A DNA stretch of 62,303 nt, the filler included. It is 7 parts of 7 records of this genome, joined end to end, with 100 filler letters (N's around TTAATTAATTAA, not from the genome) between each part and the next. Parts side by side here need not be neighbours in the genome. Positions count along the whole stretch, not along the records: positions 54,602 to 62,303 come from SRR31156797_62691; 6 more parts are not named here. One strand, written 5' to 3'. The position numbers were made by a program, and so were the translations under genes. Positions within the stretch are counted from its first letter, which is position 1, and every line of letters begins with the position of its first letter. This document shows, one piece after another, positions 1-62,303 of this stretch. A model generated the notes under the pieces. That model saw only the letters and a list, made by a program, of their open reading frames with translations, was not told the origin of the DNA and searched no databases.

Positions 1-30
1 ATTGAACAATGATTTAGTTACGAGTTTATG
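1..30 (+). repeat. 30-bp terminal direct repeat, left copy (ATTGAACAATGATTTAGTTACGAGTTTATG)
   Basis: Identical to 4990-5019, the last 30 bases of the same contig. Confidence 0.95.
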
Positions 31-69
31 TACACAAGAATAGAGCAATAAATTTCAATTATGGCATTT

Positions 70-108
70 AAAAAGAGTGTTCAGGAAATCGTCATTTTCT
101 GAACACTC
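70..108 (-). terminator. Probable intrinsic terminator for the leftward genes
   Basis: GAGTGTTCAG...CTGAACACTC inverted repeat with an A-run on its left (U-tract on the minus strand), downstream of 251..466. Confidence 0.6.
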
Positions 109-250
109 CATATAATGAAAACTGAAAAAATCACTCAATCATTTTTGAGTGATTTTAATGGTGACCACATTTTTATAGTTTTTTCTTAATTTAGAAATCC
201 ATATCGAGATTATGTTAATTTGGGGAAGAATTAACACGCGCACTAATTTT

Positions 251-466
251 TTATCGTTTCTTAATCGTTTTATAAATGCCGTATGCACAATATAAAATAA
301 ACAAGACGGGGATAACGACTAATGGCGTTTTTAGTAATAAATAAGGATCTAAAACACCATTGATTGTACCTTGTTTAACCAAAAGATAGTTACAGTAACT
401 GATCAATTGTAATTGAAATAATAAAATGAATCCGATAAATAAACTATAAATGTATTGTTTCTCCAT
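251..466 (-). CDS. Small two-TM membrane protein (possible immunity protein)
   Basis: 71 aa, two hydrophobic segments, basic C-terminus, AGGAG RBS, 10 bp after the secreted protein gene. Confidence 0.7.
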   Translation of the reverse strand: MEKQYIYSLFIGFILLFQLQLISYCNYLLVKQGTINGVLDPYLLLKTPLVVIPVLFILYCAYGIYKTIKKR

Positions 467-476
467 CTTTTTCTCC

Positions 477-1124
477 TTATAGGTTTTTAAATGAGTAATC
501 CCAATGACTAAAGGTTTTTACAGTAGCGGTTCTAGCTGTCTTTGTTTTGACTCCACTTATATACTCACGCTGTACTACTTTTGTAGATTTGTACACTGGT
601 CTAAAAATTATTTGTTGTCTTTTACCTGCGGGGATATTTATAGAATAAGATACTCCGTAAGTCTTTGATTGCCCAATTGTAATTCCCAACGATGCTCCGA
701 TTTTATCGGCACCAATTGGATAACTACCTGAAATCGAAGACGAAACAGATCTACTAGAAGTATTTGAGTTAGTGGCTGACAATGTTGCTTTTCCCTTTCC
801 AGATGGTCCATTTCTCCATGCGCCATAAGATGTACCAGCTGATGTTTTCGATTCAATTCTCCACATTCTATATTGAGCTACTCTAGTATTTACTTGTATG
901 CCTTCCGAGTACAAGTTTGTATCATTATCAAGATTAATTTCAGGAACGTTTAAGTACTCTGCTCCTTCGTCCGAAAAAATTGGTGCATTTTCGTCAGGAA
1001 GAATAAGTTCATTAGTTTCTTCCATTGTTTCTGCTTTAGCATAAGTTACTGCACCACCAAAAGCTGTAAATACAGTGGTTGCAACTATTGCTGTTAACAT
1101 AGTTGTTACGATAGATTTTTTCAT
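477..1124 (-). CDS. Secreted Ser/Thr-rich protein (signal peptide, acidic pro-region, basic beta-rich mature domain)
   Basis: N-terminal signal peptide ending AKA; AGAGGG RBS; acidic linker ending NTR; basic C-terminal half. Confidence 0.8.
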   Translation of the reverse strand: MKKSIVTTMLTAIVATTVFTAFGGAVTYAKAETMEETNELILPDENAPIFSDEGAEYLNVPEINLDNDTNLYSEGIQVNTRVAQYRMWRIESKTSAGTSYGAWRNGPSGKGKATLSATNSNTSSRSVSSSISGSYPIGADKIGASLGITIGQSKTYGVSYSINIPAGKRQQIIFRPVYKSTKVVQREYISGVKTKTARTATVKTFSHWDYSFKNL

Positions 1125-1182
1125 TTTGATCCCTCTTTCATTTTTTATACACTAAGTATCCTTGAAATATGAAAAAAATGAA

Positions 1183-1247
1183 AGAAACGAGAAGTTTACA
1201 TCATCGGTTTACTACTAAAGGTAAACGAAAAGTTTACTTTTAGTAGT
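1183..1247. promoter_or_regulatory. Palindromic operator cluster GTAAAC-N5-GTTTAC upstream of 477..1124
   Basis: GTAAACgaaaaGTTTAC at 1221-1237 inside a longer ACTACTAAA..TTTAGTAGT palindrome; degenerate copy at 1183-1199; same motif at 2577-2593. Confidence 0.6.
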
Positions 1248-1294
1248 TACTATTACACCTTCAGAATTAAAATTGTCTTCACCATAGAATGGTA

Positions 1295-1489
1295 CTACTC
1301 ATTTAATAGTTTATCTCTTTCTTGAACTAATCCCTTTTCTTTATCAATCAGTGTCAGAAATATTTTATCAGAATACAGTTCTTCCTGAATTTTACCCCTA
1401 AATAGCAGAAATTCTTCCGCATAGTTTAATTTTTGCTGATTGACGCTTCTTCTTTCATTACAAACAGTAAGTAAATTTCGTTTTTTCAT
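1295..1489 (-). CDS. Small hypothetical protein
   Basis: 64 aa ORF with TAGGAG RBS, directly downstream of the XRE gene. Confidence 0.5.
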   Translation of the reverse strand: MKKRNLLTVCNERRSVNQQKLNYAEEFLLFRGKIQEELYSDKIFLTLIDKEKGLVQERDKLLNE

Positions 1490-1512
1490 TCTTACTCCTA
1501 CTGATTTTGACG

Positions 1513-2028
1513 TTATTCAATCTGTTCGATCGAAACTGATCCCCACCCCATATAATTTGCTAAGTGTCCGTATCCAGCATATAAATTTAACGCCAGTGCT
1601 AAAATGCTGATAAGCCAAATTAATTTATAGTATGAATTACAGCGCTTATTTCTGACAAATACGAACATACACACAATAATGCCCACTGGAAATATGAACG
1701 ATGCTAGCGCTGAAAGACCAATTAAAACCAGACTTTCATCTTTTCCCAGCGTATTTCGTAAAAGTTGGAGCTTCTGTTTCTTGCTGGCAATATCTTCATT
1801 ATTATGTTCAATTTTTTTCTTCAACTTTTCATTCTCATCGAGTAGCTCTCCAATAGAAACTTCATAAAGTTGGCTCAGTAGAATTAAGTTGTCGTAGTCA
1901 GGGTAGCCTCGGTCATTTTCCCATTTTGAAATAGATTGTCTTGAAACATTAAGCTTTTCAGCTACAAACACTTGTGAGAATCCTTTGTTTTCCCGATGTG
2001 ACTTAAGTTTTTCCCCGAGTTCCATCAT
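1513..2028 (-). CDS. XRE-family HTH transcriptional regulator with C-terminal membrane segments
   Basis: SQVFVAEKLNVSRQSISKWENDRGYPD is a typical HTH_3 motif; hydrophobic C-terminus; ATG at 2028 follows an AGGTG RBS. Confidence 0.9.
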   Translation of the reverse strand: MMELGEKLKSHRENKGFSQVFVAEKLNVSRQSISKWENDRGYPDYDNLILLSQLYEVSIGELLDENEKLKKKIEHNNEDIASKKQKLQLLRNTLGKDESLVLIGLSALASFIFPVGIIVCMFVFVRNKRCNSYYKLIWLISILALALNLYAGYGHLANYMGWGSVSIEQIE

Positions 2029-2044
2029 TAAATACACCTACTTA

Positions 2045-2497
2045 TTATTTTACAACCAGTTTACCATTTGAAATAGTCGTCGTCACGCTCGCATTAGAAG
2101 TCATTGTTCCAATCTTGTGTTTGAAGTTACAGATAGCTCTTGATGAATTGCTACTCAAAGAACTTGAAGTAATACTCCCTTGATAAGTGGTCATATTTAA
2201 ATTAGTTGCAGCTGTAAATTGTTTGTTCGAGTTGACAGTCACATTGTACGATACTAACCAATTACCCGTGCTTTTTTTCGAGACTTTGTATGTCCCTTTA
2301 CCTACCCTAGTACCGGATGAAATATTTTCAATCATTAGTTCAATAGTTTCTCCCGAGTCATCTATATACGATGACTCGCTTCTAATAGTTGTTGAATCAA
2401 GGTCAAATACTAACTCCTCATTTTCGTGCGCAAGTCCCGTTGCTGGAAAAAAAAGAATACCTACTCCTAATATAAATAACGTAAATATTTTTTTCAT
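2045..2497 (-). CDS. Secreted protein (DUF5626-like), signal peptide plus acidic pro-region
   Basis: Signal peptide ending GLA; AGGAG RBS; beta-rich basic C-terminal domain after GTR; family label from resemblance only. Confidence 0.7.
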   Translation of the reverse strand: MKKIFTLFILGVGILFFPATGLAHENEELVFDLDSTTIRSESSYIDDSGETIELMIENISSGTRVGKGTYKVSKKSTGNWLVSYNVTVNSNKQFTAATNLNMTTYQGSITSSSLSSNSSRAICNFKHKIGTMTSNASVTTTISNGKLVVK

Positions 2498-2566
2498 TTC
2501 GTTCTCCTATTCTAAATTTTTCTCTTAGTATACATTGTAATAATGGTATTTATAAGTATCGTTCTA

Positions 2567-2620
2567 TTTACACTACGTAAACTTCAGGTTTACATCCCTT
2601 CGTAAACCTGAAATGTAAAC
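2567..2620. promoter_or_regulatory. Operator cluster in the divergent promoter region (GTAAAC/GTTTAC half-sites)
   Basis: GTAAACttcagGTTTAC at 2577-2593, further GTAAAC at 2602-2607 and 2615-2620. Confidence 0.6.
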
Positions 2621-2685
2621 AGATTAGTCCTTTAAAGTAAATAGATATGTGTCATTATGAAAATGTAAATGGAAAAGGAGTGTGA

Positions 2686-3639
2686 ATGATGAGAAAGAGA
2701 ATATTTAAAAATAAAAAAACACCATTATTATTTGCCATACTTTCAACAGTTGCATTATCCATAATTATTTTTTTAGTTTTGCCCGGCCTCTTATTAACTA
2801 ATCCTAAGTCCGAAGAAACTCAAACTATTGTTTTCGAAAACACCATAAGTTATGGATTACGTGATAGTAATGGTCAGATAGTTGATGTAGGTACACAAAT
2901 AAACCAAAGTGGCTCATCTTCATTTTCAGGGGATCTTGAAATTATCCAAGATATGGAGGGACAATACCTTTATTACTTAAACATATTAAAGGACTTGCAT
3001 GAAATTCCCTATGAAGTTAATGGAGAAGAAGTTACTTCGGCAAACATATTTTCATTGACCAATAAACAGAAAATAAATATAGACCTTTCAATAGACAATA
3101 TTTCTGAGGGAAACGAACTAATGATTTTACTTTTTAAATATCCGAAATCGAACGACTCGATGACCTTAGAAAGAAGTTTAGAATACTCAGTTATGGGACT
3201 AAGATTCAATTTGACTAACAACAGTACCTATCCTCAGTCCATTAAATTTCTTAATGATAATGATACGAACGATTACAACGCCAGAATTTCAATGGTAAAT
3301 GTTCAATCTTCAAATGAAGCGATCCTCGAACTTGAAAAAAGATCTAATGACAGTGTGGAGCTTCTTTTGGGACAAACTAGTAATGAGAACAGCAGACACT
3401 CAATTCTTCCCTTTATAAATGGCTCTCTCATAGAAAAAAATGAACTGCCTCCAAACACCGTGTATGAAATCTCTGATAATAAATTGTATAGGATTCCGAT
3501 TAAAATTCCCGTCACAAAAAAAGAAAACAGTATTTTTCAATTAGTTGATGTTCTGTCGCCATATCAAATGGACGATGGGATATATTCTATTACTGAAATT
3601 GATTTCTCAAATCCTGTACTCATAAAAAATAGTAAGTAG
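2686..3639 (+). CDS. Membrane-anchored extracellular hypothetical protein
   Basis: 317 aa, basic N-terminus then a single TM helix; AAGGAG RBS. Confidence 0.8.
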   Translation: MMRKRIFKNKKTPLLFAILSTVALSIIIFLVLPGLLLTNPKSEETQTIVFENTISYGLRDSNGQIVDVGTQINQSGSSSFSGDLEIIQDMEGQYLYYLNILKDLHEIPYEVNGEEVTSANIFSLTNKQKINIDLSIDNISEGNELMILLFKYPKSNDSMTLERSLEYSVMGLRFNLTNNSTYPQSIKFLNDNDTNDYNARISMVNVQSSNEAILELEKRSNDSVELLLGQTSNENSRHSILPFINGSLIEKNELPPNTVYEISDNKLYRIPIKIPVTKKENSIFQLVDVLSPYQMDDGIYSITEIDFSNPVLIKNSK

Positions 3640-3649
3640 GTGGAAAAAT

Positions 3650-3898
3650 ATGAAAAAAACAGCAAATCTCGTAAATAACTTAATTTTCGCATATTTCGTA
3701 TATTGTATATACGTCATAATCTCGCCAATAGTTGTTCCGTTTATTTTCCAGTTATTGTTAGCAAAAGAGGTTCCTCTGGATACAGTAAATCACAGTTTCT
3801 CTTTCGTGAAAGCAGTATTATTTATTGTTTTCATCTTGAAGGGTAACTTTGAAAATAAAAAGAAAGAAGGTCATCACAATGAAAAAAGCACTATATAA
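3650..3898 (+). CDS. Small two-TM membrane protein
   Basis: 82 aa hydrophobic ORF, AGGTGG RBS, within the operon. Confidence 0.65.
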   Translation: MKKTANLVNNLIFAYFVYCIYVIISPIVVPFIFQLLLAKEVPLDTVNHSFSFVKAVLFIVFILKGNFENKKKEGHHNEKSTI

Positions 3899-4352
3899 AA
3901 TGGGGGTACTGGGTCTCTTACCACTTACAACACTACCAGGTTTTGCATACGCCTCTGAAGAAGGTGGAAATATTCAAGAAGATCCAATTTTAGAAGAAAT
4001 AGTCATCTCGAATAGTGATTCTAGCTCCATGACAGATGGGGTTTCACGGTCTTCCATCAAATGTACTACGACTGCTACAATCCATTACACACTCGCTCCA
4101 ATAAGTGCAGCGTCCTCTGCAACTGGAGAAGCGGCTAAAATGATGGACAGTATCTTTGTACGATCACGGCTCTACAATTCAAACGGTGTACTGAAAAATG
4201 ATAAGTCTTCTACTAAAACAAAAACAGCGTATAATTCTGTTAAAACAAATCATGCCCCAGTAAGTGTGTCAAAAAACTATACCTATGCAAATTCAACATT
4301 TAAGAAATCAGGTTATTCAACGGTCACTCATGAAGTTAGAGCGAATCAGTAA
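3879..4352 (+). CDS. Secreted bacteriocin-like pre-pro-protein, paralog A
   Basis: Start MKKALY after GAAGG RBS; signal peptide ending AYA; C-terminal FKKSGYSTVT shared with the next gene. Confidence 0.75.
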   Translation: MKKALYKMGVLGLLPLTTLPGFAYASEEGGNIQEDPILEEIVISNSDSSSMTDGVSRSSIKCTTTATIHYTLAPISAASSATGEAAKMMDSIFVRSRLYNSNGVLKNDKSSTKTKTAYNSVKTNHAPVSVSKNYTYANSTFKKSGYSTVTHEVRANQ

Positions 4353-4365
4353 AGGAGAATCAATA

Positions 4366-4791
4366 ATGAAAAGAAAAATTATACTTTTTACATTCTTGCT
4401 AAGCATCTTAGGATTCAATGTCTCGACGACAGCCCTTGCAAGCGAACAAGGAAATCTACTTGAAGTTGTTGACTCAAACGAAGCAACAATGTCGAATGCA
4501 CTCACACGCTCTTCTATTTCAGTAAAAGGAAATCTATCAAAATCTAATCTAGTTTTTGTGGCTACTTCAACTGCTAGTCAAACACAAGATTCTATCTGGT
4601 CGAAATGTGAGTCTTATACATCTGGAAAAAAACTCATAAACAGCGATCAGAATACAGTAAAAAATAGCAAATATGGAAGCGCACAAGCAACGTTTGGTAT
4701 ACTGCACACTAGCCCTAAATCTTTAGGGTATCATCAGTTTAAAAAATCAGGCTACAACACTGTAACATTAACAACAAAATATAATTGGTAA
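4366..4791 (+). CDS. Secreted bacteriocin-like pre-pro-protein, paralog B
   Basis: Start MKRKII after AAGGAG RBS; signal peptide ending ALA; C-terminal FKKSGYNTVT. Confidence 0.75.
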   Translation: MKRKIILFTFLLSILGFNVSTTALASEQGNLLEVVDSNEATMSNALTRSSISVKGNLSKSNLVFVATSTASQTQDSIWSKCESYTSGKKLINSDQNTVKNSKYGSAQATFGILHTSPKSLGYHQFKKSGYNTVTLTTKYNW

Positions 4792-4797
4792 AATGAG

Positions 4798-4836
4798 AAT
4801 GCTTTTAATTCAATCACTGAATTAAAAGCATTTTTT
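4798..4836 (+). terminator. Intrinsic terminator
   Basis: AATGCTTTTAATTCA-atcac-TGAATTAAAAGCATT stem followed by a T-run, just after the stop at 4791. Confidence 0.85.
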
Positions 4837-4989
4837 GTGAGTATGGAAAATAAGAAATTCTATTTTCAAACTATATCTGTATAGTTACTTACAATAAAAA
4901 ATAACCATCACTATGAGCAAGGTATCAAATACTATTAAGTATCTGACCACATCCAAGGTTTGTCCAAATACTCATAAATCTAAATTTTC

Positions 4990-5019
4990 ATTGAACAATG
5001 ATTTAGTTACGAGTTTATG
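4990..5019 (+). repeat. 30-bp terminal direct repeat, right copy
   Basis: Identical to 1-30. Confidence 0.95.
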
Positions 5020-5119
5020 NNNNNNNNNNNNNNNNNNNNNNNNNNNNNNNNNNNNNNNNNNNNTTAATTAATTAANNNNNNNNNNNNNNNNNNNNNNNNN
5101 NNNNNNNNNNNNNNNNNNN
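5020..5119. other. Artificial contig spacer (N44-TTAATTAATTAA-N44); also at 10480-10579, 21677-21776, 30638-30737, 47880-47979, 54502-54601
   Basis: Identical 100-nt N-padded all-frame-stop linker six times; composition and gene content change across each. Confidence 0.98.
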
Positions 5120-5120
5120 A

Positions 5121-5855
5121 GGAGATGCGGAAGTTGCTGATGTGCGTCGCGGAGGAGTGAATGTTTACGAAAAAGCACAAGCTGCTATTGACCACTCAAC
5201 CCAGGCAGGTTTGATTACCGGTGTTGCCATGAGTGTTTGTAAATCGAACCTGGATCTGGCATTTTCTGATGAGTTTATTAGCTCGCTGATAAAACGCGGA
5301 GTATTTTATTTGTGGTATTACATTTACCGACCTGTTGGTAAAGATGCTACGGAAGAACTTTGCTTGTCGGCAGAAGAAATTGAAAAGCTTCGTGTATTTA
5401 TGGTAGAGGCACGCGGGAAATACAACATTGCAATCATTGATGCATATTGGGATGAAAACGGAAAGGGATTATGCCCTGCTGCATCGGGCTTAAGTCACCA
5501 TATTAATGCTTCGGGAGATATTGAACCCTGTCCGGTTATTCAATTTGCTACCAATAATGTGGCCGATAATGACCTGGAAAACATTTACAGAAATTCCAGC
5601 TTCCTTGAAGGATTTAAAACAGAAATACCAAAACTAACCTCGGGATGCGTTGTAATGGACAATCCCAAATGGTTGGTTAACTATTTAAAAGAACAAAATG
5701 CAAAAGATACTTCGGGCAGAGGAAATGAGCTGGAACGACTAAATTTAATGTCGGAGGTTCCCAGTCATGGTGCTGCAAAAAAAACTAAAGAAAAAAACCG
5801 GATCTATCGGTTTGCAAAAAAACGCGCTTTCTTTGGATTGGGAGCTTACGGCTAA
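5121..5855 (+). CDS. Radical SAM/SPASM-type protein, 5'-truncated by contig edge
   Basis: GDAEVADVRRGG, YYIYRPVG, CPAASG..HHINASGDIEPCP twitch/SPASM-like Cys motif; the CxxxCxxC motif lies outside the contig. Confidence 0.8.
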   Translation, partial: GDAEVADVRRGGVNVYEKAQAAIDHSTQAGLITGVAMSVCKSNLDLAFSDEFISSLIKRGVFYLWYYIYRPVGKDATEELCLSAEEIEKLRVFMVEARGKYNIAIIDAYWDENGKGLCPAASGLSHHINASGDIEPCPVIQFATNNVADNDLENIYRNSSFLEGFKTEIPKLTSGCVVMDNPKWLVNYLKEQNAKDTSGRGNELERLNLMSEVPSHGAAKKTKEKNRIYRFAKKRAFFGLGAYG

Positions 5856-5858
5856 AGC

Positions 5859-7433
5859 ATGGAAAAAACAAATGGCATATTAAAAGTTCCGGAGGAATCG
5901 TTTGTAAGGAATAAAATGCGTAAAGCGGCTTCGGTATTGGCCGGAGAACAGAAGCTACTTCCTCCTGTTAAACTTGAAAAACTTAAGGATACAGCTCGTT
6001 TATTGGTGAAACAACAGGCTGTTTCGGAAGACTACCTCAATTTTGCCATGGTACTTATTGGAAATGAATCGTGGAGGAAAACCATGAAAGCCACCCCAAT
6101 GCACCGGAGACTTTTATTGCTCCCTCAATGTTTACATGAGAAAGAACAGTGCCAGGGTATGTTCGATGAGCTTGGCTTAAACTGTGCTGGCTGCAAAGCT
6201 TGTCCTATCGACGATATTTTAATTGAAGCAGAAAAAAAAGGTTATGCAAATTTGGTTGCGGAAGGTACTACGGTGGCAGTTGGATTGGTGGAAGAAGGAT
6301 CAATTGATGCCGTTATCGGAGTGAGCTGTATGCCCGTTTTACAACGTTCATTCGAGCCTGTTTCCAATGCTGCCGTTCCGGTTATTGGAATTCCTTTAAT
6401 GCATGACGGGTGCGAAAATACTAAAGCAGATATAAAATGGATTTTAGATGAGATGCGTTCTTTTGAAGCAGATCAAAAATATGAGCCAATCTCTGTTTCA
6501 TTGGTAAAATCAAAAATTCAGGAATTATTCACCAGCGAGAAAATTACTCAATACATTGCTGATGAAGACAATACCGAAAAGATTGCACTGGAATACCTTT
6601 TAATTGATGGACAACGAATGCGGCCTCTTCTAACTGCCCTATCTTACCTGGCTTACGCAGAAGAAAAAAACGAAGAAATTTTTCAGAGACTTTCTTTAAT
6701 TATTGAATGTTTTCATAAAGCTTCATTGATCCATGACGATATTGAGGATGACTCAAACGAACGTTACCAGCATCAAACAGCTCATAAAAGATATGGCATA
6801 CCTCAAGCAATTAATGTTGGAGATTATTTAATTGGCAAGGGTTATGAACTGTTGAGTGAACTCCCAACCGATTCTTCAAAAATAAACCGGTGTTTTAAAT
6901 TAGTTGCACAGTCGCACATTACTTTAACCAAAGGGCAGGGAGCTGATATTCTGTTTAACAGTGGCAATTTAATGCTTGAAACAGAAGCTATGCTTGAGGT
7001 GTTTCGAAACAAAACCGGAGAAGCCATTAAAGTAGCCCTGGTTTTAGGGGCAATTGCAGGCAATGCTTCAGAAGAAGATCTTAACACCCTTAACCAATTG
7101 GCTGATAATTTTGGAATAGCATACCAGATTCGTGACGACATAAATGAATTTGAGGAACAAAAAGCCGATGAAAAAACCGGAGACTTTCCATTTCTTCTGG
7201 CACTGCTTAATACTTCCTTTATACAACAGGCAAAAACAATCTCACCTGATTTAAGTAAAGATGTAGTTTTATTCAGACAGCAAATTACTGAAGAAAAATT
7301 GGACGAATTGGCTAAAACTATTTTACAAGAATACACTGACAAATGCTATGTAAAACTGGATAACCTTGAAAATGCCCGGTTGCGTTTAAGTCTGTACGGG
7401 ATTATGGGAAAAATCTTTAAACCGGCCAGTTAA
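5859..7433 (+). CDS. DUF116-like Cys-rich domain fused to trans-polyprenyl diphosphate synthase
   Basis: N-terminal RRLLLLPQCL..CAGCKAC..IGVSC..GC; C-terminal GQRMRP, HKASLIHDDIED (FARM), YQIRDD (SARM). Confidence 0.85.
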   Translation: MEKTNGILKVPEESFVRNKMRKAASVLAGEQKLLPPVKLEKLKDTARLLVKQQAVSEDYLNFAMVLIGNESWRKTMKATPMHRRLLLLPQCLHEKEQCQGMFDELGLNCAGCKACPIDDILIEAEKKGYANLVAEGTTVAVGLVEEGSIDAVIGVSCMPVLQRSFEPVSNAAVPVIGIPLMHDGCENTKADIKWILDEMRSFEADQKYEPISVSLVKSKIQELFTSEKITQYIADEDNTEKIALEYLLIDGQRMRPLLTALSYLAYAEEKNEEIFQRLSLIIECFHKASLIHDDIEDDSNERYQHQTAHKRYGIPQAINVGDYLIGKGYELLSELPTDSSKINRCFKLVAQSHITLTKGQGADILFNSGNLMLETEAMLEVFRNKTGEAIKVALVLGAIAGNASEEDLNTLNQLADNFGIAYQIRDDINEFEEQKADEKTGDFPFLLALLNTSFIQQAKTISPDLSKDVVLFRQQITEEKLDELAKTILQEYTDKCYVKLDNLENARLRLSLYGIMGKIFKPAS

Positions 7434-8263
7434 TGCAAAAAAACACACCAGTTTATAAGCGAATAATTAGCAGGTTAGCGCGGGGTTTTAACACACTTAA
7501 TCCTGAAACTCAGAAAGAAATTTCTCTTTTTATAACCAGTCAGCAAAATAGCAACGGTAGCTTTTGCGACCGTGCAGGAAAAACAGATGCTTATTATTCG
7601 TTATTTGGGTTGTGGTTGAGCCGCGCAACCAAACAAACCGAAAATCTGCAAAAACTCTTACAAAGTATCAATAAATTAAAAACCAGTAGCCCGGTTGAGG
7701 AACTGGCTGTTGCCCTGATAGAAGCTGAATTAAATCCGGCCTCTGCTAAACAAAGTACTTTCTCGCTGCTAAAATTAATTTATAAAAACAGTGCCAACAT
7801 CGATATTTCCTATCGTTTTTTTCTGTTTGCACTTACATTCGATGCATTGGCAAAAAACAAGAGATTGGTACACTGTGTTGCACGTATGTGGTTAAGATTT
7901 TACTCCCCAAAAGGAAATATGCCATGCAGTGTAATTGCGGCATTAACTTTTGCCCGTTCTTTCTTAAATTTAGAATCCATTTCTTATCAACAAAAACTGA
8001 TGAGCTACCACATGAAAAATTCAGGATTTAAAGCTTTTAAGGAAATACAAAACAGCGATATGCTTTCAACCGGAGTGGCACTATTTGCCCTTGCAGAAAC
8101 GAATTACGATGTAAGGCTAATCGCCCCAGACTGTCTGGATTTTGTACAAAACAACTATGAATCAGGCGCATTTTTATCGGGTGATGGCGATCTTACCAAA
8201 GATTTGGAGTATACATTTTATGGCCTGTTAGCTTTAGGAAGTGTGAAAAAAGGTGAAGGATAA
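7433..8263 (+). CDS. Prenyltransferase/squalene-oxidase repeat protein
   Basis: SQQNSNGSF..DAYYSLFG and DLEYTFYGLLALG repeats; start overlaps the upstream stop. Confidence 0.8.
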   Translation: MQKNTPVYKRIISRLARGFNTLNPETQKEISLFITSQQNSNGSFCDRAGKTDAYYSLFGLWLSRATKQTENLQKLLQSINKLKTSSPVEELAVALIEAELNPASAKQSTFSLLKLIYKNSANIDISYRFFLFALTFDALAKNKRLVHCVARMWLRFYSPKGNMPCSVIAALTFARSFLNLESISYQQKLMSYHMKNSGFKAFKEIQNSDMLSTGVALFALAETNYDVRLIAPDCLDFVQNNYESGAFLSGDGDLTKDLEYTFYGLLALGSVKKGEG

Positions 8264-8271
8264 AGGACTAA

Positions 8272-10071
8272 ATGGATAAAGCACAACTCGAAATACGGTT
8301 TAAAGAGTTAAGCAATATTTTGCTGGACGAAATAAATGAACAAGGATTCTGGACGGGTGAATTATCTTCCAGTGCCTTAGGTGTAGCCGTAGCTGTGGCT
8401 GCTTTGCATTTTCATGATCCTGCGTGCCATCAATCTGAAATTCAAAAGGGATTACAGTGGTTAATTTCCAATATAAATGAAGATGGGAGTTTTGGAGACA
8501 CACCGGAAAGTCCGGGAAATATTTCAACCTCTTTGCTTTGTTATGCAGCGCTAAATCTTTATTGCAAACAAACAGATAATGTTCGGATTACTCAACAAAA
8601 AGTGGCTATCTATCTTAAAACCCAGTCAATCGATGTGAACTCGGAACAGGTAGCTAAGGTTATCCTGAATCACTACCAAAAAGACTATACCTTTTCTGTT
8701 CCGATACTAACGCTGTGTGCTCTTTGTGGCATCCCCGGAAAAGATGGTTTTAAATCGATTCCCCAACTGCCGTTTGAAATGGCTTTAATGCCTGGTAAGT
8801 TTTATCGTTTGTTGAATTTAAGTGTAGTAAGCTATGCTATTCCTGCCTTAATTGCGGTAGGCCTGGTTATCTTTAAAAAGAAAAAGTCTGTTGGTTTTAT
8901 TCGTTCGATCCGGAAATTAGCTGAAAAAAAGGTTTTAAAAACCCTGGATAGATCGATGCCTGAAAGTGGTGGTTTTTTAGAAGCCATACCGCTTACGGCC
9001 TTTGTTTCCTTAAGCCTTATTAAAGCCGGTCGTAAAAATTCGCGGGTAGTTACAAAAGGAATTGAATTTTTAAAACGAACACAACGGAAAGATGGAAGCT
9101 GGCCCATCGATATTGATCTTTCAACCTGGGTTACGAGCCTAAGTGTAAAAGCGCTTGGAGGGAAAAAGGATGATGTTTTATCAAAGTCTCGGCAAGAGAA
9201 ATTAACACAACACTTATTGTCTGTTCAAAATAAAACCACTCACCCATTTAATGGCACATCTACCGGTGGTTGGGGCTGGACCAACTTTTCGGGCTCGGTA
9301 CCCGATGGCGATGATACGCCGGGAGCTATTTTGGCCTTGCTAAAATTAGCTCCGCACAATACGATTACTGATGAAATATTGTTGGGAGGAAAATGGCTTT
9401 TAAAACTTCAAAACAAGGATGGAGGATTTCCCACTTTTTCAAAAGGATGGGGGAAGTTACCTTTTGATCAAAGCTGTGCCGATCTTACCGGGCATTCAGT
9501 TCTGGCACTAGCCAGAATTCTGAACACTTATGAGCTACAATTATTCAAACAAAAGAAGAAGTATCGAAGTGCCATCACCAAAGCAATCTCTTATCTGCAA
9601 AAGCAACAAAAAGCAAATGGTTCGTGGCTTCCGTTATGGTTTGGCAATCAACACTCAACAAACCATGAAAATCCGGTTTACGGTACAGCTCGTGTTGTCA
9701 GTTATCTTCAACAAACTCTGGAAGTATTGAATTCTCATTCTGATATTACTGTCCGGCTAAAACCGCTTATTGATTCAGGCATCAACTTTTTAATCCATGC
9801 GCAAAACAAAGATGGTAGCTGGGGTGGCGCTAAAAATATTAACGGAACAATTGAGGAGACGGCACTTGCAATTGCAGCATTAGCACCAGCCCAACATTAC
9901 GAATTATGCAAGATGGGCATGAACTGGATCGATCAGTTTTATTCGAAGAATGGATTAAAAGCCGCACCCATTGGACTTTATTTTGCGTCGCTGTGGTACG
10001 ATGAAAAAATGTATCCGCTAACGGCTTACCTCGAAGCCACAGAAAAGTTATTGTCCGGAACTGACCGCTGA
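8272..10071 (+). CDS. Squalene-hopene cyclase-like class II terpene cyclase
   Basis: GFWTGELSSSA N-terminus; QW motifs (QRKDGSW, QNKDGG, QKANGSW, QNKDGSW); catalytic-type PDGDDT. Confidence 0.9.
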   Translation: MDKAQLEIRFKELSNILLDEINEQGFWTGELSSSALGVAVAVAALHFHDPACHQSEIQKGLQWLISNINEDGSFGDTPESPGNISTSLLCYAALNLYCKQTDNVRITQQKVAIYLKTQSIDVNSEQVAKVILNHYQKDYTFSVPILTLCALCGIPGKDGFKSIPQLPFEMALMPGKFYRLLNLSVVSYAIPALIAVGLVIFKKKKSVGFIRSIRKLAEKKVLKTLDRSMPESGGFLEAIPLTAFVSLSLIKAGRKNSRVVTKGIEFLKRTQRKDGSWPIDIDLSTWVTSLSVKALGGKKDDVLSKSRQEKLTQHLLSVQNKTTHPFNGTSTGGWGWTNFSGSVPDGDDTPGAILALLKLAPHNTITDEILLGGKWLLKLQNKDGGFPTFSKGWGKLPFDQSCADLTGHSVLALARILNTYELQLFKQKKKYRSAITKAISYLQKQQKANGSWLPLWFGNQHSTNHENPVYGTARVVSYLQQTLEVLNSHSDITVRLKPLIDSGINFLIHAQNKDGSWGGAKNINGTIEETALAIAALAPAQHYELCKMGMNWIDQFYSKNGLKAAPIGLYFASLWYDEKMYPLTAYLEATEKLLSGTDR

Positions 10072-10479
10072 TTTATTTAACTTTGCCAACTCCGCTTCAG
10101 GTTCCCATTTTATTTTTTGTAACTCCAGCATTAACGAATCTTTTACAGATGTATAGCGCTCAAGGTTTTCTTCCTTAACCGGCTCTACAGGTGGTGCTTT
10201 TACCTTCAATGGATCAACCAGACTTCCATTTTTAGCTACACGAAAATCGAGGTGTGGACCTGAAGCCAGACCTGTTGAACCAACATAACCAATAACCTGT
10301 CCTTGTTTCACTCTCGATCCTGTAGAAATACCTTTTGCATATCCCGAAAGGTGCATATAAGTAGTGGTATAAACCGAGTTGTGTTTTATTTTCAGGTAAT
10401 TTCCTCCACCGCGTTTCTGGTAAGCTTTCTTTATTACTGTCCCGTCTCCAATACTCATTACCGGTGTTCCTTTTGGCGC
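10048..10479 (-). CDS. M23 family peptidase (peptidoglycan DD-endopeptidase), 5'-truncated
   Basis: YMHLS, GYVGSTGLASGPHLDF (HxH-type) motifs. Confidence 0.9.
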   Translation of the reverse strand, partial: APKGTPVMSIGDGTVIKKAYQKRGGGNYLKIKHNSVYTTTYMHLSGYAKGISTGSRVKQGQVIGYVGSTGLASGPHLDFRVAKNGSLVDPLKVKAPPVEPVKEENLERYTSVKDSLMLELQKIKWEPEAELAKLNKSAVSSGQ

Positions 10480-10579
10480 NNNNNNNNNNNNNNNNNNNNN
10501 NNNNNNNNNNNNNNNNNNNNNNNTTAATTAATTAANNNNNNNNNNNNNNNNNNNNNNNNNNNNNNNNNNNNNNNNNNNN

Positions 10580-11474
10580 CGACTGGATCGATTCATCTCC
10601 CGCCATCGGAAGTGACGGCACTGTTTTTGTGGGCTCCGGGGACGGAAACCTGTACGCCGTCAACCCCAAGGGAACCCAAAAATGGGTTTTCCAAGTCAAC
10701 GACTGGATCGATTCATCCCCTGCCATCGGAAGTGACGGGACCGTTTATGTGGGTTGCTGGGACGGGAACCTCTATGCCGTTAACCCGGACGGAAGCCAAA
10801 AATGGGCCTTTGAAACCGGGGCCGAGGTCCTTTCTTCTCCCGTAATCGGGAAAAATGCCATTATATATATCGGTTCGGTGGACGGGAGGCTCTATGCCGT
10901 CAGTGCCACGGGTGTCCAGGAGTGGTTTTTCGATACAAACGACTGGATTTTTTCATCACCGTCCCTGGGGGCTGACAATACCATCTATGTGGGGTCCCAG
11001 AACCATAACCTTTATGCCGTTAACCCGGATGGAACCCAAAAATGGGTTTTCGAAACCCGGGGTTTTGTGGATTCATCCCCTGCCATCGGAGCTGACAAAA
11101 CCCTTTATGTGGGATCATCCGACGGCAACCTCTATGCCGTGGAAACGGAATCAGCCGGGCCGGCAGTCACCTCCTGGCCCATGTTCCGCCATGATTTGCG
11201 TCATACGGGGAGTTTGGAAAAGCCCCGTCCCGTACCCGCAGGCGGGGGGAGTTCCGGCTGTTTTATCTCCACTGTAGGGAATCCCATGGGAAAATCTGAA
11301 AATGGCCGGAATGGGTGGTTCCTGCCGATAATGATGTTTCTCCTGATGCTCATGTTATTGGGCAGTAAAAAAGGGCTCCGGTCTTTTTTCACTCATACAC
11401 GTAAACGTCAACCGAATCATAGACAACCCCCAGGTCCCCCCGCAAAAAGCCGTCTCCCTTGGCGCTCATGGTGA
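10580..11474 (+). CDS. PQQ-like beta-propeller repeat protein with a CFI-box-type C-terminal sorting tail, 5'-truncated
   Basis: 40-aa repeats SSPAIGxDGTxYVGSxDGNLYAVNPDGTQKW; WPMFRHDLRHTG; GGGSSGCFIST followed by a TM segment and basic residues. Confidence 0.9.
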
Positions 11475-14061
11475 TGGTCCAGCGGCCCGGCGCACGGGGC
11501 GTAAAATAGAGGGTCCTTTTGTAACCGTCTTCCGTTTTAACCACCGGACCCGCGCTCGCCCCGTAAGCGGATGCGCCGTCGTTGTTATAATAATCCCAGA
11601 CCACTTCCGACAGATGGACCTGGTTGTTTTCACCGTCCTTCCAGTACATGACGAAACGCTCCGTCGTATCCATCTCCATTGAGACGACGGAACCTGCCAA
11701 ATCCACCTGGGGAAGTGTGAATAAGGTTACGGTTTGGCCATGAAAATCCCTGGAATGATACTCAGCCGGAAGCCAGAAGTTCCGTGTCGACCAAGTAATC
11801 CCCCTTGATCCGGTGGCGGTAATATCAAAGAGACCGTAACCCATGAAACCGGTATTCAATTCCTTGATTTTTTGTTCAATGCCCATTGACAGGTAGAAAG
11901 TGTCGGGATTTTTGTCCAGCAGGGATGAAACAATGCGAGGCTTAAGGTTGAAATAGATGTCCATGTCTGAAAAATTGTCGGCATTGCAGTCCGCTTCAAA
12001 AACCAGATCATCACTATGGTCCCTCATATCATAAGTTTCATCTGAATATATGGTGACCGACACGTCAAATCTTTTCTTAATCTTTATGGATTGAACCATG
12101 TTTACGGCCTTTTCCGTTTTGAAATCCAAAAAAAGATCGGCAACCAGATTGGTCTTGGATTTTATTTTTTTGCCGTCCATAATCCCGTAGGAAATGAATT
12201 TTCCGGAGAAAAGAGGCTTTCTTTCTCCGGGATTGTTGTTGGCACCGGCCTGTAGGTTCAACTTCAACCGCCCCTCAAATCCGATGATGCCAGTTAACCG
12301 TGCCGAAACGGATTTCCTGGAACCCCGTGGGAATTTGGTCTTTACATGGAGCGTGAACTCCTTATTGATGATGCGACCGTAAACGCTTGCCCCCTGCCCG
12401 AAGTCAATTCGGCCCTCAAAACTTCTGCCGCTCCCTTCCCAGGCCTCCTGACTGTCGGAAACATGATTTTTACTGTTCCATTCCCCCCCTTGAATCACAT
12501 TAGAAAAGGTCGCCGGTTCCAGCCATAAAATGGTATCTTCGCCCTCCAGATATACCAGATAAACCCTGTTCATATGCTGTTTCCCGCCGACATTGAACAG
12601 AATAACGTCCTCTTTTTCAAAAGATGACCAGTAATCACCCTTTTTGATGGTCAATATTGTCTCGTCCTCCGTAAGGGCAAGCGAACTTCCGGCTGATACA
12701 ATCTCTCCAACATCCTTCATCCGTTTTTTAAAGGTTATCTCCTGATTTAGAACGGGGACCGGTCTGTGATTTTCATTTCTATTGCCATTACCGTCTTCCG
12801 CCACAACCAGGAGGTAGTGAACCGCCCCGGGCACGGGGTCCAGAGGTACCGCAGCTTCCGTGACCCCCGTCAGGGTCTCCACCCGGTTGACTTCCCGGTA
12901 CAGAACGTCCACGTCATCGGTTTCACCCAAGTAAATATGGTATTTAATCCCGGAGGCGGGGGTATCGGCGCAATAAGCGGATTTCCAGGTGAGGTTGGCG
13001 CTTGAAGAAACCATCGAACCGGTGTCGGGATCGTTAATAATGGCGGCACCGGCGGTCATGATACCGTCAAAAGCCATCTCCACCGGTTCAAAAACAGCGG
13101 TGACCGATCCGTTTCCCCGGGGCAGCACCACCGCACATGGGAGATCGTTGTTGAGTATGTCCATATTCCCTTCTTTGTCCCAACGAACAAATCTGAATCC
13201 CTGGCCCGGAATGGCGGTAATCTCAAATTGGTTGTTCAAACTGACGGTTATGTTTCCTTGGGGATTGGTTGTACCCCCTTCCGCTGGAAATGCAGTGATT
13301 CCCACTACCACGTCATCCCGCTCAATCTCTTCAAGTACGGCGAAATCGCTCCCCGCCCGATTCTGCAAATGAACGGTCTTCATAAGGCCGTCAGGGATAT
13401 TTTGGGGAAGCAAAAAATCGAGACTGCTTTCTCCGGAAAAGGGATCCATACAACTTCCGCCGTCCCTTCCTTCCCCATTACCAAAGGCCAGAGGCCTTAG
13501 GATCGGGCAGGCAATTTCTTCCATGATGTTTTCATTGCCGGGGTAAGAATAGGACAGTTTGAGCAACGGAACCCTGCTGCCGAAGTATCTTCCGGTAACC
13601 GTCACTTTGCGGACATCCGAGGGATCCCTTTGAATTCCCGTAATGACCGGCCCTTTGACCATGAAGAATTCAGTGACGCGCATCGGTTTTTCGGCTTTGT
13701 CTTTTTTTGAGGGCAATACCCACAATGAGTAAGTGCCCGGCGGTATTTTGGAGGATGCCCATTGGCAGATGATATCGGTTCGGGGATAACCACCGGATTC
13801 CACCACCTTCACGGTCCGTTTGAAGGTATTACCATCTGAAACCATTTCAATATAAACCTCCGGGTCCCCATGGAAGGCATCCATCCCCACCTGGGCGCTT
13901 AAAATGGTAAATCGCGATCCTTCAGCCACCTCATAGGTGTTTGCCACAAACCCATTGGCTTTAAAAACGGAAACCAAACATAGGACGGGAATCATCAATG
14001 CCACAAGCCCTGGAAGAATCGATTTCTGTAAATTCATATGCGCCTCGTGTTTGTTTTTCAT
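11389..14061 (-). CDS. Large secreted/surface protein with InlB-B-repeat-like and FN3-like modules (paralog 2)
   Basis: 890 aa, signal peptide, GGTTNPQG..AIPGQGFRFVRW, LTWKSA..YHIYLG; colinear similarity to 14105..16849. Confidence 0.85.
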   Translation of the reverse strand: MKNKHEAHMNLQKSILPGLVALMIPVLCLVSVFKANGFVANTYEVAEGSRFTILSAQVGMDAFHGDPEVYIEMVSDGNTFKRTVKVVESGGYPRTDIICQWASSKIPPGTYSLWVLPSKKDKAEKPMRVTEFFMVKGPVITGIQRDPSDVRKVTVTGRYFGSRVPLLKLSYSYPGNENIMEEIACPILRPLAFGNGEGRDGGSCMDPFSGESSLDFLLPQNIPDGLMKTVHLQNRAGSDFAVLEEIERDDVVVGITAFPAEGGTTNPQGNITVSLNNQFEITAIPGQGFRFVRWDKEGNMDILNNDLPCAVVLPRGNGSVTAVFEPVEMAFDGIMTAGAAIINDPDTGSMVSSSANLTWKSAYCADTPASGIKYHIYLGETDDVDVLYREVNRVETLTGVTEAAVPLDPVPGAVHYLLVVAEDGNGNRNENHRPVPVLNQEITFKKRMKDVGEIVSAGSSLALTEDETILTIKKGDYWSSFEKEDVILFNVGGKQHMNRVYLVYLEGEDTILWLEPATFSNVIQGGEWNSKNHVSDSQEAWEGSGRSFEGRIDFGQGASVYGRIINKEFTLHVKTKFPRGSRKSVSARLTGIIGFEGRLKLNLQAGANNNPGERKPLFSGKFISYGIMDGKKIKSKTNLVADLFLDFKTEKAVNMVQSIKIKKRFDVSVTIYSDETYDMRDHSDDLVFEADCNADNFSDMDIYFNLKPRIVSSLLDKNPDTFYLSMGIEQKIKELNTGFMGYGLFDITATGSRGITWSTRNFWLPAEYHSRDFHGQTVTLFTLPQVDLAGSVVSMEMDTTERFVMYWKDGENNQVHLSEVVWDYYNNDGASAYGASAGPVVKTEDGYKRTLYFTPRAPGRWTITMSAKGDGFLRGDLGVVYDSVDVYVYE

Positions 14062-14104
14062 TGCCGGTACCCGCCGGAAAATCAGCCCTGAAACCCCAGA
14101 GTTT

Positions 14105-16849
14105 TTATGGTAATGGCGGCAGTTCCACCGTTATGGTGGTCGTATCTGATATAATGCCCATATCGCCCAAAAACCCATCGCCTTTCATCATCAATTTCAA
14201 ATGGTAGACGCCTAACCGTTTCGGCACAAAATATGCGTCCTGATGCCATTTTTTGTATTGTTCATCATAGTACGGCAATCCTGAAAGGGTGAAATAGGGG
14301 TATTCAACACCATCAAGCGTTGTATTCCACCAGATGTCAGCGCCGTTTTCTCTTAGAACTGAATTATTGATACCGTCTTTCCAGTCTATCCGGATATACA
14401 ATTTATCAGACACATACATTTTGTAAATATCAAGATCATTTAGGTAAGGCATACTGAAAATCGTTCGTTTGTCGTCGGCGTTCATCCATTCGTCCCGCCA
14501 GGTGCCCGCCAGATCCCGCGAAAACAATCCGTATGATGTTTTGATCCAGGTTCTGGCAGCGCAAAGCAGATCGAATTTTTGAAATTCAGGCCCGGATGGT
14601 TTGTCAATCCCAAGAGCCCACACATTTGCCTGGGGGCTGAGCCCGTATTCAAAAATCGAGTCATTGTTCCAGGTCATCTTGAATTTCGGCGCAATCACAA
14701 AATCCATATCCATATCCCCCGGTTTTTCGGGGCGACAAGGCATCTCATAAATCATTGTCCCGCTTTCATCTCTTCTGCTCCATCCATTGGCCGGGTCCCA
14801 TTGGAGCGTTAACAGGATCTCTTTTTCAAAATCCACGTCCGTTGACATATGAACGTCTTGGGGGCCCTTTATTTTCAGATATGCGTCAAAAACAAGCTCG
14901 TTTTCTTGGTGCATGGGAATAATGCCCCAATAATATTTGCTGACCGCCAGTTTCTTTATGATTCCCGTTTTGTTCCACTCAACATAATCGCCTGTAAAGG
15001 TCGTGTTGAGTCTCCCTTTTAGTTGAAAGATCCCTTTCACGGCCATTGAAAGCCTTTTGAGATTGCCCGAATCATATTCGGCCCGGGTACGGATGACCGG
15101 TTTGAATACCGCGGTGTAATCCAGGATGGTGTTTTCATCGATCATTTCCCTATGATTAAAACCATCCGCCCGATTCCCGGTCTTTAACGGGGACGTCCGA
15201 CATAAAGGGGGATCCGCGGGCAGGGGTTCAGGAGTATCATGATTAAACGCCGGTTCCATGAGCCATGGAAAACAGGTTTCCGTTTCAAGGATGCCTGAAT
15301 GAATCAATTCATCAAAAGGCGCATTCCGCGATTCAAGGTAGGTGTTCCCTTCCTGAAAGGCGACCGCTTTGATCTGTTTCAAGGCTGTCCAATATCCCAT
15401 GTCCAGAAGAAGCACGTCCCCATTTCCAAACAGGGAACTGTAGTCTCCTTGGAACCATATGGTGCCGAAGGGGTCGAAATGGATCTGAGACGAGACTATC
15501 TCACTGAGAATTTTCGGCGTAACCTTAAATTCAGTCTGGTGCTGAACAACCTTTATTAATCTGTGATTCTCATTACGATTTCCGTCCCCATCCTCCGCCA
15601 CCGCTAGGAAGTAGCCGACATCACCGGAGAGAGGCAGGTCCATGGTCACTGTGGTGACCGCCCTAACGGTGGTCAAACGGTTCTGTTCCCGGTACACATC
15701 CGAGATGTCATCCGTATGACCTCGGTAGAGGTGGTACCGCATATCCCATGGAGAGGTTTCATCGTCGCGGGCCGGATTCCAGGAGAGTGACACTTGAGAA
15801 ACGGTGCCCCCCGACTCGGGATTTCCATATTGAACACCTGATGCCGACATAATCCCGTCAAATTCTATTTCCTGAGGATTTTTTTCAAAATGAGCCGTAA
15901 CCGTGGCGTCCCACCAGACGTTAATGCTGGTGTTGGCGGTGACCTTGTCCGGGATAACGGCGTTTTCAGTCCCCTCCCACCTGACGAAATGATATCCTTG
16001 GACCGGAACGGCGGAAATTTTTACAGGCAGATCCGCGTTTACCGGAACAGGGTCACCTGCCGCGGGGTCCGTTGTTCCCGCCGTTTCAGGTTGGACTGCC
16101 ATGGTCAAATCGGCGCTGTACCGCTCTCCCGGTTTGAACAAGACCGCATCACGCCCTACCCTGTTTTCCAGCGTAATCATGAATTCCCGCTCCTTCACCG
16201 GCCATTGGGGCAGTTCAATCTCCACCCGGCTTTCACCTGTTTCCAAATCCATGCAGCTGCGGCCCGCTATCCCCTCTCCGTCGGGGTAGGCCAACGGTCT
16301 TATAATCCTGCACCATGCGGTGATGGTCTCTTCCCCCGATTGGGTGCCGTCGAACGTATCGGGGTGGGATACACTCACAGCCGGGGGACGAGCGCCGAAG
16401 AAGCGGCCGTTCAGGATGATCCGGTTAGGAAATCCCGATTCAATGATGCTTCCAAGAACGGGTTCAACGACCCTGAAAGAATCGGTCACCAAAATGGGAT
16501 CCTCATCCCCATTTCCGGACATGGGTCGAACCCAAAGCGTGTAGGCCCCTTTTTCCACTTTTGGAAGAGACCACTCACAGACAATCCGATCCGATGGGAA
16601 TCGTGAAGGAGCCACCACTTTCAGATTCCGCTCATATTTTTCCCCGTTTTCCGAATACTGGATAAACACAGCCGGCTTTTCAATAAACCGATCCATCCCT
16701 AAATCGGCTGAAAAGAGGCTGAACCGGGATCCCAGGGTCACGGAAACATCCTCACCCAACGCCGTTGAACCCCACATGAAGGCAAGGGTTATGAAAAAGA
16801 AAGCAGCCGCTATAAATCTTCCGAATTGCTTTTGATTTTTAATTGTCAT
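14105..16849 (-). CDS. Large secreted/surface protein with InlB-B-repeat-like and FN3-like modules (paralog 1)
   Basis: 914 aa, signal peptide, AGTTDPAAG..AVPVQGYHFVRW, AEDGDGNRNENHR block shared with paralog 2. Confidence 0.85.
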   Translation of the reverse strand: MTIKNQKQFGRFIAAAFFFITLAFMWGSTALGEDVSVTLGSRFSLFSADLGMDRFIEKPAVFIQYSENGEKYERNLKVVAPSRFPSDRIVCEWSLPKVEKGAYTLWVRPMSGNGDEDPILVTDSFRVVEPVLGSIIESGFPNRIILNGRFFGARPPAVSVSHPDTFDGTQSGEETITAWCRIIRPLAYPDGEGIAGRSCMDLETGESRVEIELPQWPVKEREFMITLENRVGRDAVLFKPGERYSADLTMAVQPETAGTTDPAAGDPVPVNADLPVKISAVPVQGYHFVRWEGTENAVIPDKVTANTSINVWWDATVTAHFEKNPQEIEFDGIMSASGVQYGNPESGGTVSQVSLSWNPARDDETSPWDMRYHLYRGHTDDISDVYREQNRLTTVRAVTTVTMDLPLSGDVGYFLAVAEDGDGNRNENHRLIKVVQHQTEFKVTPKILSEIVSSQIHFDPFGTIWFQGDYSSLFGNGDVLLLDMGYWTALKQIKAVAFQEGNTYLESRNAPFDELIHSGILETETCFPWLMEPAFNHDTPEPLPADPPLCRTSPLKTGNRADGFNHREMIDENTILDYTAVFKPVIRTRAEYDSGNLKRLSMAVKGIFQLKGRLNTTFTGDYVEWNKTGIIKKLAVSKYYWGIIPMHQENELVFDAYLKIKGPQDVHMSTDVDFEKEILLTLQWDPANGWSRRDESGTMIYEMPCRPEKPGDMDMDFVIAPKFKMTWNNDSIFEYGLSPQANVWALGIDKPSGPEFQKFDLLCAARTWIKTSYGLFSRDLAGTWRDEWMNADDKRTIFSMPYLNDLDIYKMYVSDKLYIRIDWKDGINNSVLRENGADIWWNTTLDGVEYPYFTLSGLPYYDEQYKKWHQDAYFVPKRLGVYHLKLMMKGDGFLGDMGIISDTTTITVELPPLP

Positions 16850-17523
16850 GATCTATGATTCCAGCTCTTTTTATGTGCTTCTTTCATTCAATGACGCGCC
16901 GGCGGAATTCGCGGCGCTCGGCAGCCATTTCCCGCCCGGGTTCATACATATGGCGGATCCTTTATAAGGTTTTTTTTAAAAGAAGTCCAATGGACATGCG
17001 GCTCAACCGGTCTCGCCTTTAGATTTTTCCAGCATTTAATGGAAAAGAGTGCGAGTATTGGGGGGCGGTGGATTTTTCATTCCCATCCAGAAAAATTCGC
17101 CGGTCCTTTTTCGTTTCCGACCGGTCCGCTGGTTTAAGGGGTGTTCCATTTTGTTAAATATCTAGGCTTTTTCCGAGACTACGCACGGAAAAAGTGGTCC
17201 CTTCGGGACAGTCCAGATTTTACATCATGATATTGTTGAAGCATTTCCTTTTGCAATTTGATAAACCGGGATCAAAATGGGTATTTTCCTTATCCAAATT
17301 ACAAAGGGCTTTTTCTCATTCCGGTTCATGCTTTTTCCTCGAAATTTTCGATGGATGAAGGCTATCCATTTGCCATTGTGCCGGGTTATTCGCGATATAT
17401 TGTGCAATACGAAGATAATTATCCTGATTGCGAACCACATGGTCATGAAACGATTTCTGCCACGGCGAGAACCCCAAACGTTTTGTAATGGATCCTTTCC
17501 ATTGTTTGATAATCCGGGATACC

Positions 17524-17547
17524 GTAGGGGCGACCTGTGGTCGCCCG
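17524..17547 (+). repeat. GTAG-type REP-like palindrome inside the RAYT gene
   Basis: GTAGGGGCGACC-TGT-GGTCGCCCG. Confidence 0.75.
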
Positions 17548-17693
17548 TCAATGTCGCGGGAATCAATCACGATAACCATGTGAACATGATTCGGCATAAT
17601 CACAAAGTCGCTGACATAAACCGTAGGATATACTGACGATAGCGTTTCAATTTCGTGTTTTACCGCATGCCCTGTTTCCGACAATTCGGTAAA

Positions 17694-17717
17694 CGGGCGA
17701 ACACAGTTCGCCCCTAC
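17694..17717 (-). repeat. GTAG-type REP-like palindrome inside the RAYT gene (inverted copy)
   Basis: Minus strand reads GTAGGGGCGAAC-TGT-GTTCGCCCG. Confidence 0.75.
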
Positions 17718-18215
17718 GACGTGACCAAACAATTCGGCGCGGTTTTGGGTGCACACGGTAATAAAATATGCACCTTGCCGGCTGTAATCGTACCCCTGTA
17801 ACCGGTTACGTTTTCGTGTTGGGTATCTGGAGGCGTTTATTTGGGTACTTTTTTGTCCTGTTTGCATGTCACCGTCGGTCGATGTCAAGGAAATTCCTCT
17901 CGGAATTGCGAGCTGATATCCGAGTTTTTATTTACAACATGTTGTCGTTCGAAAGGCCCTAAGGGCCTAATTGTCAAACGTTTTTATCCACTCAATATCC
18001 GTTGAAATGGCATTCTGCTAGACACCATATATTAACAGAAACTTAACTTGACACAATCTTGTCTGGCTGGCAATTTCTCTCGTCAAACGTACCGCGGTAA
18101 AAATGTTGGCGATGGCCGGAGTTGAAACCCCAGACGGTTTCAGTCCACCGGGCGTATTGGATAAGGAACCAGAGATCCGAATGAATACTAACAGACGGTG
18201 CCGGGAGTTGTGAAT

Positions 18216-19819
18216 ATGAGGTTGTCCAGAGTTGTAAAAACTGAAAATTTTAGAGTTCAGGAAAGGTTTGATCCGGGTGAAGTTCCAAAAATGACCGTTC
18301 AAGAATATATCGATGAAACGCCTGTCTGGTCGGACGGAACGGAATCACCTTCCACGCCCATGACCCCCATGCAGTGGCGGATCTGGGGTTTGGCCACGGC
18401 AGGGCAGTTTTTTGGCGGTCTGGTAATTTTCATGACCGGCGTTGCCCTCCCTTTGATGGTCATGGAATTCGGTCTCAGCCCTTTAGAAAAAGGAGCGGTG
18501 GGTGCAGCAACCCTCTTCGGCATCCTGGTGGGCGCCACGGCCCTGGGGGGACTTTCAGACCGTTTCGGCAGAAAACGGATGTTTGTTGTTGAAATGGCAA
18601 TCTTTTCACTGTGCCTGTTACTCATGGTTTTCAGTCCCGGTTATTACTGGCTTTTGATTTTTCTTTTCGGCATGGGGCTTGCTTTGGGCTGCGATTACCC
18701 CACAGCCCACATGGTCATTTCCGAGAGCATTCCCAGTAAAGACAGGGGGAAACTGGTTCTGGGGGCTTTCGGATTTCAAGCTGTGGGCGCCCTGGCAGGC
18801 ACCGCGGTGGGATACTGGATCCTTTGTGAAAATCCTCAACCGCAGGCATGGCGATGGATGTATGCCACCGCCATCATCCCGGCACTGCTTGTCCTGGTTG
18901 GCAGATTCTTTATCCCGGACAGCGGCCAATGGCTGGTTTCCAAAGGGATGGTGGAAAAAGCGGAATCGGAAGTTGGGAGATTATTGAAACGAACCCCCCC
19001 TTATCCCAGAAAAATTTCTTTGTCCGCCCGCACACGGCAAACGGCACCCCTCAGACCAATGACAAGCAGCATTACGGCGTGTTATTAACAAAGGAATACC
19101 GCAGGTCAACAATACTCGCATCCATTCCATGGTTTCTTCAGGATTTGGGGACTTACGGTGTCGGCATTTTCACACCCACCATCCTGGCATCGGTCATCGG
19201 CGCCAAAATTCAATATGCCCGTAATGTGGCCGATATCATTCATAACGACATCCTCGCCGCAAAAGGGGCCGCCTTCATTGACGTGCTGTTACTCATCGGA
19301 ATTATAGTCGCTGTCTTTGCGGTTGACCGTGTCGGCCGCATGCGCCTTCAGATTTTTGGATTCATTGGCTGCGCCGCAGGCCTTCTTCTGGCCTCCCTGT
19401 CCCTGGGAGCGGATGGAAAAACAGACGTCACATTACTTTTTTCGGGGTTCATGTTATTCAGTTTCATGACGAATCTGGGTCCCAATTCCATGAGTTATCT
19501 CATAGCCGGCGAAGTATTTCCGACCCATATTCGCGGAAAAGGCGCGGGATTTGCCGCATCCTTCTCCAAGGCCGGTGCCGTTTTAACAGCCTTTCTATTC
19601 CCCGTTCTTCTGGCGGATATGGGGGCAAAGACGCTACTCTTCATCCTTTCAGGGACCTCTCTGCTGGGTGCGGCGGTGACCTGGCGTTTCAGCATTGAAA
19701 CCAAGGGAATGAATCTTGAAAATATGGCGCATCTTCCCCTGTCAAACGGAGACACATTGGGGAACAAAGGCATCAAAAATTCAAATACTGACGGGATCAG
19801 CCAGCCCGTTTCTTCATGA
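18216..19819 (+). pseudogene. MFS transporter (sugar-porter-like), split by a frameshift near 19020-19060
   Basis: N-half GGLSDRFGRKR in one frame (stop 19088); C-half VDRVGRMR..EVFPTHIRG..ETKG in another frame; may be a sequencing error. Confidence 0.75.
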
Positions 19820-20135
19820 GGGAGGATAAGTCATTTGAAGGGGCCATAGAAAAAGGGGATGCGTTTTTTTCTACACCGCTGGTATTTATGACGGGCAATT
19901 TGCAGACGATATTTGTTTATTAACGGCTGACGTCGTTTCGACTTCTGATCAGAGCGATCACCACCCAAGCTGATGTTTTTCGAAAAAAACCAGAAGCCTT
20001 TTCTTAATCCACATCTCATTTATTTCTAATTTTTACATGGGAAAAATACATTGTACGAACGCATGGGGATATTCCCATAGGGGATTAAACCGGCATTTTA
20101 AGGTCCCATAGAACCATTGGAGGAATCGTGAATAG

Positions 20136-20810
20136 ATGCTCATGACAGGCAATAAAACCAAGATTGTATGCACCATCGGCCCCGCATGTCAATCCCTGGA
20201 AATAATGGAAAAAATGCTTCTGGCCGGGATGAACGTGGTCCGTTTGAATTTTTCACACGGGGATTTTGAAAGCCACCGCCAGGTCATTTTGGATCTCAGG
20301 GCCGCATCCGCCACTACCGGACGGAGGCTGGCCATCATGGCGGATCTTCCGGGGCCCAAAATCCGCGTTGGAGAAATTAAGCGGGAGCCCATTGAACTCC
20401 TGCCGGGGAAACGGTTCACTTTGACCTCCGAGAGCATTCTGGGCGATGAAACCCGGGCTTCGGTTACTTTACGGGAACTGCCGTCGGCAGTCAGGAGGGG
20501 CAACCTCCTATTTTTAAATGACGGCATCATCCAGCTGGAAGTCAGGGACGTATCAACACATGATGTCCATTGCCGCGTGCTGGTGGGTGGAGAGCTTCTC
20601 TCACGCAAAGGACTGAATTTGCCGGGCATCAAGTTGGGGGTTCGGGCATTTACGGAAAAGGATCACCCGGAAAACTGGCGGTCATTTGCCAAAACCTTTA
20701 TGAAACAACATGGTCTTAAAGGAGACATGGTGATCCTCACCGAAAGGCCCTCTTTCAAGCATCCGGAAGGCAACAACCGTATGGAAATTCTGGATCTCGG
20801 GCGGGAATAA
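20136..20810 (+). pseudogene. pyk: Pyruvate kinase with a large in-frame internal deletion
   Basis: KTKIVCTIGP, RLNFSHG, DLPGPKIR, SRKGLNLPG present; the expected KIE, ARGDLG and T/AQML-ES motifs are missing; 224 aa. Confidence 0.8.
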
Positions 20811-21027
20811 ACCACTATGATGTCTTTAAAAAAAATATTACAGATGGTGAATTCCGAAAAGGGCGCCAGAGCTGGAAGGCTGATCGGAGAAAAGAATCGG
20901 CTGGAGATCCGGATCCATGCACCCCGGAACAATTGAACAGAATCGCGCTTCCAAGAATCGGATGCTCTGGCAGGGCAACGGTCCCGACATCCCGAGCGCT
21001 ACCCTACCATCTGCGCCAAATTTCAAG

Positions 21028-21676
21028 TTAAAAGTCCGTTAAGTTGCCTTCATCCAGGGGGATAACGTCTTCAGGTTTGGGTCCTTCTTTCTTTGCCGGT
21101 GCCCCAAGTGCTTTCACTTTTTCTGTAACCGTCTTTTTGACCGGAACGTCTTCCCTATACATTTTCCGGCGGGTTTTGGTTGCCTTTCCCGCATGTCCCC
21201 CCACAAGCGTCACAAGATCATTTACATAGGCCTTTGTTTGTTCCGCCTGCGCGGTCATCTCTTCAGAAGCGCTTGCGGATTCTTCCGCACTGGCCGCATT
21301 ATGCTGGGTCACCTTGTCCATCTCGGAGACCGCCCTATTCACCTGGTCGATACCTTGCGCCTGCTCTTTTGAGGCGGCCGCAATTTCACCTACCAATTCA
21401 GCCACCTTCCCGGCGCTCTCCGCCACTTCCCCAAAGGCCCTGGTTGTACTTTCAGCCAAGCCTGAACCTTCCGCAACTTTTTTGGTGGTACCGTCAATCA
21501 ATCCAGCGGTGCTCTTGGCTGCCTCGGCGGCCCTCATGGCAAGGTTGCGCACTTCATCTGCAACAACCGCAAACCCTGCGCCCGCTTCCCCGGCCCTGGC
21601 CGCTTCAACCGCCGCATTGAGCGCCAGCAGATTGGTTTGAAATGCAATCTCATCGATGGTCTTGATGATCTTGGAG
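21028..21676 (-). CDS. Methyl-accepting chemotaxis protein, C-terminal part
   Basis: Upstream frame reads [41 protein letters not shown]-terminal [12 protein letters not shown]. Confidence 0.92.
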
Positions 21677-21776
21677 NNNNNNNNNNNNNNNNNNNNNNNN
21701 NNNNNNNNNNNNNNNNNNNNTTAATTAATTAANNNNNNNNNNNNNNNNNNNNNNNNNNNNNNNNNNNNNNNNNNNN

Positions 21777-22013
21777 TTACTCAAGTTTGTTCTCATCGGC
21801 GAATTTGATGAGTGCTTCACCCAGTGTGCGGGTGTATTTTGGATTGAGGTTGAAGCGTGATTTTTTCTGTCCACCTCTTTCCTTTGCGATCTCAATGTAT
21901 TCGTTCTCGTATTTTTCACTTGTTGCGAGTGTGATGGTGAGGAACCAGCCTGCTCCCATCTTGATTTCTCCGTAGTTCTCGCCTATTTCCACATTGTCTG
22001 CCTTGTCTGCCAT
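21777..22013 (-). CDS. Small hypothetical protein (methanogen)
   Basis: 78 aa complete ORF, AGGTG RBS. Confidence 0.7.
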   Translation of the reverse strand: MADKADNVEIGENYGEIKMGAGWFLTITLATSEKYENEYIEIAKERGGQKKSRFNLNPKYTRTLGEALIKFADENKLE

Positions 22014-22092
22014 AGTTACACCTGATAGTTAAATCTGAAAATTACATATGATAATTACACCAATGAAAAATTATTCTCTTTGATAGATCTCT

Positions 22093-22806
22093 TTATTTCT
22101 TCTGGACTTCCTGAATCGGAATCTCACCGCAGTGCAGTGCTGTTGCAACCAGTGCTCCTTTTATCCCGATGTTCTCCAGCTCGGCGATGTCTTCCGAATT
22201 ACGGACTCCGCCACCAAGAAGCACATTATGCTTCGAGATAGAGGCAATCTTACTTAAGAATTGTGAATCCACGCCGCTTGCTGTGCCTACCCTGTCAAGG
22301 TCAAGGATAATTATGTCGTTGAGGTCGTAGTCGTTGAGGAGTTCTACGATCTTGAAGGGGTCATCGGGCATTGCGGGGTCGTTGCTGAGAATCTTTCCGT
22401 TCTTTTTGTCTATACTGACGGTGACTCTACCCGGATACATGGAACTTGCCTGCTCTATAACATCAAGGGATGCAGTCTCGGTGCCGAGTACTACGGACTG
22501 GACGATCTCCATGACGTCCTCTGTCTCGGAGACGGAGCTTACTCCGGGGTCGAGCATGATCTTTGTCTTTTCGGCTACTGCCTGTATGATGTCGAAGTTC
22601 TTTTCCCTCTTGCCGATTCCCTCAAGGAGATTGAGGTCTGCGATGTAGACTTCTGCGGGTTTTACGGTGTCCACTATCTGTGCGGCATCTGAGGTGTTAC
22701 ATATATGACTTGAGAAATGTATGGGTTTGTACTCGCTGCGCGTACCGCCCTGCGCATGGACCACGGTCCGGTTGAATATATCAAGTACGAAGATGATACG
22801 AAACAT
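22093..22806 (-). CDS. HisA/HisF-related TIM-barrel protein (methanogen cofactor-biosynthesis associated)
   Basis: IIFVLDI..VVHAQGG, YIADL, ILDLDRVGT, LGGGVR, GALVATALH; divergent from mfnB. Confidence 0.85.
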   Translation of the reverse strand: MFRIIFVLDIFNRTVVHAQGGTRSEYKPIHFSSHICNTSDAAQIVDTVKPAEVYIADLNLLEGIGKREKNFDIIQAVAEKTKIMLDPGVSSVSETEDVMEIVQSVVLGTETASLDVIEQASSMYPGRVTVSIDKKNGKILSNDPAMPDDPFKIVELLNDYDLNDIIILDLDRVGTASGVDSQFLSKIASISKHNVLLGGGVRNSEDIAELENIGIKGALVATALHCGEIPIQEVQKK

Positions 22807-22852
22807 ATATAATTGATACATCTGTCATGCTATAAAAAAAGAGGTTAATATC

Positions 22853-23551
22853 ATGAAGTTACTCATTAGTCCTATCAACCCCGAAGAGGCAATTGCAGCA
22901 TACGAAGGCGGTGCTGACATTGTTGATGTGAAAAACCCAAAGGAAGGCTCATTGGGTGCGAATTTCCCGTGGATCATAAGCTCTGTAAAGGAGTCCATTA
23001 ATGCCGGAAAGCCTATCAGCGCGACTATAGGTGATTTCAATTTCAAGCCGGGTACTGCATCCCTTGCGGCTCTTGGTGCGGCAGTTGCAGGTGCAGATTA
23101 TATCAAGGTCGGTCTTTATGACGTACAGACCGAAGAACAGGCACTCGAGATGCTTACTAATATCACAAAGGCAGTAAAGAACTATGATGCTGAGAAGAAG
23201 GTTGTCGCATCAGGATACTCTGACTATGAGCGTATCAATTCCATCGATCCACAACTGCTTCCTGCGATTGGCGCAAAGGCAGGCGTTGATGTGGTAATGG
23301 TCGACACAGGTATCAAGGACGGACGCTCCACATTCGAGTTCATGGACGAGGAAGAGCTCACAAAGTTTACAACAGCTATCCGCAAGGAAGGACTTCTCTC
23401 CGCACTTGCCGGAACCCTCAAGTTCGAGGACCTTCCTGTGCTCAAGCGCATCCAGCCCGACATCATCGGTGTGCGCGGCATGGTCTGCGGCGGCGACAGG
23501 ACATCCTGCATCAAGGCAGAACTTGTTGACAAGCTGAAGAACGAGATGTGA
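22853..23551 (+). CDS. mfnB: (5-formylfuran-3-yl)methyl phosphate synthase (methanofuran biosynthesis)
   Basis: MKLLISP..GGADIVDVKNPKEGSLGANFPW, YIKVGL, DTGIKDG, ALAG, IIGVRGMVCGGDR. Confidence 0.92.
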   Translation: MKLLISPINPEEAIAAYEGGADIVDVKNPKEGSLGANFPWIISSVKESINAGKPISATIGDFNFKPGTASLAALGAAVAGADYIKVGLYDVQTEEQALEMLTNITKAVKNYDAEKKVVASGYSDYERINSIDPQLLPAIGAKAGVDVVMVDTGIKDGRSTFEFMDEEELTKFTTAIRKEGLLSALAGTLKFEDLPVLKRIQPDIIGVRGMVCGGDRTSCIKAELVDKLKNEM

Positions 23552-23782
23552 ATTTATTTCACTTCTCATATTTTACTCTATTTTTAATCTCTATTTTTGA
23601 CAGTTTCTTTACGCTCCAGCCTTGCTTTTGTTGTAGTATATATGGCTGCTGGGTTGCAATTGCATGGAATGTGGTCTTTTCCTGAAATACGATTGGAAGC
23701 ATTTCTTTGCTTGACAACGGTAACAGATTCAAAAATATTAAATAACCATTGATCCCATTTGATAAAGTGGGAGTGGTATTAG

Positions 23783-24523
23783 ATGGAAGAAAAAATAGAC
23801 TCTTACAGAATGACCGCAATAATTGTGGGAGTATTGTTCATATTTGCAATCGTGATGCTTTTTTTAGGAGAATCTCTTTACAAACCAATTTTGGATTCTC
23901 CGGACTACCTGGATAATGCTTATCCGAACAAAGTAGTCGTGATAACTGGAGTACTGATAGAGTTTACAGGTGTTCCTGCAGTAGTTCTCTTATCGGTGTT
24001 GCTTTTTCCAATCTTAAGACGATTCAATGAAGCCCTGGCTTTGGGGTATGTTGTTTTTAGATTGTTTGAAGCTGCGCTCTTAAGTGTTGCTTATATCAGT
24101 AAGCTGTCACTGGTCAATTTAAGCCAGGATTATTTGAGTAAAGGTGCTGCGGATGTTTTATATTTTCAGTACATAGGGGGCATGCTACAGTCATTTGATC
24201 ACTGGGCTGGCACACAAGGAATGATCTACCATATAGCTTTTGTTTTAGGGTCCATGATCCTTTATTATGTATTGTATAGATCAAAACTCGTCCCCCGATT
24301 CATATCTGCCTGGGGTTTTTTTGCTGCTATAGCTTTGTTGACCGGTTCTGTACTTTTCAGTATGGGCATGTTCTCCGAATTTTCGGAACTTGGATTGGAA
24401 CTCATTTTCGCTCTTCCTATCGCTGTGGCTGAGATCATGCTCTCGATATGGCTCATAGTGAAGGGTTTTAACCCATCGGCCATCGCTTCTATGTATGCTG
24501 GAACTGATCAGGGAGAAATTTGA
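23783..24523 (+). CDS. DUF4386-like multi-pass membrane protein
   Basis: TAIIVGVLF start, ALGYVVFRLFE, YRSKLVPRFISAWG, EIMLSIWLIVKGFN. Confidence 0.85.
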   Translation: MEEKIDSYRMTAIIVGVLFIFAIVMLFLGESLYKPILDSPDYLDNAYPNKVVVITGVLIEFTGVPAVVLLSVLLFPILRRFNEALALGYVVFRLFEAALLSVAYISKLSLVNLSQDYLSKGAADVLYFQYIGGMLQSFDHWAGTQGMIYHIAFVLGSMILYYVLYRSKLVPRFISAWGFFAAIALLTGSVLFSMGMFSEFSELGLELIFALPIAVAEIMLSIWLIVKGFNPSAIASMYAGTDQGEI

Positions 24524-24532
24524 ATATCATAT

Positions 24533-24577
24533 CTCAAGTTCGAGGATCTCTCAGTGCTCAAGCGCATCCAGCCCGAC
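24533..24577 (+). repeat. Degenerate 45-bp copy of an mfnB internal segment (23417-23461)
   Basis: 41/45 identical by manual alignment. Confidence 0.9.
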
Positions 24578-24793
24578 TAAATCCTTCCGATTAGTCAATG
24601 TAATAGGAAATATTCTTCCAAGAACGCTTATAGACAATGAAAAACAGAAGTTCGTATATAAACAAAAAGACGTTTTTTAGAATGCTGTTGGAAGTTTTTC
24701 CTTTATTTGGCAAAATGGGAATACTAAAAATAACACTCATCATAAAGAATTCAACCTTATGAATGTTCAGGTTTGAGTCCACCACGGATTATA

Positions 24794-25159
24794 TCATAAC
24801 GTAATGATCAGTTGCCCTTCACTACAGTATTCCAGAAGCATTTCCGCTATCTCCTCTGATTCAATGAGTTCAATACCAGGGATAAGCTCTTCCTCTTTCA
24901 TTCCTATAATGGATGCTCCAAGTTTGCAGCACTTGAATTGTATACCATGTTCCATACATTCTATTATCTTGTCATCGTAGGCAGGAAATCCGCATTTATC
25001 AGCTTTTCCAAGGATAACACCCATTGGGCCGAATATGATAACCACCACATCAAGACCTTTGTTGCGATAGTAATTTGCAAAACGAAGAATTTCCATGGGA
25101 CCAGTGCTTTCGTAGACCATATCCTTGAGAAGCAGCAATACTTTCGTAACTTCTGTCAT
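24794..25159 (-). CDS. DsrE-like protein
   Basis: GGAG RBS before MTEVTKV; VVVIIFGPMGV, GIQFKCCKLGA..EEELIPGIE. Confidence 0.75.
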   Translation of the reverse strand: MTEVTKVLLLLKDMVYESTGPMEILRFANYYRNKGLDVVVIIFGPMGVILGKADKCGFPAYDDKIIECMEHGIQFKCCKLGASIIGMKEEELIPGIELIESEEIAEMLLEYCSEGQLIITL

Positions 25160-25474
25160 ATATACTCCGTGACTGTATGTTCCAGCAATCATGTTTGTAG
25201 CAAATATGTGCAAAATTCATCCATTAGTTGTTATTGTCCATATGGCACTACACTCATATTATTCGATCCAGGCTTTTAGGTCTAAAATTAAAGCTATTAC
25301 TTAAATTAGCTTTGTCTTAATACTTAACACATTGTGCATATGTTCGGTATGTATTGGTATATATATATTCTTCAAATATGATTATCAGTAAGGCAAAAGA
25401 CATGTGGGTGATAAACGATAAATGCAGTAGGCTGTTAGCAAACACTGATTGTTTTTTAAAACGGTACTTCTGAA

Positions 25475-25587
25475 TTGACAGATGAGATTACCGTAAGCGT
25501 AGGTCAGGCGTATCCCCTGTGATGCAGGCAGGGGAATTGCCAGGCACGACAACCCCCTCATGCAGCAGATAGGTGCCATAAGTGGCG
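25475..25587 (+). pseudogene. Degenerate, frameshifted copy of the first ~112 bp of cdc48
   Basis: Aligns with 26555-26666 from the TTG start, with scattered substitutions and a 1-bp insertion. Confidence 0.9.
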
Positions 25588-25750
25588 GCACTCTTGAACT
25601 GGGTAATTAGCATGATTGTAATTGAAAGATCAAGTTTTTATACAATAAAGAGTAAATCTTACATGTCTTACTACTCTTACATACACATAATGTAAGATCA
25701 AAATGTGATAGGGTAGAAATTAAGGAAATAATCGATAGGAGAATAGAAAA

Positions 25751-25996
25751 ATGTCTATTGTAGACATCCGAACTGCAACAATAACAAGCAAGGGTCAAAT
25801 TGTGATTCCTGCAGCCATGCGCCATGGGCTTTTTGAAGTAGGGAGTAAAGTTGCAGTCATAGCTAAAGAAGATCACATCGAAATACGTCCGCTCAAGGAC
25901 ATTGAGACCCGGATGGATACCGCGATAGCATCTGAAAAAGCCCTGTCTAAACTTTGGGATACACCTGAGGAAGACGAAGCGTGGAGCTATCTATAA
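25751..25996 (+). CDS. AbrB/MazE/SpoVT-family antitoxin
   Basis: ITSKGQIVIPAAMR AbrB motif; C-terminal WDTPEEDEAW; upstream of a PemK-like toxin. Confidence 0.88.
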   Translation: MSIVDIRTATITSKGQIVIPAAMRHGLFEVGSKVAVIAKEDHIEIRPLKDIETRMDTAIASEKALSKLWDTPEEDEAWSYL

Positions 25997-26015
25997 ACAA
26001 ACATGAGGAAAAAGA

Positions 26016-26348
26016 TTGAATTATATAAAAGGTTCAATTGTAGTGATTCCATTTCCATTTACGGACTTAACGGATGCTAAGAAACGCCCTGCACTTGTAA
26101 TTGCTGATTTGGAAGGTAAAGATGTGATACTGTGCCAAATAACAACTTCTAAAAACCGGCAAGATAAATATGCTGTCCATTTAAGTCAAAGTGACTGCAA
26201 AGAAGGTTCACTAAAAGTCGACAGTCTAATTCGCACAAATAAAATATTTACAGCTGCGGAAGAGATTATCGAATATGAAGTTGCAAAGATCAATGCGGCT
26301 AAAATGAAAGAAGTCCAAAATAAATTGATCGATCTATTTAAAGAGTGA
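26016..26348 (+). CDS. PemK/MazF-family endoribonuclease toxin
   Basis: GSIVVIPFPFTD..KKRPALVI..ILCQITT. Confidence 0.9.
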   Translation: MNYIKGSIVVIPFPFTDLTDAKKRPALVIADLEGKDVILCQITTSKNRQDKYAVHLSQSDCKEGSLKVDSLIRTNKIFTAAEEIIEYEVAKINAAKMKEVQNKLIDLFKE

Positions 26349-26554
26349 TAATATATCTCTCTTCTCTTTTTTGGGATTAATAGTGGTGTTGGAAGTTTTT
26401 CTTTTATTGTGGGTCATGGTAAGGTATAACCTGGCTTTATAAATTCCTCTTCCCGAGCCAAAACCCCAGAAACGTTAAATCCCACTTCTACTGAATATAT
26501 TATTAATGACTACCATCGATTCCGTATTTAATAAAAATCCAGTGGTGATGCAAC

Positions 26555-28789
26555 TTGGCAGATGAGATCACCGTAAACGTAGGTCAGGCATATCCTCGTG
26601 ATGCAGGCAGGGGAATTGCCAGGCTCGATAAAACCCTCATGCAGCAGATAGGTGCTATAAGTGGCGATATCATCGAGATAAAGGGCAAAGAGAAGTGCTA
26701 CGCCATAGTCTGGCCGGGGTATGTGGAGGATGCAGGCAAGGAACTTGTGAGGATCGATGGTAACCTCAGGAACAACGCCAAGGTAGGTATCGATGAGAAG
26801 GTGACCCTGAAGAAGGTAGAGGTCGTGGAGGCGGAATCCATTTCCCTTGCACCCACAAGGGAGACACATCTTGTGGGAGGCGCACGCTTTATACTTAGAA
26901 TTCTGGAGGGTCGTCCTGTAGTCAAGGGACAGAACATCCGTGTGGAGACTGTCAACAATCCCATCTCCTTTGTAGTACTTTCCAGCAAACCCTCCGGTCC
27001 TGTGGTTGTGAGCAGGAACACAAGGATACAGCTCAGGGAGAAGGCAGCCATTGCAGAGACCAGTGCCGGACAGGTCACCTATGAGGACATAGGAGGGCTT
27101 CAGAGGGAACTGGGGCTTGTGCGTGAGATGATCGAGCTTCCGCTCAAACATCCCGAACTCTTCAACAAGCTCGGTATCGATCCTCCCAAGGGTGTACTGC
27201 TCTTCGGTCCGCCCGGGACTGGTAAGACACTTATCGCAAGGGCAGTTGCAAGCGAAACCGATGCAAACTTCATCTCGGTCAGCGGACCCGAGGTCGTATC
27301 AAAATACTATGGAGAGAGCGAGCAGAAGCTCCGTGAGATCTTTGAGGAGGCGCAGCGTAACGCTCCCACCATCATCTTCGTGGATGAGATAGATTCCATC
27401 GCTCCAAAACGTGATGAGGTCGTGGGTGAGATGGAACGCAGGGTCGTTGCCCAATTGCTCTCCCTCATGGACGGGCTGGCATCAAGGGGCAAGGTTATAG
27501 TCATCGCCGCCACCAACCGTCCCAATTCCATTGACGAGGCGCTCCGCCGTGGTGGGCGTTTCGACAGGGAGCTCGAGGTAGGTATCCCTGATTCCGAAGG
27601 CAGGCTGCAGGTCCTCTACGTTCACACAAGGGGCATGCCACTTGAAGAAGGACTCGAGCTCAAGGGAATAGCCGCAGTTACCCACGGTTTCGTGGGAGCC
27701 GATCTGTCATCCCTGTGCAAGGAAGCTGCCATGCACGCCCTGCGGCGCATGCTTCCTGAACTCAAGATCGATGATGTTGAGGATGAGATCCCTGCAGAGT
27801 TCATGGAAAAGCTCGAGGTCACCAGAAAGGACTTCGACGAGGCATTGAAGAACATCGAACCTTCTGCCATGAGGGAGGTCTTCGTGGAAGTGCCATATGT
27901 AGGCTGGAATGACATCGGCGGTCTGGAAGCCGCAAAACAGGAACTTTCCGAGGCAGTTGAATGGCCTCTAAAATATCCGGGTCTTTTCGATGCTGTCAAG
28001 ACAAAACCACCAAGAGGTATCATGCTCTTCGGTCCGCCAGGAACAGGAAAGACCATGCTTGCAAAGGCGGTTGCAACGGAAAGTGAGGCGAATTTCATCA
28101 GTATCAAAGGTCCTGAACTTCTAAGTCGCTACGTAGGAGAATCTGAGCGTGCCGTTCGTGAGACATTCCGAAAAGCCAAACAGGCAGCACCAACCATTGT
28201 GTTCTTCGATGAGATTGATTCCATGGCATCTGAACGTGGCTCCAGTGTGGATGCACACACCACTGAACGTGTGGTAAGCCAGATCCTTACTGAGATAGAT
28301 GGTGTTGAGGAATTGAAGGACGTTGTGATAATTGCAGCTACCAACCGGCCTGATATAGTTGATCCTGCTCTGCTGCGTCCGGGAAGGTTTGACCGTCTCA
28401 TCTATGTCCGTCCGCCTGACAGAGAAAGCCGTGAGAAGATATTTGGTATCCATCTTGAGGACAAACCCCTTGCTGACGACGTAGATGCCAAGGAACTTGC
28501 CGATATCACCGAAGGCTATGTAGGGGCTGATATCGAGTCCATCTGCCGCGAAGCATCAATGCTGGCTCTTCGCGAAGTGATTACTCCCGGTATGAGCCCG
28601 GAAAAAGCTATGGAAAAGGCTGCCGGTATCAAGATTACAGCCGAGCATTTCCTCAAAGCTAAAAAGCGTGTTAAACCGACTACTTCCCGAAGTGCAATGA
28701 GCTTCTATGAGCAGGCTTCAGAGTCTTTTGCAAGGTATGCTGCAAATGAGGACGAGGAAAAGGATGTGGATGAAAGGGCTTATCAATAA
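26555..28789 (+). CDS. cdc48: CDC48/VAT-family AAA ATPase
   Basis: N-domain plus two AAA modules (GPPGTGKT twice, [21 protein letters not shown]). Confidence 0.97.
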
Positions 28790-29102
28790 GTTTCTTTCAT
28801 ACATATTTATATTCTACAATCCTTGTCACGTGTTTTCTTTTTTGAAACTTTTTGTTTTAATTTAATTGTGTTCTTTATATTGTTGAAATATTGCACAGTT
28901 TTATACTTAATATAGTATATGTCTGCATAGCATAACCTATATTCCAGGCATATTTATATATGATAATTTTATATTAAAAGCATGTGCTCAACAATTGTTC
29001 ACGTAGACGTTACACAATATACTGATCCATCAGACCGACATCATTTAATAAGTTAGTAAAAATACAAAAATTATAATTATGTTAGTGCCGGAGCGTTAAG
29101 TT

Positions 29103-30637
29103 ATGTTAGATAATATAAAAAACAAATTTGAAGAAATGAAAGTAAAACACGTTCTTGCCGGAAGTTTTGCTATACTATTATTATTCACTGTTATCGTAGG
29201 ATTCAGCGGTTACAGTGGAATGCAAGGTGTTGATGACAGGGTTGTCAAAGCAGATAATATGAACAGTCTGGTTAAATTCATGAAAGATGCACGTTTTTCT
29301 GAAGCAAATTACCAGCTGAGCTATGATAGTTCCTATGCAACAGAAGTTAATGATCATGTTAATGAAATAGTAGCTGAGGCCGAATCCTCCAAGGATATTT
29401 TCACCGATCCTGCAAATGATCAGCAGATGGATGATGTTCAGGCAGCAGCTTTGAAATACGAAACTGCATTCAATAACTATGTTGAACTTGAGAATCAGAA
29501 AGAAGAGGCTGAAGTAACCCTGGTAGAGCATGGTTTGATTCTTGAAGAACTAATAACTGAAGTACTTGTCAGTCAGGATGAAGACTATGTCCAGGCACTT
29601 GAACAAAATGCAAATAATGCTGTTCTTGAAGAAGAGTTTGAAAACGTAGAATATGCAAACCAACTTCTTCAGCTAAATCTTGAATCAAGAGGTGAAAGAC
29701 TGCGCTTTATGCTGCATGTTGATCACCAGTATGCAGAGAATGTCAACAATATAATGGAAGAGATCATAGTAATCTCAGAAACCCTCGACTCGAGGTTCCA
29801 GAACCCCGAAGATAAGGCAAAAGTCGAGGCAATAATTGCAGCAGCAACTCTCTATAAGTCTGATTTCAATAATTATGCTTCATATGCAGAAGAACAAGTT
29901 CTTGTGAGTGAGGAAATGCATGAAGCTGCAACAGAAGTCCAGATCATAACCGAAGAGGCACGCGCAGATCAAAAAGAAAAGATGGAAGAGGAAATGACAA
30001 GCTCTCTTCAGCTCATGATCATTGCGATTGTCGTGGCTGTGATACTGGGTGCTGTTATGGCTGTTTTTATCATACAAATGCTTACCAGATCTATCAATGA
30101 GGTTGTTGATGCAGCAAACAGAGTTGCTGATGGTGATCTTACAGTCGAGATAGAAGATGCAGCTGACAATGAACTAGGTCAGCTTTCCAATGCCATTAAG
30201 AAAATGGTGGGAAATCTCAGCGACATAATATCTGATGTTCAGAATGGTGCTTCAAAGGTAGCTTCCACATCACAGGAGATCTCAGCATCATCTGAAGAAG
30301 TAACAGCTTCATCAAGTCAGATATCAGAGACAGTTACAGAAATCTCCAGTGGGGCGCAGATCCAGTCTTCAAAAGCAATGGAAGTTTCCAGTGCAATGAA
30401 CGACATGTCAATAAGTGTTCAGGAAATTGCTTCCAATGCCCAGAACGCTGCTCAGAATGCAAGTATGGCAAGTGATACTATCAAGAATATCGGTAGTGAA
30501 TCAGAAAAGCTTCTTACCCAGATGGATGAGATCCAGAATGCAGTCACAGATTCAGCCAATGTCATTCGTGATCTGGACGGAAAATCAAAGCAAATAGGAG
30601 AGATTGTAAGTCTCATTACCTCTATTGCTGATCAAAC
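29103..30637 (+). CDS. Methyl-accepting chemotaxis protein (HBM-like sensor, HAMP), 3'-truncated
   Basis: Two TM helices, HAMP (VADGDLT..NELGQL), ends IGEIVSLITSIADQ at the contig edge. Confidence 0.92.
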
Positions 30638-30737
30638 NNNNNNNNNNNNNNNNNNNNNNNNNNNNNNNNNNNNNNNNNNNNTTAATTAATTAANNNNNNN
30701 NNNNNNNNNNNNNNNNNNNNNNNNNNNNNNNNNNNNN

Positions 30738-31864
30738 TACCCGTTAAAAAACAACCGGCGCCAGGAAAAGCGCCCGGCATTGTCCGTTTTTTCAACGATC
30801 TCTCCCCCATGCCGCCGTTCCATCCGCTTCTTAAGATGAATCCGTGCAAGATAGGTAAATGGCGGGCGGATGGGCCTGACGGAACCGCCCATGGTTTTTT
30901 CGGGTTCAAACAGAAGATCAAGGAGATGGTCTGTTTGAACGGATTTTCCGAGCAGGGCGCAGCATCCGGCGCAATAGGTGATGATCCGGCGGGTTCCGGC
31001 CTCCTGTCTTTTGACGCTTCCCCAATGGGAGGCCAGGCCGGGGGCAATGGGAAACACCGTTCCCCCTTCACCGCAGCAGGTGGTATTTTCCCGGGAGTGG
31101 AACATTTCCTGGATGACAAGCCCCTGATCCCTGACCAGCTTCCGCACACTGTCATGGATGCCGGGTTCAAATCGTGTGACGCAAGGATCGTGGATGGTCA
31201 CCGCACCCGATATTTTCCCGGCCGGGGAGACCCCGTTTTCCCCGAGGAGCTCGTAGACGGAAACGGTGGTCAGGGTCCCGGCATGGGTGGAAAAGACCTT
31301 GTGACAGTTCGGGCAGGCGGTGATGACGGTTTTAACACCATGCTCCACCAGTAAATTCTCCAGTGCGGCAAAACGGGTACGAAAAAAATCGTCCCGGCCA
31401 AGGTCATGGGAAGGCTTGGCGCAGCAGTCAAGCACAAGGCCGGTGTCCGGCATCTTCTCCCTCAGCCAGGCGTATACCTGCTCGGTCCTTCCGGGCCGTG
31501 TTCCGGTAAAAGTGCAGCCGGGGAAAAAAACCGCGGAGCAGCCTTCAGGGAGCCGGTAGAGGGAATAACGTCCGGAAAGCCCCTTCCTTTCATAGGCGAG
31601 AATGCCCCTGTGTGACGGCAGCACTTCGCCGGTTGCGGCAAACACCCTGCTTCGCATGTTAAGAAAGGTGCTGCACGGATCCAGATCCCTGGGGCAGAGG
31701 GCCGTACAAAGACCGCACAGGCTGCACTCGAATGGGATGAATTCATGGCGATTGCCGACGGACAGCTCCCGTATGATCTCTCCCGGATTCCCGTATTTTT
31801 GAAGAAATGCGCACTCTCTGACACAAACGTTGCACCCGACACACCCCTCTGCAAGTTCTTTCAT
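30738..31864 (-). CDS. (Fe-S)-binding CCG-domain oxidoreductase (GlpC/HdrD-like), 3' end at contig edge
   Basis: CVGCNVCVREC, CSLCGLCTALCP, FFPGC, CCAKP, TACPNC, HDPC, CCGEGG, YCAGC. Confidence 0.9.
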
Positions 31865-32001
31865 GGTTCCTCTGGCGTCACATGGACGGCTTCATATTTT
31901 TCCGTATCAATAGCCGGTGGGGCTGATTTCCGTGTTACCGCAAAGGCAACGGCCACGGCGATCAAGACGGCGACGATCACCATTGATTGTTTTCTTTTCA
32001 A
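31861..32001 (-). CDS. 46-aa single-TM small protein absent from the ORF track
   Basis: AAGGAGG RBS, TTG start, MKRKQSMVIVAVLIAVAVAFAVTRKSAPPAIDTEKYEAVHVTPEEP; ATGA overlap with the Fe-S gene. Confidence 0.6.
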   Translation of the reverse strand: MKRKQSMVIVAVLIAVAVAFAVTRKSAPPAIDTEKYEAVHVTPEEP

Positions 32002-32025
32002 CCGACCTCCTTTACCGGTCCATAT

Positions 32026-32712
32026 TCAGTTGGAAACCCGTTCGTTTTTTTTGCTGGCCCGGATTTTTCCGAGCAGGACCATCAGCACACCGAAGGCAGA
32101 AAGGACCAAAAGCCCCATGATACATTTCCGGGCACCGCCCACCATCATCTCTCCGGCATAGGAGTAGATGATGGTTGCCGGAAGCTGACCGACACCGGTT
32201 GCCCAAAAGAAGGACCGGAATCCCATGGAGGTGAGCCCTGCGGCATAACTGACAATGTCAAAGGAGATAAAGGGAAGCAGCCTTGCAATGAGGATCGCGT
32301 ACTGGCCATGCTGTCTGAAAAAATCATCGACATTTTGAAGGGCCGGTCGGGAAGTCAGTTTCTCAACCGTACTCCGGCCGAACCGGCTAGCGATATAAAA
32401 GCAAAACGCCGCCCCGGCCATGGCGCTTGACCATGAAAGGATGGCGCCCTTGATCCAGCCGAACAGGGCCGCATTGGCGAAGGTGATCAGGAATGCCGGC
32501 AGGGGCGCCACCACCGATTGAAAAACCATTAACAGAAAAGAGACCACAGGCGCCCAAATCCCAAAGGAAAGGATATACCCCTTGATGGACGCCACATCGT
32601 ACAGGCCGAACAGAAAAAACAGCTGTTCCATGGTATCCCGTACGGGTTTCACCAGAATACAAATGGGAAGAACGCAAGCCGCGATTGCTATAATGATCCT
32701 GTTCTTTGTCAA
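32026..32712 (-). CDS. ydjZ: TVP38/TMEM64 (VTT/DedA-like) membrane protein, YdjZ-like
   Basis: FQSVVAPLPAFLITFANAALFG, ARLLPFISFDIVSYAAGLT, GQLPATIIYS. Confidence 0.85.
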   Translation of the reverse strand: MTKNRIIIAIAACVLPICILVKPVRDTMEQLFFLFGLYDVASIKGYILSFGIWAPVVSFLLMVFQSVVAPLPAFLITFANAALFGWIKGAILSWSSAMAGAAFCFYIASRFGRSTVEKLTSRPALQNVDDFFRQHGQYAILIARLLPFISFDIVSYAAGLTSMGFRSFFWATGVGQLPATIIYSYAGEMMVGGARKCIMGLLVLSAFGVLMVLLGKIRASKKNERVSN

Positions 32713-32826
32713 CGATCACCTGTATGTTTGAAACGGTTAGCAGTTAAAACGAGGAATTATTGACAATGGGAGCCCTTAAGTCAAATCCATAATATTTATC
32801 AGGCAAACCGTATGAATCAAAAATTC

Positions 32827-33456
32827 CTATATGACACCCTGCCGTTCGCTCCGTTTCAGTGTCCGGTATCCGGCCGTCACCCGCAAGACGGTGGTAAACC
32901 AGCACAGGCCGGCAAAACACCAGGCCATCACGGTGAACCGGACCGGGAAAAGACACATGAAAACAAACAGGAGGATGGTTTCAGTGCCTTCGGTGATGCC
33001 GCCCAGGTAGTACAGGGACTTGTGGGGATAGGTCACGCTTTTGATCCCTGATTTTTCAGCCATGGCGGCAAAGGCGAGGAAGCTTGCGGCAGTGCCCATG
33101 AACGAAAAAATGAGTCCCGCGGCCGCCATGGCGTTCCGTTCCGGATCCGAAAGGGCGAACCCGAAGACCACGGCCGGGTAGAAAATAAAATCCAGGGTGA
33201 TGTCCAGAAATCCACCGGCATCGGAAGGGGCTGTCCTCCGTGCCAGGGCACCGTCCAATCCGTCCAGGATGCGGTTCATGAGGATCAGTGCCAGGGCCGC
33301 CGTGTACCTGTGAAGATAAAGCATGGGAACGGCGGCCATTCCCCCCATGAATCCCGCCACCGTGATCCGGTCGGGGGTCAGGCCCCACCCTTCGGCCTGT
33401 CTGGCCAAGAATTTCAGGGGCGGGGCGACAAGTTTGCCTGTCCAGGGGTCCAACAT
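32827..33456 (-). CDS. ynjF: CDP-alcohol phosphatidyltransferase family protein, YnjF-like
   Basis: NRILDGLDGALAR..GGFLDITLDF motif; YYLGGITEGTET. Confidence 0.88.
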   Translation of the reverse strand: MLDPWTGKLVAPPLKFLARQAEGWGLTPDRITVAGFMGGMAAVPMLYLHRYTAALALILMNRILDGLDGALARRTAPSDAGGFLDITLDFIFYPAVVFGFALSDPERNAMAAAGLIFSFMGTAASFLAFAAMAEKSGIKSVTYPHKSLYYLGGITEGTETILLFVFMCLFPVRFTVMAWCFAGLCWFTTVLRVTAGYRTLKRSERQGVI

Positions 33457-34100
33457 GAAGATGTCCTTTCGTTCGGGGTCATAAGATTGATGCAAGGGCC
33501 CCCCGCCATGTCACCGGGGTCGTGGGTAACCAGGAGGGCCGGGATATTCATATTTTTCACCTGACCGAACACAAAGGCCCGGATCTGCTCCCTGAGTCCC
33601 TGGTCCAGCCGGGAAAAGGGTTCATCCAGCAGCAGGGCCCGGGGTCGGGCCAGGAGGGTCCTGAGCAGACTTACCCGGGCCCGCTGCCCCCCGGACAGGG
33701 TGGCCGGGTCCCGGTGTTCAAATCCTTCCAGCCCCGCCTGCCCGAGGGCGCCCCTGACTTTTTCCGCCTTCAGGCGGCGGGGCATGGTGGCGGGCAGGGC
33801 AAAGGCCAGGTTGCCGCCGATGCTCATGTGGGGGAAAAGCAGGTCGTCCTGGAAAAGAATGCCGATCCGCCGGCGTTCCATGGGGAGTCTTCCCATGGCG
33901 CGCCCTTGAAGAAGAATCTCTCCCCCACAGACAAAGTCTCCGGGCAGATTACCGCAAATGGCGGACAAAAGGGTGGATTTTCCGCATCCGGAGGCGCCCA
34001 TGACCGTGGCGGTCTCCCCGGGAGCGATGGAAAGGGATACGGGCCGGAACAGGGCCTTGCCTTTCCGGGTGATTTGTACATTCTTCAGTTCCAGTGGCAT
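33414..34100 (-). CDS. ynjD: ABC transporter ATP-binding protein, YnjD-like
   Basis: GASGCGKST, FQDDLLFPH, LSGGQRARV, LLLDEPFS. Confidence 0.9.
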   Translation of the reverse strand: MPLELKNVQITRKGKALFRPVSLSIAPGETATVMGASGCGKSTLLSAICGNLPGDFVCGGEILLQGRAMGRLPMERRRIGILFQDDLLFPHMSIGGNLAFALPATMPRRLKAEKVRGALGQAGLEGFEHRDPATLSGGQRARVSLLRTLLARPRALLLDEPFSRLDQGLREQIRAFVFGQVKNMNIPALLVTHDPGDMAGGPCINLMTPNERTSSCWTPGQANLSPRP

Positions 34101-34134
34101 CTGTTCACTCCTGACGGTATGGCGTCATGATCGT

Positions 34135-35898
34135 TCATCTCTGCATCTCCCGCCGGTGCCTGAAGATCCGTTTGGGAACAAATATGGCCAGAAAATAGAT
34201 TCCCATGGGGATCAGCTGTTGAAACAGGGCATAAACCGCGGCCACACGGCGATCGGAACCGGCGGCCAGGGTGACCACCTCCGTGGTGACGGTGGCAAAC
34301 CGCCCGGCCCCGATAAACAGGGTCGGAATGTACTGGGCCACGCTCACGGAAAAGCCCACGGCAAGGGAAAAAAACACCGGCCGGATCAACATGGGCAGCT
34401 TCACCCTGAAAAAGGCTTGGACGGGCGACCCGCACAAAAGGGTGGCGGCGGTCGTCATCCGCCGGTCAAAACTGCGATAAGTCCCCCCAAGGGTGAGGAA
34501 GATATAGGGCAGCACAAAAAGGATATGGCCCCCCACAAGTCCCGCCGGGCTTGCGTCCAGCCGGCACCATACAAACACCGCCTGTACGCCGAAGATAAAC
34601 GCCACCTGGGGCAACAGCAGGGGCAGGTAGATGACGGCCATGTACTTCCGGAATCTGTCGGCAGCCGCCCCGGAAAGGGTTCCTTCGTACTCCAGGCAGC
34701 CCATGACCAGCACAAGGCCCGTGACGGCCGCGGCCAATCCGGTTAACAGGGTCGTGAGCAAGGGGCCCTTGACGGAATAAAGGCTTTTTTCCCAGAACCG
34801 GGTGGACCACCGTTCCGGCAACGCGTCCGGAAATCCCCACCGCCAGGTGAAGGACCAGATCACAAGGACCGCCACGGCCATGACGGACACCCCGATCAAC
34901 GTCATCACCAGCAAGCGTCCCAAGGGCGTCACGGCGGTGAGCAACGTTTTCCGCCGTCCGTCCGCCATGCGCGGTCCCAACAGCCGGACAACCGCCTTTT
35001 CCAGAAAAAATGCCAGCAGCAGGCTTCCCAGCACCAGTCCCAAAAGCAGGGTGGCGCCGGCCGCCCCCATGGCCCGGGCCTCCATGGCGGGATCATTGAA
35101 CCATTGAAGCACCAGCACCTGAAGGTTGGGAGGGGTCGTCGGCCCCAGGATCATGGAAAGGTCCACCACGGACAGGGAATAGGCGATCACGGCGTAAAGG
35201 GAAAGCCGCATCCGGGGAAACAGCTGCGGCAGAAAAATCTTAAGACGAATCTGGGCCGGCTCGTACCCCAGGCTCCGGCCCACGGCCATGGTTCCCCTGT
35301 AATCGATCTGCTGCAAGGCCCCGGCCATCACCAGGATCAGGAACGGGGTCTCCTTGAATATCAGGGCAATCATCAGGGTGATACCATGGGGATCCTTGGG
35401 AACCATCCACGCCGGGGGCAGGTCAAACCCGGTGAGCCCCGGGGAGACCATTCGCACCAGCCATCCCCCGGGGGAAACAAGAAAGGAAAAACCAACCGCA
35501 AAGGCGGCATGGGGAACGGAGATCACCGGCGCCAGCATTTTTTCAAGCCCCGCCCAGGTCCGGCCCCCGTAATTCAAAGCAAACAAAAGCCCCGACAGAA
35601 GAAACGCCCCCAGGGCCGCTCCCCATCCCGACACCAGTGTGGACAAAACCGCCGCCGGAGTGGCCGGATGATTGAACAGCCCGGTCCAGGGCGCCAGGGT
35701 GAACACCGTATCGCCCATGGCCGGCAGGTATCCCAGGGAGGGAAGCCAGGTTCCCAAAAGACCGGCCCCCACCGTGACAGAAAAAAGGACGAAAACCATC
35801 CCGGGAAACACCCCCAAAAGCAAACTCCCGGGACGGCTTGAAGACAGCTGCGGCAGGACCGTCACGGTCGGCCTTATTTCCGGTACCGGCGCTGCCAT
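34135..35898 (-). CDS. ynjC: ABC transporter permease (duplicated), YnjC-like
   Basis: ISVPHAAFAVG, KETPF, AYSLSVVD, SVAQYIPTLFIGAGR. Confidence 0.88.
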   Translation of the reverse strand: MAAPVPEIRPTVTVLPQLSSSRPGSLLLGVFPGMVFVLFSVTVGAGLLGTWLPSLGYLPAMGDTVFTLAPWTGLFNHPATPAAVLSTLVSGWGAALGAFLLSGLLFALNYGGRTWAGLEKMLAPVISVPHAAFAVGFSFLVSPGGWLVRMVSPGLTGFDLPPAWMVPKDPHGITLMIALIFKETPFLILVMAGALQQIDYRGTMAVGRSLGYEPAQIRLKIFLPQLFPRMRLSLYAVIAYSLSVVDLSMILGPTTPPNLQVLVLQWFNDPAMEARAMGAAGATLLLGLVLGSLLLAFFLEKAVVRLLGPRMADGRRKTLLTAVTPLGRLLVMTLIGVSVMAVAVLVIWSFTWRWGFPDALPERWSTRFWEKSLYSVKGPLLTTLLTGLAAAVTGLVLVMGCLEYEGTLSGAAADRFRKYMAVIYLPLLLPQVAFIFGVQAVFVWCRLDASPAGLVGGHILFVLPYIFLTLGGTYRSFDRRMTTAATLLCGSPVQAFFRVKLPMLIRPVFFSLAVGFSVSVAQYIPTLFIGAGRFATVTTEVVTLAAGSDRRVAAVYALFQQLIPMGIYFLAIFVPKRIFRHRREMQR

Positions 35899-37070
35899 GC
35901 GTTTTCCAGGGCCTCCACCCAGGTAACATGGGGTTCCGGCAACACGTTGGCAAGCGCCTCCGGGGGAAGGGCCGCTTCGGACAACGGAATATTTTCAAAC
36001 AGGGCCCGGTCACCGGGAGAAAGCCGGGAAAGGTTTAAAACCGTGGGGTCGCCCCATACCGCAGGATCCGCTTTCCGGGCCTGGGCCCGGGGAGAGAGAA
36101 GGAAATTGATAAACACCATGGCCCCTTCCACGGCGGATGCGTTATAGGGAATCGCCAGAAAATGAGTGTTACCGATGGTGCCGCCCCGGTGAACACTGGT
36201 ACGGATGGATTCAGGCAGTTCGCCGTTTGAGATGGCGTTGGCCCCTTCATTGGGGTTGAAGCTCAGGGAAAGAAAAATCTCACTGTCATTAAGCAGCTGC
36301 ATCATCTCCGGAGCACCGTTGGGAAAAACCTTTCCCCTGCACCACATCAGGGGATGGAGCCGGTCCAGGAACCGCCACAGGGGTGCGGTCACCGTATTGA
36401 AATCGGCTTCGGAAACGGACCGTCCAAGGACTTCCGGGGTATCCGTCAGCTCCAGGAGCGCCTGTTTGACAAAGGTGGTGCCGTAAAAATCGGGCAGCGC
36501 CGGGTATGTGACCCTGCCGGGATGCTTTTGGGCCAAGGCCAGGAGCTCTTCCATGCTGCCGGGGGCTGCCTGGATCTGCCGGGTGTCATGGAGAAACACC
36601 AGCATGGCCATGCCCCACGGGGCTTCCATGTTATCCACGGGCACGGTGAAATCAACCAGGATAGCGGGGTTGTTCTCCTTATCCACCAAGGAATAAGCGG
36701 GCAGCTGATCCGTGAAAGGGCCGTACAAAAGCCGATGATTCTTCATGGCCCTGAAGTTCTCCCCGTTGATCCACATGAGATCCACACTGCCCTTGTCATT
36801 GCGGCCGGAGGACTTTTCCCCCAGAATCCGGGAAACCACCTCCCCCAAATCCGTGACCTTCACATGGACCACCCGGATGCCATAGACCTTTTTCACCTCT
36901 TTTCCGGCCCAGGAGATATAATCATTGACCGCCTGGGAGCCCCCCCAGCCATTGAAATAGACGGTCTGCCCCCGGGCCCCTTCGACAATGTCGCGCCATT
37001 CCCGGGCCAGGGACGGTTCTGCGTAACAAAAGATCATGAGCGCGGCCAGCATACGCAACAATTGTTTCAT
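35874..37070 (-). CDS. ynjB: ABC transporter substrate-binding protein, YnjB-like
   Basis: GQTVYFNGWGGS, VDLMWINGENF, GTIGNTHFLAIPYN, WGDPTVL. Confidence 0.88.
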   Translation of the reverse strand: MKQLLRMLAALMIFCYAEPSLAREWRDIVEGARGQTVYFNGWGGSQAVNDYISWAGKEVKKVYGIRVVHVKVTDLGEVVSRILGEKSSGRNDKGSVDLMWINGENFRAMKNHRLLYGPFTDQLPAYSLVDKENNPAILVDFTVPVDNMEAPWGMAMLVFLHDTRQIQAAPGSMEELLALAQKHPGRVTYPALPDFYGTTFVKQALLELTDTPEVLGRSVSEADFNTVTAPLWRFLDRLHPLMWCRGKVFPNGAPEMMQLLNDSEIFLSLSFNPNEGANAISNGELPESIRTSVHRGGTIGNTHFLAIPYNASAVEGAMVFINFLLSPRAQARKADPAVWGDPTVLNLSRLSPGDRALFENIPLSEAALPPEALANVLPEPHVTWVEALENAWQRRYRK

Positions 37071-37202
37071 GGTTCCCCCACGGATGATAAATTCATTGGT
37101 TGGCCCACATCATCCCCATATCCGGCCGTTTGTCAAGTTATTGTTTTTCCCGGCTCGCAGGAATGACAGATACAAGCACCAGACGAATCATTCAAGGCAT
37201 AT

Positions 37203-37817
37203 TTAACGTTTTGGGACTTTCCCCTTTTGGGCCAGAAGGCTTTCATCCGGTACAAGATGGGCGTCCACATATCTTGCAAGGATCTCTGCGGATTCGGAAG
37301 GAGGGGGCACGATGAGATAGGTATCAATGATCGCATGGGCAAATTCGTGGGACAGCATGCCGGCATGGAGGTCATTGAGCTGGATATAGATGGATTTTTT
37401 TTTATGGACATACCAGGAGCGAACCTGGCATTCCTGCTTGAACAATTGATAAAAAGCGTCGTCCAGCTGGCGTTTATCCTGGAACACCCGAATGTGAACC
37501 AAACCGCCAGGCCGTCTCATTCCAAGGAGATCCTGGGCCCTTGTAAAAATGGCATCGATCTTTGTCTTCAGGATCTGATGGGGATTTTTGATCCCCCCCG
37601 AATCAACGGACGGAACCGGATACTTCAGTTTTTTATTCAGCGTTAACAGATCCTCAGGATCCTGGTAATGGATGACACTGAATTTCGTTTCAATTATCTG
37701 CCCTTCCGTGCCCATTGGGCTGTCGATGTTACCAAAAGCAGCTCCGGGATTCAGGGTTATAAAAAAAATAAGAAGATGGGCGGTGATTGCCTTGACGGCA
37801 CTTGCATACGGTGTCAT
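37203..37817 (-). CDS. Exported protein with a HExxH zincin-like motif
   Basis: Signal-like N-terminus; LSHEFAHAI followed by a downstream E (SAEILA). Confidence 0.7.
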   Translation of the reverse strand: MTPYASAVKAITAHLLIFFITLNPGAAFGNIDSPMGTEGQIIETKFSVIHYQDPEDLLTLNKKLKYPVPSVDSGGIKNPHQILKTKIDAIFTRAQDLLGMRRPGGLVHIRVFQDKRQLDDAFYQLFKQECQVRSWYVHKKKSIYIQLNDLHAGMLSHEFAHAIIDTYLIVPPPSESAEILARYVDAHLVPDESLLAQKGKVPKR

Positions 37818-38089
37818 ATCGGATGGAATCGTCTTTGTTTACCAGGACATGGCGCTGATTGGGATTGTGGTTATATCCGGCCGGCATCGTGTACCTGCAT
37901 TATGTGTCAATTCAACGGGACCAAAGGCTCGTCGTCAATAAACCGATTGATATTATTACCATAATCACCTCTTCAGGGCAAACGATTTTATCGTCTATTG
38001 ACGTTTCGGGTCAAACAAGGCTACCATGGACCACTTTCAGCATTATGCTATTTAACCGCTGCATTTTTCTGACGGGTGGTATTCAATTT

Positions 38090-38716
38090 ATGCGAATTAT
38101 AATCGTAGATGATGATACAGGGCTGTTGCAATATTGTTCCCTTCTGCTGGGCGGAGAACCCGGCCTGGAGGTTGTCGGATCCTTTACGTCCGGGGAGGCG
38201 GCGATTGCCAGGCTGGTGGAATTGAAACCGGACATCCTCCTGGTGGATCTGGGACTTCCGGGAATTTCAGGAATTGACGTTATTGAAAAGGCCAAGGCCT
38301 TGTTGCCCGACCTTGAAATAATCGTCCACACGGTTTTCGGAGATCGTAAGAATGTGTTGCAGGCCCTGGAAAAAGGAGCGCTCGGGTATATTTTGAAAGG
38401 ATGTCGCCCCAATGAACTGGTAAAGGCCATCTACGACATTCTGGACGGCGGCGCTCCCATGAGCAAGCAGGTCGCCAGATCCGTAATCAGAGAGTTGCAA
38501 ACGAAAAAAGCCAAGCCTTTTTGTATTCTGACATCAAGGGAAACCGAAGTTCTGAAACTGATGGACAAGGGATGTAAATATTGCGAAATCGCAGAAATCC
38601 TGTGCATAAGCCCCCATACCGTTCACACCCATATCAAGCATATCTATGAGAAACTCCGGGCAAAAAACCGGAAAGAGGTCTTTTTGAAAGCCCGGAAAAA
38701 AGGCATTCTTTATTGA
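38090..38716 (+). CDS. NarL/LuxR-family response regulator
   Basis: MRIIIVDDD, LVDLGLPGISG, GYILK, LTSRETEVL..ISPHTVHTHIKHIYEKL. Confidence 0.93.
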   Translation: MRIIIVDDDTGLLQYCSLLLGGEPGLEVVGSFTSGEAAIARLVELKPDILLVDLGLPGISGIDVIEKAKALLPDLEIIVHTVFGDRKNVLQALEKGALGYILKGCRPNELVKAIYDILDGGAPMSKQVARSVIRELQTKKAKPFCILTSRETEVLKLMDKGCKYCEIAEILCISPHTVHTHIKHIYEKLRAKNRKEVFLKARKKGILY

Positions 38717-38720
38717 TACG

Positions 38721-38757
38721 AAAAATACCCTGAAAAATACCCTGAAAGGAGTATTTA
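38721..38757 (+). promoter_or_regulatory. Tandem AAAATACCCTGA repeat overlapping a NarL-like 7-2-7 box (TACCCTG-AA-AGGAGTA)
   Basis: Seen directly between the response regulator stop and the start of 38847..39191. Confidence 0.45.
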
Positions 38758-38846
38758 ATTTTCATGGGGCCACTCCTATATTATCAGTACACGGGCAAAA
38801 TGCTTCGCGTGTGTTTTTATAACCTTATACGATAAAGGGGGAGCTC

Positions 38847-39191
38847 ATGAAAACAGCAATTGTTGTCTTTTTGATTCTATTGTGTGGGGGAATATCCATG
38901 GCAGGCGACTTTGAACAGGGAAAATCCGAGTGCATTTATGCAAGCAGGATAGACCAGATGATTTCTTTTTATCAATCAAGGCTTTACTTGCTGGATTCAG
39001 AGTATCCGGTCCTGTCGGATATCGGTAAGGATGCCGTCAGGATGATCAGTTACCTCCAAAGCGAGAAAGAGATGCTGGTAAAAAGCATGGCGGAAAATAA
39101 AGTGGATTTCAGATCTGCAAAAATGAAGAGTTTCATCATGAAAAAAGCCAGAAACGAGGCATTGACCTATGAAGCCTACAGTTCTCCCTGA
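38847..39191 (+). CDS. Small exported hypothetical protein
   Basis: GGGGAG RBS, signal peptide, 114 aa. Confidence 0.75.
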   Translation: MKTAIVVFLILLCGGISMAGDFEQGKSECIYASRIDQMISFYQSRLYLLDSEYPVLSDIGKDAVRMISYLQSEKEMLVKSMAENKVDFRSAKMKSFIMKKARNEALTYEAYSSP

Positions 39192-39403
39192 TTCCGGGCA
39201 GTCCCGCCGGCCATTGAAATTGAACTGACCTTTGCTGTTTGCCACTCCACGAGCTTTTCCGCCCCGGATCGACTCGCTTTGTTTTAAGAGAAGCATGTTC
39301 TCACCATCATCGATGATCCGTTCGTTATCCCCCATGATGCCATTCGTTTGCAATGGCATCATGGGCCCCGTAACGGTGGGTAAGCCCTCCCCTAATGCCC
39401 GGC

Positions 39404-41134
39404 TCACTCCTCTCCGGGCAGGTAGACGTAAAAGATGCTCCCCCCCCTGGAATTATCCCCCACCCAAACCTTTCCATTATGCAGTTCCATCACTCTTTTG
39501 ACAATGGCAAGGCCCAACCCGACCCCCTTTACCCCGAGTTTTTCCCTACGGCTGAACCTGTCAAACAATCCCTCCTTGTATTCATCGGGTATTCCCGGAC
39601 CGTAGTCCGTGATCCGGATGATGTGGGAACTATGTTCCTTTTCAGCCTCCACAACAACCCGTTTGCCCTCGGATGCATACTTGACCGCATTGGTCAAAAT
39701 ATTGAAAAAAACCTGATGGATTATCGGATTGGCCTGTATTGTCAGGTCGTTTGCGATTCGGTTTTCAAGCTGCATTTCGACCGACTCAAACAGGGACTTG
39801 CACTTTTCATATTCCGTCTGGACGATCTGCGCCAAATTCAGGCCTTTTTTTTCCAGGGAGGCCTGGGTCCGGATATTAAAGAGGATATACGCATTTTCAA
39901 CAATTTCCTCTATCCGTCTCGAAGACTCATAGATCAATGCCATGGACGAATCCTCCGGATGTTTGGTTTGCCCGATAAAAGCGATGCCTTTGATCACCAC
40001 GGTTGGATTGAGAATGTCATGGGTCATAATGTCCATGAAAAGATTCTTCAGCTGGTTACTGACTTCAAGATCAGCTGAATATTGACTCAAGCTTTTCTCG
40101 ATTTTCGAAGATCGTTGAAGTGCGATTAAAGCACTGACGGTAATAATGAGAATGCTGATTCCCACCAGGATCGAGAGTTGCAGATAAACGGAGCGAATTT
40201 GCTCCCAGACCATTCCTTTGGGTGTCCAGAGTCCCAGGGACCAGACATTCTCCCCGATTTGAAACGTTGTATAGACAATCAGAAACGCTTCATCCGCAAT
40301 GGAAAACAATCCTTTTTCTTCCTTGAACTCATAATAGGTATGCCGCTCTTCTCCAACCTGCCCAAATCCCAACAGCCTTACCTTTTGTAACGCCACCGGC
40401 AGCAGGCCGGTATCATTGAGCAGGTTTTCACCGCACATGGATCCGTCTGACGACCAGAGGATATTATACTCTTCATCGATTAAAACCCCGTTTAACAGCC
40501 CGGTGGATTCAAGGGAGGACAGGAACGGTTGGGACAAAGTATCCAGGGTTATCAGGCAGACAACGGCCCCGGAGAATCCATTGGACAGAGCATCCCTCTC
40601 CGGCACCGATGGCATGGGCATTGCCACCAGTATTCTTTTATCGTCAGTATCCAGCCCCGTAAAATCGGTAAACCGAACGACAAAACCAGCATCGTACGCC
40701 TCGTCTTTCATGTTTTTGACATACGCCGTCCAGGACAAATCCATACCTTCCAGCATGGGGGAGACCACGGAATATTCCAGGCAGCCGTTCCCATCGACAA
40801 TCCAGATATCGGTTGCTCCCATATGTTGCAACCCATTGTAGGATTGTTGCATTGCCCTGCGGATTTGACCGACATCATGGGACCCGCTCCCAAGCCTTTT
40901 CCCCAGAGACCGGATCTCAATGGCAATGGTCTTGAAATAAAGCTCAATCTCCTGTATCGCCCCTCTGGTTCGGGTTCGTTGTCCCTGATGAAATTTTTCA
41001 AGGGTGATCTGTTCTGCGGTTTTATAAGACTGATATCCCAAAATCGTAACAGCCATCACCAGCAAAGCAGCTGTCAGGATGATAAAAATATAATTTGAGG
41101 GACTTACAAGACCTATCTTCCTGTTCATAACCAC
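39404..41134 (-). CDS. Sensor histidine kinase with a Cache-like periplasmic domain
   Basis: Two TM helices; THDILNP (H-box), NILTNAVKY, DYGPGI, GVGLGLAI. Confidence 0.93.
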   Translation of the reverse strand: MVMNRKIGLVSPSNYIFIILTAALLVMAVTILGYQSYKTAEQITLEKFHQGQRTRTRGAIQEIELYFKTIAIEIRSLGKRLGSGSHDVGQIRRAMQQSYNGLQHMGATDIWIVDGNGCLEYSVVSPMLEGMDLSWTAYVKNMKDEAYDAGFVVRFTDFTGLDTDDKRILVAMPMPSVPERDALSNGFSGAVVCLITLDTLSQPFLSSLESTGLLNGVLIDEEYNILWSSDGSMCGENLLNDTGLLPVALQKVRLLGFGQVGEERHTYYEFKEEKGLFSIADEAFLIVYTTFQIGENVWSLGLWTPKGMVWEQIRSVYLQLSILVGISILIITVSALIALQRSSKIEKSLSQYSADLEVSNQLKNLFMDIMTHDILNPTVVIKGIAFIGQTKHPEDSSMALIYESSRRIEEIVENAYILFNIRTQASLEKKGLNLAQIVQTEYEKCKSLFESVEMQLENRIANDLTIQANPIIHQVFFNILTNAVKYASEGKRVVVEAEKEHSSHIIRITDYGPGIPDEYKEGLFDRFSRREKLGVKGVGLGLAIVKRVMELHNGKVWVGDNSRGGSIFYVYLPGEE

Positions 41135-41591
41135 CTCTTAAGGTGCCATGCCGGCGTTCGGGCCGGAACGAAACCCGGCACATTTTTCAGGGTGCAGGAC
41201 GCACTGATTTTTTAACCGGAAGATATGGCGGAATGCTGAGGATTAAAAATTTAGACCAACGCAGTAAACAAAAATCAAAGCTCATCAACGATTTTCGTCG
41301 GGCAAAACGATGCAACAGTTAACCGATGATCATCATATCATGCATGGACGGTATAACCGCTTTTGAAAAATATACGTCCCATACAGAATGGAGAATACCA
41401 ATTGTATGATCCTTTTAATGATATATATATGGGTCATCGTTTCATTACAAGCTCTGAAAAGATTCCTTGACGAATTCCAATCCAGACAGCAGGGCTCTTT
41501 CCATGGCGGATCAAACGGATAAACAAGGCTGTGGCGGCATTTGAACCGGCCCGGGACCGGTACAAGCCGCCAATGAAAAAAGGCCCCCTTG

Positions 41592-42953
41592 TCATGAAAA
41601 ATCCTTGCGGATGGAGAAGAAGACCCGGTCGTTGTGTTCGAGCCTTTCAAACAGGGGGCTATCTCCGCCGTGGTAGAACACCCCACCGAGCTTGAGGGAC
41701 AGGGTGTCGGACCAGTCAACCTCGGTCTCCATGCGCTGGAACGATCCCAGGTCCCCGGTGTCCCCGAAAAAGCCCGCCACCAGGGTGAAATGAAGGGTGT
41801 CGTTCCGAAAATCCCTTGCCAGCCGAAGGGCGGACTCCAGCCGGTTTCTTTCCACCTTCTGTCCTCCCCGGGCAAGGTCCGGGTCAAAGGAGAAAAGGTG
41901 GCGGTTGACCACCTCCAGGGTGAGGGTGGTGTCGGTAACCCCGGTATAGTCCGCCCCCACGAGGATATCCAGGCCCGACACCTCCCGGTCCGGGTCTCCG
42001 GAGAACCTGAGGCCGTCCAGGTACGCCACCTCCGTCTTGACAAGGGTGTTGCCGAGGGCCTTGGTCAGGGTGGCCCCGGCCATGGTGATCTTTGGATACC
42101 GCCTCACCGGGTTACCGGAGCCATCCAGGGAGACATAGCTTGCATCGTCATGGACCCGGGCAAGATAGAGGCCGGCATCCCATCCGCTGAACCGCCCGGT
42201 GAGGGCGCCGGCGAACCGGGTGTTGCCAAGGCCGTACTCCGGTCCTTCCAGGGGCGGCAGGGAAGTGTCCGAGGGATAGAAGTCGCTGCCCTCCTCCGCA
42301 ATTTTGGTGCAGCGGTCCCCGTGGATCATCAAAAAGGTGAAATTCCAGGGCCCGGAGTAGAGATCGAATCGGGTCATGGCCTGGCCCAGGCGGATATCCT
42401 CGATGTCGGTCATGGCAAAGCGCCGCTGGTCCACGGGATTGACCACATCCACGACCCTGAAGGAGTCCGAGGTGCCCCAGGCGATGATCTGCTGCCCCAG
42501 CTTCAGGTCGAGCCAGGGGAAGAGACTTTTTTCCACCCAGAGCTCCTGGAGGGCGATCTCACCCTCCACATCGTCGCAATGGTCACTTTCCGGGTCATTG
42601 TTGATATGGCAGGCGAAATCGTGGGACGCAAGGGCGTTGGCGAAAAAGCGCCACCCACGGCCCGGGGCGGCGCTCACCTTGAGGTCCAGCTCGGCCTTGA
42701 ACTCGGCAAGACGATCCCGATCCTTCGGTTCCGTTCTGAACATGGATGAGAGGGTCAGGGAACCGTAAAGCTCCGCCAGGGCGTCCTCCCGGTCCAAAGT
42801 TTCCCCCACCTCCACCCCCTGGAGGGGTTCGGCCTGGTCAAACCCCTCCAGCATCTCGTCAAGATCCATGTCGCTTTCCCCTGCCGGCGCCTGGAAGGCC
42901 ACCAGCAACACAAGCAAAACAGCAATCAATGCAGACGGTTTCATGGTCATCAA
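41592..42953 (-). CDS. DUF1302-like outer-membrane protein
   Basis: Signal peptide, LKLGQQIIAWG..VVDVVNPVD, aromatic near C-terminus; usual partner of MMPL/LolA-like genes. Confidence 0.8.
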   Translation of the reverse strand: MMTMKPSALIAVLLVLLVAFQAPAGESDMDLDEMLEGFDQAEPLQGVEVGETLDREDALAELYGSLTLSSMFRTEPKDRDRLAEFKAELDLKVSAAPGRGWRFFANALASHDFACHINNDPESDHCDDVEGEIALQELWVEKSLFPWLDLKLGQQIIAWGTSDSFRVVDVVNPVDQRRFAMTDIEDIRLGQAMTRFDLYSGPWNFTFLMIHGDRCTKIAEEGSDFYPSDTSLPPLEGPEYGLGNTRFAGALTGRFSGWDAGLYLARVHDDASYVSLDGSGNPVRRYPKITMAGATLTKALGNTLVKTEVAYLDGLRFSGDPDREVSGLDILVGADYTGVTDTTLTLEVVNRHLFSFDPDLARGGQKVERNRLESALRLARDFRNDTLHFTLVAGFFGDTGDLGSFQRMETEVDWSDTLSLKLGGVFYHGGDSPLFERLEHNDRVFFSIRKDFS

Positions 42954-45900
42954 ATTCCCTTTTCCAGCTGTCTTGCCGTGAAGAAGTTCTTGGAAAGCCC
43001 CTGGTTGTAAACCACGTTGGCGTACTGAATCACCGTGCTGTGGAGGGTTTTCTTTCCCTTTTTCGTTGTCACCCGCATCTCCAGGGGGGTCCAGATCCCG
43101 TCGATCTGTTCAAGCCGGGTCGTGTCCAGGTATTTGAGCTTTTTCCCCTCCTTTACAAAATGGATGGCCCGGACCACCACATGGCAATCCTTGCGGACAA
43201 ACAGGATGGAGCGGGTATACCCGAAATCCCTGACCACCCGGGGCGAGCGGGGCATGGACTCGATGACCCAGCAGGGCGCTTCCCTCACCCGGGTCTCCTT
43301 CATGATGGAATAATCGTAGAGGGAGAGCTCCCGGTCCGTCATGTCCGCATAGGAGAGGTCCGACCCCATGAAACTCGAGGTCTTGTCGTCCGAGGCGATC
43401 CGCTTGGGCTTGTGCAGGGCAGGGAGATAGAGCCACTGGTCGTCATCGTTGGTATTGTCGATATCATAGGAGAGGAACCCCGTGTCCCGGACATCCACGG
43501 GAGAGAGAAAAAACATGATGGACCAGGTGTCGGGACCGTTGTCCATGGAGAAAGTCCTGAGGTGCCTGACCCGCTTTTTTTGGTTCTTATCCAGGAGGAT
43601 CATGGTCATCTCCGTCTGCATGTCATCCCCGTCATACCGCTGGTCCACCTTTTCCATGATGGCCCGGGCTTCGGGCTGGTCGGCGGCTTCGGCCCCGGGC
43701 GACGCCATGCCGATAAACACCAGGGCCCCAAGGAACAGGGTCTGTTTCACCCCGGCAGGCCTTACAAGGGGCTTGAAAGCGCGTCCCTGGAACAGCAGGG
43801 TCACCAGGGCCGGGGCCACAAAAAAATCCGCCATCAGGGCAAGGACGATGGCCGCGCCCGTGAGCAGGCCGAAATCGGTCAGATGGTTCATCTCGGAAAA
43901 AAGGTAGATGAAAAATCCCATGCCCAGCACCACGGTGGTCACCACCATGGGCCGTCCCGCGGAGAGCAGGGTTTTGGTGACCGCAACCCTCACATCACCG
44001 GACGCTTCGTAATATCGCCTGAAATTGTGCATGAAGTGAATGGTGTCATCCACGGCCAGCCCCATGGCGATGTTTCCCACCAGCATGATAAAAAGGCTCA
44101 CCGGCACCGCGCACCACCCGGCCACGCCCAGGATCAGCACGATGGGCAAGAGGTTCGGCACCATGCTGATGAGGCCGATCCGGACATTGCCCAGCAGCAG
44201 GATCATCAGGACCGTGATGGTGCCCAGGGCATAGAGGTAGCTTGCCTGCATGCTCTTGATGCCGGCGGCAATGACCCGGGAGTAGATCATGATCATGCCG
44301 GTGGTGGTGACGGACACACCGGGAAATTGCGCGTTAAGCTTGTCGTTGACCCGATCGATGTAGTTGCTGTAGGAGATGGCGTCGATGAACGGCAGCTTCA
44401 CGGACAGCCGGGCCCTGGAGAAAAGGGAGTCGGTGAAATCCTCGAGATCGTCGGACCCGGAGTTCTCGAACATGAACAGCTCCTGGGCCGTCAACGCCCG
44501 GGTTTCGGGCAGCATATAGGCGCGTTCATCATTGTTGTGCAGGGCCTTGTTGGTCTCCTTCAGGAGATCCACCATGGACCACACCTTGCCCGTTGCGACT
44601 GCCGGGGTGACGATGGCGTCGATTTCCGCGGCCGCCGCCTCCAGCCGTGCCATGAACGCCGGATCATAGAGCCCGTTCTCAACGCCCGTGTCGATGATCA
44701 CCTCCATGTTGACACTGCCCCCCAGGGTGGCGTCGATCCGCTCACTGTCCATGCGGATCACTTCCGAGTCAGGAAGCCATCTTAATACGTCGTGGCTGAA
44801 GTTGAGCCGGGGAATGCCCATGCAGGCAACCAGAAAGAGAAGGGCCGAAACGGTGAGGACGGTCAGGGGGTGACCGGTGGAAAACCTTGCCACGGCCGTC
44901 AGCACCGGGTCGAGCCCGTGCCCCTTTTTTTTCCTGCCCGGTTTGGGACGCCCGCCAAAGGAGAGGATCGGGGGCAGCAGCACAAAGGTGTAGGCCATGG
45001 CAAAGAAAACACCCGCCCCGGCAAAGAGGCCAAGCTCGGCAATGGGGGCCACCTCGGAGCTTGCAAAGGAGAAAAGGCCGGCAGCGGTGGTCAATGCCGT
45101 CATCACCACGGCAAGGCCGGAATGCCCCATGGCATGGGCCATGGCCGCCTCGGGTGCGGCCCCGCTGTCCAGGCGGTGATAGAAGAGCGCCAGGATATGG
45201 ACCGAATACCCCACCCCCACCGCCAGGATAAAGGAGGGAAGAATCTGGGTGGGCAGCTTGAAACTGACCCCGGTAAGCGCCATGAGGGACAACACCGAAA
45301 CCAGGGAAAGGGTGACCACGACAATGGGAGCGACCACACCCGCAACCCGCCGGAACATGATCACCAGGAAGACCATCACCCCCAGGTAGGCCAGTTTCAT
45401 GAACCGCCGGGTGTCGGCGGAAAGGGTCTCCTTTAAAAAGTGGTTCACGCAGGAGGTGCCGGAAAGGGAGATCGTAAACCCGGGGGATGCGTATTTTTCC
45501 ACGATATTTGTGACCTTAAGCACCGCCTCGCTGTTCTGGGCCACACTGAGCCAGACATCGCCCTCAAGGCTCTCCCCGGGGGCCTGGCCCTCCTCGCCAA
45601 AGCCCGCCATCACATCCGCGTCGTCCAGGGCGGGAGCGGCAAGCAGCTGGATCACGATGGTGGTCATGGTGCCGTCCCCGGAAATGATCAGATCTTCATA
45701 CAAGGGGTTGGCAAGCACCCGCTGCTTAAGCTTCGCCACCTCGAATTCCGTTGCCGGGAAGGGGTCACACAGGTCCCGGACAAGGAGTTCATCGTTTTCC
45801 CCAAAGGTGTTCCTTGCGTTGACAAGGCTTGTGATGTCGTCCACATAGGGAACATTGTCTTCAAGTTCCGTGTGGAGATCCCTCAATTTCTTAAGGAAGG

Positions 45901-46168
45901 GAAGGGAAAAGATCGCGTCGGACTTGATGCCGATGATGATGAGGTCGTCGTTGCCGAACTGGTGCTTGAAACGGTTGTAGGCCTTGAGGGAGGGGTCACT
46001 CTTGTGCAAAAAACCCTCGGTGGTCACATCCGCTGTCAGGTGACCGAGATTTGAGGCAAGGGCGATAAAGCCCAGCAAGACCACGACCAGGGTCTTGATC
46101 CTGTGTTTGAACAATACCCGTGCCAGCAATTCAAAAAATCGCTCAATGGCCTGTCCCAGGGATTTCAT
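42950..46168 (-). CDS. MMPL/RND-family transporter fused to a C-terminal LolA-like (outer membrane lipoprotein-sorting) domain
   Basis: Duplicated RND halves (GVGYSVH, GLAVDDTIHF); C-terminal DDQWLYLPAL..RIAS..SFMGSDLSYAD. Confidence 0.88.
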   Translation of the reverse strand: MKSLGQAIERFFELLARVLFKHRIKTLVVVLLGFIALASNLGHLTADVTTEGFLHKSDPSLKAYNRFKHQFGNDDLIIIGIKSDAIFSLPFLKKLRDLHTELEDNVPYVDDITSLVNARNTFGENDELLVRDLCDPFPATEFEVAKLKQRVLANPLYEDLIISGDGTMTTIVIQLLAAPALDDADVMAGFGEEGQAPGESLEGDVWLSVAQNSEAVLKVTNIVEKYASPGFTISLSGTSCVNHFLKETLSADTRRFMKLAYLGVMVFLVIMFRRVAGVVAPIVVVTLSLVSVLSLMALTGVSFKLPTQILPSFILAVGVGYSVHILALFYHRLDSGAAPEAAMAHAMGHSGLAVVMTALTTAAGLFSFASSEVAPIAELGLFAGAGVFFAMAYTFVLLPPILSFGGRPKPGRKKKGHGLDPVLTAVARFSTGHPLTVLTVSALLFLVACMGIPRLNFSHDVLRWLPDSEVIRMDSERIDATLGGSVNMEVIIDTGVENGLYDPAFMARLEAAAAEIDAIVTPAVATGKVWSMVDLLKETNKALHNNDERAYMLPETRALTAQELFMFENSGSDDLEDFTDSLFSRARLSVKLPFIDAISYSNYIDRVNDKLNAQFPGVSVTTTGMIMIYSRVIAAGIKSMQASYLYALGTITVLMILLLGNVRIGLISMVPNLLPIVLILGVAGWCAVPVSLFIMLVGNIAMGLAVDDTIHFMHNFRRYYEASGDVRVAVTKTLLSAGRPMVVTTVVLGMGFFIYLFSEMNHLTDFGLLTGAAIVLALMADFFVAPALVTLLFQGRAFKPLVRPAGVKQTLFLGALVFIGMASPGAEAADQPEARAIMEKVDQRYDGDDMQTEMTMILLDKNQKKRVRHLRTFSMDNGPDTWSIMFFLSPVDVRDTGFLSYDIDNTNDDDQWLYLPALHKPKRIASDDKTSSFMGSDLSYADMTDRELSLYDYSIMKETRVREAPCWVIESMPRSPRVVRDFGYTRSILFVRKDCHVVVRAIHFVKEGKKLKYLDTTRLEQIDGIWTPLEMRVTTKKGKKTLHSTVIQYANVVYNQGLSKNFFTARQLEKGI

Positions 46169-46207
46169 GAAAATTCTCCTTATAATGATGTTGGTTAAGG
46201 GGATAAA

Positions 46208-46222
46208 GTTTAGCTACTAAAC
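46208..46222. promoter_or_regulatory. Palindromic operator GTTTAG-N3-CTAAAC (probable MarR site) upstream of the MMPL gene
   Basis: GTTTAGCTACTAAAC; related copies at 46920, 46947 and 47520. Confidence 0.75.
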
Positions 46223-46336
46223 CTTTAGGGCAAAAAAAAGCGCACCTCTCCCTTGCCGGTCAGCTATCCCGTCAGACCGGTTGCATTGCATTGATTCATG
46301 GGGCGGGGGCGCGGGGGCGAGAATCCCGCCCAGGAC

Positions 46337-46891
46337 CTATTTTTCGAGAAGAACCGCGTGGCTCCGGCCGATCCTTGGGGTGTCAACCACCCGGTAACCG
46401 CAGGCCCGGGCCTGGTCCACCGTATCCTCGAACTGCTGCTTCGAGACATGGCCCGCAGGTTCGCACAGCAGTAACCGCCCGCCGGGCTTGAGGGCGCGGC
46501 AGGTTTCGTCAAACAGCCTGGCCGGATCCGGCACCTCGTGGGCTACGGCGGAGGCCAGGATAAAATCCACGACCTGGTCAAAATCCTCCAGGCCAAAGGC
46601 GCCATTGGCGCACAGCCGGTAGGCCATGGATGCGTTCACGCCTGCCTTGGTCGCCCGTTTTTTCAGGGAAAGCAGCATCTTTTCCTGGATATCCACACAC
46701 ACGACCCGGCCTTTGGGACCGACCATCCGTGCCATGGGGATGGAAAAGAAGCCCATGGCACACCCCACATCCGCCACGGTCATCCCGGGCTTCACATGGG
46801 AGGAAAGCATTTTCTGGGGATTCTGGATCAATTTTCTCAAGGGACTTGCAAGAAGGTAACCTACCCATACCGGGCATACGCGCTCTGCCAT
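46337..46891 (-). CDS. Class I SAM-dependent methyltransferase
   Basis: VADVGCAMGFF, VVCVDIQ, LKPGGRLLLCEP. Confidence 0.92.
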   Translation of the reverse strand: MAERVCPVWVGYLLASPLRKLIQNPQKMLSSHVKPGMTVADVGCAMGFFSIPMARMVGPKGRVVCVDIQEKMLLSLKKRATKAGVNASMAYRLCANGAFGLEDFDQVVDFILASAVAHEVPDPARLFDETCRALKPGGRLLLCEPAGHVSKQQFEDTVDQARACGYRVVDTPRIGRSHAVLLEK

Positions 46892-46919
46892 GGGGAACTC
46901 CTTTTTTGGATGGTATAAA

Positions 46920-46961
46920 GTTTAGCTCCTAAACATTGCAGACAAAGTATAGCACCTAAAC
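46920..46961. promoter_or_regulatory. Two probable MarR operators upstream of the methyltransferase
   Basis: GTTTAGCTCCTAAAC (46920-46934) and GTATAGCACCTAAAC (46947-46961). Confidence 0.75.
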
Positions 46962-47036
46962 CAACATGTCAACAAAAAAATGCAGCTTCGGAGAAACTTG
47001 AATCATCCTGGAATATCAATGGGGGGGAGAGAAGGG

Positions 47037-47510
47037 TCAGGAATCGCTGATCACCTTGTCGCAGAACCGTTCAATGGCCTTGAACACCTTTTCCATGAAC
47101 GCCATATTGGCATCGTCCGCCTGCTCGATGATCGCCATGAGTTCCGGGTCGATCTGTGAATGGAAATCCGCATGGGCCTGATAGGCCACCCGGCCGGTGT
47201 CCGAGAGCTTCAGGAGCACCTCCCGGTCGGACATCTCATCCTTCATCCGGATCACCATGCCCTTTTTCACGAGCTTCTGGAGGGTCTGGGAAACAGCTCC
47301 CTTGGTCACCCCCTGGAGGGCGGCAAGGGCAGTGACATTGATACCGGCATTCCTGCCAATGGCTTCAATGGTATGGATCTCTGAAGGATAGAGCAGGAAA
47401 TCCGTGCCAAAACGCCTCGGTTTCTGCTCTATCCGCTTCATCTTGTTCATGATCCTGTGAAACATGTCGTCAAACAGGGCCATGCGTTTGTGAGGGTCTC
47501 TGGTATACAT
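47037..47510 (-). CDS. MarR-family transcriptional regulator
   Basis: LYPSEIHTIEAIG..NVTALA..GVTKGAVSQ..KLVKKG..DREVLLKLSDTG. Confidence 0.92.
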   Translation of the reverse strand: MYTRDPHKRMALFDDMFHRIMNKMKRIEQKPRRFGTDFLLYPSEIHTIEAIGRNAGINVTALAALQGVTKGAVSQTLQKLVKKGMVIRMKDEMSDREVLLKLSDTGRVAYQAHADFHSQIDPELMAIIEQADDANMAFMEKVFKAIERFCDKVISDS

Positions 47511-47519
47511 GGGCTAATC

Positions 47520-47534
47520 GTATAGGAGCTAAAC
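47520..47534. promoter_or_regulatory. Probable autoregulatory MarR operator
   Basis: GTATAGGAGCTAAAC, 9 bp upstream of the MarR start codon. Confidence 0.7.
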
Positions 47535-47578
47535 TTGAATGTCAACCCCCACGCCCATCAGATCAGACAGGGAATGGG

Positions 47579-47879
47579 TTACGCTTCGAAGGGAACCACC
47601 ATCACCTTTTTAGCGTCCACTTTTCTCACCGTGAGATTATATCCCCGGACATCCAGCTCAATATCCCCTGTTTCCGGTGCAACGCCCTTGATCTCAAACA
47701 GACTGCCCGGGGTGATGCCAAGCTCTGTGAACCGTTTGCCCAGGACTGTTTTTTTACCATAACTGATCAGCCGCGCCTTTGTCCCTTCCGGCACCCCACT
47801 CAGGGGGGAGGGCTCCTGGTTGGCCGTGGTGCACTTGACTGAGAAATCCTTGATGTCTCCCATGCAACGCTCGGCACTT
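47579..47879 (-). CDS. FeoA-domain protein, 5'-truncated (possibly the C-terminus of a DtxR-FeoA regulator)
   Basis: KRFTELGITPG..VAPETGDIELDVRGYNLTVRK FeoA pattern; frame open to the contig edge. Confidence 0.75.
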
Positions 47880-48048
47880 NNNNNNNNNNNNNNNNNNNNN
47901 NNNNNNNNNNNNNNNNNNNNNNNTTAATTAATTAANNNNNNNNNNNNNNNNNNNNNNNNNNNNNNNNNNNNNNNNNNNNTACCGTCAGAAACATTGATTC
48001 GATAGATTGATTTCGCCCAAAAAGGCGGAGAATTAAAATCAATCACGA

Positions 48049-48954
48049 TTAGAATCCAAATTTACCATTTTGATTTTGCCATTTTGATTCAGGTGCGATC
48101 TCTTCGATTACATCCCAGTGCTCAGTAATTAAACCATTCTCTACTCTAAATAGATCATAGAATGATACATGTTTTCCTAAAAATTCTCCTTCTGATACAG
48201 CTAGTACGAAGTTTCCTTCTGCTAAAACTTTATGATTTTTAGTATATTTCATTGGTGGTAATCCTGCATCTGCCATAGCTTTCATAGCTGCTCCAAATCC
48301 TGCTAAACCATCTGCTACTGCCGGATTATGTTGATTATATTTTTCTGTTGAGATGAAATCCGTAATAGGTCTATCCGGATTTGCACCTAATAATGCATCA
48401 TTAATAAATTCTTTAACTAATTGTCTGTTTTCTTCTGTTTTTTCTAATTCAATTGCAACTGCAGGCCCGTCGATCATTGATCTACCAGATGCTGTTTCTG
48501 ATGCAGGTACTAATTCCTGTAGGTTATCCCAGTGTTCTACAATTTTACCGTTTTCCATTCTAAATATATCAAATCCAATTTTTGGCCCGAAGAAGTCATA
48601 TTTAGTATGTGCAAATACAAATTCACCATCTTGGAATACTCTTACTACATCTGCTTTTCCGCCACCGTTTTCATTAAGGATTTTCATAACTGCTCCAAAT
48701 CCTGCCAATCCATCTGCAACACCCAGATTATGCTGAATATATTTTTCAGGATTAAAGTAAGCCATCGTATCTAACTTTCCATTTTCAATTGAAGATAAAA
48801 CTGTTGCTACTTTAACTTTATCAGATACTTCCTCTACCACTACTTCCTGTTTCATTTCTGCTTTTGCTTCCATTTTAGCTTCTTTTTTAGTTTCAGCTGT
48901 CCCACATGCAACTAATGCTCCTAAAGTAAAGATTGCTAATAATAATTTCTTCAT
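48049..48954 (-). CDS. Lipoprotein with tandem SnoaL/NTF2-like domains
   Basis: Lipobox LVAC; two repeats of YxQHN..VADGLAGF and DxFRxENGxIxEHWD. Confidence 0.9.
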   Translation of the reverse strand: MKKLLLAIFTLGALVACGTAETKKEAKMEAKAEMKQEVVVEEVSDKVKVATVLSSIENGKLDTMAYFNPEKYIQHNLGVADGLAGFGAVMKILNENGGGKADVVRVFQDGEFVFAHTKYDFFGPKIGFDIFRMENGKIVEHWDNLQELVPASETASGRSMIDGPAVAIELEKTEENRQLVKEFINDALLGANPDRPITDFISTEKYNQHNPAVADGLAGFGAAMKAMADAGLPPMKYTKNHKVLAEGNFVLAVSEGEFLGKHVSFYDLFRVENGLITEHWDVIEEIAPESKWQNQNGKFGF

Positions 48955-49611
48955 TCTTAAACCTCCCAGTTTCTTAAATAATAATTTATATATCTTACCC
49001 GATTACCTTAACTTGCTTTGATTATAGCAAGTTAGTGCATATTAATTAATGTAATAATGAATCTAAAAACTGTAAAAACGAAACCTACTTTTTCTTCAAA
49101 AGCTCTACAGCGCTTGTAAACACTACAGCGAATATAGTTCACCGGTGAAATATTTTTTGTATATTTTTATTAAAATTTAACGATATTTGATTTTTTTAGT
49201 ACTCCAAAACTGTACATATAAGAACTAAGTTAAAATCAATTCATATTCCGATTTCTTTTAAGACACTATTTATTAGTTCTTATTTATTATCAAGTTTCGT
49301 AATGATTACTAGTATTTTGTTCATTTTTTTACTATTAATTTCGTAACAATATTAAAATTTTATATAGAAGCATATACAATTTATATAATCCAAGATTCGT
49401 ATAACATCTTCAAGTCGAGTCCTGATTTTGTCAATCATTTCAGAAAACAAACAAGCTGTTTCAACATTTTAGTTTCAGTTATCTTTTATATTTTTTGTCG
49501 CAACTCAAGACTTGCATTCTTTGGTATATTGACTTTTATTTTAAAACAGTGTATCATTTCAAGCATATAATCAAATGTGTTTTTACAGATCACATTACTT
49601 AGAGGTGAGGT

Positions 49612-51684
49612 ATGAGCAAAGCAGGAGTACTGGTTTCAAACAGGAAAAGAAATAAAAAACTAACAAAAAGTCAAAAAAGTCAAAAAATTAAAAAAGAGAT
49701 AAATATCGGAATTAAATTAAAACTATCGCTAATGTTTTTCGTAATTATTACTATAATTACTGCTTTTTTATGTATCAAAGAGATTAAAAGTTTGGAAAAA
49801 GAAAAATTAGCTACTATTAAAGTTTTAGCTAATAATAAAAATATTGCTATTGATAGTTATCTGAAAATGCAGCTAAAAGGAAGCGAACTTTTCCTTCATT
49901 CAATATCTAAAAATATTGATGTGAATAAAGCGCTTTATGATAATGATGCAAAAACAATGAGAACTTTGACCAAAAGTAATTTCTTAAACTATGCAAACAG
50001 TGTGGGAATTAAAAATTTCTATTTTGTTGATAAAAACAAAAAAGTTCTGTATTCACATAATAAAGTAAGAAAAAGCAATTTGAATAGTCAGCTTATAGAT
50101 GATGCTCTTAAAAAGAATCAAGGTTATCTTGGGCTTGATGCAGGTAAAAACGGGCTTAATATTAAAGCTGTCGAAGCTATGATCTACATGGGAAATTTAA
50201 GCGGTTATGCAGTTGTTGAGACTCAAGTTGACGGAATGGTACTAACTAAATATATCGAATCATTAAACGAGAAGATCAAAGAGAACGGATTTGAGGTTTC
50301 ACTAATATATAGTGCAGTAGATAAGTTTAAAGTAGGAGGTTCAAACTTTGAATTTGAAGTAACAGAGGATGCAAACTCTATCCTTGAAAAGTTAAGCAAT
50401 AACTTCTCATTCGTAAATGAAAATGAAAAAGATGCAATAACTTATTTCTCAATTAAAAACTATAAAGATGAAACAATAGGGTATAAAAAATTCAAATTTA
50501 ATATTGAAACTCTTAACCAAGAGCTTCAACAGAAGATAAGAGAAGCTGTATTCTTTTATCTCTTAATGGGAATTATATTAATTACCGCAATGATTCTCTT
50601 CATCGACAGAATGATCCTAAGAATAATCAAAAAAATCGGAATAATAATTTCAGAAGTATCGCAAGGTAATCTGAATGCTAAAATCGAAGTTAATTCAAAA
50701 GATGAAATGGGAGCTTTCTCACAATCATTTAATAAAATGGTAGTTAGTTTCAACAATATCGTTAAAAAATTAGATGGTGAGTCAGATCTTCTACAAAACC
50801 TTGCAGAAAAACTATCTGAAAATTCAAGTGATCTAAATAATGAAACTGAAATAATAAATGAAACTATTGAGTATCTAACAGAGAGTTTCTTTGAAGTATC
50901 TGATGTAACAAATCATACTGAAACTCAATTAGTCGAAATAAACACATTAAATTATGACATTAATAATGAAATTACTGAAATCAAAAATCAGAGTAATAAA
51001 ATTAATGAATTAAGTGAAAACAGCTCTAAAAGAATGAATGATATAAACAACTCTACTATAGAATTAAAAGAAAGAATCGATACTTCATCAGCTTCTATAA
51101 ATGATCTATCAGAAGAATTAAAAGAGATTAAAGAAGTAATGAATAAAATAACTGATATCTCTGGAAAAACAAATCTTCTGGCACTAAATGCGGCTATTGA
51201 AGCAGCAAGAGCAGGTGAAGCCGGAAAAGGTTTTGCTGTAGTTGCTGAAGAGGTAAAGAAATTATCTAACGAAACTCAGGATTTCACTCTTTCTGTAGAG
51301 GAGATAATTAATAGAATACAAAATGATATGAATATTATCGAAGAGGATATGAGAATCGAGAACCAAAAAACAGAGGAAAACTTATCATTAGTAAAAATAG
51401 CCTCTAAAGATTTCGAAACAGTTAAATCAGAAGTTATTGATATCAATAGTAAAATTGATGATATTACTGAAAAAATTAATTTTCAGAATAATCTGTTTGC
51501 CAATATTAATGAAGATATGCTTAAGATTAATCAATCAAATGAGCGTTTAAAAGAAAAAAGTGAGGAACTTGAAGCTATTTCAAAAAATAACTTCAAACTC
51601 ACAGAAGATATCGCTGATTATTCAACTAAACTGGATGAGCAATCAAATAACATTAAAGAGATGATTAGTTTCTTTAATAAATAG
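49612..51684 (+). CDS. Methyl-accepting chemotaxis protein (Cache-like sensor, HAMP)
   Basis: [33 protein letters not shown]; two TM helices; HAMP. Confidence 0.95.
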
Positions 51685-51753
51685 ATCTTAAATAATAAAT
51701 ATAAAATTTCTTTTCCATACATACCACAATTTTATACTTTTTAAGTATAAGCT

Positions 51754-51783
51754 AAACTCCCTTATTTAAGGGGGTTTTTTGTT
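51754..51783 (+). terminator. Intrinsic terminator
   Basis: AAACTCCCTTA-TT-TAAGGGGGTTT followed by a T-run after the MCP gene. Confidence 0.7.
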
Positions 51784-52086
51784 TCCCTAATTTTAAGTTC
51801 GTAGACAATTTCTAAAATATCGGTTTAGCTAAAACTAACCAATGTTATAGTTTAGTGATTTGATAAAAAATTATATCAATATAGCTTAACTTTTGTGTTA
51901 TAATTAAAGAGAGACATTAATTCACTAGTACAGCTAATCCTTTGTTAATTTTTCCAATTCACCTTAAAATAATCTATATTTTATTGCAAGAAAAGTTACT
52001 TAGAAATAGAATGGTAATATTAGAGTAATTGTGTAATTTTGTTTCAAATATTTTTTTAAAAATAAATTTAGGTTGGTGGTAAAACG

Positions 52087-53850
52087 ATGAGATTAAATAC
52101 AAGAATAAGTACAATTATGTTTATCTATAGTATAATTGTAACTTTATATATTATTATCTTTTTTAACTATACTATCATTGGTTCATATCAGGAATTAGAG
52201 GATGACGAGATAAAAAATGCCTCTACAAGCTTAAACTCTGTAGTAGAAAATGAATTTGATTATATGGCTGGAAGAAATATTGAATGGGCGTTTTGGGATG
52301 ATATGGCTGATTATACCCAAAGTAAAGACATGACATTTGTAGATAAGTATTTAGGACCAGGAGTTATTGAAACTGTTGGAATTAATTTCTTTTATATTCT
52401 GGATGTTAATAAAGAGATCATTCACCTTATTGATTACGATATGGAAACTCAGGATTTAGCGGAAAATGATTTAAATTTCGTAAACAAAATCCGAAACTCT
52501 TTTGATGATGCTCCCTATTCCGGATTTTTTAACTATAAAGATAAAGTCTATTTACTTTCGATAGAGGCAATCAAAAAAACAGACGGCTCGGGAAAAGCAC
52601 ACGGTTATATAGTAATGGGTTATCATCTCGACGAAGCACAAACAAATATTCTAAGCAGTAAATTTATATCCAAAATCAATTTTGATGTTAAAAAAGCAAA
52701 ACCTATAGAAATAAGCAAAATGGAGAAAACAGATGATTCAGTAAAAATCTCTCTATGTTATCCTTCATTGGACTCAGAGTTTCATTTATGCGTCTCATCA
52801 AATATCAAAAGAGATATTATGCAGGCTGGTAAAACAACATTTAGAAGAATCGCTTTTACATCTGCTATTACACTCCTGATTTTTATTTTCATTGTTTATC
52901 ATCTTATCAATTGGCAGGTTATAAAAAGAGTTTTGGAGCTTAATAAAAGAGTTAAAGAGATCTCTCTTGATGATGAGATTTCAAAAAGAGTTAAAATAAA
53001 CGGTCTAGATGAGATCGCTGATTTAAAAAATGAAATTAATGACATGCTGGACATAATTGAATCCAACAGAAATGATTTGGCGAATAAGAATCAGGAAATC
53101 ATTGAAAGTATTGAATATGCCAGATTACTCCAGGAAACAATACTTCCCAGACACTCTATATTCGACAAGCATTTTGGTGAATATTTCATTCATTGGAATC
53201 CAAAAGATACTATAGGCGGAGATTTTTATTGGGCGTATGAAGCTGACAACAACTTTTATTTTGCAATAGCTGACTGTACAGGACACGGAGTTCCCGGAGC
53301 CTTAATGACTATGTCTGCCAGTGCAACACTAAATAATCTATTGACTAAAAAGAAGGAATTCTCAACAGGTGAATTAATGGGACTTTTAAATAAAAATCTA
53401 AAAAACATCTTGAATAAAGACAAAAATAAATATACTGATGACGGACTTGATATTGCAATATGCAAACTTAATTTAGCTTCCAAATCACTTGAATTTACAG
53501 GTGCAAAAATTAATCTTAAATATCTTGAGAAAGATAAATCTGAACTGCAAATAGTCAAGGGAGACAGACAAAGCGTGGGATATATTAAGAGTCAAATAGA
53601 ATATGAATATAGCACTTATCAACTTGATACAACAGACAAACAGTTTTACTTCACAACAGATGGTTTTGTTGATCAAAATGGTGGAGTTAAAAACTTGCCA
53701 TATGGTAAAAAAAGATTAAAAAATTTACTTGAAGAGAATAGAGAGCTTAGTTTAACAGAGCAAAAAGAAATCATAATCAAAGATTTAAAAGAATACATGG
53801 GTAAAGAAGTACAAAGAGACGATATTACTCTTTTAGGGTTTAAAATTTAA
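52087..53850 (+). CDS. CHASE4-HAMP-SpoIIE (PP2C/RsbU-like) membrane phosphatase
   Basis: EWAFWDDM (CHASE4), HAMP, GGDFYW, IADCTGHGVPGA, TDGFVDQ, QRDDIT. Confidence 0.92.
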   Translation: MRLNTRISTIMFIYSIIVTLYIIIFFNYTIIGSYQELEDDEIKNASTSLNSVVENEFDYMAGRNIEWAFWDDMADYTQSKDMTFVDKYLGPGVIETVGINFFYILDVNKEIIHLIDYDMETQDLAENDLNFVNKIRNSFDDAPYSGFFNYKDKVYLLSIEAIKKTDGSGKAHGYIVMGYHLDEAQTNILSSKFISKINFDVKKAKPIEISKMEKTDDSVKISLCYPSLDSEFHLCVSSNIKRDIMQAGKTTFRRIAFTSAITLLIFIFIVYHLINWQVIKRVLELNKRVKEISLDDEISKRVKINGLDEIADLKNEINDMLDIIESNRNDLANKNQEIIESIEYARLLQETILPRHSIFDKHFGEYFIHWNPKDTIGGDFYWAYEADNNFYFAIADCTGHGVPGALMTMSASATLNNLLTKKKEFSTGELMGLLNKNLKNILNKDKNKYTDDGLDIAICKLNLASKSLEFTGAKINLKYLEKDKSELQIVKGDRQSVGYIKSQIEYEYSTYQLDTTDKQFYFTTDGFVDQNGGVKNLPYGKKRLKNLLEENRELSLTEQKEIIIKDLKEYMGKEVQRDDITLLGFKI

Positions 53851-53858
53851 AATTATCT

Positions 53859-53895
53859 AAGCTAGTTTTCAAAATTATTGAAAACTAGCTTTTTT
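53859..53895. terminator. Terminator between convergent genes
   Basis: AAGCTAGTTTTCAA..TTGAAAACTAGCTT inverted repeat followed by Ts. Confidence 0.8.
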
Positions 53896-53936
53896 ATTGG
53901 TTTATAATTCTATATAAAGTAAAATAAATATAAGGT

Positions 53937-54501
53937 TTAACTTTTTTTCTTTAATCTATTTTTGATTTCTTTTGTTTCTTCTTCAAATCCAGGCTTTTCA
54001 AGCAGAGCAAACATATTTTTCTTATAGGCTTCCACTCCCGGCTGATCAAATGGATTTACGCCTAATAGATATCCGCTTACACCACATGCTTTTTCAAAGA
54101 AGTAAAACATATACCCCAAATGATATGCTGTTGCCTCAGGGATATTAACCTTGATTGTCGGAACACCTCCGTCATTATGCGCTAGGATCGTTCCTTCAGC
54201 TGCCTGCTTATTAACATAATCCATAGTTTTACCGCTTAAATAGTTTAAACCATCTAGATTTGCTTCGTCTAATCCCAGAGTTATATCGTATTGCGGTTTT
54301 TCTATGTTTATTAGAGTCTCGAACATAATTCTCTTACCATCCTGAACATACTGTCCTAACGAATGTAAATCTGTAGAAAAATCTGCCGACGAAGGAAATA
54401 TTCCTTTCCCATCTTTTCCCTCAGATTCTCCAAACAACTGCTTCCACCATTCCGCCACATAGTGTAGTCTCGGTTCATAGTTAATCAACATCTCAATATC
54501 T
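53937..54501 (-). CDS. pgi: Glucose-6-phosphate isomerase, C-terminal part
   Basis: [36 protein letters not shown]. Confidence 0.95.
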
Positions 54502-54601
54502 NNNNNNNNNNNNNNNNNNNNNNNNNNNNNNNNNNNNNNNNNNNNTTAATTAATTAANNNNNNNNNNNNNNNNNNNNNNNNNNNNNNNNNNNNNNNNNNN
54601 N

Positions 54602-55143
54602 CCACAAATAAAAACCTGGAAGAGATGGTTGAATCCAACCAGTTTCGCCGGGACCTGTTGTTCCGGCTAAACGTGTTTCCAATATTCATACCGCCTTTGA
54701 GAGAACGAAAAGAAGACCTCCCGGCCCTGCTCAGGCATTTTATAATTAAAAAATCTAGAGCATTGAAACTGGCCTCCGTCCCTAAAATCGCTCCCGACTC
54801 AATTGATGGATTGCTGCAATATGACTGGCCCGGAAATGTTCGGGAAATGGAGAACATTATTGAACGCGCTTTAATTACAAATCCCGCCGGTCCGCTCAGG
54901 TTTGACAGCGTTTTTTTTCCCAAAAGAAAAACAACAGCCGGCATTAAGCACGAAGACAGTCAACGACCTCCTACGTTTGATGAAGTGATATGCGATTATA
55001 TCCAAAAGACTTTGCAGGCTACAAACGGTAAAATCCATGGCCCCGGAGGCGCGGCCGAAAGGATGGGCATTAATCCGAGTACGTTAAGAAGCAAGATTAA
55101 AAAGCTCGGTATTGGTTATGACCGAAAAGGCGCCGACAAATAA
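54602..55143 (+). CDS. Sigma-54-dependent (NtrC/FhlA-type) activator, C-terminal part
   Basis: FRRDLLFRLNVFPI..PPLRER, WPGNVREMEN, Fis-like HTH GAAERMGINPSTL. Confidence 0.93.
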
Positions 55144-55246
55144 GGTTAAAACAAGCGAGATGGGTTTTTCAGTTAAAAAGTCCCATCCCGTGTAATGAGC
55201 AGCTATATTAAGTTGCCGGCTAACATGATAAGGCTCCTGACCTCTT

Positions 55247-55885
55247 TTAATTTCCAGACCGGGCGGCCAGATACCTGATAACCTTTAATTCAAATTCCAG
55301 GCTGCTTTCATCCGGCGTATGCACAGGCGTCATGCAGGTCACCATTTGTATATCATCGACATGCACTTTAAAAAAGTCCACGCCTACCTTGCGGCGGATC
55401 TGTCGTTTCAGGTCATTCATCATTTTTTCAGTGCCGTTGCGCACAAAAAGAATGACCGCATTCCCGCTGTTTTCCTCAAAAAAGAGTTCAAGCAGTTTAA
55501 GCCAGATATGGCCTTCAGGTAAATCATGGCGATAATCATGTATCTTGTCGATATTGAAAATATGGTGAGCCAGTTCAAAAAAACAATTCAGTTCCAATTG
55601 TTCCGTTATTTCCATTCCTGCATCTGTAATTAACCTTTTGATATCATCCAATTCGGCAAGACCGCTTGGTTTGACCATCAGGAAAAAAGGAAGAGGTGAT
55701 TGAAGGTCGATAGCAGCCAGATCCGTTAGTGCAATCGGATCAAATTCATAATGCGGCCGATTATCCAGTTCCACTGTTCGAAATCGCCGTAGTACAAACT
55801 CGAGGAAAAACTGTTTGAAAGAGAGGTTAAACAGCCTCCAGACATTCCGCTTTACAATTTTTCGCAGCATGCGCAAGGTCAACAC
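55247..55885 (-). CDS. Divergent nucleoside-diphosphate-kinase-like protein
   Basis: FLMVKPSG resembles NDK IKPDG; LKRQIRRKVG; VHTPDES..E resembles NDK HGSDS..E; overlaps the stop of the upstream gene. Fold assignment is by eye. Confidence 0.6.
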   Translation of the reverse strand: MLTLRMLRKIVKRNVWRLFNLSFKQFFLEFVLRRFRTVELDNRPHYEFDPIALTDLAAIDLQSPLPFFLMVKPSGLAELDDIKRLITDAGMEITEQLELNCFFELAHHIFNIDKIHDYRHDLPEGHIWLKLLELFFEENSGNAVILFVRNGTEKMMNDLKRQIRRKVGVDFFKVHVDDIQMVTCMTPVHTPDESSLEFELKVIRYLAARSGN

Positions 55886-57516
55886 AGAAGACCTTCATTC
55901 ACGCCTTGGGCAAGGTTGTCCGTGTACTGTTCTCGAAACATGCCGCATTCTCCGCTTAAAATCATATCAAGGGCTTGATCAGGTGCATAGGGAGTCCTGT
56001 CATATCGATTTTCAGTGAGCGCTGCATAGGCGTCAGCCAGTCCTACAATTTCCGTCATGGGCCAATTTATGGCCACGCCGTGATATCCCTTGGCATCTAT
56101 GCGTTCGTGATGATGGCGGGCAATTTCACCTTCAACCATGTACCCGGCTTTGTGCAGCAAGTCTCGTCCCAGGCTGGTGTGACGGCGCAAGGCATACTTG
56201 CTGCTTTTGGATAATCCGCTCCTGTGAGCAAGATGTTTAATCTTCGGATGCGCCTTGCCGATATCATGGAGAAATGCGGCCCGCATAAGATAATACACGG
56301 TTAAGAAATGCCATTTCATTAGAAATCCCAGCCGGCCTGCAACAAGGGCCGTTCTGGCAAAGTGCGAAAATAAAAAGTGGTCGGTATTAATGCCAAGGTT
56401 GCTAAATAAGTTTTTAACGCCTTTTTCGTGAATAATATTTTCCAATATGGCGTCAGGACTGGAATAGTTTGTTTCATAAACCCCATCCATGCCCTGTTCC
56501 ACCATTAGATTATATTCCCGCGTGACGTCACAACAATACCGGGAGCAGACATCATCATTCAATGGGTTGTGAGACCTGAACCACTGCCAGATCAAGCGGT
56601 TCTGGCGAGGGTCGTCAACACTGGCGATTGGTTTGCCCCGTTCCCGAATGTAGATGTTACAAGGATATATCTGATTTCCGGCAACAGTTTTTTCGTCCAG
56701 CACCACGTAGCATTTTTGAGCTGCTTTTTGCCGCAGTCCCCGGGTTGAAAAGAAATGACGGGCGCGATAGTTCAAAAAGGGATACCCGCCTTCGGCAATC
56801 TTTTCCAGTTGCGGCTGGATGCGCTCGGCATACAAACGCCTTTCCTTTTGGGAAAAAACGGACTGGGCCACAGGGATCAGCCTGATGTCGTCAGGTTTGA
56901 ACACTTCCAGAAAGTGCGCTACGATTTCAGGAAGCTTTGTGAAATTTTGTTTTGTCACCGCCAGGCAGATGACGATAATAAAAGGAACAGTTTGCTTCAG
57001 CAGGCTCAATCGGGTCAGATTTTCTTTTACCCGGCAATAAATCCCGGGTTTTCGCCCCATGAGATAAGCATCCTCATCGTTTTTCGCATCCAGGGATACA
57101 AACAGGTAGCGTAATCCCGATTTAGCCATTTCCGCATATGTTTCATATGGCGCCAGCCCGTTGGTGCTGATGGAAGTTTCCATGCCGTACTGCCCGGCAA
57201 TTCTAACATACTCAACTATTTCCGGGGACTGGGTTGGTTCAAGCCCTGTCAGGTGGACATATTTCAGGTTGCGCGAACGCCAACGCGAAATCATTCTTTC
57301 AAATTCGGTCAGAGTGGGCGGAAGAATATGCGGTTCAATGCCTTTGCAATAGGTGCAGTGCAGGTCGCATTGATTGGACACGAAGAACACGCTGCGCCCG
57401 TTCAGATCGAAATTCAAATTGGCGGGCGGGGAAATGAATTGTTTCAAAAGCATTTCACCCCGCAGACTGTCCAGTGAATATAGCGTCGGGCTCAGGCGGT
57501 CCAGGGTTTTGTCCAT
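55879..57516 (-). CDS. Radical SAM enzyme fused to a C-terminal HD-GYP-like domain
   Basis: CDLHCTYC, LTGLEP, STNG, VSLD; Cys-rich auxiliary region; HDIGK, HHERIDAKGY, LADAY. Confidence 0.88.
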   Translation of the reverse strand: MDKTLDRLSPTLYSLDSLRGEMLLKQFISPPANLNFDLNGRSVFFVSNQCDLHCTYCKGIEPHILPPTLTEFERMISRWRSRNLKYVHLTGLEPTQSPEIVEYVRIAGQYGMETSISTNGLAPYETYAEMAKSGLRYLFVSLDAKNDEDAYLMGRKPGIYCRVKENLTRLSLLKQTVPFIIVICLAVTKQNFTKLPEIVAHFLEVFKPDDIRLIPVAQSVFSQKERRLYAERIQPQLEKIAEGGYPFLNYRARHFFSTRGLRQKAAQKCYVVLDEKTVAGNQIYPCNIYIRERGKPIASVDDPRQNRLIWQWFRSHNPLNDDVCSRYCCDVTREYNLMVEQGMDGVYETNYSSPDAILENIIHEKGVKNLFSNLGINTDHFLFSHFARTALVAGRLGFLMKWHFLTVYYLMRAAFLHDIGKAHPKIKHLAHRSGLSKSSKYALRRHTSLGRDLLHKAGYMVEGEIARHHHERIDAKGYHGVAINWPMTEIVGLADAYAALTENRYDRTPYAPDQALDMILSGECGMFREQYTDNLAQGVNEGLLC

Positions 57517-57630
57517 TAGGCCATATAATTCCTTTCTTGATTCTTTAAATATAAATCAATAGATGATTGGGGTCGATGTTTTTTTTTCCCTCAATGCAAT
57601 GACCTCCAATTTTTAATTCTTGGGAATGTA

Positions 57631-58185
57631 TTAAGAGTCAACCGGACCGTCGTCACAGGCCGATATAAAAGTCTCGGCTGTAACCACCTGGAACAAAGGG
57701 TATAGAGGGCTGTTTTGATGTGTTTTCAAGGTCGCATCGTGGTAATCCCGGTTAAAGGAGGCGCAACAGTCGGAAATGATGTAAGTCCGAAAATCAAGGG
57801 CCAGGGCGTCAAAGGCCGTGTTCAGGACGCACCAGTGAGTGTTGATGCCGGTAATGGCCACGGCGTCGACGTTGTACAGGTTAAGCGTCTGGTCAAGGTC
57901 GGTCTTGAAAAAAGCGCTGAAACGTCTCTTGGGAAGGTAAATATCCCGATCGCTTTGTTCGATCTGATCCATGACTTCGGCGCCGTTTGTACCGCGTAGA
58001 CAATGTTCCTTCATTTTTCCCCCGAATATGAAATCTCCGGGAAGGAAGCTATCCATGGCGAAAATTACAGGAATGGATAGCTTCCGGGCCTGCCTGGTCA
58101 ACTGGTTAATCGCCGGTGCAATTTCAAGAGAAAATGGTTTGACCGCGTCTTTCAGCATGTCAACAACTATAATTGCCGGTTTCAA
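57631..58185 (-). CDS. Isochorismatase/cysteine hydrolase family protein
   Basis: IIVVDM, HCLRGT, KRRFSAFFKTDLD, GINTHWCV. Confidence 0.92.
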   Translation of the reverse strand: MKPAIIVVDMLKDAVKPFSLEIAPAINQLTRQARKLSIPVIFAMDSFLPGDFIFGGKMKEHCLRGTNGAEVMDQIEQSDRDIYLPKRRFSAFFKTDLDQTLNLYNVDAVAITGINTHWCVLNTAFDALALDFRTYIISDCCASFNRDYHDATLKTHQNSPLYPLFQVVTAETFISACDDGPVDS

Positions 58186-58270
58186 TTCGGTTCACCTTTT
58201 CCTATTTTGTCAGTCCTTAATCGGCAGTTATTCAGATTCGCTCCGGGAGCATAACCTTGGATCATTCGTA

Positions 58271-60187
58271 TCAATCCTGACCCAGATCGAGGGTGTACTC
58301 TGATTTGGGCAGCTTGTAAAGCTTTTCGATTATATCGCCGTACCGTTTTTCAATTGTGGCTTTCTTGACCTTCATGGTCGGCGTTACTTCCTCATCATCC
58401 TGAAAAAGTTCATCCTCGAGAATATAGAACTTTTTTATCTGTTCCACCTGGGCCAGTTCCCCATTCTTTTCCCGGACAATTTCCCAGACCGCTTCGAGGA
58501 TCTGTCTATTCCTGGTCAATGAACGAAAATCCCGGTAAATTATTCTGTTGTCCCTGGCAAAGCGGATCACTTCGTCCTCATCCAGTGTAAATAGACAAAC
58601 CAGGTAAGGCTTGGCTTCGCCGTAAACAATGGCCTGGCTTATAAATCTGTGGGTCTTCAGGATGTTTTCTATGTGCTGGGGTGCGACGTTTTTCCCCGCG
58701 GCTGTAATTAGAATGTGCTTTTTCCTGTCGACAACGGAATAATAGCCCTGGTCGTCGACCTTGCCGACATCGCCTGTTTTCAGCCAGCCGTCATCCGTAA
58801 AAATATTTTTGGAAGCTTCTTCATCCTTATTATAGCCCTTGCAGATAAGCCAGGGTGCATAGACCTGAATCTCGCCGTCTTCGGCCAGCCGGACGTCAAT
58901 ACCGGGGATAGGCTTTCCGACCGTCCCGATTCGGTACTCATCCAAACGGTTGCACATAATGATACTGCTTGTTTCGGTTTGCCCAAACACTTCGATCAAC
59001 GGCATGCCGATTGCCGCGAAAAAGTCCAGAATCCTCGGGGCTATGGGAGCGCCTCCGGTAAGCGGAATTATCATCCTCCCGCCGAACATTTTTTTAATCC
59101 GTCGGTAAACCAACAAATGACAAAGCAAAAAAAGGAATCGAAGATTAAAGGGAACGCTCGCCTCTTTCCGGCGCAGTTCCAATATTTTTGTTCCCAGATC
59201 GAGGGAATACTTTATAAGGCGTTTCCGAAACCAGGGCGCCTCATCAATAGTTCCAATTATCTTGTTATAGATTTTTTCATATAACCGGGGAGTGCAGAAC
59301 ATCCATGTTGGTTCAGTTTCATATATGTCATCCATGGCCGTATTCATCATGTCCTCTGCGACTGCAATGGGGCATCCCGCGGAAATACTGCTGAAAAGGG
59401 TCAGGGTCAAGCCGCCGGCGTGAGCCAGCGGTAGAAAACAAAAGGCGAGATCTTTTTCATTAATCGGAAAAGCCTGTGTAAAGGCCCAACAGCAGAATAA
59501 AGTATTTCCATGAGTGATGATCGCTCCCTTGGCCAGGCCGGTTGTGCCGGATGTATAAATAAGCGCCAGGGGCGTGTCATAATCCGGCCGCAAGGTCCTG
59601 TTTTCTATCTGTTCCAGAGTTTCCGAATTTATGGAGTTGCGGCTTTGTTCCAGGAATTCCTTGAAAAGATAAAACTTGTCGTTATCCGTCTCATCAATTT
59701 TTTCAAACGAGATAATACTTTCCAATGTGGGGCAGGCGCCCTTGATTTCAAGTATTTTGTCGGCTTGTTCCTGTTCCTCGACAAAACAAAATTTGGCATC
59801 CGAGTTATTAATAATATGTTCGCATTGAGACGGGCTGTTGGTGTGATAGATGCAAACCAGCCTGCCGCCGGCCAGAAGTATGCCAAGGCATGCGGATATC
59901 CATTCCACCCGGGTTTTGGAGAATATGGCAATCGAATCTCCGTATTCCATGCCAAGTTCAATCAGGCCCCGGGCAATGGTTTTGGCTTCCCGGTCCATTT
60001 CAATCCAACTGATATCTGTCCAGCGACCGTCTATTTTGGCCGCGGCCATGGCGGAGTCTCCGTATTTTTTAACCTGTGAATCCCACATGGCGCCGACGTT
60101 TTTCCATTTCCGCCAATCAGAGGGGGCCGAAAACTCCTTTGTGTCCTCATGTTGTATATGAACAGCAGCTTGATTGTGAGCCATCAT
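58271..60187 (-). CDS. Long-chain fatty acid-CoA ligase (AMP-dependent synthetase)
   Basis: IYTSGTTGLAKG, FGQTE, WLKTGDVG, DRKKHILITAAGKNVAP, TPTMKVK. Confidence 0.93.
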   Translation of the reverse strand: MMAHNQAAVHIQHEDTKEFSAPSDWRKWKNVGAMWDSQVKKYGDSAMAAAKIDGRWTDISWIEMDREAKTIARGLIELGMEYGDSIAIFSKTRVEWISACLGILLAGGRLVCIYHTNSPSQCEHIINNSDAKFCFVEEQEQADKILEIKGACPTLESIISFEKIDETDNDKFYLFKEFLEQSRNSINSETLEQIENRTLRPDYDTPLALIYTSGTTGLAKGAIITHGNTLFCCWAFTQAFPINEKDLAFCFLPLAHAGGLTLTLFSSISAGCPIAVAEDMMNTAMDDIYETEPTWMFCTPRLYEKIYNKIIGTIDEAPWFRKRLIKYSLDLGTKILELRRKEASVPFNLRFLFLLCHLLVYRRIKKMFGGRMIIPLTGGAPIAPRILDFFAAIGMPLIEVFGQTETSSIIMCNRLDEYRIGTVGKPIPGIDVRLAEDGEIQVYAPWLICKGYNKDEEASKNIFTDDGWLKTGDVGKVDDQGYYSVVDRKKHILITAAGKNVAPQHIENILKTHRFISQAIVYGEAKPYLVCLFTLDEDEVIRFARDNRIIYRDFRSLTRNRQILEAVWEIVREKNGELAQVEQIKKFYILEDELFQDDEEVTPTMKVKKATIEKRYGDIIEKLYKLPKSEYTLDLGQD

Positions 60188-60942
60188 TTCTTAACCTTTA
60201 TTCTGCCTTCCCACAGTTCTTTTCTATTGACGTATTTTCCTTCGCCCAGGTATGCGTTCCTTATTTCTTCATCGGCCAACAAGCTTTCTGACGACCCGTA
60301 TCTCTCAACCCGTCCGTTCTGGATAACATAACCTCTTTGGGCGATTCCCAGCGCCAGGGAAATATTCTGCTCCACCATGGCGATTGTGACCCCCTGATCA
60401 TTGATCAACTTGATCATCTTGATTATTTCCTTGACCAAAAGAGGGGACAGGCCCAGGGATGGTTCATCCAGCAAAAGCAATTTGGGCTCGGACACAAGAG
60501 CCCGTCCAATGGCGACCATCTGTCTTTCTCCACCCGACATATTCTTGGTTTTTTGCTTTTTCCTTGATGCTAAAAATGGAAAAAGATCGTAGACGCTTTC
60601 AATTTTATCATTTATGCCGGATTTGCCCTTTACGGCCGCGGCCCCGGCCTTTAGGTTTTCTTCGACCGTCAGGTCGTCAAAAGTATGTCGACCTTCGGGA
60701 ACGTGCGATATGCCCATCTTGACGATCCTGTGGCTGTCCATGTTTTCGATTCGTTTTGAAAGAAATTCTATTTGGCCGTAATCGACAAGTATGAAGCCGG
60801 AGATCGCTTTGAGTATGGTGCTTTTGCCCGCGCCATTGGAACCGAGTATGGCCACGATCTCCCCTTCGCCGACTTCAAGGGAAATCCCCTGCAGCGCCTT
60901 GACCCGGCCGTAATAGGTTTCGATTCCCTTTAATTTAAGCAT
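60184..60942 (-). CDS. livF: Branched-chain amino acid-type ABC ATPase
   Basis: GSNGAGKST, HVPEGR, MSGGERQM, LDEPSLGLSP, VEQN. Confidence 0.9.
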   Translation of the reverse strand: MLKLKGIETYYGRVKALQGISLEVGEGEIVAILGSNGAGKSTILKAISGFILVDYGQIEFLSKRIENMDSHRIVKMGISHVPEGRHTFDDLTVEENLKAGAAAVKGKSGINDKIESVYDLFPFLASRKKQKTKNMSGGERQMVAIGRALVSEPKLLLLDEPSLGLSPLLVKEIIKMIKLINDQGVTIAMVEQNISLALGIAQRGYVIQNGRVERYGSSESLLADEEIRNAYLGEGKYVNRKELWEGRIKVKK

Positions 60943-61708
60943 TATCGTCTTCTCCCAGGAAAATCCGTAAAACTTCGGGATCGCTTACAACCTCGCCCGG
61001 TTCTCCTATTTTAATGACATTACCGGAATCAAGGACGCATAAACGGTCGCAAATGGACTGGACAAGATTCATATCGTGTTCAACAAGAAGGATAGTACAC
61101 CCCAAATCCTCGCGGATCATCTTGATCAGCCTGGCCGTTTCCCTGGATTCCTGTTCGTTCATACCGGCTGATGGTTCATCGAGCAGCAGTAAATTCGGTT
61201 TGGCCGCCAGTGCGCGGCCGAGTTCGATCAGTTTCTGCAGGCCATATGGCAGATCCGCGACCCTTTTGGAATGAAAACGGGTTATGCCGAGGAAATCGAG
61301 AATTTTAAATGCTTCATTCTTGTCGGTTTCAAAAGCGGCTAAAAGATCCTTGGGGCGGAGGCTGCTAAGATATCGCCTCATTTTCAAACGCGGGTGAAGG
61401 CCCACCATAATGTTGTCAAGTGCCTTGGTATAGTGAAAAAGCTCCAGGTTTTGAAAGGTCCGTGCAATTCCTATCCTGGCAATTTCATGACTGCGCTTGT
61501 CGAGAAGATTCAGTTTATCCTTGTATGTGATACGCCCTCTCTGGGGTTGGTAGAGCCGGTTGACGCAATTAAAAAAAGTGCTTTTCCCCGAGCCGTTAGT
61601 GCCGATCAAGCCGAATATTTCACCCTCTTCAACGGAAAAATTAATTCCGTTTAAAGCGACAAGACCGCGAAAAGACATGAACAAATCATCCACTCGCAGG
61701 ATTTTCAT
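60935..61708 (-). CDS. livG: Branched-chain amino acid-type ABC ATPase
   Basis: GTNGSGKST, GIARTFQN, LPYG, LDEPSAGMN, VEHDM. Confidence 0.9.
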   Translation of the reverse strand: MKILRVDDLFMSFRGLVALNGINFSVEEGEIFGLIGTNGSGKSTFFNCVNRLYQPQRGRITYKDKLNLLDKRSHEIARIGIARTFQNLELFHYTKALDNIMVGLHPRLKMRRYLSSLRPKDLLAAFETDKNEAFKILDFLGITRFHSKRVADLPYGLQKLIELGRALAAKPNLLLLDEPSAGMNEQESRETARLIKMIREDLGCTILLVEHDMNLVQSICDRLCVLDSGNVIKIGEPGEVVSDPEVLRIFLGEDDNA

Positions 61709-61710
61709 AT

Positions 61711-62303
61711 CTACCTCCAGCGATAGATCCAGGCGGCTCGCCCTATTTTCCTATCATTAAAGGGGAAGGCCTTGAAATATCCCTTAATGACGGTCCAGCG
61801 GCCGTAGACTCCGTTTGGTTCAAAAACAATAAAAAAAAGGATCAATAGTCCGAAAATCAAATATTGCAGTATGGCGCCGTCGGCGCCGGCGGGAAGAAAC
61901 GCCTCGCTTAGCAGCGATATCCATTCGGGAAGAAACGTGATTAAAAGCGCCCCGATTACGGCGCCGTAAACAACTCCCATCCCGCCGATAATCAGCATTA
62001 GCAGGTAATTTATCGATATGGTGATGTTTATATCTTCCGGGCTGATCATCCCAATGATGATTCCTGTCAATGCGCCGGAAAGAGAGGCCAAAAAAGAACT
62101 GATGGCAAAAGCAAGCGCCTTGTATAAAAGCAGGTTCACGCCGCTTACTTCCGCGGCGACTTCGCTGTCCCGGATGGATGTAAAGGCTCGGCCCAATTTG
62201 CTATGCAACAGGAACCTGGAAAAAATGACGATCAGAATGACCAGTGTGTAGATAAAGTAATAGAAACCGGTCTCCCCGGAGTTTAACTTAACGAAACCAA
62301 GAT
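61711..62303 (-). CDS. livM: Branched-chain amino acid-type ABC permease, 5'-truncated
   Basis: SKLGRAFTSIRDSEVAA..GVN..YKALAF, IIGGMG..GAVIGA, FEPNGVYGRW. Confidence 0.88.
   Translation of the reverse strand, partial: LGFVKLNSGETGFYYFIYTLVILIVIFSRFLLHSKLGRAFTSIRDSEVAAEVSGVNLLLYKALAFAISSFLASLSGALTGIIIGMISPEDINITISINYLLMLIIGGMGVVYGAVIGALLITFLPEWISLLSEAFLPAGADGAILQYLIFGLLILFFIVFEPNGVYGRWTVIKGYFKAFPFNDRKIGRAAWIYRWR

Follow-up and report, generated by a model that had tools for sequence, protein, structure and literature searches.

The window, the whole stretch of 62,303 nucleotides analysed here, carries two overlapping genes on the minus strand, both within the piece at positions 54602-62303. 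We found both ORFs exactly where the sequence-only reading had placed them: the first encodes a 545-aa fusion of a radical SAM (rSAM) and an HD-GYP domain (rSAM-HD), and the second a 212-aa protein (p212). The overlap of stop and start that had been claimed for them is read as GTGTTGA, in which the rSAM-HD stop TGA (55881-55879) overlaps the p212 GTG start at 55885; GAAGG sits 6 nt 5' of this GTG. The GTGTTGA overlap probably reflects translational coupling; in homologous loci, the two genes overlap by 23 nt. Paired 44-N spacers link the successive contigs that make up the window.

Table 1. Features of the rSAM-HD/p212 locus (positions in the window)
Feature	Position	Strand	Evidence
rSAM-HD gene, 545-aa radical SAM/HD-GYP fusion	55879..57516	(-)	ORF; Pfam Radical_SAM and HD_5/HD above cut-off
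Radical SAM core, residues 46-183, TGLEPT replacing the usual GGE	56968..57381	(-)	Pfam PF04055
CxxxCxxC motif, C50/C54/C57 (CDLHCTYC), SAM-binding [4Fe-4S] cluster	57346..57369	(-)	Invariant in 16/16 sequences
Cys-rich SPASM/twitch-like region, C269-x16-C286-x37-C324-x3-C328, C329; presumed auxiliary Fe-S site	56530..56712	(-)	Conservation; PapB alignments of relatives
HD-GYP-type metal-dependent phosphodiesterase domain, residues 378-519	55960..56385	(-)	Pfam HD_5; solved relatives
p212 gene, 212-aa NDK-fold protein	55247..55885	(-)	ORF; 9 homologs; AF2 pLDDT 91; NDK fold by Foldseek and VIA
His189 codon, putative positional equivalent of the NDK phosphohistidine	55319..55321	(-)	His in 67/67 aligned wider-family members
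Stop/start overlap, 7 nt, GTGTTGA	55879..55885	(-)	Sequence read
Upstream intergenic region, 114 nt	57517..57630	(-)	One candidate sigma-70-like match, 57576-57548

The gaps on the upstream and downstream sides of the pair in the window measure 114 and 103 nt, leaving no room there for a precursor-peptide gene. The number of promoter-like sites in the upstream region is not above that in shuffled sequences, and the sigma-70-like match is a candidate only; similarly, a terminator scan did not exceed shuffles. Rfam searches were negative for riboswitches and other RNAs, both in six related loci (gathering score) and in the window piece (E ≤1). In all five related loci with downstream DNA, rSAM-HD is directly followed by the p212 homolog. 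The other neighbours vary between loci in the three genomes compared, none being conserved beyond the pair, and are metabolic or housekeeping-like genes, not defence islands. Synteny downstream of the pair (AzlC, lipase, 3HCDH) persists within one genus, which suggests vertical inheritance. No MoaC, MoaB, QueC, QueD or FolE gene is found near the pair among the neighbours in these three genomes, and no PRTase or PHP gene adjoins it.

The N-terminal part of rSAM-HD belongs to the PF04055 superfamily, based both on a Pfam Radical_SAM score above the gathering cut-off (E 1e-14, 55.5 bits versus 29.5) and on the presence of the cluster motif. The motifs first picked out from the letters, CDLHCTYC, TGLEP and the Cys-rich region, are all present and are invariant in our family alignment of 16 rSAM-HD sequences (A1). 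G91-L92-E93 is found in 16/16 members of the clade, with Leu where the SAM-binding motif GGE is usual, whereas the phage and fused relatives described below have GGEPT or GGEAT. C269, C286, C324 and C328 are invariant both in A1 and in a wider alignment that includes phage members; the C269-x16-C286 stretch reads 'CYVVLDEKTVAGNQIYPC' and is followed by C324-x3-C328. SPASM/twitch enzymes have a C-terminal Cys-rich domain that ligates one or more auxiliary Fe-S clusters and opens with a Cx(9-19)G..PC hairpin. NCBIfam PapB (SPASM) models span the relatives P0180, P0176 and L026 end to end; for rSAM-HD itself, Pfam SPASM was not reported and N_Twi_rSAM scored only 23.8 bits versus 170. The AF2 model of rSAM-HD is poor (pLDDT 70, and <50 over the Cys-rich region).

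No curated NCBIfam cut-off is reached by rSAM-HD, for which the best match, at 56.6 bits, is a tungsten-enzyme rSAM maturase. MoaA, BlsE, DesII and viperin are among its nearest curated or solved neighbours in NCBIfam, the PDB and Foldseek, but the likeness to MoaA, BlsE and viperin is generic, far under the curated cut-offs and comparable to the matches to peptide maturases such as SkfB, PqqE and PapB. A tblastn search of plasmids returned matches at the MoaA/MftC level only, and 0/55 records cover ≥80% of the query.

The enzyme was not recognised as viperin or MoaA in the sequence-only reading; its scores are 41.9 bits versus a cut-off of 180 for viperin (NF038283; 37-74 bits for the relatives), and 47.3 (third among the curated matches) versus 284 and 40.7 versus 325 for MoaA (TIGR02666/TIGR02668). 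Together with the putative auxiliary-cluster domain, the viperin score speaks against membership in the viperin family. Viperins bear a viperin-specific C-terminal NTP-binding extension and, to our knowledge, are without an auxiliary Fe-S domain; rSAM-HD, in contrast, has the four-Cys SPASM/twitch-like region and a fused HD-GYP domain. The two share a weakly similar rSAM core that is coupled or fused to a known or, for rSAM-HD, putative nucleotide-phosphorylating enzyme, but the partner of rSAM-HD has an NDK fold and is not a P-loop NMP kinase, and a defence context was not found. In the available part of a survey of bacterial viperins (bioRxiv 10.1101/2023.09.13.557418), 12% are encoded within 3 genes of a nucleotide kinase; the survey also reports viperins fused to kinases and to a 'triphosphatase or cyclase' domain.

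For the phage and fused relatives, MoaA models rank first or close to first (65-91 bits versus cut-offs of 231-325). MoaA, a GTP 3',8-cyclase with a nucleotide substrate and a twitch-like auxiliary cluster, shares the presumed layout of an rSAM core followed by a C-terminal auxiliary cluster domain, but differs from rSAM-HD in Cys spacing and C-terminal motifs, and the molybdopterin gene context is absent here. BlsE and DesII, rSAM enzymes of nucleoside or nucleotide sugars, are the best Foldseek matches (E 2.5e-7 and 3.6e-6), and the NCBIfam BlsE model also matches (51 bits versus 400); however, identity is 14-19% and the rSAM-HD model is of low confidence on the substrate side.

The C-terminal HD-GYP-like domain was correctly recognized from the sequence: Pfam HD_5 (PF13487) scores 34.6 bits versus a cut-off of 27.2, and the metal ligands H385, H417, D418, H446, H469, H470 and D495 are all invariant in A1. 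The best solved relatives are the phosphodiesterases V-cGAP3 (5z7c), PA4781 (4r8z) and PmGH (4mcw), with E about 1e-14; LHDIGK, H446, HHERxD and D495 are in register with 4r8z and 5z7c. The HD...H...HHExxD...D motifs are common to all three and rSAM-HD, but rSAM-HD has an rSAM domain at its N-terminus instead of REC, GAF or PAS, and its GYP motif is GYH (GYH, GYQ or GYR in homologs), with the Pro missing. In PADLOC, the HD domain weakly matches Cas3/Cas10 models (E 3.5e-4 or weaker).

The p212 protein comprises an NDK-like core (residues 62-209) and a conserved basic N-terminal extension (residues 1-60). Its AF2 model (pLDDT 91) finds NDK entries in all nine Foldseek matches at E ≤0.001 save one radial-spoke chain, with probability 1.00 for the NDK entries. 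Similarly, the nine best VIA rows have Z of 9.8-10.8, with the next row at 7.1, and rmsd of 2.4-3.1 A over 113-132 residues. The predicted structure thus confirms p212 as an NDK domain at the level of the fold, and to this extent the NDK-like label stands; sequence profiles, by contrast, do not sustain it. Pfam finds 0 families in p212 at E ≤0.1, and PF00334 searches of three host genomes report the canonical ndk gene alone, present elsewhere in each, and not the p212 homologs. The hhalign comparison of p212 with canonical NDK covers 12 columns around IKP with a probability of 1%, a profile HMM of p212 picked out just one chance-level match in the PDB, and PHROGs, PADLOC and NCBIfam have no family for p212.

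With NDK (PF00334), p212 shares the fold and IKPxG-, RxxxG- and (V/I)Hxx(D)-type motifs, together with an invariant His that is followed after 10 residues by a Glu. It differs in the 60-residue N-terminal extension and in having the conserved sequence 'KIHDYRHxLPEG' inserted into the helix-hairpin region; a beta-hairpin presumably occupies the place of the NDK Kpn loop. His189 sits in the strand that immediately precedes the final helix, within 'PVHTPD', and is probably equivalent to the NDK catalytic His, judging from the motif and the secondary-structure register. In the wider p212 family, conservation is complete for His189 (67/67) and high for K160 (67/68), R164 (66/69) and E199 (58/65, plus 7 Gln). 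The Lys of the IKP motif (K72) is retained in just 39/66 of these relatives, and therefore kinase activity of p212 is not assured.

Both families are rare, with about 17 rSAM-HD and 9 p212 homologs among 5.8 billion proteins. One rSAM-HD homolog is 94% identical and the other full-length ones are 50-53% identical; the named records come from candidate phylum KSB3, and the pair has a patchy spread, occurring in 4/9 genomes of the phylum. A p212 profile search recovered 69 clusters among 1.84 billion proteins. According to Pfam, the 22 clusters of >250 aa include seven with Radical_SAM, which lies on either side of the NDK-like domain, four with a PHP phosphoesterase, and one each with a dCMP-type deaminase, PPDK_N/PEP-utilizer and NTP_transf_5. 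The A1 profile matches the fused rSAM domains and P0134 with 105-246 bits over profile positions from about 30 to 365, a span that takes in the YPCxIYxRE...CCD(I/V)TR region, which indicates that the fused domains belong to the same rSAM subfamily. Thus, distant relatives of the p212 domain are fused, in either order, to this subfamily and others to PHP, a finding that is new. In the literature searched, we found no account of any rSAM whose linked partner is NDK-like, HD-GYP or a phage GGDEF protein. The rSAM/NDK-like fusions are Rosetta-stone evidence, at the sequence level, that the pair is likely to function jointly. The 5/5 adjacency and the domain fusions in distant relatives together support rSAM-HD and p212 as a conserved functional unit, in agreement with their initial description as one two-gene unit.

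The suggestion that relatives of this rSAM occur in phages is confirmed by a sister clade that is widespread in phages, for which the top ESM Atlas cluster has 979 members. A mini-GGDEF protein with an intact cyclase lies beside the phage rSAM in 19/80 loci; this linkage is a second, independent link to enzymes of guanine nucleotides and cyclic dinucleotides. Otherwise the phage rSAM genes have mixed neighbours (RNA ligases, RtcB, glycosyltransferases, homing endonucleases), and a p212-like gene turned up neither in the 80 phage loci nor in the phage collection. An approximately 85-aa phage 'WFH' domain was considered as a relative of p212 and NDK and was rejected, as hhalign shows no relation. 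Likewise, the N-terminal 170 aa of P0130, from a 735-kb phage, appeared GGDEF-like by eye, but neither Pfam (E ≤10) nor the PDB confirmed this; the segment scores only 12.9 bits with the phage mini-GGDEF HMM and remains no more than a lead. The portion of the jumbo-phage review PMC7824862 at hand contains nothing on the rSAM-HD family.

We give about an even chance (roughly 0.5) to the reading that the pair is a self-contained module of two genes and three activities acting on a small-molecule nucleotide. In such a module, p212 would transfer phosphate via His189 to make or regenerate an NTP or another phosphorylated form for the pathway. The rSAM domain would cleave SAM at its CxxxCxxC cluster and carry out radical chemistry on the nucleotide, using the four-Cys SPASM/twitch-type auxiliary cluster, and the fused HD-GYP-type di- or tri-metal phosphodiesterase would hydrolyse a phosphate ester in either the substrate or the product. 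The reading starts from the observed domain identities, conserved catalytic-type residues, strict pairing and fusion of both families elsewhere; from these we infer the order in which the steps run, what the substrate and product are, and the role in physiology, which might be that of a signal, an antiviral nucleotide or a cofactor precursor. The NDK fold with its conserved His, the intact HD-GYP ligands and the nucleotide-type rSAM neighbours all point to nucleotide chemistry. In this respect the nucleotide synthesis or turnover proposed in the sequence-only reading is retained, while the actual chemistry and the substrate would be as conjectured; our leading guess for the latter is a guanine nucleotide or cyclic dinucleotide. 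Against the module count the generic nature of the rSAM similarities, the failure of sequence profiles to tie p212 to NDK, the poor rSAM-HD model and the limitation of the GGDEF linkage to 19/80 phage loci.

If the pair were instead a viperin-analogous defence system, p212 would supply an NTP, the rSAM would make a chain-terminating or toxic analogue, and the HD domain would trim or detoxify it, with protection from phage as the outcome. This logic fits the viperin-kinase linkage, at least as described in the available part of that survey (bioRxiv 10.1101/2023.09.13.557418), and the patchy distribution and many phage relatives of the rSAM are also consistent with it. A further parallel is Ophion, which in the accessible part of its description (bioRxiv 10.1101/2025.09.30.679545) consists of the rSAM OpnA, 'related to but distinct from' viperin, the PHP protein OpnB and the PRTase OpnC, and defends against jumbo phages. 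By that description, both systems combine an rSAM, a metal phosphoesterase and an enzyme of nucleotide metabolism, and p212-domain relatives are fused to PHP; however, the phosphoesterase here is HD-GYP, the third activity is an NDK fold rather than a PRTase, and Ophion is found in Gammaproteobacteria while the rSAM-HD/p212 family is found in KSB3-type bacteria and metagenomes. The pVip models are the best PADLOC matches, but are weak and generic (52 and 48 bits, confined to the rSAM core); apart from the weak HD-Cas3/Cas10 matches, PADLOC reports no other defence family, and none for p212. With the viperin score, the putative auxiliary-cluster domain, the housekeeping-like neighbours and the signs of vertical inheritance also against it, the defence role put forward earlier is not borne out, and we regard it as improbable. 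We consider it still less probable that the pair serves cyclic-di-GMP or other dinucleotide signalling, with the HD-GYP domain as output phosphodiesterase, the rSAM as a redox or SAM sensor or dinucleotide modifier, and p212 recycling GDP to GTP. The HD domain is indeed closest to solved c-di-GMP and cGAMP phosphodiesterases and retains all ligands, HD-GYP proteins usually carry N-terminal sensors (REC, GAF and PAS appear in weaker homolog-search matches), and the phage rSAM relatives pair with a GGDEF cyclase. However, eight fused relatives join rSAM and NDK-like domains without an HD domain, so the rSAM is the core that is conserved rather than an accessory sensor; the invariant SAM-cluster and auxiliary Cys residues argue for catalysis by the rSAM, and GYP is altered to GYH/GYQ.

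Synthesis of a cofactor or modified-base precursor from GTP, along the lines of MoaA or QueE and yielding a pterin-, deazapurine- or related precursor instead of a signal or antiviral, draws on the top rank of MoaA among NCBIfam models for the phage and fused relatives, on the moaA genes that head the plasmid tblastn matches, and on the combination of an rSAM with a putative twitch-like auxiliary cluster, as in MoaA. The MoaA cut-offs of 284-325 bits are missed widely, though, the MoaC, MoaB, QueC, QueD and FolE genes are absent nearby, and the family is very rare and patchy, unlike a cofactor pathway; we think this quite unlikely. We are more doubtful again of an anSME- or RiPP-type maturase that modifies a peptide or a partner, possibly p212, with the HD and NDK-fold domains as scaffolds or unrelated. 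The tungsten-enzyme maturase is the top NCBIfam match, SkfB, PqqE, mycofactocin and sactipeptide maturases match as well, and PapB spans relatives, but every such match is far under its cut-off. Moreover, a precursor gene cannot fit in the 114- and 103-nt gaps and neighbours beyond the pair are not conserved. The p212 domain adopts the NDK fold and has a His/Arg/Glu set that is universally conserved; elsewhere the NDK-like domain is joined to PHP, deaminase, PPDK-type and nucleotidyltransferase domains, every one of them a nucleotide enzyme.

Returning to the nucleotide module, a broader and speculative form of it, which we hold unlikely, is that the module and its relatives make up an unrecognised twitch-type rSAM family acting on guanine nucleotides or cyclic dinucleotides. 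Members would work with NDK-fold and HD-GYP/PHP partners in cells and with mini-GGDEF and the approximately 85-aa domain in phages, making or destroying a radical-modified, possibly cyclic, nucleotide that might be a signal or a weapon in phage-host conflict.

Nucleotide-modifying rSAM enzymes have repeatedly opened new biology, as with viperin and ddhCTP, MoaA and QueE. Here, gene order and gene fusion tie an rSAM subfamily with neither a curated model nor a description in the literature searched to an NDK-fold family not recognised before, as well as to phosphoesterases, and since the two-gene unit is small and self-contained, the question of its product is directly testable by expression and LC-MS. 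If the guanine or cyclic-dinucleotide reading is true, the product would belong to a class of second-messenger or antiviral nucleotide not described so far. Should the product prove to be a new nucleotide, it would represent a new branch of nucleotide-based signalling or immunity, and would provide a function for the roughly one thousand phage genes of the ESM Atlas cluster.

The genes for rSAM-HD, a fusion of a radical SAM (rSAM) domain with an HD-GYP-type domain, and for p212, a protein with a nucleoside diphosphate kinase (NDK) fold, form a real unit that is more than chance, as the sequence-only reading had claimed, based on the ORFs, the Pfam domains, the invariant motifs and the overlap of the rSAM-HD stop with the GTG start of p212 ('GTGTTGA', with GAAGG 6 nt upstream). 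The 62.3-kb window comprises seven blocks (GC 0.28-0.61) split by six pairs of 44-N runs; it joins separate contigs, which may come from different organisms, and genes across a spacer are thus not neighbours. The pair sits in the last block (GC 0.47), in which the minus strand carries, in order, the Liv genes, the acyl-CoA synthetase gene, the isochorismatase-family gene and then the pair, with a convergent sigma-54 activator fragment beyond. A gap of 114 nt separates the rSAM-HD gene from the end of the upstream isochorismatase-family gene, which is read in the same direction but is probably not part of the unit, since it is not found beside the pair in related loci.

Coordinates of features in the window and in homologous loci (L numbers)
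Feature	Location	Strand	Details
Paired 44-N spacers	5020-5119, 10480-10579, 21677-21776, 30638-30737, 47880-47979, 54502-54601
LivM/LivG/LivF-like ABC transporter genes	block 54602-62303	minus
AMP-binding acyl-CoA synthetase gene	block 54602-62303	minus
Isochorismatase-family hydrolase gene	57631-58185	minus	Pfam E 8.5e-40
rSAM-HD ORF	55879-57516	minus	545 aa
p212 ORF	55247-55885	minus	212 aa
p212 homolog running into AzlC domain (Vecturithrix)	L004:11610-13001		463-aa ORF
Phage operon: rSAM (~330 aa), ~85-aa domain, mini-GGDEF	L012-L091, e.g. L027:4995-6923; L019:4989-6671; L044:4995-6251
rSAM protein with N-terminal domain, 735-kb uncultured phage LR756501.1	L010:5494-6960		488 aa
rSAM homolog, 485-kb uncultured phage LR745208.1	L011:5767-6825
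GIY-YIG/NUMOD3 homing-endonuclease genes	L022:3502-4218, L023:5941-6327, L017:3627-4352, L078:5651-6505

Both domains of rSAM-HD exceed Pfam gathering scores (Radical_SAM, residues 46-183; HD_5/HD, residues 378-519). In the alignment of its 16-sequence family, C50/C54/C57, TGLEPT, C269, C286, C324, C328 and C329 are invariant, as are H385, H417-D418, H446, H469-H470 and D495 of the HD domain. The nearest solved relatives of the HD part in a PDB profile search are the HD-GYP enzymes V-cGAP3, PA4781 and PmGH (E about 1e-14); aligned residue by residue, LHDIGK, H446, HHERxD and D495 fall in register with solved HD-GYP enzymes, and the GYP proline is absent. The sequence-only reading had not recognised the rSAM as viperin, MoaA or QueE, and rSAM-HD reaches no curated NCBIfam cut-off (tungsten-enzyme maturase, 56.6 bits versus 380; BlsE, 51.2 versus 400; MoaA, 47.3 versus 284; viperin, 41.9 versus 180), and six relatives, for which MoaA is the nearest curated family, likewise fall below every one. 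PADLOC returned pVip core matches alone (52 and 48 bits), and the viperin label is not retained. Foldseek ranked BlsE, DesII, SkfB, PA4781, viperin and MoaA at E-values that span at most two orders of magnitude, a ranking that depends on an AF2 model with a pLDDT of 70, and of less than 50 across the Cys-rich region. These comparisons place rSAM-HD in the MoaA/SPASM-twitch/viperin neighbourhood and in no single family.

Structure prediction, proposed earlier as a check, gave a confident model of p212 from 11 homologs (pLDDT 91, pTM 0.87). No family was found for p212 in Pfam, NCBIfam, PADLOC or PHROG, and no solved structure was matched by its sequence. With the model, Foldseek gave nine matches at E<=0.001, eight titled nucleoside diphosphate kinase and one a radial-spoke chain. 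VIA-align against 48,161 chains gave nine top rows with Z of 9.8-10.8 (rmsd 2.4-3.1 A over 113-132 residues, model residues 62-209), followed by a row at Z 7.1; three of the nine are titled NDK and the remaining six are chains of axonemal proteins or of RP2, known to contain NDK-like domains. ESM Atlas leads also pointed toward NDK, with scores of 0.85-0.88 that are below the 0.9 line. The description of p212 as NDK-like therefore holds for the fold, but the relationship is invisible to sequence profiles: PF00334 finds one canonical ndk per genome in three host genomes and misses the p212 homolog, and hhalign against canonical NDK is confined to the 'IKP' stretch.

The motif register of p212 (F-x-x-I-K-P-S-G; R164-x3-G168; V-H189-T-x-D; E199), together with the order of secondary structure in the AF2 model, suggests that His189 occupies the position of the NDK phosphohistidine. 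In the 69-sequence wider family, all 67 members aligned at that position have His189; K160 is found in 67/68, R164 in 66/69, D192 in 53/67 (Glu in nine more) and E199 in 58/65 (Gln in seven more), while the IKP lysine is kept in just 39/66.

The pair is rare. Among 5.8 billion clustered proteins, the full-length homologs of rSAM-HD number 15 (one at 94% identity, the others at 50-53%), besides two fragments and one stand-alone 311-aa rSAM (32% identity); all remaining matches cover the HD domain only. Six of the nine p212 homologs have a longest contig of the same length as that of an rSAM-HD homolog, and so probably sit on one contig with it. Scans gave four genome loci (Candidatus Vecturithrix, Candidatus Moduliflexus and UASB bacteria) and two metagenome loci, and the neighbourhood check bore out the linkage, with a p212 homolog directly downstream in 5/5 loci reaching past the rSAM gene; the sixth, which stops within that gene, is outside this count. 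The p212 gene is present in 4/9 species genomes of the phylum of one host (G001). In the Vecturithrix locus L004, the p212 homolog continues into an AzlC domain with no intervening stop codon; the fusion could be genuine, or the stop could have been lost in the gene or in assembly. In the related genome at L001 the homolog stops after 243 aa, and between it and azlC lies a lysozyme of phage type that carries a PG-binding domain.

An exhaustive search with the p212 profile HMM found 69 clusters at E<=0.001, and all 22 longer than 250 aa plus eight short ones were scanned with Pfam. Seven of the 22 carry Radical_SAM, with the NDK-like domain N-terminal in three and C-terminal in four; other long clusters carry PHP (four), dCMP/cytidine deaminase, PPDK_N plus PEP-utilizer, or NTP_transf_5 (one each), and 8/22 long and 8/8 short clusters have no Pfam match. 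Of 18 proteins tested, the profile of the rSAM-HD family matched 10, none of them a PHP form; the rSAM parts of the seven fusions and of P0134 score 105-246 bits against it, over nearly the whole rSAM and Cys-rich region. Thus the same two families are covalently joined in other lineages, and these fusions are strong evidence that they act together; the comparison shows the HD domain to be an accessory of the window's clade.

In the NDK-like fusions with other domains (P0142, P0177, P0188, P0198, P0159, P0153, P0165), the PHP is closest, under cut-off, to 3',5'-bisphosphate nucleotidase/RNase RNM, and the dCMP-type deaminase weakly matches an anti-phage dCTP deaminase model. Two further partners are a kinase of the PPDK_N/PEP-utilizer type and a nucleotidyltransferase (NTP_transf_5). 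The NDK-like domain appears to serve nucleotide enzymes in general as an accessory module.

The phage relatives that the sequence-only reading had supposed do exist. A tblastn search of 50,697 phage records gave four matches; the best, from an uncultured phage of 735 kb, covers 92% of the rSAM region at 29% identity (E 1e-34). IMG/VR yielded 94 relatives (80 retained), and the top ESM Atlas cluster (979 members) is 97% viral. The phage proteins are mostly 311-352 aa and share an N-terminal YxLxDxR, GGEPT, STNG, SLDA, DIRxI..Q and a Cys-rich YPCxIYxRE...C...C. A midpoint-rooted FastTree of 56 sequences (16 with a fused HD domain, 8 fused to the NDK-like domain, 2 stand-alone and 30 phage ORFs picked at random), read for its topology, splits a cellular NDK-linked group (the HD-fused clade and both fusion clades) from the phage group. 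A p212-like gene was not found in the phage loci. A 139-aa protein downstream of a phage rSAM matches Pfam GGDEF (43.4 bits versus a cut-off of 23.8) with an intact (G/A)GDEF motif, and an HMM built from 16 such proteins finds this mini-GGDEF in 19/80 loci. Between rSAM and mini-GGDEF, or fused to the rSAM C-terminus, 29/80 loci have a conserved ~85-aa domain (FxWxxWRxGS...CRPKxNxxAVMF...WFHLxxxEF) that matches no family; 35/80 have either element and 13/80 both, and the operon, whose rSAM belongs to the subfamily of the rSAM-HD enzyme, is widespread. Further direct neighbours are mixed (RNA ligases, RtcB, glycosyltransferases, homing endonucleases), with HD_4 and metallophosphatase as single cases.

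The L010 protein has a 170-aa domain ahead of rSAM that weakly matches the mini-GGDEF profile (12.9 bits) and has 'SGDEL' where GGDEF would stand. The protein may represent a fusion of a degenerate GGDEF with the rSAM, but Pfam and PDB searches of this domain did not confirm GGDEF. The L011 homolog as called lacks CxxxCxxC, its tblastn match begins at query residue 83 and a GT1-like glycosyltransferase directly follows; the start may be wrongly called, the reading frame shifted or the copy degenerate. GIY-YIG/NUMOD3 genes lie beside or within the rSAM operon, a related cluster is present in nine phage loci, and in L078 the rSAM is apparently split by such an insertion.

Literature searches on the topic turned up no account of an rSAM with a linked NDK-like, HD-GYP or phage GGDEF partner. 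Parallel in architecture are viperin with a linked kinase (bioRxiv 10.1101/2023.09.13.557418) and, as described, Ophion, a defence system of rSAM, PHP and PRTase (bioRxiv 10.1101/2025.09.30.679545). The unit could accordingly be read as serving defence, but Pfam annotation of 23 flanking ORFs (among them altronate dehydratase, cyclopropane-fatty-acid synthase, AzlCD, lipase, 3-hydroxyacyl-CoA dehydrogenase and HydEFG) revealed no defence island and no other conserved neighbour, and the proposed defence role is not upheld. It could instead serve c-di-GMP signalling. A peptide or protein maturase and membership of a cofactor pathway are further rivals.

Over these rivals, a small-molecule nucleotide pathway is the best-supported reading. 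The NDK-fold p212 would supply a phosphorylated substrate, the rSAM domain would perform a radical step on the nucleotide and the HD-GYP domain would cut a phosphate ester, a role of phosphoesterase that PHP may take in other lineages. HD-GYP in the window and GGDEF in phages are two independent links to guanine/cyclic-dinucleotide enzymes, because of which a guanine nucleotide is our leading guess, and only a guess, for the substrate; MoaA, too, is the curated family nearest to the relatives. The earlier proposal of nucleotide modification by a coupled unit is thus strengthened by the fusions, although its viperin or defence label is not earned. We rate the unit as a putative nucleotide-acting rSAM enzyme coupled to a kinase and a phosphoesterase; the rSAM belongs to a subfamily without a name, and the NDK-fold protein to a family that had not been recognised.
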